A stretch of 35,298 nt of DNA, taken from assembly GCA_964405115.1 (NCBI GenBank), contig CAYOMN010000004.1, positions 1 to 35,298 of the forward strand. The letters run 5' to 3'. The position numbers and the translations under genes are program-made. Shown here piece by piece: positions 1 through 35,298 of the stretch (position 1 is its first letter; each line of letters starts with the position of its first letter). The notes beneath the pieces are model-generated. The model did not search any database. It was given only the letters and a program-made list of their open reading frames with translations, and was not told where the DNA came from. The DNA is from an uncultured Candidatus Saccharibacteria bacterium. Its GTDB lineage: Bacteria; Patescibacteriota; Minisyncoccia; Phycocordibacterales; UBA1006.

Positions 1-2
1 AT

Positions 3-743
3 TTACTCTATATAAAAAATTATATCATATTTTCAAAGAAAAATAGAATTAAAAATAAACAAAAAGCTATTGAAAAATTTTTACTTGAAAAATATGAACG
101 AAAACAGTCGCCACAAACAATTAATCTTGCACTTAATGCTATTAAATTCTTTTATAATGAGGTTCTAAAAGATCCACAGAAAATTGATTTGAAATTTGCA
201 AAAAGAAGTAAAAAACTACCAATAGTACTATCACGATCAGAAATTAATAAAATTATTGAAACAACAGATAACTCAAAATATAAGCTTATGATTTCGCTTG
301 GGTACGCTTGTGGTTTACGAGTAAGCGAAGTCATTAATTTGAAAGTTAAAGACTTAAATATTAACGAACTGACTGTACACATAAAGAATGCAAAAAATAG
401 AAAAGATAGAATAAGTGTATTACCAAAAAAATTACAAAATGATTTACAAAATATAATTGCAGGGAAAAATTTAAATGCTTTCGTCTTTGAGTCAAATCGT
501 GGCGGGAAATTAACAACAACGTCATTACAGAAAATGTTTCGTAAAAGTCTAATAAAGACTAAAGTACAAAAACCTGCAACATTCCATTCTTTACGTCATT
601 CTTTTGCCACACATCTTCTCGAAAATGGTACTGATGTACGTTATGTGCAAGAATTACTTGGGCATAGTAACATAAGAACAACACAAATTTATACAAAAGT
701 AACAAACCCAAGTCTAAAAAAAATTAAAAGTCCCTTTGATTGA
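3..743 (+). CDS. tyrosine-type site-specific recombinase (XerC/XerD-like); the 5' end runs off the window
   Basis: The frame of the 189..743 ORF stays open back to base 3 (..KAIEKFLLEKYERKQSPQTINLALNAIKFFYNEVLKD, a SAM-like N-domain). Catalytic motifs are GLRVSE (Arg), HSLRHSFATHLL (H-x-x-R) and LGHSNIRTTQIYT (His and Tyr nucleophile). Confidence 0.85.
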   Translation, partial: LLYIKNYIIFSKKNRIKNKQKAIEKFLLEKYERKQSPQTINLALNAIKFFYNEVLKDPQKIDLKFAKRSKKLPIVLSRSEINKIIETTDNSKYKLMISLGYACGLRVSEVINLKVKDLNINELTVHIKNAKNRKDRISVLPKKLQNDLQNIIAGKNLNAFVFESNRGGKLTTTSLQKMFRKSLIKTKVQKPATFHSLRHSFATHLLENGTDVRYVQELLGHSNIRTTQIYTKVTNPSLKKIKSPFD

Positions 744-746
744 TTT

Positions 747-1697
747 ATGAAAAAATTAAAAGATATTAAAATGTTAATTAAAAAACCAAAAATAATTGTG
801 GTGCTTGGGCAGACTTCTACAGGTAAATCTGATATTTCTGTTGAAATTGCGAAAGAATTTAATGGCGAGATTATTTCTGCCGATTCTAGACAAGTTTATC
901 TTGGAATGGATTTAGGAAGTGGAAAAATCACACAAAAAGAAATGCGAGGTGTCCCCCATCATCTTCTTGATGTCGCTGACCCAAAAGAAGTTTTTGATGT
1001 AATCAAATTTCAAAAACTTGGAACACACGCAATACAAGATATTCTATCACGTGGAAAAGTTCCAATCATTTGTGGAGGAACAGGTTTCTATATTGATGCA
1101 CTTATTTATCAAACAAAATTTTCTTCAGTAAAACCAAATAAAGAACTTCGTAAAAAATTAGAAAAAAAATCACTTCAAGATTTACAAGAAATTTATAAAA
1201 AGAAAACAAGTACTATATGGTTCAAGATCAAATCTGGAATTACAAGTAGTGTTGATATACAAAATCCTGTTCGGCTTATTCGAGCTATAGAAATAATCGA
1301 AGGACTTGGTTATTTTCCGAAAATTAAAAAGAGATACCAATATGATATCTTATTCATTGGAATGACACTTGAAAAAGAAAAATTAAATAGAAGAATTTAC
1401 AAGCGAATAATAGATAGACTTCAACAAGGAATGCTTAATGAAGAAAAATCACTTCTTAAAAAAGGAATAAGTCATGAACGATTACAATCACTAGGTTTAG
1501 AATATCGTTTTATGAGTAAATATATTCTTGAAGAAGTTTCATATGAAGAGATGGTCAATCAGCTCTATATGGCAACCATACAATTCTCAAAAAGACAAAA
1601 AACTTGGTTCAAACGAAATAAAAGTATTCATTGGTTTAATTATTTTGATACACGAGAAAAAATGCTCTCATTAATAGAAGCTTTTCTAAAAAAATAA
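747..1697 (+). CDS. miaA: tRNA dimethylallyltransferase
   Basis: P-loop GQTSTGKSD, then ADSRQVYLGMDLGSGKIT, HHLLDV and CGGTGFYIDAL, the typical MiaA motif order. The start could also be the internal Met at 771. Confidence 0.9.
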   Translation: MKKLKDIKMLIKKPKIIVVLGQTSTGKSDISVEIAKEFNGEIISADSRQVYLGMDLGSGKITQKEMRGVPHHLLDVADPKEVFDVIKFQKLGTHAIQDILSRGKVPIICGGTGFYIDALIYQTKFSSVKPNKELRKKLEKKSLQDLQEIYKKKTSTIWFKIKSGITSSVDIQNPVRLIRAIEIIEGLGYFPKIKKRYQYDILFIGMTLEKEKLNRRIYKRIIDRLQQGMLNEEKSLLKKGISHERLQSLGLEYRFMSKYILEEVSYEEMVNQLYMATIQFSKRQKTWFKRNKSIHWFNYFDTREKMLSLIEAFLKK

Positions 1698-1724
1698 ACA
1701 CATTATTTGTGTTTATTTTACCCG

Positions 1725-1795
1725 CGGGCGATGAGAGAATTGAACTCCCGACCTCGGTTTTGGAGACCGATGTTATACCACTTAACTAATCGCCC
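1725..1795 (-). tRNA. tRNA-Trp (anticodon CCA), no encoded 3' CCA
   Basis: The reverse complement reads GGGCGAT..TCGGT-CTCCAAA-ACCGA..GTTCAATTC..ATCGCCC-G. It has a 7-bp acceptor stem, anticodon loop CU-CCA-AA and a T-loop. Confidence 0.85.
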
Positions 1796-1808
1796 AATCA
1801 AAAAAGAA

Positions 1809-1985
1809 TTATTTCTTTTTAAAAATCTTTTTAGTTTCAACAAATGTTTCTTTCTTTCTACTTTTTTTAGAGTATTTCAAAAGAGATAATTTTGGGGCAT
1901 TTGCTAACTTCTTTTTATTTTTTCTTGTTGTTACATGTTCTCCTGTCTCCTTACAGTGTAATGTAATCAAATTATCTTGTGACAT
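1809..1985 (-). CDS. rpmG: 50S ribosomal protein L33 (58 aa; below the ORF-track length cutoff)
   Basis: Manual translation gives MSQDNLITLHCKETGEHVTTRKNKKKLANAPKLSLLKYSKKSRKKETFVETKKIFKKK. This shows the L33 pattern (..ITL.C...G.H.YTT.KNK...P.KLEL.KY....RKHT.H.E.K) and lies immediately upstream of tRNA-Trp on the same strand. Confidence 0.75.
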   Translation of the reverse strand: MSQDNLITLHCKETGEHVTTRKNKKKLANAPKLSLLKYSKKSRKKETFVETKKIFKKK

Positions 1986-2097
1986 AGTGATTTAATAAAT
2001 TAATGCATTAATTTGAATAACAAATACTTAAATTAAGTATATTCAATGAAAATCATTATACTTAATAATAAACTTTAAGCAATTAAAAATTTCTTCT

Positions 2098-2141
2098 AAA
2101 AACACAAAAAGAAATACAAATGTATTTCTTTTTGTGTTTTT
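2098..2141. terminator. 17-bp perfect hairpin terminator downstream of tRNA-Tyr
   Basis: AACACAAAAAGAAATAC (2101-2117), loop AAAT, then GTATTTCTTTTTGTGTT (2122-2138), flanked by A and T runs. Confidence 0.7.
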
Positions 2142-2143
2142 AG

Positions 2144-2226
2144 TGCGCCGGGAGGGATTCGAACCCCCGTAGACTAACGTCGCAGGATTTACAGTCCCGT
2201 GCATTTGACCACTCTGCCACCGACGC
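2144..2226 (-). tRNA. tRNA-Tyr (anticodon GTA), long variable arm
   Basis: The reverse complement reads GCGTCGG..CGGGA-CTGTAAA-TCCTG + long variable arm + GGGGGTTCGAATCCCTC-CCGGCGC-A. Confidence 0.85.
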
Positions 2227-2274
2227 AAATTGCGTTCTAGGATAATTTAGAACACAAAAAGTATATCATAACTC

Positions 2275-4977
2275 TTATTTTTTACTAGTTACTTTTTTCT
2301 TTTTTACAACAATTAATGGAGACTTTTTTCTTTTCATTTTTTTAGAAAAAGAAACCTTATCTTTAGCATATTCAACGAATAAATTATCACCTTTTTTTAT
2401 CTTATTCAAAATAATATCTAATGCTAGTTGATTTAAAATATCATTTTGTATTGCACGTTTCAATGGCCTTGCACCATATCTTTCATCAAAGCCTTTTTCA
2501 GATAAATAATTAATAATCGATTTTTTAAAATCTAATTTAATTTCTTTTTCTTTTAATCTTTTCTTAACAATACCAAGTTGTCTAATAACAATATCAGATA
2601 TAACCTCTTTAGAGAGGGTATCAAATACTATGATATCATCTAAACGATTTAAGAATTCTGGTCTGAAAAAATCTCTTAGAGAATCTAACACTTTTAACTT
2701 AGTCTCTTTATATGAATCATTCTTATTATTGCCAGAAAAACCAATTGATTGCATCTTCTGCAAGTGTTCTGACCCAAGATTAGAAGTCATTATAATAATA
2801 GTGTTTTTAAAATCAACAATCCTACCTTTTCCATCAGTTAATCTACCATCATCAAGTACCTGTAATAATACATTAAATACATCTGGATGAGCTTTCTCAA
2901 TCTCATCAAATAATATAACAGAATATGGTCTATGTCGTATAGCTTCTGTAAAGGTAGACGATTCTTCATGTCCAACATAACCAGGAGGTGACCCAATCAA
3001 TTTTGAAATTGAATGTTTTTCCATAAATTCTGACATATCAACACGAACAAGAGCTTTCTCATCGTCAAACATAAATTCTGTTAATGTTTTTGTAAGTTCT
3101 GTTTTTCCAACACCTGTTGGTCCTAAAAAGATAAATGATCCTATTGGCTTATTTGGATCACTTATTCCAACTCTTGACCTACGAATAGCATTTGATATTT
3201 TTTCAATGGCTTTATCCTGACCTTTCACTCTCTTCTTTAAATATTCTTCTATTCGAGAAAGTTTATGTGTCTCAGCTTCAAGCATTCTTGTTACCGGTAC
3301 ACCAGTCCATTTTGCAACAATCTGAGCAACATCTTCATCATTTACTTCTTCTCGAAGAATTCTGTTTTTCTTTTGAACACGTGACAATCTCTTAATCTCA
3401 ATTTTAAGTTTTTTTTCTGTAACAGGAATCTTCCCATAGATAATTTCTGCTACTTTTCCTAATTCACCTTCTAATTCTAATTGTTCAGATTCAAGTCGCA
3501 ATGTTTCTAAGTCTTTTTTTAAACCTGCAATACTCAAAAGTATTTTCTTTTCATTTTTCCACTTTAATTCAAGCTCATGTGTATCTTCCCGTAGATCTGC
3601 AATTTTTTTATCAATCTCACTAAGTCTATCTCTTGAACTCTTTTTATTTTTTTCAATATCACTTGTAAGTGAATTTTTCTCTATTTCGAGGTTTATTATT
3701 TTCCGATGAGCAGATTCCAACTCTGCAGGTTTATTTTCTAATGAAATCTTTAACGCAGAAGCAGCCTCATCAATAAGGTCAACAGCCTTATCTGGTAAGT
3801 AACGATTGGTTATATAACGTGACGATAGATTAACAGCAGAAACTATTGCCTCATCCGTAATTTGTACACCATGATAATTTTCATATTTATGTTTTAACCC
3901 ACGTAAAATTGCAATTGTATCAACAATTGATGGTTCAGCCACGTTAACTGGTTGAAAACGTCTAACTAATGCTGGATCTTTCTCAAAATGCTTTTGATAT
4001 TCACTTAACGTAGTCGCACCAATTGCTCTAAATGTACCACGAGCTAATGCTGGTTTTAACATGTTTGCAGCATCCATAGATCCCTCTGATGATCCAGCCC
4101 CAATTATTGTATGTATTTCATCAATAAACAAAACAACAGACCCATCACTGCTTTCTATTTCCTTCATTATGTTCTTAAGTCTATCTTCAAATTCACCTCT
4201 GAACTTTGTACCAGCCAAAAGAAGACCTAAATCCAAAAGCACTAGTTCTTTATTCTTTAAAGAATCTGGTACATCACCACGTGCCATTCTCTGAGCCAAC
4301 CCTTCAACAATAGCAGTTTTTCCAGTTCCAGGTTCTCCTATAAGTATTGGATTGTTTTTAGTACGCCTTGAGAGTATCTGTATTATTCTTATAATTTCTT
4401 TGTCACGTCCTATAACAGGATCGAGTTTATCTTGCTGTGCAAGTTCTGTCATATTTCTTGAATATTTTGATAAAGAACGATATCTTTTTTGAAAAGTATT
4501 TTGTTGAGTTGATTCTTCATTTCTAATCTCCTTAAATGCTTGTTCTGTTTCTTTTCTTGTCATTCCATTCTCATCTAGAATATCTTTTGCAGAATTCTCT
4601 AAATCAAATAATGCTAAAAAAAGATGTTCAGTTGAAATAACTTTATCATCAAGTTCTTTTGAAATTTTCATAGAAAATTCAATAATATGTGCCAAATCAG
4701 CAGTTAAAAACATCTGATTAGGTCTATCGGTTATATCTTCTGCTTCATCTTCATCGATACTCATTTCCTCAAGATCATCCAACACATGCGCAGTAAAATT
4801 ATCAGCATTAATTTCTAATTTTTCTAATAATGAAACAACTAAACTATTATCTTGTAAGATTAATGCAGCTAACAAATGTAATGCATTTACATGATGTTGT
4901 CCACGCTCAATTGCAAGTTCATGTGATTTTCTGATAATCTGTTTTGCTTTTTTCGTAAAATTCTTAAATGGAGGCAT
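2275..4977 (-). CDS. clpB: ATP-dependent chaperone ClpB (Clp/Hsp100, two AAA+ modules plus a coiled-coil middle domain)
   Basis: Clp N-repeat domain, Walker [16 protein letters not shown] and [12 protein letters not shown], a long coiled-coil insert between the NBDs ([16 protein letters not shown]...), and sensor motif [10 protein letters not shown]. Confidence 0.93.
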
Positions 4978-5087
4978 AATACTTTATTTACTATGTTAAA
5001 TTAAATTAATATATGTATTATATACTTAAATAAATTTTATACAAGTTTTGACATACTTTTCATATACATGAATTTTATGTAAAAAAT

Positions 5088-5121
5088 AAAGCTCCCTGTT
5101 TTTATACAAACAGAGAGCTTT
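5088..5121 (-). terminator. hairpin terminator after the 5124..5624 gene
   Basis: AAAGCTCCCTGTTT / AAACAGAGAGCTTT arms (one mismatch) with a T-run on the minus strand. Confidence 0.5.
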
Positions 5122-5123
5122 TC

Positions 5124-5624
5124 TTATTTAAATACTACAAAATTTGATAAGCTTAATGCACTTATTGGAGCATTAAACTCCTCAAATTTATATGGAGTTA
5201 CTTCTAATTTATCGTCATCATCAAAATTAACCTGCACAATAATAAAATTTCCTTTCTGACTTTTATAAATAAAAAATGTACCATGCCAATAAAAATATAA
5301 TTTATTACGATAATCCATAACTATCCTTTTTATATATCTTTCGTTCTTAAAAGAAATTTTTTCTAAATCACCGCCACTTATTTCTTCAAAAGCTTTTTTT
5401 GGTGAGCAAATTACTCCATCTTTTTGTATATAAATTCCTGCAAACCCTTGTTCTATTGATGATAATTCCGATGAATAAAAATATTTATCCTTAAAACTCA
5501 AATCTACAAAGTCAAAAACATTCTCGTCATGATTTCCTATCAAAGGACATTTTTTGTTATAAATTTCTATGTCAAGTAAAAACTTTAAAGAAGGTGTCTC
5601 TTTTGGTAAAAGAAAATTTTTCAT
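5124..5624 (-). CDS. hypothetical cytoplasmic protein (no recognisable motif)
   Basis: A 166-aa ORF with no overlapping competitor and its own downstream hairpin. No TM segment or signal peptide is visible. Confidence 0.55.
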   Translation of the reverse strand: MKNFLLPKETPSLKFLLDIEIYNKKCPLIGNHDENVFDFVDLSFKDKYFYSSELSSIEQGFAGIYIQKDGVICSPKKAFEEISGGDLEKISFKNERYIKRIVMDYRNKLYFYWHGTFFIYKSQKGNFIIVQVNFDDDDKLEVTPYKFEEFNAPISALSLSNFVVFK

Positions 5625-5746
5625 ATCATAAATTTTTAATTTTACATCACTTCTGGTAACAAACAGACGTAATCGTTAATATCACGATTTCAATTTATTT
5701 AAAGTTAAACATATTAAAGATATCTGTCAAGGTATTATATTCAAAC

Positions 5747-6958
5747 CTACAAATATTTTTTATAAGTTCTATTCATAGAATTAATAATTTTTACCAATTT
5801 TTCTACAACGTATCTAATATCTTTTTTTGTTGTCGTGTTTCCAAAAGAAAATCTAATTGATTGTGTATCTTTCTTTCGTAAAGCCTTAATAACATGTGAG
5901 TCACCATATTCACCACTTTTACATGCAGATTTTACACTTACTTTTATACCAACAGTATCTAAACGCAAAACAATTTCTTCGCTTGATAATTTTGGAATTG
6001 AAATACTTAAGATATTAGGAACACGATTACTTTTTTCTCCATTTATTATAAATAAATGCGATATTTCTTTTTTTAATAAATCCTCCATATACATCTGTAA
6101 TTTTCTTAATCTAAGCATCTCACTCTCTTTTTCTTCTGAAACGACAGAAAGTGCCTTTGATAAACCAACTATATATGGAATATTTTCTGTTCCAGCTCTA
6201 AGTCCAAATTCCTGTGAGCCACCAGTAATTATTGAGTCAATCTTAATATCAGCTTTTTTAAATAAAAAGGCTATCTTTTTAGGTCCGTAAATTTTTGAAC
6301 CATTTACCGTCATAAAGTCTACACCAAGTCTCTGAATATTTATATCTAAAAAGTTTACTGCTTGCACGGCATCCGTATGAAAATACGGTAATTTAGAATT
6401 ATTATGTTTCCTATAATACCTAATTAATTTCGATATTGATTTTATATTTTGAATAACACCTATCTCACCATTTACATATCCAATGGAAACAAGAATAGTA
6501 TTCACTTGTATTGATTTTTTTAATTCTTTTATGTCTAGAATACCAAACTCATCTACTGAAATATATGTAATATCAGCAATATTTTTTTCTTCTAGATCAT
6601 GACACGTCTCTAAAATTGAAGCATGTTCAATACTACTTGTAATTATATGTGGTTTTTTATCATCATTTTTATTTCTCCATTGAGATACAATTCCACGAAG
6701 TACTAAATTATTTGCTTCAGTTCCTCCATCAGTGAAAATTATTTCTTTAGGGCGAGCAGAAATCATTTTTGCAACTTCAGCCCTAGTCTTATTAAGAATG
6801 TCAATAATATCAAACCCTTCTTGGTAAATTGCTCCAGGATTGAAAAATATTTTTGAAAAATAAGGCAACATTTCCATTAATACATCTTTTCTAATAGGTG
6901 TTCCAGATGCATAATCCATAAATATAAATTTCTTTCTTTTTAAAAAGTTTTTTAACAT
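5747..6958 (-). CDS. cysteine desulfurase (class V aminotransferase, NifS/IscS-like)
   Basis: FMDYASGTP, TDGGTEANNL, SSIEHASILE and HTDAVQA, with a PLP-lysine region NGSKIYGPKK and an active-site Cys loop SVKSACKSGE. Confidence 0.85.
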   Translation of the reverse strand: MLKNFLKRKKFIFMDYASGTPIRKDVLMEMLPYFSKIFFNPGAIYQEGFDIIDILNKTRAEVAKMISARPKEIIFTDGGTEANNLVLRGIVSQWRNKNDDKKPHIITSSIEHASILETCHDLEEKNIADITYISVDEFGILDIKELKKSIQVNTILVSIGYVNGEIGVIQNIKSISKLIRYYRKHNNSKLPYFHTDAVQAVNFLDINIQRLGVDFMTVNGSKIYGPKKIAFLFKKADIKIDSIITGGSQEFGLRAGTENIPYIVGLSKALSVVSEEKESEMLRLRKLQMYMEDLLKKEISHLFIINGEKSNRVPNILSISIPKLSSEEIVLRLDTVGIKVSVKSACKSGEYGDSHVIKALRKKDTQSIRFSFGNTTTKKDIRYVVEKLVKIINSMNRTYKKYL

Positions 6959-7043
6959 ATTTTAAGCTTACTTACTCACAAAGGAAAAACAAGTTTTAAT
7001 TTCTAGTAGAATATATTTCTAAACACTTCAAAAAATATATATT

Positions 7044-7052
7044 TGATATAGT
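7044..7052 (+). promoter_or_regulatory. extended -10 box TGATATAGT, 8 nt before the ATG of the DUF4446 gene
   Basis: TG-A-TATAGT at 7044-7052, and the ATG at 7061. Confidence 0.45.
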
Positions 7053-7060
7053 ATAGTGTT

Positions 7061-7504
7061 ATGGAAAATATATTATTATATGTAATGATTTTGATTATTG
7101 TTATATTAATTACTCTAATTATTTGGGTATTTATAATTTCAAAAAAATTAAAAAAATTAAGTGCTGGAAAAAATTCAAAATCGCTTGAGTCAGTTATTAT
7201 TGAAAATAATAATCTAACAAAAAATATAAAAGAAAGACAAATCATGATGGAAAATAGTATTAAGAATCTAGAACTAGCTATAGCAAAAACAATACAAAAT
7301 ATCTCTGTAGTTAGATTTGATGCTGTAAAAAATTCAGGTGGGTTACAGAGCTTTGCTGTTGGATTAACCGATAACAATAAGAATGGTGTTGTCATTTCAT
7401 CAATGTATACACGTGATCATATTAATGTATTTGCAAAAGAAATAATAAATGGTAGATCAAAATATACACTTACAGAAGAAGAAAAAATGACAATTAATAA
7501 CTAA
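7061..7504 (+). CDS. DUF4446 family protein (N-terminal TM helix)
   Basis: An N-terminal TM helix followed by VVRFDAVKNSGGLQSFAVGLTDNNKNGVVISSMYTRD...GRSKYTLTEEE, which matches the conserved DUF4446 core as I recall it. Confidence 0.75.
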   Translation: MENILLYVMILIIVILITLIIWVFIISKKLKKLSAGKNSKSLESVIIENNNLTKNIKERQIMMENSIKNLELAIAKTIQNISVVRFDAVKNSGGLQSFAVGLTDNNKNGVVISSMYTRDHINVFAKEIINGRSKYTLTEEEKMTINN

Positions 7505-7517
7505 AATAAAAATTATT

Positions 7518-9014
7518 ATGAGTACAAAAAATATAATTGAAAGATCTCCTATTGTTGCAGTTATGGGTCATGTGGATCACGGAAAATCTACACTTCTTGA
7601 TTACATAAGAAAAACAAACATTGTAGAAAGAGAAGCTGGTGGAATAACTCAACATATTTCAACATATGAAGTATCTCTTGATAATGGAAAACGTATAACA
7701 TTTTTAGATACACCTGGTCATGCGGCTTTTAATCAAATGAGGCATAGAGGTGGTGCAATTGCAGATATAGCAATACTTATTATTTCTGCTGAGGATGGAG
7801 TCAAAAAACAAACAAAACATGCAATTGAAGTTATAAACAAAAATAAAATACCATTTATAGTTGCTATTAATAAAATAGATAAACCAAACGCAAACATAGA
7901 AAAAACCAAAACCGACTTATTAGAATCTGGTATATATGTAGAAGGATATGGTGGAAATATTCCCGTATGTGAAATGTCAGCAAAATCAGGAGAAGGAATA
8001 GATAATTTACTTGATACACTACTTCTTGTAGCAGAGATGGAAGAAATGAAAGGAGATATAAATAAATTAGCAACAGGGTTTGTAATAGAGTCACATAGTG
8101 ATCCAAAGAAAGGAATATCAGCTACATTAGTAATTAAGAATGGATCAATAAAAACTGGACAGTTCGTTGTTGTTGATGATACAATAACGCCGACAAGAAT
8201 GCTAAGAGATTTTAATGAAAAGAAGATAGAATCAGCTTATTTTTCTAGCCCTATAAAACTTGCTGGATTTAATAAAATACCAACTATCGGAAGTACATTT
8301 AAAACTTTTAAATCAAAAAAAGAAGCAGAGAAAGCCGTTGGAGAATTTAAAGAAATTAAGGAAGAACTTGACTGCGGTTGTAATACCATAGATATAGCAG
8401 ATGGAGTAGCCTTGGTTCCAATAATAATAAAAACTGATGTTGCTGGTACAAGTGAGGCAATTATAGGAGAGATAGAAAAATTAAGTACAAATGATGTAAT
8501 CTTTAAGGTAATTAAATCAGAAACTGGTTCAATTAACGAATCAGACATTAAACTTGCCATATGCGATAAAAATACAATTATAATAGGATTTCATGTAGAT
8601 CAAGATAACAATATTAAAATGATAAATAATTATGAGACAGTTTTAATAAAAAAGTTTAATATTATTTATAAACTCACAGAATGGCTTGAAGAAATATACG
8701 AGGAAAGACGTATAAAAAAAGAAATAGATCTAGTACAAGGAAAAATCAAAATAATTAAGATATTCTCAAGACAAAAGAATAAGTCTGTTATAGGTGGAGA
8801 AATATTGGAAGGAGCTATAGCAAGAAAAGAACAATTTAAAATTGTAAGAAAAAATGAACTAATTGGACATGGAAATATAACAGGGCTACAAGAAGGAAAA
8901 ATGGAAACGGATAGAGTAATTACAAAAGGGGCTCAGTGTGGAATAATGACAGAATCAAAAGAAGAAATTATTTATGGTGATGTACTAGAAACATTTATAA
9001 AAAAAATAAAATAA
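7518..9014 (+). CDS. infB: translation initiation factor IF-2, minimal form (the G domain starts at about residue 10)
   Basis: RSPIVAVMGHVDHGKSTLLDYIRKTN, GGITQHI, DTPGH and NKIDK, with C-terminal beta-barrel domains. It is followed directly by rbfA. Confidence 0.9.
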   Translation: MSTKNIIERSPIVAVMGHVDHGKSTLLDYIRKTNIVEREAGGITQHISTYEVSLDNGKRITFLDTPGHAAFNQMRHRGGAIADIAILIISAEDGVKKQTKHAIEVINKNKIPFIVAINKIDKPNANIEKTKTDLLESGIYVEGYGGNIPVCEMSAKSGEGIDNLLDTLLLVAEMEEMKGDINKLATGFVIESHSDPKKGISATLVIKNGSIKTGQFVVVDDTITPTRMLRDFNEKKIESAYFSSPIKLAGFNKIPTIGSTFKTFKSKKEAEKAVGEFKEIKEELDCGCNTIDIADGVALVPIIIKTDVAGTSEAIIGEIEKLSTNDVIFKVIKSETGSINESDIKLAICDKNTIIIGFHVDQDNNIKMINNYETVLIKKFNIIYKLTEWLEEIYEERRIKKEIDLVQGKIKIIKIFSRQKNKSVIGGEILEGAIARKEQFKIVRKNELIGHGNITGLQEGKMETDRVITKGAQCGIMTESKEEIIYGDVLETFIKKIK

Positions 9015-9015
9015 T

Positions 9016-9342
9016 ATGTTAAATAACAAACTAGAAAAAATAAATAAAGAAATGAAAAAGCTCTTTGCCCAATTTATTGAAAGAGAATCAAATAAAGAGT
9101 CCTTGGTTACGGTTACTAGATGCGAAATAAGCTCAGATAGAAAAAATATTGATGTATTTATATCTGTCTTTCCTCAAGATAAGGAAAATCTAGTAATAAA
9201 CTTCTTAGATCGTAGAAAGTGGGATGCACGAGACTATATAAAAAAAAGAATACAAACACGCATTATTCCATTTGTTAATTTTAAAATAGATGCTGGAGAA
9301 AAGAATAGGCAAAAAATTGACCAATTATTAAATAAAGTATAA
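9016..9342 (+). CDS. rbfA: ribosome-binding factor A
   Basis: Its size, its position after infB, and the VTVTRCEISSDRKNIDVFISVF motif typical of RbfA. Confidence 0.8.
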   Translation: MLNNKLEKINKEMKKLFAQFIERESNKESLVTVTRCEISSDRKNIDVFISVFPQDKENLVINFLDRRKWDARDYIKKRIQTRIIPFVNFKIDAGEKNRQKIDQLLNKV

Positions 9343-9348
9343 AGTATA

Positions 9349-9380
9349 TTGTGTACTTTTAAAAACTTAAAAGTACACAA
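9349..9380 (+). terminator. 14-bp perfect hairpin after rbfA
   Basis: TTGTGTACTTTTAA, loop AAAC, then TTAAAAGTACACAA. Confidence 0.6.
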
Positions 9381-9382
9381 TA

Positions 9383-9456
9383 GGCGTGGTGGCGAAGTGG
9401 TCTAACGCTGCGGTTTGCAAAACCGCCATTCATGGGTTCAAATCCCATCCACGCCT
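9383..9456 (+). tRNA. tRNA-Cys (anticodon GCA)
   Basis: GGCGTGG..GCGGT-TTGCAAA-ACCGC..GGTTCAAATCC..CCACGCC-T. Confidence 0.85.
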
Positions 9457-9571
9457 CAATTAGATGGAGTAAAATTCATTTAATATTTATTAAAATGGTA
9501 CTTTAATTATATAAAGACAAGCACTCTTGTATTGAGTTTATGTCTTTGTAAAATTTATTGTACATACTCTT

Positions 9572-9653
9572 GCCGAGGTGGTGGAATAGGTAGACACGAA
9601 GGACTTAAAATCCTTTGCCTTCGGGCGTGCGGGTTCAATTCCCGCCTTCGGCA
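9572..9653 (+). tRNA. tRNA-Leu (anticodon TAA), long variable arm
   Basis: GCCGAGG..AAGGA-CTTAAAA-TCCTT + variable arm GCCTTCGGGC + GCGGGTTCAATTCCCGC-CTTCGGC-A. Confidence 0.85.
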
Positions 9654-9666
9654 CAAGAATTAATAT

Positions 9667-9696
9667 AAAAACCATTAGTATAAACTAATGGTTTTT
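9667..9696. terminator. bidirectional hairpin between tRNA-Leu (+) and the pilin-like operon (-)
   Basis: AAAAACCATTAG, loop TATAAA, then CTAATGGTTTTT. Confidence 0.65.
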
Positions 9697-9710
9697 ATAT
9701 TAAGAAATGA

Positions 9711-10112
9711 CTATTTAGTTAAACTCATAAAACTATTTTTTGTTCCTGTGGATATGCCAAAAGTATTTTTAATAACAAAGACAAGTGACCATACACTTAG
9801 CATTACGAGTAATCCTATTAACCCCCAAAACATTTTTTGTCTCTTTTCTGCTTTTTTGGCATCATCTGAAACTCCTATATATTGAACAACACCAATAAGA
9901 AAATAAGCAAGTGCACCGAGAATGAACATTGGTATTAACCAACTATTTATAAACCTAGCAATACTCTTAGCAAGGTCTGTAATATTATTTGCACTTAAAC
10001 TGCGTATATCACCTGCAGAACCTTGATTCTGTGCATTCGCAAACGAAACAACAAAAAACTGGATAAAAAATATTAAGATAATATTTTTTATTTTTTTTAT
10101 CTTTTTATTCAT
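9711..10112 (-). CDS. secreted two-TM-helix protein, VirB2/TrbC-pilin-like (paralog P1, subtype B)
   Basis: Signal peptide ..VVSFANA-Q, then LIPMFILGALAYFLIGVVQYIG, a charged loop SDDAKKAEKRQK, and MFWGLIGLLVMLSVWSLV. It aligns closely with the 13007..13354 product. Confidence 0.7.
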   Translation of the reverse strand: MNKKIKKIKNIILIFFIQFFVVSFANAQNQGSAGDIRSLSANNITDLAKSIARFINSWLIPMFILGALAYFLIGVVQYIGVSDDAKKAEKRQKMFWGLIGLLVMLSVWSLVFVIKNTFGISTGTKNSFMSLTK

Positions 10113-10121
10113 AATAATTTA

Positions 10122-10451
10122 TTATTCATACAATTGAGGAAGTATAGGATCTCCTCCAAAAAATGTATTTGTAAAAATACCAGTAAGTCCTAAAAAGGCA
10201 ACCATAGCAAAAAGAGCAATAATTCCCCATAACATACGTTTTTTACCTTTTTCTCGTTCCTCTGAATTATCTGCATTTCTAATAAAATCTAAAATACCCC
10301 ATAAAAACATTGCCAAAGCCGCACTAAACAACAGCACCATCATTGTACCACCAAAGAACTTAGCGACTTTTCCAGAAATATCTTTTATTGTTCCAACCGC
10401 AAAGGTAAAACTCGGAAGTAATATACTAATTGTTAAAATAAACTTTTTCAT
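10122..10451 (-). CDS. secreted two-TM-helix protein, VirB2/TrbC-pilin-like (paralog P2, subtype B)
   Basis: Signal peptide MKKFILTISILLPSFTFA, TM1 MMVLLFSAALAMFLWGILDFI, loop NADNSEEREKGKKR, TM2 MLWGIIALFAMVAFLGL. A GAGGAA Shine-Dalgarno-like site lies upstream. Confidence 0.7.
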   Translation of the reverse strand: MKKFILTISILLPSFTFAVGTIKDISGKVAKFFGGTMMVLLFSAALAMFLWGILDFIRNADNSEEREKGKKRMLWGIIALFAMVAFLGLTGIFTNTFFGGDPILPQLYE

Positions 10452-10455
10452 AATA

Positions 10456-10899
10456 TTAATTTCCTCGAATTGAGTTAATTGTACCCTGTAAAGTTTGGGC
10501 TATGACATATGCACCAAGTAATATAACAGCACCTATAAACACATATAAAATTGCATCTTTTGCCGTTTTTAATTTCTCTGGATTACCCTGTGCAGCAATA
10601 AATAAATAACCTGTATAAATTATTGCAATGGCAACAAGAGGAACTCCAACTTTCATTACAATACTAAGAAGCTTCTCAACAAAAGTTGGAATATCCTTAA
10701 TTCCTCCATTTTTTAGTGGATTTTCAAGAGGTATTGAATTACTACTTGAATTTCCACCACCAAGATTAGTTTCAGCATATACAGAATGTCCAAAATTATT
10801 GATATTTACATCATTAAAAGAAATATATGTAATAATACTAAATTGACTAATAAAGATTGAGAGTAAAACGAAAATTGATATTTTTTTAATTAACTTCAT
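10456..10899 (-). CDS. secreted two-TM-helix protein, VirB2/TrbC-pilin-like (paralog P3, subtype A)
   Basis: Signal peptide to ..SVYA-E, a G/N/S-rich stretch, then VGVPLVAIAIIYTGYLFIAAQGNPEKLKTAKDAILYVFIGAVILLGAYVIA. Same layout as the C-terminus of 13510..14664. Confidence 0.7.
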   Translation of the reverse strand: MKLIKKISIFVLLSIFISQFSIITYISFNDVNINNFGHSVYAETNLGGGNSSSNSIPLENPLKNGGIKDIPTFVEKLLSIVMKVGVPLVAIAIIYTGYLFIAAQGNPEKLKTAKDAILYVFIGAVILLGAYVIAQTLQGTINSIRGN

Positions 10900-10905
10900 A
10901 TAAAT

Positions 10906-10914
10906 ATGATATCA
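10906..10914 (-). promoter_or_regulatory. extended -10 box TGATATCAT, 6 nt before the ATG of P3
   Basis: The minus strand reads TG-A-TATCAT-ATTTAT-ATG. Confidence 0.45.
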
Positions 10915-10944
10915 TGTTTTTTATAAAAAAACATTCACAAATAC

Positions 10945-10972
10945 TTGACAATAAACGTAACTGGTGTATTAT
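10945..10972 (+). promoter_or_regulatory. sigma70-like promoter for the 11012..12405 pair
   Basis: TTGACA (10945-10950), a 16-nt spacer, then TATTAT (10967-10972). Confidence 0.45.
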
Positions 10973-11011
10973 TAATTTGAATATAGATATTAACAATTAA
11001 ATAAAAAAATC

Positions 11012-11410
11012 ATGACAAAAAACATTGGAATTCTACCTATTATAGGAATAATATCTATTATTATGATTATTGTCCTTATTAGGAATTATAATGTGAATGA
11101 ATTATCTAAACACACTAAACATGAAGAAACAACCATCGAAAAAAAAATTGATAAAATTCCAATCGAAAAAAATGTTAAATTTGTTATATTAGCAAATAAC
11201 AAGTGGATAGGATACAAACTAGAAAAATCTTCCGGAAATGTATATATAGATGGTGTAAATATCAATTATCTTAAAATGAGATGGAAGACAGAGTCTAATG
11301 ATACATGGACAGAAGGTTCATCTATACTTGGAATTAATAATATAACAATATTAGAATTCAAATTAGATGGAATAAAAAAAGTAAAAGTAAAACTATTTCA
11401 AAAAAACTAA
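11012..11410 (+). CDS. small single-pass membrane protein with a beta-rich C-terminal domain (positional analogue of an NfeD partner)
   Basis: N-terminal TM helix IGILPIIGIISIIMIIVLI and a 5-nt gap to the SPFH-like gene downstream. No motif is recognised; the NfeD analogy rests on position only. Confidence 0.45.
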   Translation: MTKNIGILPIIGIISIIMIIVLIRNYNVNELSKHTKHEETTIEKKIDKIPIEKNVKFVILANNKWIGYKLEKSSGNVYIDGVNINYLKMRWKTESNDTWTEGSSILGINNITILEFKLDGIKKVKVKLFQKN

Positions 11411-11415
11411 ATAAA

Positions 11416-12405
11416 ATGGAACGAACAAATTTTTTTAAGGGAGTAATAATAAATATTATCTTTGTAACAATATTAGGTGCATTCATTGGGTCATTTATCA
11501 CATGGTGGATGACATGGATAATTGGAATAATATTTTTATTTATAGGTTATAAAACATTTAACCAATCATTGATAAAAAAACAGACAAATACATTTGTTTT
11601 GTGGTCAATGTTTGGGAAATTACAAGTAAATTCAGATAATGATTTAGGTTTATCTGATATTAGCTTACCACATTATATACCGTGGAAATTTACTGAAGAA
11701 AAATCAGAAAGAGCTGTACATGTCTATACAAAAGAAAATCTAGTGTTTGATGCTGGAGAATTCCCTGTTACATATAAACCAGATAAGTCTGAAGAGTCTG
11801 AATATGATATGATTTTATCTATCCTTATAACACTTCAGATAAATAAACCTGTAAAATTCTATAAAAAAACAGGAATGTTATCTCTTGAACATAGTCATAT
11901 ACTATCAAAAAATGACCCATGGCTTAATGATATTCAAACAGATGTGAAATCAACCTTTGAAGCACTCGGATCTGCCATAAAATACGAAGAATGGAAGAAA
12001 AAAACAGACTGGACAATAGCAAATATTGATAAAAAGTATGTCCATATACATGGAACACAGGATACATTAAAAAAAACAATTAAAAGTTATGGATTAAACG
12101 TTCTTGTTATTAAGGTAACTGCAAAAATTAATCCTACAATAAAGAAAGCAAGAGAAGAGAAGATAGAGAATATTGCTAAAGTTGAAGCTATGAAGATACT
12201 ACAAGAAGGAAAAGATAAGATTATTATTAACCATCTTAAAACGCTTGGGATTACAGATTATCAAAGTCAAGAAGCAAAAGAGGCAGTTCAAAACAAGATG
12301 ATAATGATGGATGAATATAAAGATGAAAGATTTGTAAAAATATCAGGTGTTAGTGGTGACGCAAATATACTAGAAGCAATAATAGCTATGTTAAGCAAAA
12401 AATAA
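11416..12405 (+). CDS. membrane-anchored SPFH/band-7-like protein
   Basis: Two N-terminal TM helices, then an SPFH-like order: FVLWSMFGKL, HYIPWKF, VHVYTKENLVFDAGEFPVTY, ILITLQINKPVKFYKK, and YGLNVLVIKVTAKINPTIKKAREEKIENIAKVEA (resembling yGI.v..v.i.di..P..v..A.e...Ae.e). Confidence 0.5.
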   Translation: MERTNFFKGVIINIIFVTILGAFIGSFITWWMTWIIGIIFLFIGYKTFNQSLIKKQTNTFVLWSMFGKLQVNSDNDLGLSDISLPHYIPWKFTEEKSERAVHVYTKENLVFDAGEFPVTYKPDKSEESEYDMILSILITLQINKPVKFYKKTGMLSLEHSHILSKNDPWLNDIQTDVKSTFEALGSAIKYEEWKKKTDWTIANIDKKYVHIHGTQDTLKKTIKSYGLNVLVIKVTAKINPTIKKAREEKIENIAKVEAMKILQEGKDKIIINHLKTLGITDYQSQEAKEAVQNKMIMMDEYKDERFVKISGVSGDANILEAIIAMLSKK

Positions 12406-12415
12406 AATTTAAAAC

Positions 12416-12441
12416 AAAAACCGGAATAAATTCCGGTTTTT
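12416..12441. terminator. bidirectional hairpin terminator
   Basis: AAAAACCGGAA, loop TAAA, then TTCCGGTTTTT. Confidence 0.7.
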
Positions 12442-12465
12442 TTATTGTATTTGTTATTTAATATT

Positions 12466-12831
12466 TTATTTAAATAAACTCGAAACATCTCCACTTTCTC
12501 CTTTTTTTATTTGAACATCGTGTAGTCCAAGTGTATTTGTCATAAGCGACATAATTCCAAAAACAGAAACCATAATAACCATACCTATAACACCCCAAAG
12601 CATATGACTTTTACCCTGTTCTATATCTGTACCACCACCATTACCAGATTTTGTTTGAAAAAATTTAAATAATCCAATTGTAAATTGAACAAAAGCAAGT
12701 GAGAATAAAACTATTATCAATGGGTTAATAATCTGTTTATTTATACGAGCTAATAATGCAGTAAAGTCTGAAGGTCCAGCTGCATAAACAAAAGGAATTA
12801 GAATATATTCATTTATTATTTGTCTTAACAT
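12466..12831 (-). CDS. two-TM-helix protein, VirB2/TrbC-pilin-like (paralog P4, subtype B; weak signal peptide)
   Basis: INPLIIVLFSLAFVQFTIGLFKFF, loop QTKSGNGGGTDIEQGKSH, then MLWGVIGMVIMVSVFGIM. It has the same MLWG motif as P2. Confidence 0.65.
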   Translation of the reverse strand: MLRQIINEYILIPFVYAAGPSDFTALLARINKQIINPLIIVLFSLAFVQFTIGLFKFFQTKSGNGGGTDIEQGKSHMLWGVIGMVIMVSVFGIMSLMTNTLGLHDVQIKKGESGDVSSLFK

Positions 12832-12837
12832 ATTTAA

Positions 12838-12846
12838 ATTATATCA
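12838..12846 (-). promoter_or_regulatory. perfect extended -10 box TGATATAAT, 6 nt before the ATG of P4
   Basis: The minus strand reads TG-A-TATAAT-TTAAAT-ATG. Confidence 0.5.
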
Positions 12847-12970
12847 TTAAATGAATACCAAATACAAGGATAAAAATAAATACTACATTTTAACAATTTA
12901 TTATAAATACATTAAGTAATATTTAAAATTCATACTTTCATTGGAATAACAAAAATGAAAGTTTATTTAA

Positions 12971-12996
12971 AAAAAATACCAAAAGGTATTTTTTTT
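12971..12996 (-). terminator. terminator after P5, with a second hairpin at 12934..12962
   Basis: AAAAAATACC, loop AAAA, then GGTATTTTTT, with a T-run on the minus strand. The second hairpin is ACTTTCATT / AATGAAAGT, just downstream. Confidence 0.65.
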
Positions 12997-13006
12997 AAAA
13001 ATTCAA

Positions 13007-13354
13007 TTAGAATGCATTTACTCCAGGAATATTTGATCCTGTTATATCTGAATTACCTACCTGAAAAGTTCTTTGAAATACTCCAATTATTCCCCATACA
13101 GATAACATAATAAATAAACCAATTAAACCCTGAACAATAACTGTTTTATACTTTGACTTATCATCACCATCAGCTGCAATAACATATCTTACTATCCCAT
13201 ATAGGAAATAAGCTAAAGCAGCAGCGATTAAGAAAGGAATAAGCCTATCAACAAAAGCACGCAAAGTAGATAAAATTGAGAAAGCGTTTGCACCTTGGGC
13301 AAATGTCAGAATAGGAACACCTAATAGAGCAGCTCCTGTAATAATTTTTTTCAT
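13007..13354 (-). CDS. secreted two-TM-helix protein, VirB2/TrbC-pilin-like (paralog P5, subtype B)
   Basis: Signal peptide MKKIITGAALLGVPILTFA-Q, then LIPFLIAAALAYFLYGIVRYV, loop AADGDDKSKYK, and GLIGLFIMLSVWGIIGV. Confidence 0.7.
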   Translation of the reverse strand: MKKIITGAALLGVPILTFAQGANAFSILSTLRAFVDRLIPFLIAAALAYFLYGIVRYVIAADGDDKSKYKTVIVQGLIGLFIMLSVWGIIGVFQRTFQVGNSDITGSNIPGVNAF

Positions 13355-13440
13355 ATTTTCATAACTAAATTAACTAATAATAATCGATTACTATCTTCTA
13401 CTAACTGCATATTATATGCACCTTATAAGAAGCCATGTCT

Positions 13441-13470
13441 ATTATAACATATAATATAAAATACTGACAA
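13441..13470 (-). promoter_or_regulatory. promoter of P5 (TTGTCA, 18-nt spacer, TG-T-TATAAT) giving a leader of about 80 nt
   Basis: On the minus strand TTGTCA is at 13470..13465 and TGTTATAAT at 13449..13441. Confidence 0.5.
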
Positions 13471-13509
13471 GTAAATATTAATACTTTCTTTATAAATAAG
13501 AATCTAAAA

Positions 13510-14664
13510 TTAATTTCTCATTCCAAGAAATGAAAAGCCTTTTTGAACACCAAGTGTAATTAAAATTGTTTTTACAATAATCCATGCAAGCATAATAATT
13601 ATAACACCAATAACTAACTTAGTCATTGCATTTTTTGCTGCTGTTCTTTTTTTAGGATCAGCGGCACTAGAAATATATAAAAATCCAGCATATGTAAACA
13701 TAATTGCAGAAATTGGAAGAACTAATACAAAGATATAATTAATGATACGATTTAACATACCCATAAAATCAGAAAAACCACACATTGGACCATTATTATA
13801 ACCACACTTTGTACTTACAAGACCATCTCCATCATTAATCCCACCACCAGAGTTACTACCAACCCCTGTTGTAGAATTATTCCAATTATTAGAACCACCA
13901 CCAGAGTTTGGTACCTTAGTTCCAATTATATATGTTTGAATTGGTAATTCGAATTGACTATCCTTATAATTAATAGTTATTTTATATTCACCAGACTTAA
14001 GTACAGGTGTTCTGTTTTTTGTTGTTGCCGATATTGTATTATTTACACTTAAATTGAAATCTGAATTAAGTACCATTATCTCACCTGTTTTATCCGTACG
14101 CTTTAAAACAATCTCTACCTTACCTGTTTCGCCATCTATAACGTCAGCAGATATATCATAATAATAATTATTATTACCTTGTTTTTTTAAATTAACACTC
14201 CAATTTTCAAATACATCATGTTCATTAACAACTGCACTTTTTGGAACACTGTCTAAGAGACAATAGTCTCCACCACTTGAATAACAAGTCGAAATTGGTT
14301 TTCCTTTACTTGAATTAGAAAAATAAACACTATATTGATTGTCACTATTCACAACATATCCAGAAGTCATACCATTACACGTTGGATATTTTAGTTTAAA
14401 ATGTTCTGCTCCTGTTGTTACACTAAAATTACATAAGTCTACCTTATTATTTCCATACTTTAATATTAAATAGTACACTCCATTACTATCTGGCTCCCAC
14501 CAACCGTCAAGATTATAATAAAAATATCCTTTAGATGAAGTATCTACACTACTACTATTTATATCAAAATTTACAGTTTTCTCCTGTGCAAAAATACTAT
14601 GTGAAAAGTTTACTGAAATTAAAATAATAAACAAAAAAATAATATATTTGAATATGTTTTTCAT
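13510..14664 (-). CDS. secreted fusion protein: beta-rich Cys-containing extracellular domain + G/N/S linker + VirB2/TrbC-pilin-like two-TM module (paralog P6, subtype A)
   Basis: Signal peptide to ..SIFA-Q. About 250 aa rich in Y/N/S/T with 8 Cys, then linker NSGGGSNNWNNSTTGVGSNSGGGINDGDG. The C-terminus is FVLVLPISAIMFTYAGFLYISSAADPKKRTAAKNAMTKLVIGVIIIMLAWIIV. Confidence 0.7.
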   Translation of the reverse strand: MKNIFKYIIFLFIILISVNFSHSIFAQEKTVNFDINSSSVDTSSKGYFYYNLDGWWEPDSNGVYYLILKYGNNKVDLCNFSVTTGAEHFKLKYPTCNGMTSGYVVNSDNQYSVYFSNSSKGKPISTCYSSGGDYCLLDSVPKSAVVNEHDVFENWSVNLKKQGNNNYYYDISADVIDGETGKVEIVLKRTDKTGEIMVLNSDFNLSVNNTISATTKNRTPVLKSGEYKITINYKDSQFELPIQTYIIGTKVPNSGGGSNNWNNSTTGVGSNSGGGINDGDGLVSTKCGYNNGPMCGFSDFMGMLNRIINYIFVLVLPISAIMFTYAGFLYISSAADPKKRTAAKNAMTKLVIGVIIIMLAWIIVKTILITLGVQKGFSFLGMRN

Positions 14665-14672
14665 ATAAATTT

Positions 14673-14681
14673 ATTATAACA
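14673..14681 (-). promoter_or_regulatory. perfect extended -10 box TGTTATAAT, 8 nt before the ATG of P6
   Basis: The minus strand reads TG-T-TATAAT-AAATTTAT-ATG. Confidence 0.5.
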
Positions 14682-14706
14682 AAAAAATAAAAAAGCTCGA
14701 AGCTTT
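14682..14706 (-). terminator. short hairpin plus T-run after typA
   Basis: The minus strand reads AAAGCT-TCG-AGCTTT followed by TTTTATTTTTTT. Confidence 0.45.
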
Positions 14707-14707
14707 C

Positions 14708-16495
14708 CTACTTATTTCTTTTTGCCTTTGATCTATCAGATTCTTTTAAAAATTCTTTTCTTAAACGAATTGCATCTGGAGTAACTTCTAAAAATTCATC
14801 TGAACGCATGAGTCCCATTGCTTTTTCTAAAGTTAAATTAAGTGGAGGTGTTATTTTAACTGTTTCATCAGAGCCGGAAGCTCTCATATTAGTTAATTGC
14901 TTCCCTTTAGTTGGGTTTACCATTAAATCAATTCCTTTTGCAGAATTACCAATAACCATACCTTCATATATTTCATCTCCTGCAGAAATATATAACTGCC
15001 CACGTTCTTGTAAATTTCCGAGAGAAAAACCTAATGCCTTACCAGTAGCCATGGATACCATAGATCCAAGTTCCGTTTTTTGAATAACCCCAGCATATTC
15101 TTTAAAACTATCAAAAATAGATGTTAAAATACCTTCCCCTTTTGTATCAACAACAAATTCATTTCTATAGCCTAATAAACCACGTGTTGGAATTGAAAAA
15201 GTCATTCTTGTCTGTCCATTCTCTATTTTCATATCTGTCATAATTCCCTTTCTTTTGCCAAGTTTTTCAATAACAACTCCAGAAAATTCCTCTGGTACTA
15301 ATATAGTAAGATCTTCAAACGGTTCAGATTTAACTCCATCAATTTCTTTTATAATTACCTCAGGTTGAGAAACTGCAAGTTCAAATCCTTCGCGTCTCAT
15401 ATTCTCTATTAAAACAGCAATATGTAATTCCCCACGCCCATATATCTTATATTTGGCTGAATTTCCAAGCTCAACACGTAAACCAACATTAACTTCTAAT
15501 TCTTTTTCTAATCTCTCTAGTATTTGGCGAGAAGTTAAATATTTTCCACATTTCCCAGAAAAAGGAGAATCATTTACAAACATATTCATTGAAATTGTTG
15601 GTTCATCAACTGATATTGCTGGAAGCAGATTATCTGAATTTTCAAGCAAAAGAGTCTGCCCAATAAAGATTTCAGGAATTCCAGCAATCATAACAATATC
15701 ACCGGCAACTGCTTCTGTAACATCAATTCTTTTTAATCCATTAAAAGAAAAAAGTTGAGTAACTTTTCCTATTATCGTTTTTTCACCATCTTTAAGAAAA
15801 ACTTTTTCTCCTTTTTTTATTTTACCTTCATAAATTCTTGCAATACCCATACGACCAAGAAAATTGTCATATGCAAGATTAAATACTTGTCCACGTAATG
15901 ATTTATTAATTAGTTCATCTGTAGATACGTTTGGAACTTCTTCTAAAATAAGGTCTAATAGTGGGTCAAGATCTTTCATCTCGTCATCCATTTTCCGTTT
16001 TACTACTCCATCACGACCAACCGCATATATTGTTTTAAAATCTAATTGTTCATTATTTGCACCTAGATCAAGAAATAATTCATATACTTCTTCCTGTGCT
16101 TTTTCTACATTAGCAGCTGGTTTATCAATCTTGTTTAAAACCAGTATTGGTTTTAAACCTAATTCTAAAGATTTTTTCAAAACAAATTTTGTTTGTGGCA
16201 TTGGACCTTCAGCTGCATCAACAACAAGCAAAACAGAATCAATTGAGCGTAAAACACGCTCAACTTCTGAGCCAAAATCAGCATGTCCAGGTGTATCTAA
16301 TATATTTATCTTTGTATCTTTATAAATGACCGATGTATTTTTAGCATATATAGTAATCCCTCGTTCTTTTTCTATATCATTTGAATCCATAGATACACCA
16401 TGTTCAACCATCCCTGTCTGTTCAAGAATAGCATCGGTGAGTGTAGTCTTTCCGTGATCCACGTGTGCAATAATAGCAATATTTCTCATTTCCAT
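14708..16495 (-). CDS. typA: translational GTPase TypA/BipA
   Basis: NIAIIAHVDHGKTTLTD, DTPGHADFGSEVER and NKIDK, with EF-G-like domains and a BipA-type C-terminus. The start could also be the Met at 16488. Confidence 0.92.
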   Translation of the reverse strand: MEMRNIAIIAHVDHGKTTLTDAILEQTGMVEHGVSMDSNDIEKERGITIYAKNTSVIYKDTKINILDTPGHADFGSEVERVLRSIDSVLLVVDAAEGPMPQTKFVLKKSLELGLKPILVLNKIDKPAANVEKAQEEVYELFLDLGANNEQLDFKTIYAVGRDGVVKRKMDDEMKDLDPLLDLILEEVPNVSTDELINKSLRGQVFNLAYDNFLGRMGIARIYEGKIKKGEKVFLKDGEKTIIGKVTQLFSFNGLKRIDVTEAVAGDIVMIAGIPEIFIGQTLLLENSDNLLPAISVDEPTISMNMFVNDSPFSGKCGKYLTSRQILERLEKELEVNVGLRVELGNSAKYKIYGRGELHIAVLIENMRREGFELAVSQPEVIIKEIDGVKSEPFEDLTILVPEEFSGVVIEKLGKRKGIMTDMKIENGQTRMTFSIPTRGLLGYRNEFVVDTKGEGILTSIFDSFKEYAGVIQKTELGSMVSMATGKALGFSLGNLQERGQLYISAGDEIYEGMVIGNSAKGIDLMVNPTKGKQLTNMRASGSDETVKITPPLNLTLEKAMGLMRSDEFLEVTPDAIRLRKEFLKESDRSKAKRNK

Positions 16496-16505
16496 AATAT
16501 TTTTA

Positions 16506-16514
16506 ATGATAACA
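16506..16514 (-). promoter_or_regulatory. extended -10 box TGTTATCAT, 10 nt before the typA ATG
   Basis: The minus strand reads TG-T-TATCAT-TAAAAATATT-ATG. Confidence 0.4.
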
Positions 16515-16639
16515 CAAACTAAAAGAATGTCATTATCAAATTAATCTTTATAAAATATTATTTTATAATTTACATCCAATGAACATGAATAACAAGAAAA
16601 ATTATATATAAGAAGAATTGTAACGTACACACAATCTTC

Positions 16640-17530
16640 TTATATATAATTTTTTAAAACCTTAGCAGAATTATATAATTTATTTAATTCTTCTTTCTCA
16701 ATCTTTATCTTCTTTAAGTCGAAAGAAAAACCATTTTTAGATAGCCTTACTGGAATAGATAATGCAACATTTGATAACCCATATTCTCCAAGCAGCGAAA
16801 CAGATAGTGGTAAATATTCTATTTTTTCTGATAATAAAACATCAAAAATATCACAAACAGCAGAAGCAATACCAAAATAAGTAGAACCCTTCCCTTCTAA
16901 TATTTCATAAGCTTCTCTCCTTACAGAATCTTCTATTTTTTTCTTCTTTTCATGAGAATAGTCTGATGAGTGTTCATAATTAGACCAATCAACAAACGAA
17001 GAATCTCCATGTTCACCAAGAACATAAACTGGCGTTCCGTCGTGATTTGTACATTCTTTTTCGTCTAATTTTGATAGTAATCTTTGTGTATCTAATAATG
17101 TACCAGTACCAAATACATGTCCAACGGGAAGTTCAAAAATCTTAGTGGCCAAATGTGTCAATATATCAACTGGATTTGATACCATTATAACCAAAGCTGT
17201 TTTTTTTATCTCACCAATATTTTTTTGTATCGATCTTAATATATTTTTGTTTACATCTGTTAATTCAAGTCTAGTTTGACCTGGTTTTTGTGCCACTCCA
17301 GCAGTAATAACAAAAATATCTATGTCAGAAAAATTATCTTTAAAACTACGAGTAGAAATATTACTTTTATCACAAAGTGGTAACATATCAGAAATATCTA
17401 AATATTGTGCCCGCAAAAGTTTTTCATTAATATCAACAAGAACAAATTCAACATTTAGGTCCTTATGAACTCCTATTGCTACTATATGAGATCCAACATT
17501 ACCAGCCCCTATTACAGCTATCTTTTTCAT
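16640..17530 (-). CDS. ldh: L-lactate dehydrogenase (LDH/MDH superfamily; Gln at the substrate-discriminating position)
   Basis: Rossmann motif KIAVIGAGNVGS. GVAQKPGQTRLEL has Q rather than R, as in LDHs. The catalytic His lies in GEHGDS. Confidence 0.8.
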   Translation of the reverse strand: MKKIAVIGAGNVGSHIVAIGVHKDLNVEFVLVDINEKLLRAQYLDISDMLPLCDKSNISTRSFKDNFSDIDIFVITAGVAQKPGQTRLELTDVNKNILRSIQKNIGEIKKTALVIMVSNPVDILTHLATKIFELPVGHVFGTGTLLDTQRLLSKLDEKECTNHDGTPVYVLGEHGDSSFVDWSNYEHSSDYSHEKKKKIEDSVRREAYEILEGKGSTYFGIASAVCDIFDVLLSEKIEYLPLSVSLLGEYGLSNVALSIPVRLSKNGFSFDLKKIKIEKEELNKLYNSAKVLKNYI

Positions 17531-17536
17531 ATTTAT

Positions 17537-17545
17537 ATTATAACA
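17537..17545 (-). promoter_or_regulatory. perfect extended -10 box TGTTATAAT, 6 nt before the ldh ATG
   Basis: The minus strand reads TG-T-TATAAT-ATAAAT-ATG. Confidence 0.5.
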
Positions 17546-17650
17546 AATTGAAACATAAAATGATATTCTTTATACTAGTAAAATGCTTGCAAATATATTC
17601 TATTATAGTTTAATTAAATTAAATATTTTAAAAACTAAATAAATTATATT

Positions 17651-18112
17651 ATGAGAAAAAAATACAATGTATTATTAGAAACCTTTAAACAAATAAAAGG
17701 TTTAACTGATTACATCTTTGATCAGAATATTAATCTTAAAAACACAACAATTGATGAAATTACTCTATTGAAAGAAACTATTGAAAATATAATAATTGAT
17801 CTTCAAACAAACACGAGAAGAATTATTGATTTCAAAAAAGTTGGTCTTATCATTGAAATACTGTTTAATAACAATAAAAAAAAGATAACTATACCTGAGT
17901 CAAAAACATTAACAATTGCCTTCCTTAAAGTAGCGGGGATTCTAAAAGATGAAGGATTGGAAAGAATAGCAATAAATATTGCTAAGGTAATTAGTAAAGG
18001 TAAAAACGGAATAGAAAAAAGAAATTATCATACAATTCCAATATTAGAAATAAATAATATGAAAAATCTAAAAACATTAAATAAAGAAATAGTGTTAATG
18101 CATATTAACTAA
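17651..18112 (+). CDS. hypothetical protein (predicted helical, no recognisable motif)
   Basis: A 153-aa ORF with no competitor, followed by a bidirectional terminator. Confidence 0.5.
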   Translation: MRKKYNVLLETFKQIKGLTDYIFDQNINLKNTTIDEITLLKETIENIIIDLQTNTRRIIDFKKVGLIIEILFNNNKKKITIPESKTLTIAFLKVAGILKDEGLERIAINIAKVISKGKNGIEKRNYHTIPILEINNMKNLKTLNKEIVLMHIN

Positions 18113-18124
18113 TGGATTTAATAA

Positions 18125-18152
18125 AAAAATACAGTATGGCAACTGTATTTTT
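18125..18152. terminator. bidirectional hairpin terminator
   Basis: AAAAATACAGT, loop ATGGCA, then ACTGTATTTTT. Confidence 0.65.
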
Positions 18153-18153
18153 T

Positions 18154-18432
18154 CTATGCACTATTTTTTTTATGACACTCTCTACAAGCAACAGTATCTG
18201 GATCTACTGGTTTAAATGGTAATTCATCAATTACAACGCCACATTCACAACATTTCCAATCTCCGATATAAATCTTTTTCACACTATCCCTTAATTTAGA
18301 TGGTCTACTTTTCATGTGACAATTCCTACAAGTTAATGTAGATGGATCACGTGGTTCAAACGGCAATGAATCAATCTGAGACCCACATTCCATACATGTC
18401 CAATCTCCAGTATACATTTTTCTTTCTTCCAT
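18154..18432 (-). CDS. tandem CxxC...CxxC zinc-ribbon protein (CxxC-x17-CxxC-like domain, two copies)
   Basis: Two internal repeats: YTGDWTCMECGSQIDSLPFEPRDPSTLTCRNCH and YIGDWKCCECGVVIDELPFKPVDPDTVACRECH. Confidence 0.75.
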   Translation of the reverse strand: MEERKMYTGDWTCMECGSQIDSLPFEPRDPSTLTCRNCHMKSRPSKLRDSVKKIYIGDWKCCECGVVIDELPFKPVDPDTVACRECHKKNSA

Positions 18433-18519
18433 ATTTTAAATTATTTTAAAAGTTAATTTAATAAATGATTCCTACCCGCCAAATCGCCATGCGCTAAGGA
18501 GCTTCAAAATCATAAACAC

Positions 18520-18528
18520 ATTATATCA
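18520..18528 (-). promoter_or_regulatory. perfect extended -10 box TGATATAAT, about 90 nt upstream of the zinc-ribbon gene (long leader)
   Basis: The minus strand reads TG-A-TATAAT at 18528..18520. Confidence 0.45.
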
Positions 18529-18564
18529 TAAAATTCTAAAAAATAAATCATCAATGCTATATAT

Positions 18565-18589
18565 AAAAATACCATAATAGGTATTTTTT
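18565..18589 (-). terminator. hairpin terminator after tRNA-Gln
   Basis: AAAAATACC, loop ATAATA, then GGTATTTTT. Confidence 0.6.
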
Positions 18590-18623
18590 GTTGTAACACA
18601 TGTCTCGTACTAGCTCAAGTTTG

Positions 18624-18694
18624 CTGCTCGGCTAGGGTTCGAACCTAGATTAACGGTACCAGAAACCGCAGTCCTACCATTAGACGACCGAGCA
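18624..18694 (-). tRNA. tRNA-Gln (anticodon CTG)
   Basis: The reverse complement reads TGCTCGG..GCGGT-TTCTGGT-ACCGT..GGTTCGAACCC..CCGAGCA-G. Confidence 0.85.
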
Positions 18695-18726
18695 ATATAA
18701 TTATATTACCGAATTTATAAAAAAAT

Positions 18727-18761
18727 AAAAGATGGTGGAAACAAAGTTTCCACCATCTTTT
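18727..18761 (-). terminator. 16-bp perfect hairpin after ftsX
   Basis: AAAAGATGGTGGAAAC, loop AAA, then GTTTCCACCATCTTTT, flanked by T/A runs. Confidence 0.75.
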
Positions 18762-18773
18762 ATTTTTTTAAGC

Positions 18774-19697
18774 CTAAACTCTCAAATATTTTCTTATGGC
18801 AAGGATACTTGCAAAAAATCCAAGTAAAATTCCAGTACCACAAATTATAATACTAAATTGAAGAATATTATCTATAAAATAGTTTTTTATACTCATTCCA
18901 CCAAAAAAGGTTTTAGTAACATTTGATAGCCAACTAGTTGTTGGAAATAATATTATTATTGTAATAATACCAGCAATAAATCCATATAAGACGCCAATAA
19001 CAGTAAAAGGGCCTCTAATATACCGGTGCTCAGCTCCAACAAGACGCTTAATTACAATATCATTTCTAGAAGAATATATCGCAATACGCATTGTACTCAG
19101 AACAACCAAAACGGCAATAATTGCTAAAAATAATATAGAAGCATAGGCAATACCACGAACAACAGAACTAAATTGATTAAGCCTATCTATGATCTTTTTA
19201 TTGTCATGGTAATTTGTTCTTTCAACAAATTCTGAATTATTTACAATAGGCTCCGATTCAACCGCAGTAATAATTGCCTCATATTGCGTAGAATCTTTCG
19301 CTCGTATATTAAGCGACGCCCCTAATGGGTTATCACCTAGTTCTTCTAATGATCTTTTTATTAAGTCATCATCAGCATGTCTATTTTGAAAATCAATTAA
19401 AGCTTTTTCTTTTGAAATATAAGCTACATCTCTAACCTCAGGAATAAGTAATATCCTTTCTTTTAAGTCTTGTATCTCACTTACAGGAGTGTCTGGAAAG
19501 AAATATATATTCATATCTACTCTATCTTGTAATTGATTAAGAGAAAAGTTAATGATTCCATTAATGAAAAGTAAAGATGACAAAACTAATAAAGATAAAG
19601 TCATTACCAATACAGATGCAAATGATACAACTTTATTTCTCCAAAAAGCAACAAGCCCTTCTCTAAATATTCTTTTTAAATCTAATCCTAATGACAT
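18774..19697 (-). CDS. ftsX: cell-division ABC transporter permease FtsX
   Basis: Four-TM topology with a large first periplasmic loop, a 2-nt gap from ftsE, and an FtsX-type C-terminal permease fold. Confidence 0.85.
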   Translation of the reverse strand: MSLGLDLKRIFREGLVAFWRNKVVSFASVLVMTLSLLVLSSLLFINGIINFSLNQLQDRVDMNIYFFPDTPVSEIQDLKERILLIPEVRDVAYISKEKALIDFQNRHADDDLIKRSLEELGDNPLGASLNIRAKDSTQYEAIITAVESEPIVNNSEFVERTNYHDNKKIIDRLNQFSSVVRGIAYASILFLAIIAVLVVLSTMRIAIYSSRNDIVIKRLVGAEHRYIRGPFTVIGVLYGFIAGIITIIILFPTTSWLSNVTKTFFGGMSIKNYFIDNILQFSIIICGTGILLGFFASILAIRKYLRV

Positions 19698-19699
19698 AA

Positions 19700-20395
19700 T
19701 TATTTTTTACTTGTAGTGTAATGATACTTACCTTCTTTATCATCTCTAATAATTCTACCCTTATCAATATGAACAACTCTTTTCTTTAACTCATCAACTA
19801 CAAAACTGTTATGAGTAGATAAGATAACGGTAGTCCCTAATTCATTTATCTTTTTTAATATATTAATAACAGAATGAACACTTGATGGATCAAGTGATCC
19901 AGTTGGCTCATCTGCTATCAATAAATCTGGCTGATTAATTATTGCACGTGCAATTGCAAGTCTTTGCTGTTCTCCTCCAGATAACTCACTTGGAAAATAA
20001 AACATTTTATCTTCTAATCCTACAAGCTCAAGTGCATGCGGTACGTCTGCTCTTATTTCATCATCTGTTTTTCCAACCATTTCCATTGCAAATGATACAT
20101 TTTCATATACTGTCTTATCTTCAAGTAATTTAAAATCTTGAAATACTACACCTATACGCTGTCTATATCTAGGAATATCACCAGCTCTTAGATTATGAAT
20201 ATTTACACCATCAAAGTGTACGGATCCCTCAGTTGGTTCCTCTTCTGTAAGAAGAATCTTTAATAAGGTTGTTTTACCTGCACCAGAGGGTCCAATCAAA
20301 CTAATAAATTCTCCATCATCTATAGATAAATCTATATTATACAAAGATGTATTCCTTTGTTGGTATATCTTCGAAACATTCTCAAACTTAATCAT
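19700..20395 (-). CDS. ftsE: cell-division ATP-binding protein FtsE
   Basis: Walker A GPSGAGKTT, signature LSGGEQQR and Walker B LLIADEPTGSLD. Confidence 0.9.
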   Translation of the reverse strand: MIKFENVSKIYQQRNTSLYNIDLSIDDGEFISLIGPSGAGKTTLLKILLTEEEPTEGSVHFDGVNIHNLRAGDIPRYRQRIGVVFQDFKLLEDKTVYENVSFAMEMVGKTDDEIRADVPHALELVGLEDKMFYFPSELSGGEQQRLAIARAIINQPDLLIADEPTGSLDPSSVHSVINILKKINELGTTVILSTHNSFVVDELKKRVVHIDKGRIIRDDKEGKYHYTTSKK

Positions 20396-20554
20396 TATAG
20401 ACTTATTTTATCACAAAGGCTTTTAAATAAAAATAGACTATATGTTATAAAAATTATTATCATAATAAATAAAATTCATTATGATAATTGACAGTAAATA
20501 AACAATTTGTTATTTTTAAATAAATCAAACCTTATCAAAATTAAATTATTTATT

Positions 20555-20833
20555 ATGTGTTATCTACTAATACTAAAAATCTTAATATTAATATGGATTA
20601 GCATATCATTATTATATTATGCTAACGGAACATTCAAGTATGCTATTAAAAATACAAAGAAAAGTATTCGAATAACTATTCCAATGTTTTCTGATTATTT
20701 GTTATTAATCTTTGTTTACGAAATATATTTTCAAAGTATAAATAAAAATAAAATGATATTCTTTATAATATTACTAATAATTTCACTCTCAGAAAAGATT
20801 TATACATTAAATAAATATAAAAAAGAAAGATAA
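20555..20833 (+). CDS. hypothetical small membrane protein (I prefer the ATG at 20555 to the TTG at 20507)
   Basis: A hydrophobic ORF. A TTGACA-17-TG-T-TATTTT promoter at 20488..20516 would exclude the TTG start. A perfect 14-bp terminator follows. In DNA this AT-rich the ORF could still be spurious. Confidence 0.4.
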   Translation: MCYLLILKILILIWISISLLYYANGTFKYAIKNTKKSIRITIPMFSDYLLLIFVYEIYFQSINKNKMIFFIILLIISLSEKIYTLNKYKKER

Positions 20834-20846
20834 ATGGAATAATTAG

Positions 20847-20880
20847 AAAGAACACCTTAATTCAATTAAGGTGTTCTTTT
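20847..20880. terminator. 14-bp perfect bidirectional hairpin
   Basis: AAAGAACACCTTAA, loop TTCAA, then TTAAGGTGTTCTTT. Confidence 0.7.
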
Positions 20881-20894
20881 AAAAAAAATATTTA

Positions 20895-21893
20895 TTAAAT
20901 AAGTCCAACCTTTTCTCTTATTTCTTTCATTTTACTTTTTACAATCTTCTGAACTTTTCTATTCCCTTCATCAATAATTTGACGAACAATTCCAGGATTT
21001 TCTTCATAGTATTTTCTCTTTTTTCGCATTGGCTCAATAAGCTCTAAATAATTTTCCAAAAGAATCTTTTTGGAATCACCATATCCAAGACCTCCATCTT
21101 CATAACCTTTCTTAATTTCAGAAAGCTGTGGTTCCGATGTAATTAATTTATGTAAAGCAAAAACATTACAATCCTCTGGATTTTTCTTTTCTTCAGGTTT
21201 TTTAGAATCAGTTATGATTCCCATAATTGCTTTTTTAATTTCTTTATCTGTTCCAAATAATGGGATAATATTTCCATATGATTTTGACATCTTATCACCA
21301 TCTATGCCAGGAACAACTGCAACTTCTTCTTTGATATATTCACTTGGTTCAACAAAAGTCTCTCCATATATATTATTAAATTTACGTGCAATCTCTCGTG
21401 CCATCTCAACATGTTGAATCTGATCTCTCCCAACAGGAATAACTTCTGCCTGTGGTAAAAGAATATCTGCTGCCATTAATATAGGATAATCAAAAAGACC
21501 AACAGAAGCATCAACTCCCCTAGCAACCCTATCTTTGAAGGCATGAGCACGTTCCAGCCATGGAACTGTAACAAGGCAATTAAACATCCAGGCTAACTCT
21601 GTAACTTCTGGAATTGAAGATTGCCTATAAAATATAGTCTTTTCTGGATCTAAACCAATGGCAAGATAATCTAAGATGAGATTATGAATAGACAACTTTA
21701 ATTCATTTTTATCATGCATTGTAGTCATTGCATGAAAATCTGCAATAAAAATATACATATTGAACTCATCTTGCATGTCAATTGTTGGCTTCAACATACC
21801 AAAATAATTTCCAAGATGTGGACTACCGGTCGGCTTAATACCAGATAATGCTATCTTTTTTCTATTATTATTTCTTTCCATGAAACTAAACAT
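20895..21893 (-). CDS. trpS: tryptophan--tRNA ligase
   Basis: HIGH-region variant GSPHLGNYFG, a KMSKS motif, and class Ic size and order. Confidence 0.92.
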   Translation of the reverse strand: MFSFMERNNNRKKIALSGIKPTGSPHLGNYFGMLKPTIDMQDEFNMYIFIADFHAMTTMHDKNELKLSIHNLILDYLAIGLDPEKTIFYRQSSIPEVTELAWMFNCLVTVPWLERAHAFKDRVARGVDASVGLFDYPILMAADILLPQAEVIPVGRDQIQHVEMAREIARKFNNIYGETFVEPSEYIKEEVAVVPGIDGDKMSKSYGNIIPLFGTDKEIKKAIMGIITDSKKPEEKKNPEDCNVFALHKLITSEPQLSEIKKGYEDGGLGYGDSKKILLENYLELIEPMRKKRKYYEENPGIVRQIIDEGNRKVQKIVKSKMKEIREKVGLI

Positions 21894-22734
21894 TATGAAC
21901 TATACGAGTTGGATAAGGTATCTCAATTCCATGTTCTTCAAAAATTAATTTAAGTCTACGACGCATTTCACCAGTAATACCATACTGTGTTTTTGGTAAA
22001 ACCTTACCGCTTATATGTATAATAATTGAAGATTCGCCAAAATCATCAACCCTCAAAAAGTGAGGAGCTTCTAATATATCATCAGAAAACTTTGGATCTT
22101 CTGAAATACCAAGTCCTACTTTATTAATTATATCTTCTAATTTATCTATATCTGTATTATATCCAACACCTATTTTAAAATCTACCTTTGAAAAATCTTT
22201 CGATTTATTTGATGCAACTTTTATTTCACTATTCGGAACATAATGAATTGTACCATCTATTTCTCTAAGTTTTGTAACTCTAAGAGTCATATCTTCTACT
22301 GTTCCACAATATTTACCAGTACAAATGTAATCTCCAATTCTATACTGATTTTCTGCTAAAATGAATAAACCAGTAATAATATCTTTTACGAGTGATTGAG
22401 AACCAAAACCCACAGCGACACCAAGTATACCTGCACCTGTTATTAAACCACCAACTGGAACATTAAATTCTGCTAAAATAGTTATGGTTGCAGTTATCCA
22501 AATTACAATTCCAAAAAAGCTATGTGAAATCTTTATAAGTGTATCTTCACGTTTTTTTTCCTCTATTTGAGTTGTATATGATGATCTTATTACTGCACTC
22601 CGAATAAATCTATCTAAAATTTTATTTAAAAATTTAAAAAGTAACCAAGCAATAACTATTATTGCTAATAATCTTATACCATGTTCAGACAACCAATCTT
22701 TCGTAAAAAGAAATGTATTTAGTAATATTTTCAT
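21886..22734 (-). CDS. mechanosensitive ion channel family protein (MscS-like)
   Basis: Three TM helices, then GFGSQSLVKDIITGLFILAENQYRIGDYI and a beta-domain. It overlaps trpS by 8 nt. Confidence 0.88.
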   Translation of the reverse strand: MKILLNTFLFTKDWLSEHGIRLLAIIVIAWLLFKFLNKILDRFIRSAVIRSSYTTQIEEKKREDTLIKISHSFFGIVIWITATITILAEFNVPVGGLITGAGILGVAVGFGSQSLVKDIITGLFILAENQYRIGDYICTGKYCGTVEDMTLRVTKLREIDGTIHYVPNSEIKVASNKSKDFSKVDFKIGVGYNTDIDKLEDIINKVGLGISEDPKFSDDILEAPHFLRVDDFGESSIIIHISGKVLPKTQYGITGEMRRRLKLIFEEHGIEIPYPTRIVHNV

Positions 22735-22741
22735 ATGAATA

Positions 22742-22750
22742 ATTATACCA
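22742..22750 (-). promoter_or_regulatory. perfect extended -10 box TGGTATAAT, 7 nt before the MscS ATG
   Basis: The minus strand reads TG-G-TATAAT-TATTCAT-ATG. Confidence 0.5.
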
Positions 22751-22826
22751 AGACAATAATAAAATAAAAGTTACTATATAAAAATGCAAAACTTCTATTC
22801 TAAAAAACAAAAAGCTTTTTTATTGT

Positions 22827-23663
22827 TTATCCAATTAAATCATTTACTTCCATATTTAACTCTTTTGCAAGTGAAATAGAACACTTCAATTTACTAACAA
22901 AATCATCAATTGTGTAATATTTTAAATCCTTAACTAAAATAAGTTTCTCAGAGGCCATCTTTTTTAAAATAGTCTGTGTAATAGACGATAATGTAGTTAC
23001 TGGGTATAATTTCTTTTCATAAACTATCTTCATTAGATTTATATATTCTGGAAAACTCCATCCCATTAGTTGCATATCACGATGTTTAACATAATTAATT
23101 GCACTATCAGTAAATAATGTATTTGTTATTAACCACATATAATACTCACTATTATCACCTCTGTTTTTTGCTTTTCTTTTTATATCTTGTAAACGTGCAT
23201 CAGCATACATGATCTGATTAATGTGTGTTTTTGTTTTAAAATCATTCCTATATTTTGCCTCAACAATAAATATTACATTTCCTTTTTTAGCTATAACATC
23301 AATTTCATGACTAACACCCTCGCCCTCAAGATAAACGTTAGTATCAACTTCATAATCCATTTCTCTAAACAAAGAAGCAACATATTGCTCAAACATAAAC
23401 CCAGATGGACCTAATATGGACAAACCTCTCTCTAATCCGTATAAAGCTGCAAGCCCTGGATCATATTCATATAAAAGATCTCTTACTTTAGAAAAAATAT
23501 CATTTGTTGATACTTTTGATTTCATTGAACTAGAAACAACATTACAAATATTCTTAATCATTGATTCTGATGTACCAATTATATTTAAAGATCGACAAAG
23601 CTTGTTTGAATCATATAGTTCTTCAAAACCATTTCTTTTTATTACTTTCACAGATTTCTTCAT
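22827..23663 (-). CDS. ATP-cone domain fused to an Mrr-like PD-(D/E)xK restriction-endonuclease domain
   Basis: N-terminus MKKSVKVIKRNGFEELYDSNKLCRSL (ATP-cone). Core FEQYVASLFREMDYEV...HEIDVIAKKGNVIFIVEAKYR (Mrr_cat-like D..E-x-K). I prefer the Met at 23663 because TGGTATTAT lies 7 nt upstream; the ORF-track start is 23690. Confidence 0.75.
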   Translation of the reverse strand: MKKSVKVIKRNGFEELYDSNKLCRSLNIIGTSESMIKNICNVVSSSMKSKVSTNDIFSKVRDLLYEYDPGLAALYGLERGLSILGPSGFMFEQYVASLFREMDYEVDTNVYLEGEGVSHEIDVIAKKGNVIFIVEAKYRNDFKTKTHINQIMYADARLQDIKRKAKNRGDNSEYYMWLITNTLFTDSAINYVKHRDMQLMGWSFPEYINLMKIVYEKKLYPVTTLSSITQTILKKMASEKLILVKDLKYYTIDDFVSKLKCSISLAKELNMEVNDLIG

Positions 23664-23694
23664 CTTCATTATAATACCATTAAAAAACATAAAG

Positions 23695-24681
23695 CTAAAC
23701 TTTATGTTTTTTATCTAAAAATTGTGTAAGAACAGATTTAAAACTTTTAATACTTCTTTCATCATATGCAGTAATTGAATAAACCATGTTATGTCCAACT
23801 TTTTCTTTAAATTCGGTTACAAGTTTAGCTAACTCAACTTCACTGACAAGATCATTTTTTGTTAAAAGAATTAACTCATCTTTTTTATCCAGCCCCTCGC
23901 CATAGTTAGATAACTCTCCACGAATAATTTCATAGTCAACCATTGGATTTTCAGAGTCAAGACTAACCAAATGAACCAATGTATTTGTACGACGTATATG
24001 TCTTAAAAATTTATAACCAAGCCCCTTTCCCTTTGATGCTCCATAAATAATCCCAGGAATATCTGCTAAAATATACCCATACATATCACCAAGATGTGGA
24101 TCTAATGTTGTAAAATGATATGCTCCAACTTTTGACCTAGCATTTGTTAATAAATTAAGTAGTGTAGATTTTCCTGCAGAAGGTAATCCAATAAGCCCAA
24201 CATCAGCAAATAAACGTAATTCAACTTCGAAATTTGCTTCTTCTCCTTTTTTACCTGGAGTCCATTCTAAAGGTGTTGTATTTGTAGATGATTTAAAATG
24301 TTCATTTCCAAGACCACCACGTCCTCCTCTTAATATTAAAATTTTTTCACCAATATCACCGAGCCAAAACTCTTCTCTCGTAAACAAATTCTTTAATATA
24401 GTTCCTCTTGGAAAACGCAGAATAATATCTTCACCGTTTCTTCCCTCTTTACCAAGATTTCCACCAGAAATACCACTTTCTGCAGAAAAGTTTTTTTTAT
24501 GTTTGTAATATTCTAAATAGGCTAAATCTGATACTGTTTCAGCGAAAACATTACCTCCATTACCTCCATTACCTCCACCTGGACCTGATTTTGGCTTAAA
24601 CTTTTCATGCCTCCAACGAACAACCCCATCACCACCATTACCAGCTTTTATGTGTAATTTTACTTCATCTACGAATGCCAT
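23695..24681 (-). CDS. obg: GTPase Obg/CgtA
   Basis: MAFVDEVKLHIKAGNGGDGVV, Gly-rich Obg fold, G-domain GLPSAGKSTLL, DIPGI and TKND. Confidence 0.93.
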   Translation of the reverse strand: MAFVDEVKLHIKAGNGGDGVVRWRHEKFKPKSGPGGGNGGNGGNVFAETVSDLAYLEYYKHKKNFSAESGISGGNLGKEGRNGEDIILRFPRGTILKNLFTREEFWLGDIGEKILILRGGRGGLGNEHFKSSTNTTPLEWTPGKKGEEANFEVELRLFADVGLIGLPSAGKSTLLNLLTNARSKVGAYHFTTLDPHLGDMYGYILADIPGIIYGASKGKGLGYKFLRHIRRTNTLVHLVSLDSENPMVDYEIIRGELSNYGEGLDKKDELILLTKNDLVSEVELAKLVTEFKEKVGHNMVYSITAYDERSIKSFKSVLTQFLDKKHKV

Positions 24682-24687
24682 AAAATT

Positions 24688-24715
24688 AGTATAAATTATT
24701 AGTTACAACTTACAA
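24688..24715 (-). promoter_or_regulatory. promoter TTGTAA, 16-nt spacer, TATACT, ending 6 nt before the obg ATG
   Basis: The minus strand reads TTGTAA (24715..24710) ... TATACT (24693..24688) AATTTT ATG. Confidence 0.45.
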
Positions 24716-24817
24716 GTAAAAAAATTGTTTTTAATTCACAAAAATAACTATTGTATATAGTAATGTAAAAAATAATTTCAACAATACCAAATAAAACCCT
24801 TTTTTAAAAAATCAAAT

Positions 24818-25738
24818 CTAATCAATAAGTGCAAGTTCAGCTAATTGACGGGCTCCCAATCTAGATTTTGCAACAACTAGCCACAATGAATTGTGGCAAA
24901 AAATTGCATCGGAAACACCTGTTACTTTTTGAAGTTCTCTATCTCTCTTACCAGCCCATGATTTTGGCATTGATTTTCTGTTTTCAAAAGTGCAAGGATT
25001 CTCTCTCATTGCCACAACTTTCCAATTCTTATTTGATTTAGCAACAACATACATAACCTCTGGATATTTATTTAATACTTGCATCATAGATCCAACACCA
25101 ACATGATAAGGAATTTCAATTATTTCCTTAGATTTTGACCTTTGATAAGATTCTTCTATCAAATCTATCATTTCTATACGTTGAAATGATTTTTCAATTT
25201 CACGTTTAAGAACTCCTTCAAAAAAAGAAACTAACTCTAAAAAGCTTTTTAATTGTCTGTTATCATTCTCAGAATCTTTCCATGTATTTTGATAAGCGGA
25301 TACAATACCATGAATACCATATTCATAAATACCACTACAATCAGCTGGTTCACTAATACTTATACCATTATCTATTGCATCTATCGGCTGAGCCAATCGA
25401 CGGTCAATGTCATTAATAACTTCTTCGTTATCTTTGCATAAAAAAGAGCCATATTTCTTCCAAACTAAACCAAAAGAAGCATACGGAATTGCATTTTCTC
25501 TTCTTCCAGCTCCTTCCGGTTGATGATGATCAAATCGTTCTAAAATTGGATCATATATTCCACCAACATCAAAGACATAATCTGCCTTTTCTATAATATA
25601 TTCATCACGTGTTCTTATAACTTTATATTTAATATTATGTTTCTTAAAGTATAAAGATAATGTAGCACAAGCGAAAATATCATCTGCATGGAAAGAACCA
25701 GAGTGTGTTACCACTTTTTTCTTTCTTTTAAATATCAT
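24818..25738 (-). CDS. MYG1/UPF0160 family metal-dependent hydrolase
   Basis: VVTHSGSFHADDIFACA and FDHHQ motifs. I prefer the ATG at 25738 (MIFKRKKKVVTH) because TGTTACAAT lies 6 nt upstream; the ORF-track TTG start is at 25756. Confidence 0.85.
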   Translation of the reverse strand: MIFKRKKKVVTHSGSFHADDIFACATLSLYFKKHNIKYKVIRTRDEYIIEKADYVFDVGGIYDPILERFDHHQPEGAGRRENAIPYASFGLVWKKYGSFLCKDNEEVINDIDRRLAQPIDAIDNGISISEPADCSGIYEYGIHGIVSAYQNTWKDSENDNRQLKSFLELVSFFEGVLKREIEKSFQRIEMIDLIEESYQRSKSKEIIEIPYHVGVGSMMQVLNKYPEVMYVVAKSNKNWKVVAMRENPCTFENRKSMPKSWAGKRDRELQKVTGVSDAIFCHNSLWLVVAKSRLGARQLAELALID

Positions 25739-25744
25739 AAGTTT

Positions 25745-25753
25745 ATTGTAACA
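25745..25753 (-). promoter_or_regulatory. extended -10 box TGTTACAAT, 6 nt before the MYG1 ATG
   Basis: The minus strand reads TG-T-TACAAT-AAACTT-ATG. Confidence 0.45.
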
Positions 25754-25886
25754 CAAAAACCAAAATTAACGAGCAGCATAATAATAAGATTTTTATAAAA
25801 AAAGAGAAAAAACGTTATAGTGAATACAAGATTGAATTGTTTTCAATAAATCGTAAAAAGTAAAAAATTACATCTTATGTAGTTTT

Positions 25887-26228
25887 TTACTTTGATATTT
25901 TGTCTAATATCCAAGTTATAATAGTCATTGCTATTGCACCCCACAGAGCAGCTATAATATTTGAAACGATAAACCCATTTATAATTGAAGCAACAAACCA
26001 AAATAATAAAACATTTATTAAAAGACCAAATAAACCAAAAGATATAATGTTGAATGGAATAGCTATAACTTTCAAGACAGGTCTAATCGCAAAGTTTATA
26101 AAGGCAAAAACCAATGCTGCAATTATAGCAGTTCTTCCGCCATCCACAGATATTCCTGGAATAAAATAAGGTAAACCATAAAATACAACAAGTGAAAGTA
26201 CTACTATTTGTAATAAAAATCTTTTCAT
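25887..26228 (-). CDS. phage-holin-family-4 / DUF360-type small membrane protein
   Basis: Four hydrophobic helices with LLINVLLFWFVASIINGF..ALWGAI, typical of the YvlD/DUF360 family. The Met at 26228 avoids the 23-nt overlap with yqeY. Confidence 0.6.
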   Translation of the reverse strand: MKRFLLQIVVLSLVVFYGLPYFIPGISVDGGRTAIIAALVFAFINFAIRPVLKVIAIPFNIISFGLFGLLINVLLFWFVASIINGFIVSNIIAALWGAIAMTIITWILDKISK

Positions 26229-26232
26229 ATAT

Positions 26233-26688
26233 TTATGTAAATAAACCGTCAACAATATCTTTTACTAAAGAACCGTCAGCTTTTCCTCTTAATTCTCCCA
26301 TAATTACACCAATGAATTTCCCTTTTTCAGAATGATCTGAAATATTCATTTCCTCTTTTTTTGCAGTAACAAAATCTCTTATTTTTTCTTCTGACATAAG
26401 TTCTGGAAGAAATTTCTTCAATATTTCCAATTCTACCTTTTCCTCGGAGGCAAGGTCATCGCGACCAGCATCTTCAAATTGTTTTATAGAATCTTTTCTC
26501 TTTTTTGATTCACGAGTAATAACCTTAACTGCCAACTCATCATCAACTGGAGTATCAGGAGATAATTTCTGAGCAACGACTTCATTTATAAAAGCAGACA
26601 TTAATCCACGATATGTTGTAACCGCTGCCATGTTACGTTCTTTCATTGAAGCTTTCATAGCTTCTTTAATTTGTTCTTGAATAGTCAT
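26233..26688 (-). CDS. GatB/YqeY domain-containing protein
   Basis: MTIQEQIKEAMKASMKERN..TYRGLMSAF... and C-terminal GKFIGVIMGELRGKADG. Confidence 0.85.
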   Translation of the reverse strand: MTIQEQIKEAMKASMKERNMAAVTTYRGLMSAFINEVVAQKLSPDTPVDDELAVKVITRESKKRKDSIKQFEDAGRDDLASEEKVELEILKKFLPELMSEEKIRDFVTAKKEEMNISDHSEKGKFIGVIMGELRGKADGSLVKDIVDGLFT

Positions 26689-26826
26689 ATAAAATAAGTT
26701 TATATTTATTAGTAATATGTTGCAAGTTTAATAACGGAAAGTTTTACTCCAAGTAATTTATAAAATATAAATTATAAACAAGCCCTCTGTTTGCAAAAAA
26801 TATTAATTCATGTAAATAATAGACTC

Positions 26827-29271
26827 ATGAAATTAGTAATAGTAGAGTCACCCTCAAAAGCAAAAACAATAGAGAAATATCTTGGGCATGAATATACAGT
26901 CTGTTCATCAATTGGACATATACGAGATTTACCGAAATCAAATAAAGATGCCATAGACATTAGCGGTGGTTTTATTCCACGCTATGTTATTTATCCAGAC
27001 AAAAAGAAAATTATTGCAGAAATAACAAAACTTGCACATAAATCAAATGAGATTCTTCTTGCACCAGATCCAGACCGTGAAGGTGAAGCAATAGCTTGGC
27101 ATCTTGATCAAGTCATACGTGATTCATTTGCTGATAAAAAAGATGTTCCACCCATCCACCGAGTAAGTTTCAATGAAATAACCAAAGACGTCGTAAATAC
27201 AGAAATTCAGAAATCACGTAATATAGATATGAATTTAAAAAGAGCGCAAGAAGCACGTCGTGTTTTAGATAGACTTGTCGGTTATGATCTTTCAGGGCTT
27301 ATCTGGAAAAAAGTTCGCTATGGTCTTTCTGCTGGAAGAGTACAATCTCCAGCTCTAAGAATTCTTATGGAACGTGAAAGAGAAATTCGCGCATTTAACC
27401 CCGAAGCATACTATGTAATAGGTGGAGAATTTTTATCAAGCAAGATATCATTTCCACTTATCTGTTCTGAAGAACCAAAATCTATAGATAAAGCAATTGA
27501 GATAATTGATAAAGCAGAAAATGGAAAATGGTCTGTTATTGATATAAAAGAAACACCAGGGACAAGAAAAGCTCGCGCTCCTTTTACAACATCAACTCTA
27601 CAACAGACGGCATCGTCACGCTTAGGATTTTCACCTTCACGAACCATGCGAGTTGCACAAAAACTATACCAAACAGGGCATATCACTTATATGAGAACTG
27701 ATAGTACTACTTTATCAAAGATAGCTCTCATTGATATTGAAGGTCATATAGAAAAAAATTTTGGGAAAAAGTATTTAGAGATAAAACAATTCAAAACAAA
27801 ATCAAAAAATGCTCAAGAAGCACATGAAGCAATAAGACCAACTTCTTTCACAAAAGCCGTAAAAGGTTCAACGGTAGATGAAAAAAGTCTTTATGAACTC
27901 ATAATGGCTCGTACAATATCATCACAAATGGTTCCAGCAAAATTAATAAGAACAAAATTAATTGCAAATATAGAGAGCAAAGATATTCCATATTTTATGA
28001 CTAACGGGATTCGTCTTATTTTTCCAGGATGGCTTGCTGCTGATCCAAAATCTCGAGGAGACGACGTTGAATTACCACCAGTGAAAATAAATGACAAACT
28101 AACACTTGAAGGAATTTCAAATACAGAAAAATTCACAACCCCACCAAATAGATATTCTGAAGCTGGACTAATTAAAGAACTTGAAAAAAGAGGTATTGGT
28201 CGCCCTTCTACATATGCTTCAATAATTAAGACCATTATAGATCGTGGTTATGTTGAACGAGAAGGAAGAACACTATTTCCTACTGATACTGGTGATGTTG
28301 TTTCTTCATTCCTAGAAAAACATTTTATGCATTATATAGGAGACGATTTTACTGCTGAAATGGAAAATCAGTTGGATAATATCGCAAGCGGAACTGATGA
28401 ATATGTAAAAGTACTTTCAAACTTCTATACTCCATTTAAAAAATCAGTTGATGAAAAAAAAAATATCCCAAAACTAACTAATCTCGGAGATACTCCTGAT
28501 GAGTTTAAATGCCCAAAATGTAAATCACCTATGGTTTACAAATTAGGACGAACAGGAAAGTTTATGTCTTGTTCAAAATATCCAGAATGTGATGGTGCTC
28601 TTACTGTAGACGGAAAAGAAATTGGAAACGAAGAACCTATTGGAGTTCATCCAGAAACAGGTGAAGAAATTTTTCTACTTGACGGACGTTTTGGTCCTTA
28701 TGTGCAACTCGGACAAACAATAAAAATTCCAAAACTCACGAAATTTCCAAAAGGTTATAAAAAAACAGATGCTGAAAAAGAGATGCTCAAAAAAGAAAAA
28801 GAAGAGATTGCAAGACTTAAAGCTCTTCCAAAACCGCGAAGAGCAAGTCTCCCATCAGGAATGAAACCAGAAGATCTTACTTTAAAACAAGCAGTTCAAT
28901 TACTCATTCTCCCTCGCGAGCTTGGAATCCACCCAGAATCTGGAGAAATGATTATTGCAAATACAGGACGCTTTGGTCCATATGTTGGACACGGTCGTGA
29001 ATTTAGATCTATTAAAAAATCAACAAAGTTAAATCCTTACGATATTACTTTTAAAGAAGCCTTGAAAATTCTCAATGAACCAAAGACTCTCCCAAAAGGA
29101 GTTGAGTTGGTAAAAGTTCTTGGAAAACACCCGAACACTGGAAAGGAAATTAGATTACTCAAATCAAAATCTGGACATTATGTTCAGAAAGGTATGAAAA
29201 GATTGTATTTGGATGAAAAAGAAAATATTGAGAAATTCTCAATAGAAGACGCTTTAAAATTAATGATTTAA
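26827..29271 (+). CDS. topA: DNA topoisomerase I (type IA) with one C-terminal zinc ribbon and repeated GRFGPYV modules
   Basis: Toprim domain MKLVIVESPSKAKT and DPDREGEAIAWH, and active-site region GHITYMRTDS. Also CPKCKSPMV..CSKYPECDG, then GRFGPYVQLG, GRFGPYVGHG and SGHYVQKG. I prefer the ATG at 26827 to the TTG at 26791. Confidence 0.93.
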   Translation: MKLVIVESPSKAKTIEKYLGHEYTVCSSIGHIRDLPKSNKDAIDISGGFIPRYVIYPDKKKIIAEITKLAHKSNEILLAPDPDREGEAIAWHLDQVIRDSFADKKDVPPIHRVSFNEITKDVVNTEIQKSRNIDMNLKRAQEARRVLDRLVGYDLSGLIWKKVRYGLSAGRVQSPALRILMEREREIRAFNPEAYYVIGGEFLSSKISFPLICSEEPKSIDKAIEIIDKAENGKWSVIDIKETPGTRKARAPFTTSTLQQTASSRLGFSPSRTMRVAQKLYQTGHITYMRTDSTTLSKIALIDIEGHIEKNFGKKYLEIKQFKTKSKNAQEAHEAIRPTSFTKAVKGSTVDEKSLYELIMARTISSQMVPAKLIRTKLIANIESKDIPYFMTNGIRLIFPGWLAADPKSRGDDVELPPVKINDKLTLEGISNTEKFTTPPNRYSEAGLIKELEKRGIGRPSTYASIIKTIIDRGYVEREGRTLFPTDTGDVVSSFLEKHFMHYIGDDFTAEMENQLDNIASGTDEYVKVLSNFYTPFKKSVDEKKNIPKLTNLGDTPDEFKCPKCKSPMVYKLGRTGKFMSCSKYPECDGALTVDGKEIGNEEPIGVHPETGEEIFLLDGRFGPYVQLGQTIKIPKLTKFPKGYKKTDAEKEMLKKEKEEIARLKALPKPRRASLPSGMKPEDLTLKQAVQLLILPRELGIHPESGEMIIANTGRFGPYVGHGREFRSIKKSTKLNPYDITFKEALKILNEPKTLPKGVELVKVLGKHPNTGKEIRLLKSKSGHYVQKGMKRLYLDEKENIEKFSIEDALKLMI

Positions 29272-29377
29272 TTTTAATAAAAAATATTGTTATTTTTTAA
29301 AACATCTTGCAAACATACTTAACTTAATTATAGTTTAATAAAATTAAATAAACTTTATAAACTAAAAACTTAGTATC

Positions 29378-29515
29378 ATGGTAAACAGAACAAAAACCAA
29401 TCACGCCAATGATTTTGCAGCTAACTTAAACTTAAAGATGTCTGGTATAAAAATAAATAAAACAAAAATTTCTATATCTTTTGAACAAATACAAACATTA
29501 ATTAACGATGCGTAG
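29378..29515 (+). CDS. small ORF (45 aa) or small RNA in its own promoter-terminator unit
   Basis: MVNRTKTNHANDFAANLNLKMSGIKINKTKISISFEQIQTLINDA. TTGCAA-16-TATAGT lies at 29307..29334, and the stop codon sits inside a canonical terminator stem. Confidence 0.35.
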   Translation: MVNRTKTNHANDFAANLNLKMSGIKINKTKISISFEQIQTLINDA

Positions 29516-29537
29516 AATAACCTTCTACGCTTTTTTT
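29510..29537 (+). terminator. canonical rho-independent terminator
   Basis: GCGTAGAA, a 5-nt loop, TTCTACGC, then TTTTTTT. Confidence 0.75.
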
Positions 29538-29548
29538 ATTTCCAAATT

Positions 29549-29557
29549 TGCTATAAT
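29549..29557 (+). promoter_or_regulatory. perfect extended -10 box TGCTATAAT, 6 nt before the rmuC ATG
   Basis: TG-C-TATAAT-CAGATC-ATG. Confidence 0.5.
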
Positions 29558-29563
29558 CAGATC

Positions 29564-30652
29564 ATGAACATTTTATATATAATATTAACAATAATTTTTA
29601 TTGGGCTATTAATCTGGCTTATTTTTGAAGTTAAAAAAAGTCAAACAAAAAAACCTGCCGAAGATTCAAATGCCATGCAAATGTTATTGCAACAAATGAA
29701 CACTCTACGGGAATCTATGGAAGACAAAATTACCGGCTCAAACCGTGATATGTCGCGAGCGGTCAAAACACAATTTTCAGAATCGCAAAAACTAATACAA
29801 ACAATAAATGAGCAAGTTTCAAAACAACTCATGGATGTGAATAAGCAAATCGCAGAAACACAAGAATCAAACAAACAAGTATTCAATCTTGCAAGTCAAC
29901 TCAGTGACTTAGAAAAAGTATTAAAAAATCAAAAAACCCGTGGAAATCTTGGTGAAATGGGACTTGAACTTATTCTTTCAAATATTCTTTCTCCATTGAA
30001 TTATAAAATGCAATACTCCTTTCCAGATGGAAAGATTGTAGATGCAATTATTAAAACAGAATCTGATAAATTTATTCCAGTGGATGCAAAATTCTCACTT
30101 GATAATTACAGACGACTTATTGATGAAAAAGACGATGAAAAAAAATTGGATCTCGAAAAAGAATTTAAAAAGGATCTAAAAAGACGAATAGATGAAACTG
30201 CACAATATATACGGCCAAAAGATGGAACACTACCTTTTGCTTTTATGTTTATACCAGCAGAAGGAATATATTATGATCTACTTGTTAATGAAGTTGGTGC
30301 AATACGTGCAAATACACGAAATCTTATTGATTATGCGTATAATGATAAAAAAGTTATTATTGTGTCACCAACAACTTTCTCTGCATATCTACAATCAGTT
30401 TTATATGGATTCAAGGCTTTCAAAATAGAGAAAACGGCAGTTGAAATCCAAAAAAATGTTGAAAAACTTGGACGTCATCTAAGCGCCTATAACGAAGCAT
30501 TTCTGAAATTAGGAAATTCACTAAGTACAACTGTTAATCACTTTGATAAAGCTTCCCATGAATTAAGACAAATAGATAAAGACGTTACAAAAATATCTGG
30601 AACATCTCCAGAACTGGAAACACTGAAAATTGAAAAACCATCAGAGAATTAA
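29564..30652 (+). CDS. rmuC: DNA recombination protein RmuC
   Basis: An N-terminal TM helix, a long coiled coil, then RGNLGEMGLELIL, DAKFSLDNY and FMFIPAEGIYY (RmuC nuclease-like core). Confidence 0.88.
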   Translation: MNILYIILTIIFIGLLIWLIFEVKKSQTKKPAEDSNAMQMLLQQMNTLRESMEDKITGSNRDMSRAVKTQFSESQKLIQTINEQVSKQLMDVNKQIAETQESNKQVFNLASQLSDLEKVLKNQKTRGNLGEMGLELILSNILSPLNYKMQYSFPDGKIVDAIIKTESDKFIPVDAKFSLDNYRRLIDEKDDEKKLDLEKEFKKDLKRRIDETAQYIRPKDGTLPFAFMFIPAEGIYYDLLVNEVGAIRANTRNLIDYAYNDKKVIIVSPTTFSAYLQSVLYGFKAFKIEKTAVEIQKNVEKLGRHLSAYNEAFLKLGNSLSTTVNHFDKASHELRQIDKDVTKISGTSPELETLKIEKPSEN

Positions 30653-30680
30653 AAAGACTTAAATTTAATTAAGTCTTTTT
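30652..30680. terminator. bidirectional hairpin between convergent genes
   Basis: AAAAGACTTAA, loop ATTTAA, then TTAAGTCTTTT. Confidence 0.6.
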
Positions 30681-31314
30681 AATTCTCTAAATGTTCATCT
30701 GCCTTTAATTTATTACGACTTAATAATAAGACAATCATCCATACAACTATTATAAGAACACCTACCTTTTCAGATATTCCAAGCAATGTTGTTTCCAAAA
30801 GACCTGTTGTTAAATTATTAAGCGTAAATATAATTCCCGCTATTGTTAATAGCGCTACAATAATAAATGAAATAATAGAATATATTTTTAATGGTTTTGT
30901 TTTAAATTGTAATCCATTTATTAAAATTAAGGCTGGATATGTTAAAAATAATAAGCTTGCTGAAATAACATGAATATATTCATTATACGTTTCTATTAAA
31001 CCATTTCCATCAACATGAAAAACGGTCAACATTACTATAAATATACCAGAAAGAAAAAATAAAAGAGATCCTAGTTTTACTTTTTTATTTTTAAAATGAA
31101 AAAATAAAATACCTATTGTTACATTTACCAAAGCAAATAAATAGAAAACTGTGCTTACAATATATCCATATTCACCTGCCGCATAATTACTCAATGAATT
31201 TTTTATGACACTACCATCAGAACTAAGTAAATGAATCGCTATAAGCGCTAAAATTCCAATAGAAATCAATGTTATATCAGCTCTAATTAAATTATCTTCT
31301 TTTTTCTTTTTCAT
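30679..31314 (-). CDS. integral membrane protein, about 6 TM helices (possibly DUF998-like)
   Basis: Six hydrophobic segments. The family assignment is only a guess from topology and size. Confidence 0.55.
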   Translation of the reverse strand: MKKKKEDNLIRADITLISIGILALIAIHLLSSDGSVIKNSLSNYAAGEYGYIVSTVFYLFALVNVTIGILFFHFKNKKVKLGSLLFFLSGIFIVMLTVFHVDGNGLIETYNEYIHVISASLLFLTYPALILINGLQFKTKPLKIYSIISFIIVALLTIAGIIFTLNNLTTGLLETTLLGISEKVGVLIIVVWMIVLLLSRNKLKADEHLEN

Positions 31315-31332
31315 AAATTTAAGTTAAAAATA

Positions 31333-33051
31333 TTATCTATCAGGTGGAACATTATAATAATTTATTAGAAATTTTGATATATCTCTAAATGGATTAATCA
31401 ATGTCTGTGAAGCATATTTTATATGCTTAGGATATACAGTATACATCAATACAATAAACTGTGGGTCATATGCTGGGAAATACCCAAAAAAACTATGTAA
31501 ATTTCTATCATTATAATAACCACCATCCGGTGCAGGAATTTGTGCTGTTCCCGTTTTTGCGGCAATACTATGATTAGGTAGTTTCACCTTACCATGCATA
31601 TATTTATCAAATACATTTACAAGCATACGAGATACTTCTTCTGAAGTTTCTGGTGAAATAACCTGAACACCATCATCTTTATAACTAAGAACCTTGAAAA
31701 GACCGTTTGTATACTCAATTTTTTTAACAATATGAGGTATAACTGTTTTACCATTATTTGCCAATGCAGATAAAGATTTTATAAATGAAATAGGAGAAAC
31801 AGCAACCCCTTGTCCAAAGGAAATATTAGCAAACTCAATGTTTCTATTACTTTTTAGATTTGAAGTTAATCCAGATGACTCATTTGGTAAATCAATACCT
31901 GACTTTTCACCAAAACCATAATTTTTAAAATATTCTCTAAAAGACTTTTTAGAAATCTTTGTTGATACAAATACCATACCAGTATTTAAAGATTGATTTA
32001 ATATTTCCTGTACATTAACCCAACCACGACCACGCTTATCATAATTACTAATTGTATATTTACCAATTTTAACTGAACCCTTATCATAGTATTTAGTATC
32101 TGCAGTAATGACGTTTTGATTAATACCTATTGCCACAACAAGCGGCTTTATTACAGAACCAAACTCATAAATATTCTCAACAAGAGGATTTTTAAATACT
32201 GAAAGTGAATCATTCTTAAAATCATTATTATCAAAATTAGGAACAGCTGCCATTGCATAAATTTCACCATTTTTAGGATTCATTATTATTCCACCAGTTG
32301 ACTGAGAACTCCATTTCTTTTGTATTCCTTCAATCTCTTTTTCAAGGAATAATTGTACCTGTGGATCAATTGTAGCAATAATATCCCCTTCTTGTTTTGT
32401 ATTAATATCAACAAGATTTCTAGCTCCGTGAAATGCCTTTGCGAAAAAATTAGTATATAAGTCAACGTTATCTCTTTTAAGAGTATCTTCATACTGTCTT
32501 TCTAAACCATAACGTCCACAAAACTTATTGTTAGAATCATACCCTAAAAATCCAATTACATGAGATGCTGATTTGTGAAGTGGATACACTCTCCATTTTT
32601 CAGAGTGTAAACTTATTTTATTGCCAAGTTCTTTTTTTATTTCTTCTCCATCTGCTACAGGAATTTTATGCACAACTTCAACATATTTCCTTTTATTATT
32701 TGTAATAGATAAAAACTTCTTTTTATTAATAGGAAATATCTCATTTATTTTTTCGAAAATAATATTTTTATCTTTTTCTGTTAACTTTGATAAATCAAGT
32801 GAAATCTTATATCCTTTTTTTTGGCCTGCAACCGTTAGTTGCATACCATCCCTATCCTCAAAAATTATATTTCCACGTTCAAAAGCATTATATGTTGAAA
32901 CAACATATTGACCATCTGCACGTTCGCGAAATTTATCTCCGTTTATAACTTGAATATGAAAAAGATTCGCAATCAAAACGAATCCAATGACTATAACTAA
33001 ACTAAAAATAAAATTTAGGCGTGTATTAAATTGCTTTTTTCTCTTTTTCAT
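31333..33051 (-). CDS. ftsI: penicillin-binding protein 2 / FtsI-type peptidoglycan D,D-transpeptidase
   Basis: An N-terminal TM anchor, SxxK (GSVIKP), SxN (SLNTG) and KTG (AAKTGTAQ). It lies after ftsL in the dcw order. Confidence 0.88.
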   Translation of the reverse strand: MKKRKKQFNTRLNFIFSLVIVIGFVLIANLFHIQVINGDKFRERADGQYVVSTYNAFERGNIIFEDRDGMQLTVAGQKKGYKISLDLSKLTEKDKNIIFEKINEIFPINKKKFLSITNNKRKYVEVVHKIPVADGEEIKKELGNKISLHSEKWRVYPLHKSASHVIGFLGYDSNNKFCGRYGLERQYEDTLKRDNVDLYTNFFAKAFHGARNLVDINTKQEGDIIATIDPQVQLFLEKEIEGIQKKWSSQSTGGIIMNPKNGEIYAMAAVPNFDNNDFKNDSLSVFKNPLVENIYEFGSVIKPLVVAIGINQNVITADTKYYDKGSVKIGKYTISNYDKRGRGWVNVQEILNQSLNTGMVFVSTKISKKSFREYFKNYGFGEKSGIDLPNESSGLTSNLKSNRNIEFANISFGQGVAVSPISFIKSLSALANNGKTVIPHIVKKIEYTNGLFKVLSYKDDGVQVISPETSEEVSRMLVNVFDKYMHGKVKLPNHSIAAKTGTAQIPAPDGGYYNDRNLHSFFGYFPAYDPQFIVLMYTVYPKHIKYASQTLINPFRDISKFLINYYNVPPDR

Positions 33052-33069
33052 ATAAAAGATATAAATATA

Positions 33070-33369
33070 TTAATAATTATAAGCAACCTTAACTTTATTT
33101 TCTACACTAGCATATCCAACTTCTTTTAAGTTTTCTAATTTATAGTCTTTAATACTTTTTGGTAAGGTATCTATAATTGAGAAATATTCATACTCAAGTC
33201 CAGAAATTTCAGTTTGAAGTTCTGCAATCTTTGAGTTTTTTGTTTTTATATCATAAACAGAAAGTGTTGTGCTAGCGATAGCATATGAATATGAAGCAAA
33301 TAATAAAACAATTGCAAAAAGCATACCTAAAACAATTTTTTTATTTGATTTTTGTTTTTCTATTATCAT
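33070..33369 (-). CDS. ftsL: FtsL-like cell-division protein (single TM plus coiled coil)
   Basis: 99 aa, one TM helix, then a heptad-like segment. It sits between rsmH and ftsI. Confidence 0.5.
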   Translation of the reverse strand: MIIEKQKSNKKIVLGMLFAIVLLFASYSYAIASTTLSVYDIKTKNSKIAELQTEISGLEYEYFSIIDTLPKSIKDYKLENLKEVGYASVENKVKVAYNY

Positions 33370-33371
33370 AT

Positions 33372-34265
33372 TTATTTTTTTATTAATACCCTTAATTTTG
33401 CACTACGTGATCTCCTATTACTTAATAATTCATCCATACTAGCTGTTTGTGGTTTTTTAGTAAGAAGTTTTGCAAGTCCTTGTTTCTTTTTATCTCTAAA
33501 AAAATTTTTAACAATTCTATCTTCTACACTATGAAAAGTTATAATTACCATTCTTCCATCGGAAGATAATAAGTTAAATCCTTTTTCTAAAACCTCTTTC
33601 AAAGAACCTAATTCATCGTTAACAGCAATACGCAGTGCTTGAAATGTTTTAGTTGCAGAATGAATTTTTCCGTTTCTATATATTAACGGGACTGATTCAG
33701 CTATTATATTTGATAACTGTAGTGTAGAACTTATTGGTTGAATTTCCCTTTCTCTTAAAATTGCTTTAACTATATATCGTGCATATTTCTCTTCCCCATA
33801 ACCTTCTAATATATCAACAAGAGAATCTTCAGACCAATCATTTACAATATCATATGCTGTAAATTGCACAGAATCTGAATCTCCAGATAAAGTCATAAGT
33901 AGTGGACCATCATGCATAAAAGAAAATCCTCTTTCTTTATTTTCGAACTGATTTGAACTCCAACCAAGATCAAGCAAAATTTTATCAACCGATTCTAAAC
34001 CTAAATCATTTATAATCTGATCAATATTCTTAAAGTTATTATTAATAAGATTTACCTGTGCATTAGAATCACGAAGCTTTTTTTCAGATAAATTTAAAGC
34101 ATCATTATCTAAATCAATTCCAATAAGAATACCTGAATCAGATAATCTCTTGGAAATTTCAAAACTATGCCCTCCTCCATTTATTGTTCCATCCACGATT
34201 ACATCTGATTCTTTAATATCAAGTCCATCAATAACCTCATTCATTAAAACTGGAATATGTGACAT
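33372..34265 (-). CDS. rsmH: 16S rRNA (cytosine1402-N4)-methyltransferase
   Basis: HIPVLMNEV, DGTINGGGHS, LDLGWSS and HSVEDRIVK motifs. Confidence 0.92.
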   Translation of the reverse strand: MSHIPVLMNEVIDGLDIKESDVIVDGTINGGGHSFEISKRLSDSGILIGIDLDNDALNLSEKKLRDSNAQVNLINNNFKNIDQIINDLGLESVDKILLDLGWSSNQFENKERGFSFMHDGPLLMTLSGDSDSVQFTAYDIVNDWSEDSLVDILEGYGEEKYARYIVKAILREREIQPISSTLQLSNIIAESVPLIYRNGKIHSATKTFQALRIAVNDELGSLKEVLEKGFNLLSSDGRMVIITFHSVEDRIVKNFFRDKKKQGLAKLLTKKPQTASMDELLSNRRSRSAKLRVLIKK

Positions 34266-34269
34266 ATTA

Positions 34270-34704
34270 TTAAATCATTCCAATCTCACCAAGATTTTCA
34301 GCTAATAAATCAGCTTTATTCCCAAGCTCAGATTGGTATGTATTCCATCTTTCTTCATCCCAAAGTTCTACACGATTGGAAAGACCTATAACAATAACTT
34401 TTTGTTTTAGCCCAGCAAAATCCTTTAAAAAATCTGGAATAAGAATTCGACCAGCTGAATCAATATCTGTTTCAACAGCACCACCTAACATAAATCTATT
34501 AAATGCTCGTGTGTCAGACTGACCCATTGATAATTCACTAAGTTTATCAGAAAATTTTTTCCATTCCTTAGAAGAATAAACAAACAAAGAAGAATCTAAC
34601 CCTCGTGTTATTATGACGGTTTTTCCTAACTCCTTACGAAATTTTGAAGGTAATGACAACCTTTTTTTCGTATCAAGCGTATGTCTATGTTCTCCTATTA
34701 ACAT
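34270..34704 (-). CDS. mraZ: transcriptional regulator MraZ
   Basis: MLIGEHRHTLDTKKRLSLPSKFR and a second SpoVT/AbrB-like repeat DSAGRILIP. It is the first gene of the dcw cluster. Confidence 0.92.
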   Translation of the reverse strand: MLIGEHRHTLDTKKRLSLPSKFRKELGKTVIITRGLDSSLFVYSSKEWKKFSDKLSELSMGQSDTRAFNRFMLGGAVETDIDSAGRILIPDFLKDFAGLKQKVIVIGLSNRVELWDEERWNTYQSELGNKADLLAENLGEIGMI

Positions 34705-34792
34705 AAAAATAAATTATTATTAGTTTCTAATAAATTAAACATCCTCAAATCAGATCTCGCGAACCTTGCCTTATTACTTACTACCACAACAT

Positions 34793-34907
34793 GAAGTGAC
34801 AGATAACAGTGAAACTAGGATTTTATTACTTTTTAAAAAAATATTTTAAATTTCTTAAATATAATACATTGCTACATGAATACAGTTTCACTGTTATCTA
34901 CCACTTC
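34793..34907. repeat. 24-bp inverted repeat (22/24 match) with a 67-nt spacer, inside the predicted mraZ leader
   Basis: GAAGTGACAGATAACAGTGAAACT (34793-34816) against AGTTTCACTGTTATCTACCACTTC (34884-34907). Confidence 0.7.
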
Positions 34908-34966
34908 ATCCCACTTTTAATATACTCTATCCCACTATTCTATGCAAATATTTTACATATACCACT
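34901..34966 (-). promoter_or_regulatory. candidate mraZ promoter (TTGCAT-17-TATATT) overlapped by four phased AGTGG(G) boxes (putative MraZ operator)
   Basis: On the minus strand the -35 is at 34947..34942 and the -10 at 34924..34919. AGTGG(G) boxes start at 34966, 34936, 34915 and 34905, giving spacings of 30, 21 and 10 nt. Confidence 0.5.
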
Positions 34967-34976
34967 CTGTGGATAA

Positions 34977-35029
34977 ATTGTGTAAACAAAAAACAAACAT
35001 ATTATGTTTATTTTTTGTTTACACACAAT
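34977..35029. other. long hairpin (about 23 bp, one 2-nt bulge, one mismatch) between divergent mraZ and tRNA-Ser
   Basis: ATTGTGTAAACAAAAAACAAACAT, loop ATT, then ATGTTTATTTTTTGTTTACACACAAT. Confidence 0.6.
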
Positions 35030-35071
35030 ATAATTTTATATTATTTTTAAATATGTTAATATATTTTTAAT

Positions 35072-35161
35072 GGAGAGTTGGCTGAGTGGTCGAAAGCGCT
35101 TCACTGCTAACGAAGTAAACTGTAAAAGGTTTCAAGGGTTCGAATCCCTTACTCTCCGCCA
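35072..35161 (+). tRNA. tRNA-Ser (anticodon GCT), long variable arm, encoded 3' CCA
   Basis: GGAGAGT..CTTCA-CTGCTAA-CGAAG + variable arm + AGGGTTCGAATCCCT-ACTCTCC-G-CCA. Confidence 0.85.
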
Positions 35162-35298
35162 ATTTGCGATTTTGTCATTTTCGACAGAATTGCGAGCCTG
35201 CAAAAGTCGCGCTTTGTGCGGAAATGGCTTTCTTTGAAGAAAATCCAGAATAGGAAGCTTTAGAAAAATAATAAATTTTAATTTATATATTTTACTTA

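Follow-up and report, generated by a model that had tools for sequence, protein, structure and literature searches.

A conserved cassette of six VirB2/TrbC-like pilin genes around an SPFH gene pair in an ultrasmall patescibacterium

Six minus-strand genes of a low-GC member of the Patescibacteria (CPR, Paceibacteria-like), an ultrasmall bacterium, form together with a divergent membrane-protein/SPFH gene pair a conserved eight-gene chromosomal cassette. Judged by their sequences, the six encode VirB2/TrbC-like pilins (PF18895) that diverged anciently, are non-redundant and are individually conserved. We regard it as probable that the cassette provides Sec-exported pilus subunits, along with an SPFH scaffold pair, for a T4SS encoded elsewhere. 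The window, i.e. the whole stretch of 35,298 nucleotides that was analyzed, is a 35-kb contig that makes up the entire sequence record. All six ORFs were recovered with exactly the boundaries assigned to them in a preceding sequence-only reading, and the divergent pair that it had described inside the array is present as genes for 132 and 329 aa. The gene order is P6-P5-P4, the divergent pair, P3-P2-P1, with the following features:

P1, 9711..10112, minus strand: 133-aa subtype-B small pilin, last gene of the P3-P2-P1 operon
P2, 10122..10451, minus strand: 109-aa subtype-B small pilin, start 4 nt past P3
P3, 10456..10899, minus strand: 147-aa subtype-A pilin, first gene of the P3-P2-P1 operon
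Membrane protein gene, 11012..11410, plus strand: 132 aa, single-pass, beta-rich C-terminal domain
SPFH gene, 11416..12405, plus strand: 329-aa SPFH (stomatin/HflK-like) membrane protein
P4, 12466..12831, minus strand: 121-aa subtype-B small pilin
P5, 13007..13354, minus strand: 115-aa subtype-B small pilin
P6, 13510..14664, minus strand: 384-aa subtype-A pilin
P5 promoter and 5' leader, 13371..13470, minus strand: TTGTCA-18-TATAAT with TG at 13470..13441
P6 extended -10 box TGTTATAAT, 14673..14681, minus strand: read directly in the sequence
P4 extended -10 box TGATATAAT, 12838-12846: 6 nt between box end and ATG
P3 extended -10 box TGATATCAT, 10906-10914: 6 nt between box end and ATG
Bidirectional terminator hairpin, 12416..12441, both strands: separates P4 from the SPFH gene, which converges on it
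Terminator-like hairpin, 9660..9703, minus strand: directly 3' of P1

The VirB2/TrbC or T4SS_pilin identity that had been suggested for the six proteins is borne out by profile searches. In a Pfam scan all of them matched PF18895 (T4SS_pilin), three above the gathering cutoff (GA) of 26.6 bits (P6 with 45.0 bits over residues 304-367, P2 with 40.5 and P3 with 33.9) and three below it (P1 with 26.4, just short of the cutoff, P5 with 23.9 and P4 with 20.1). P3 also passed the TrbC/VirB2 model PF04956 (29.0 bits, GA 27.9), as did its ortholog in lineage L092, which is enlarged to 342 aa (30.0 bits). The NCBIfam model NF045849, a Mycoplasma ICE pilin-like conjugal transfer protein, matched all six as well (P2 with 40.3 bits, cutoff 40), and close relatives in Candidatus Paceibacterota, including those of P5, are named 'pilin' by NCBI. 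On this profile evidence the six proteins are members of the VirB2/TrbC-type T4SS_pilin family. Against a pilus speaks that P1, P4 and P5 stay under the Pfam GA and that no solved VirB2, TraA or TrbC structure was found by sequence with the pilin profile, and to our knowledge filament formation has never been demonstrated for any patescibacterial PF18895 protein.

A shared module of signal peptide and two TM helices had been claimed for all six proteins. In a Kyte-Doolittle scan P1, P2, P3, P5 and P6 indeed showed an N-terminal signal-like hydrophobic segment and two C-terminal TM-like helices; P4 has the two helices, but its N-terminal segment MLRQIINEYILIPFVYA is short and atypical and was not flagged. 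The division of the paralogs into two subtypes holds: in blastp the subtype-B proteins P1, P2, P4 and P5 match each other with 34-61 bits (61 for P1-P5 and 50 for P4-P2) and P3 and P6 of subtype A with 56 bits, while the matches P1-P6 (33 bits) and P4-P6 (29 bits) form a bridge between the subtypes. A local HMM from the six modules detected no seventh copy in the window.

P6 is predicted to begin with a signal peptide and to end in a VirB2-like helical hairpin; between the two lie an all-beta ectodomain of ~220 aa and then a linker rich in G/S/N, in which a pair of Cys residues (C287, C295) is conserved. Its AF2 model is of low confidence (pLDDT 52), which counts against the pilus reading; it places beta strands at 36-247, disorder at 250-295 and the hairpin H297-332/H337-370 at a pLDDT of about 70, and the Foldseek matches of this low-confidence model are tandem FN3/Ig-like, with low TM-scores. 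Identity to distant orthologs is 64-66% in the pilin module and 22-26% in the ectodomain. P3 has the G/S/N-rich linker without an ectodomain; P6 always carries one, P3 in some lineages only.

At least six further lineages of Patescibacteria (L082, L083, L086, L087, L092 and L094) have the eight-gene cassette too. Its usual flanks are infB-rbfA on one side and SBP-methyltransferase-gyrA on the other; RmuC/YqeY/Obg can lie nearby in place of the latter. Orthologs were compared residue by residue in two of these lineages, L082 and L083, and in both the best match of every window pilin was its positional ortholog. For L082 the identities were 49-57% for P1-P5 (51% for P1, 57% for P2, 55% for P5) and 33% for P6, as against 25-45% to non-positional paralogs; the P4 orthologs of L082 and L083 are 56-57% identical. 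In L084, a short contig with P5 and P6 as its only pilin genes, the P6 ortholog is 63% and the P5 ortholog 86% identical, P5 being the best-conserved copy. Pilin copy number and gene order are constant among lineages with complete cassettes, dN/dS of the pilins is 0.12-0.23 (0.12 for P5), and GC content and skew of the cassette match the flanks. At the sequence level every pilin copy thus shows purifying selection and one-to-one orthology. The label "accessory island" given to these genes earlier is not tenable in the light of the shared order, the orthology, the GC content and the low dN/dS, and where synteny might have revealed a variable island the cassette recurs in the same chromosomal neighbourhood; the locus belongs to the chromosome, is conserved and has been inherited vertically.

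Three genes had been credited with leaderless-type promoters of their own, which is borne out: extended -10 boxes that stop 6-8 nt ahead of the ATG are found at P6, P4 and P3 and kept in orthologous loci. The P6 box, which ends 8 nt from the ATG and lies just past the typA terminator hairpin, is kept in L082 and L084, and the P4 promoter in five loci. Since four unrelated window genes have the same layout, it is the normal promoter style of this genome. The strongest promoter match is that of P5 (11 of 12 positions), and its leader contains a 5'-terminal stem CUUCU/GGAAG around a variable hairpin; next comes a palindrome that hardly varies, (A/G)UAAUCGAUUAUUA. This leader has no Rfam match; it can be aligned across six loci, with the same fold in five of the six. 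All cassette loci that include the P6-P5 junction have the palindrome, each of them once; among the other fetched loci it turned up in a single one, from Neisseria, where just the bare 10-mer matches. The hairpin at 12416-12441 (11-bp stem, with a T-run behind it on either strand) and that at 9660-9703 fit the at least four transcription units proposed before.

The SPFH-like character ascribed to the middle gene is confirmed by fold search. In its predicted structure the 329-aa protein begins with a membrane hairpin of two helices, continues with an SPFH domain and ends in a long helix; the AF2 pLDDT is 66 overall and about 85 in the core. Foldseek ranks 1-33 were all SPFH proteins (stomatin 9z7u_C at E 1.4e-7; TM-scores for the SPFH domain up to 0.73), and HflK was the top match in a PDB profile search. 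Pfam Band_7 did not match the window protein, and the L083 ortholog passes its GA (25.1 vs 23.6 bits). As modelled, the protein has an SPFH/stomatin fold. It belongs to a small family (8 representatives in a set of 1.84e9 proteins), whose profile matches the L092 ortholog with 99.4% probability. The 132-aa gene lies 5 nt upstream and is probably co-transcribed; its product matched no Pfam/NCBIfam family, nor NfeD at E<=1, and has counterparts by synteny in L082, L083 (30% identity), L086, L087, L092, L094 and L095. Our literature search found no published precedent for an SPFH-pilin link.

As the sequence-only reading had noted, secretion machinery is missing from the 35 kb: scans of ORFs of >=90 aa against Pfam and NCBIfam gave no VirB4, VirB6, VirD4, relaxase or prepilin peptidase, and the scanned ORFs outside the cassette were housekeeping genes only. 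Around the relatives' cassettes about 8-10 kb were fetched per side, or less where the contig ended (17-20 kb in total for the longest loci), and no T4SS component was seen in this DNA. VirB4 is present in 2,417 of 3,035 Patescibacteria assemblies. Arrays of 2-11 VirB2-like pilin genes have already been described in this phylum (Wang 2023; Quiñonero-Coronel 2025; 2025 FEMS review); 441 were reported, and VirB2-like genes occur in 1,948 of the assemblies that have VirB4, though just 1,135 have them close to virB4 (PMC12102498). In S. epibionticum an essential T4SS cluster contains PF18895 pilins (PMC10633639), namely six sequence-divergent VirB2-like ones (PMC12857230); there the six lie within the T4SS cluster, whereas here they lie away from any motor and around an SPFH gene. 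The cassette pilins are thus an array of a kind already described, and the novelty implied earlier does not survive, six-gene and other arrays, including pilins away from virB4, having been published; both the data and this literature agree with the proposal that the genes for major, minor and tip subunits lie apart from those for the motor.

The proteins could also operate without any T4SS, the two-helix proteins, the SPFH scaffold and its partner forming a self-contained module such as a microdomain, a pore, an envelope-remodelling complex or a VirB4-independent filament, with pilin resemblance reflecting ancestry or topology only. In all lineages with an eight-gene cassette the SPFH pair lies within the array despite rearranged flanks, which agrees with this idea, as do the lack of T4SS genes within reach in the window and in the eight-gene-cassette loci examined, the three pilins under the Pfam GA, and the pilins of Saccharibacteria, whose function is likewise unknown (PMC11665869). 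We nevertheless consider it unlikely, a membrane-remodelling mimic being disfavoured because of the family-level HMM membership, with P3 and its L092 ortholog passing the TrbC/VirB2 gathering score. Gene clustering is generally loose in small patescibacterial genomes. SPFH proteins serve as scaffolds of a generic kind, and one distant member of this SPFH family was found in a diderm genome without pilins, which also weakens the pilin-SPFH link itself. The linkage of such pilin genes to virB4 in those 1,135 assemblies and their essential role in the S. epibionticum cluster also speak against a T4SS-independent system.

Six interchangeable variants that serve to vary antigens or host range, a role proposed for the VirB2 paralogs of Bartonella and Anaplasma and suggested for patescibacterial arrays, would suit the low identity among the paralogs (21-38%, like the 25% average of published arrays; PMC12102498), the separate promoters and the rapid divergence of the P6-ortholog ectodomains, in proteins of 374 to 535 aa. 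The constant orthology and copy number and a dN/dS well below 1 argue instead for old subfunctionalisation rather than variant turnover, and with no repeats, pseudogene cassettes or recombination signals we find a variation repertoire distinctly improbable. That the region was inserted beside tRNA genes and is what remains of an integrated conjugative element or another horizontally acquired accessory island is hardly credible. In its favour, tRNA-Cys and tRNA-Leu lie directly downstream of P1, a truncated tyrosine-recombinase gene is present at 189-743, and Mycoplasma ICEs are the source of the closest curated NCBIfam model. Against it, the integrase is 9 kb off, past ClpB and IscS-like genes, relaxase, coupling protein and VirB4 are missing, base composition is that of the flanks, and divergent lineages have the cassette in the same neighbourhood.

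In the reading we prefer, pilus subunits for a T4SS encoded elsewhere, Sec would export the pilins, whose signal peptides would be cut, probably after ..FA/..YA motifs, and the proteins would be held as membrane hairpins with the charged loop on the cytoplasmic side. A patescibacterial MPF-FATA-type T4SS (VirB4, VirB6, VirB3, VirB8) would then polymerise them into a pilus-like filament. Its shaft would be built from P1, P2, P4 and P5, with P5 as the candidate major subunit because of its strong promoter, its conserved stem-loop leader and its higher identity to L084 compared with P6. The subtype-A proteins, with fast-evolving beta-rich ectodomains on G/S/N linkers, may be minor or tip subunits touching the host cell. 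In the most speculative step, the SPFH protein and its partner would probably set up a microdomain in the membrane, by which the pool of pilins is organised, protected or metered. Modestly new among these features are the embedded and conserved SPFH pair, the ectodomain-fused pilin and the conserved P5 5' leader with its near-invariant palindrome.

The six minus-strand open reading frames of the putative pilin block, named P1 to P6, were all found at exactly the coordinates assigned to them by the sequence-only reading, and with a divergent gene pair on the plus strand they form a cassette with the following elements:

13510-14664, minus strand, P6
13007-13354, minus strand, P5
12466-12831, minus strand, P4
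12416-12441, bidirectional terminator
11416-12405, plus strand, gene for a 329-aa SPFH protein
11012-11410, plus strand, gene for a 132-aa membrane protein
10456-10899, minus strand, P3
10122-10451, minus strand, P2
9711-10112, minus strand, P1
9660-9703, hairpin at the end of P3-P2-P1

The intergenic gaps are 155 and 175 nt in P6-P5-P4, and 4 and 9 nt in P3-P2-P1, while the two plus-strand genes lie 5 nt apart and converge on P4 at the terminator. This spacing, together with the hairpins, fits several transcription units, as had been proposed. A local HMM built from the six pilin modules detected no seventh copy in the window.

All six proteins matched the Pfam family T4SS_pilin (PF18895, gathering score [GA] 26.6 bits), and three of them scored above GA: P6 with 45.0, P2 with 40.5, and P3 with 33.9 bits. 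P1 (26.4 bits) fell 0.2 bits short, and P5 and P4 reached 23.9 and 20.1 bits. These three are tied to P2 through paralogy (50-54 bits); in addition, P5 orthologs carry precomputed PF18895 matches, and relatives of P5 are named “pilin” by NCBI in Candidatus Paceibacterota and Patescibacteria MAGs. The NCBIfam model NF045849 was also matched by all six (E 1.8e-10 to 3e-4), with only P2 reaching the cutoff. Against TrbC/VirB2 (PF04956, GA 27.9 bits), the other family to which a kinship had been suggested, P3 scored 29.0 bits and its ortholog in another genome (locus L092) 30.0 bits; P1, P2, P4, P5, and P6 gave no match at E<=1. When a profile of the pilin module was searched against PDB sequences, no solved VirB2, TraA, or TrbC was found, only hydrophobic-bias noise (e.g. 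GPCRs), and no experimental filament of the PF18895 family is known in the literature.

The module that all six proteins had been said to share was examined by a hydropathy scan. A signal-like segment and two C-terminal TM-like helices with a short charged loop between them are present in P1, P2, P3, P5, and P6, and the helical hairpin also appears in the AlphaFold model of P6; it is the N-terminus of P4, short and atypical, that departs from the pattern. The proposed division into two subtypes is borne out by pairwise BLASTP, since P1, P2, P4, and P5 (subtype B) match each other at 34-61 bits and P3 matches P6 (subtype A) at 56 bits, with P1-P6 (33 bits) and P4-P6 (29 bits) as bridges between the subtypes.

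Every other sizeable ORF in the window is a housekeeping gene (ClpB, IscS-like, DUF4446, IF2, RbfA, TypA, LDH, FtsEX, TrpRS, MscS, Obg, MYG1, YqeY, TopA, RmuC, PBP2, MraW, and MraZ). As had been claimed, the 35-kb contig holds no secretion machinery: no VirB4, VirB6, VirD4, relaxase, or peptidase was found by any scan, and permissive scans of the few unannotated ORFs also gave nothing relevant. The window is the entire contig, so this absence covers 35 kb only. Likewise, no T4SS genes were found within 8-10 kb on each side, or to the contig end, in the loci fetched from relatives (L081-L087, L092, L093, and L094). Two further genes of the window may be mentioned here:

189-743, plus strand, 184-aa tyrosine recombinase (Phage_integrase), near the contig start and upstream of miaA, tRNA-Trp, and tRNA-Tyr
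22827-23690, minus strand, 287-aa protein with ATP-cone and Mrr_cat/NERD restriction-endonuclease-like domains, an unusual pairing

The recombinase gene, which is probably of the Xer type or truncated, lies 9 kb from the pilin block.

The cassette is shared with several other genomes. In locus L082 the gene order is a 405-aa pilin followed by pilins of 115 and 121 aa, a reversed pair of 360 and 134 aa, and pilins of 140 (TrbC-like), 111, and 112 aa, identical to the window, and as far as L083 and L086 cover the cassette, they agree with it. In L087 and L094 the full cassette is bordered on one side by Aminotran_5-DUF4446-infB-rbfA, the left flank of the window itself, and on the other by SBP_bac_8-methyltransferase-gyrA, and in L092 the cassette is followed by RmuC, YqeY, a holin-family protein, MYG1, and Obg, all five of which are also found in the window. 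Only the right flank differs, with typA in place of SBP-MTase-gyrA in the lineage of the window and its closest relative, L084. A more distant locus, L093, keeps the position with four tandem pilins and a 489-aa pilin-fused protein. The best match of each window pilin in L082 is its positional ortholog, with 49-57% identity for P1-P5 and 33% for P6, compared to 25-45% for non-positional paralogs, and dN/dS values against L084 are 0.12 for P5, 0.23 for P6, and 0.05 for TypA. Positional orthology, low dN/dS, and shared context together indicate that the sixfold duplication is old, that every copy has been kept, and that the locus is vertically inherited. The label “accessory island” was thus not upheld, and composition argues in the same direction: the window has a GC content of ~29% with no compositional break at the block (26-31%, compared to 24-36% across the window).

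The exact sequences of P6 and TypA had no database record. The nearest TypA among GTDB representative genomes is 65% identical and comes from Patescibacteria MAGs, including Zambryskibacteria and a “Saccharibacteria” MAG; no pilins lie beside typA in these genomes, so that the comparison was uninformative. In seven relatives (L081-L083, L087, L092, L093, and L094) a 434-445-aa SBP_bac_8 solute-binding protein is encoded directly upstream of, and co-oriented with, the P6 ortholog, and in most relatives its gene is preceded by a methyltransferase gene and gyrA. A functional link between this protein and the pilin array is possible.

Only three relatives of P6 in the protein database are full-length, and a metagenome scan with the P6 family returned four short loci only. 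The AlphaFold model of P6, built from four sequences, is weak (mean pLDDT 52). Its N-terminal region is all-beta (residues 36-247) and is followed by a G/S/N-rich linker, which is disordered, and by two helices, 297-332 and 337-370, that form a hairpin (pLDDT ~70). Foldseek matches were tandem FN3/Ig-like domains with low TM-scores, and in view of the low pLDDT and these scores the assignment of the ectodomain as FN3/Ig-like is tentative. P6 orthologs range from 374 to 535 aa in length, and in distant ones the pilin module is 64-66% identical, whereas the ectodomain is only 22-26% identical. The P3 ortholog in L092 is likewise extended (342 aa, passing the TrbC threshold), and window P3 retains only a G/S/N-rich linker and no ectodomain. 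It is the subtype A pilins that are extended, and subtype B is uniformly small and 51-57% conserved. Pilins with variable ectodomains in the related loci, comprising P6 and P3 orthologs and the 489-aa protein, are:

L092, 12157-13185
L092, 7877-9475
L094, 10270-11877
L093, 10366-11835

The 489-aa protein of L093 has an N-terminal pilin-like module followed by a C-terminal extension. All four P6 orthologs contain an invariant cysteine pair, C287 and C295 (motif CGYN..G.MCGF; window 13788-13812, P6 residues ~285-297), directly before the pilin module, and the ectodomain has two more invariant cysteines, C78 and C96; these residues may form extracellular disulfides.

The 329-aa protein between the two pilin groups had been called SPFH-like, a label that turned out to be correct. 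The window copy has no Pfam match, Band_7 (PF01145) included; Band_7 is matched by 3 of the 10 members of the family, and the L083 ortholog scores 25.1 bits (GA 23.6). A word-indexed homolog search returned only the protein itself, and eight relatives among 1.84 billion representative proteins came from exhaustive phmmer. A profile of the family searched against PDB gave HflK as the top match, with an alignment located where the TM segment meets the SPFH domain. The AlphaFold model (core pLDDT ~85) has the SPFH-domain fold as judged by Foldseek, where ranks 1-33 were all SPFH proteins (stomatin, HflK/C, prohibitin, and flotillin; best E 1.4e-7), the TM-scores reached 0.73 against isolated SPFH domains, and the sole non-SPFH matches in the top 45 were major vault protein chains. 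Like these scaffolds the protein has a membrane hairpin at the N-terminus and a long helix at the C-terminus, and its gene adjoins one for a small membrane partner, as is usual for SPFH genes; it differs from them in the missing Band_7 match and in belonging to a tiny, fast-evolving family. The usual partner of SPFH proteins is NfeD. The 132-aa partner is a single-pass membrane protein of no recognisable family, and neither it nor its counterparts in L082, L083, L086, and L087 gave any Pfam or NCBIfam match, NfeD (PF01957) included, at E<=1. A 384-aa gene in L092 matches the SPFH-like profile with 99.4% probability. No family member was detectable in L093, where a 301-aa gene was considered and rejected. 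A distant member (26% identity) adjoins a TonB-dependent receptor in a diderm-type context (L096, 8001-10152) and is followed by unannotated genes of 150 and 235 aa; no pilins are present, showing that the family of the 329-aa protein is not pilin-specific. In S. aureus, FloA scaffolds the T7SS. An SPFH gene embedded in a pilin array, or linked to such arrays, was not described in the literature searched.

The transcription signals of the cassette fall into two kinds. P6, P4, and P3 are each preceded by an extended -10 box that ends 6-8 nt before the ATG and is conserved in orthologous loci. Boxes of this type (TGnTAnnAT), placed 5-8 nt before the ATG and lacking a Shine-Dalgarno sequence, were found at 7 of the 36 window genes:

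14673-14681, minus strand, extended -10 box of P6
12838-12846, minus strand, extended -10 box of P4
10906-10914, minus strand, extended -10 box of P3
16640-17530, 19700-20395, 21886-22734, and 29564-30652, other genes with such a box upstream

The same layout precedes the LDH, FtsE, MscS, and RmuC genes and is therefore taken as the usual leaderless style of the genome, which implies that leaderless transcription would be widespread here. A consensus promoter scan, which misses extended -10 promoters lacking a -35 box, gave 50 hits compared to 38 ± 6 in shuffled sequences, not clearly above background.

P5 is preceded by a strong TTGTCA-18-TATAAT promoter ~85 nt upstream of the ATG and by a leader with the order AACUUCUU, a variable hairpin, GGAAGAU, and the palindrome AAUAAUCGAUUAUUAUU. 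A 5'-terminal stem, CUUCU/GGAAG, encloses the variable hairpin, and the near-invariant palindrome (A/G)TAATCGATTATTA, also written ATAATAATCGATTATTAT, follows the stem. The other cassette loci all carry this palindrome unchanged; one base differs in the copy of the window. The leader is conserved across loci where the proteins are only ~55% identical, and its positions are:

Window, 13371-13470, minus strand
L082, 8882-8942
L083, 3768-3830
L084, 3002-3065
L086, 2993-3054
L087, 10147-10205
L088, L089, L090, and L092 ~9547, further loci with the leader

Every cassette locus spanning the P6-P5 junction has one copy of the palindrome core, and only one more copy occurs among all other fetched loci (in Neisseria). 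Rfam gave no match for the leader, and in its conserved stems no compensatory changes were detected by RNAalifold, so that support consists of sequence conservation and of inner hairpins that differing sequences are able to form. The leader may accordingly be a structural RNA or, just as well, a protein-binding operator or RNA site, and could serve as operator, RNA-binding site, or mRNA stabiliser. Given how bacterial mRNA decays, a 5'-terminal stem-loop would be expected to stabilise the mRNA, which would fit P5 as the major subunit.

The closest known counterpart is found in Southlakia epibionticum ML1, where predicted pilins that are essential (PF18895, SEML1_0014-0019) lie in a series within the T4SS cluster (Wang et al. 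2023, PMC10633639; also treated in the review PMC12857230). Both arrays comprise six sequence-divergent PF18895/VirB2-like pilins, small two-helix proteins with signal peptides, in a monoderm Patescibacteria genome, and neither array is accompanied by a relaxase. The S. epibionticum array sits beside VirB4 and VirB6, whereas the window array has no T4SS gene within 35 kb, is split 3+3 around the divergent SPFH pair, and includes one pilin with a large ectodomain. The SPFH protein of S. epibionticum (SEML1_0609) is unlinked to its T4SS, and the organism belongs to Saccharimonadia, whereas that of the window is Paceibacteria-like. In a survey of 3,035 assemblies, VirB4 was found in 2,417, and VirB2-like genes were found in 1,948 VirB4-positive assemblies, near virB4 in only 1,135 of these; the 441 arrays comprised 2-11 pilin genes with 25% average identity, and Microgenomatia and Saccharimonadia had the most of them (Quiñonero-Coronel et al. 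2025, PMC12102498). The window cassette is an array in the sense of that survey, with six genes, three on either side of two genes that are not pilins, which are pairwise 21-38% identical and remote from any virB4. Given these published arrays and virB4-distant pilin genes, divergent VirB2-like pilins remote from the motor are a case of an already published phenomenon; the observation of the sequence-only reading was confirmed and its interpretation supported in part. PMC12102498 makes no mention of SPFH/Band 7 partners, of pilins fused to ectodomains, of the leader of P5, or of array members being one-to-one orthologs. The basic classification is already in the literature; new in detail are the SPFH pair embedded in the array, the leader, and orthology that is one-to-one.

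Compared to the VirB2/TrbC/TraA pilins (PF04956) of Gram-negative T4SSs, the window proteins share the signal peptide followed by two hydrophobic helices with a short charged loop, and P3 passes GA. They differ in that only one of the six does so, that the host is monoderm, that no VirB machinery is adjacent, that the mature proteins are longer (~90-105 aa, with cleavage sites estimated), and that one copy carries a fused ectodomain of ~270 aa. Taking the evidence together, we consider it probable that the six genes encode conserved, non-redundant subunits of a T4SS-type pilus, in which the small pilins would form the shaft and the ectodomain-bearing pilins would be minor subunits, serving a T4SS encoded elsewhere in the genome and with the SPFH protein as a putative associated scaffold.

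Other origins of the array have been weighed against this reading. Tandem amplification of divergent VirB2 genes also occurs in Bartonella and Anaplasma, where the arrays adjoin the virB operon and a role in antigenic variation is assumed for them, and antigenic or host-range variation has been proposed for the Patescibacteria arrays too (PMC12102498). The window copies are instead stable one-to-one orthologs under purifying selection, which does not favour such a proposal, and we rejected a variant repertoire, or antigenic-variation pool, as unlikely on this orthology. A remnant of an integrative and conjugative element might be suspected from NF045849, whose members Mbov_0395 and ICE_MMCAP2_0565 are pilin-like conjugal transfer proteins of Mycoplasma ICEs in a likewise monoderm MPF-FATA context. 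These are, however, single-copy genes in ICE conjugation modules, and five of the six window pilins fall under the cutoff. With no relaxase or T4CP in the contig, typical GC, and a chromosomal position conserved in relatives, an ICE or genomic island origin was rejected on composition and conserved synteny, and an ICE remnant is unlikely.

The embedded SPFH gene and the lack of T4SS genes in the contig and around the related loci may also be read as a T4SS-independent, SPFH-organised membrane or filament module, which we regard as improbable beside the PF18895 matches of all six proteins. A fuller version, slightly more doubtful still, would make the cassette a self-contained SPFH-organised surface or membrane filament system, independent of or only loosely coupled to a VirB4 T4SS, in which a stomatin-like cage would corral the pilins, five of them small and one or two presenting ectodomains, and with the major subunit P5 controlled via a conserved, structured 5' leader with an invariant palindrome. 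If true, such a system would represent a module for pilin assembly or regulation of a new class, found specifically in a Paceibacteria-like lineage.

Patescibacteria make up a large and mostly uncultured share of bacterial diversity and live attached to other microbes. Their T4SS and its VirB2-like pilins are essential in the single species that has been tested. The set of six pilins forms a stable unit in one Paceibacteria-like clade, with orthologs that correspond one to one, and this speaks for divided labour between the copies and against the idea of a variant repertoire. That the set lies consistently far from any motor, with a stomatin-like scaffold in its midst, suggests that pilin handling may be linked to membrane microdomains, which can be tested, and the P5 leader element could mark the major subunit and its regulator.
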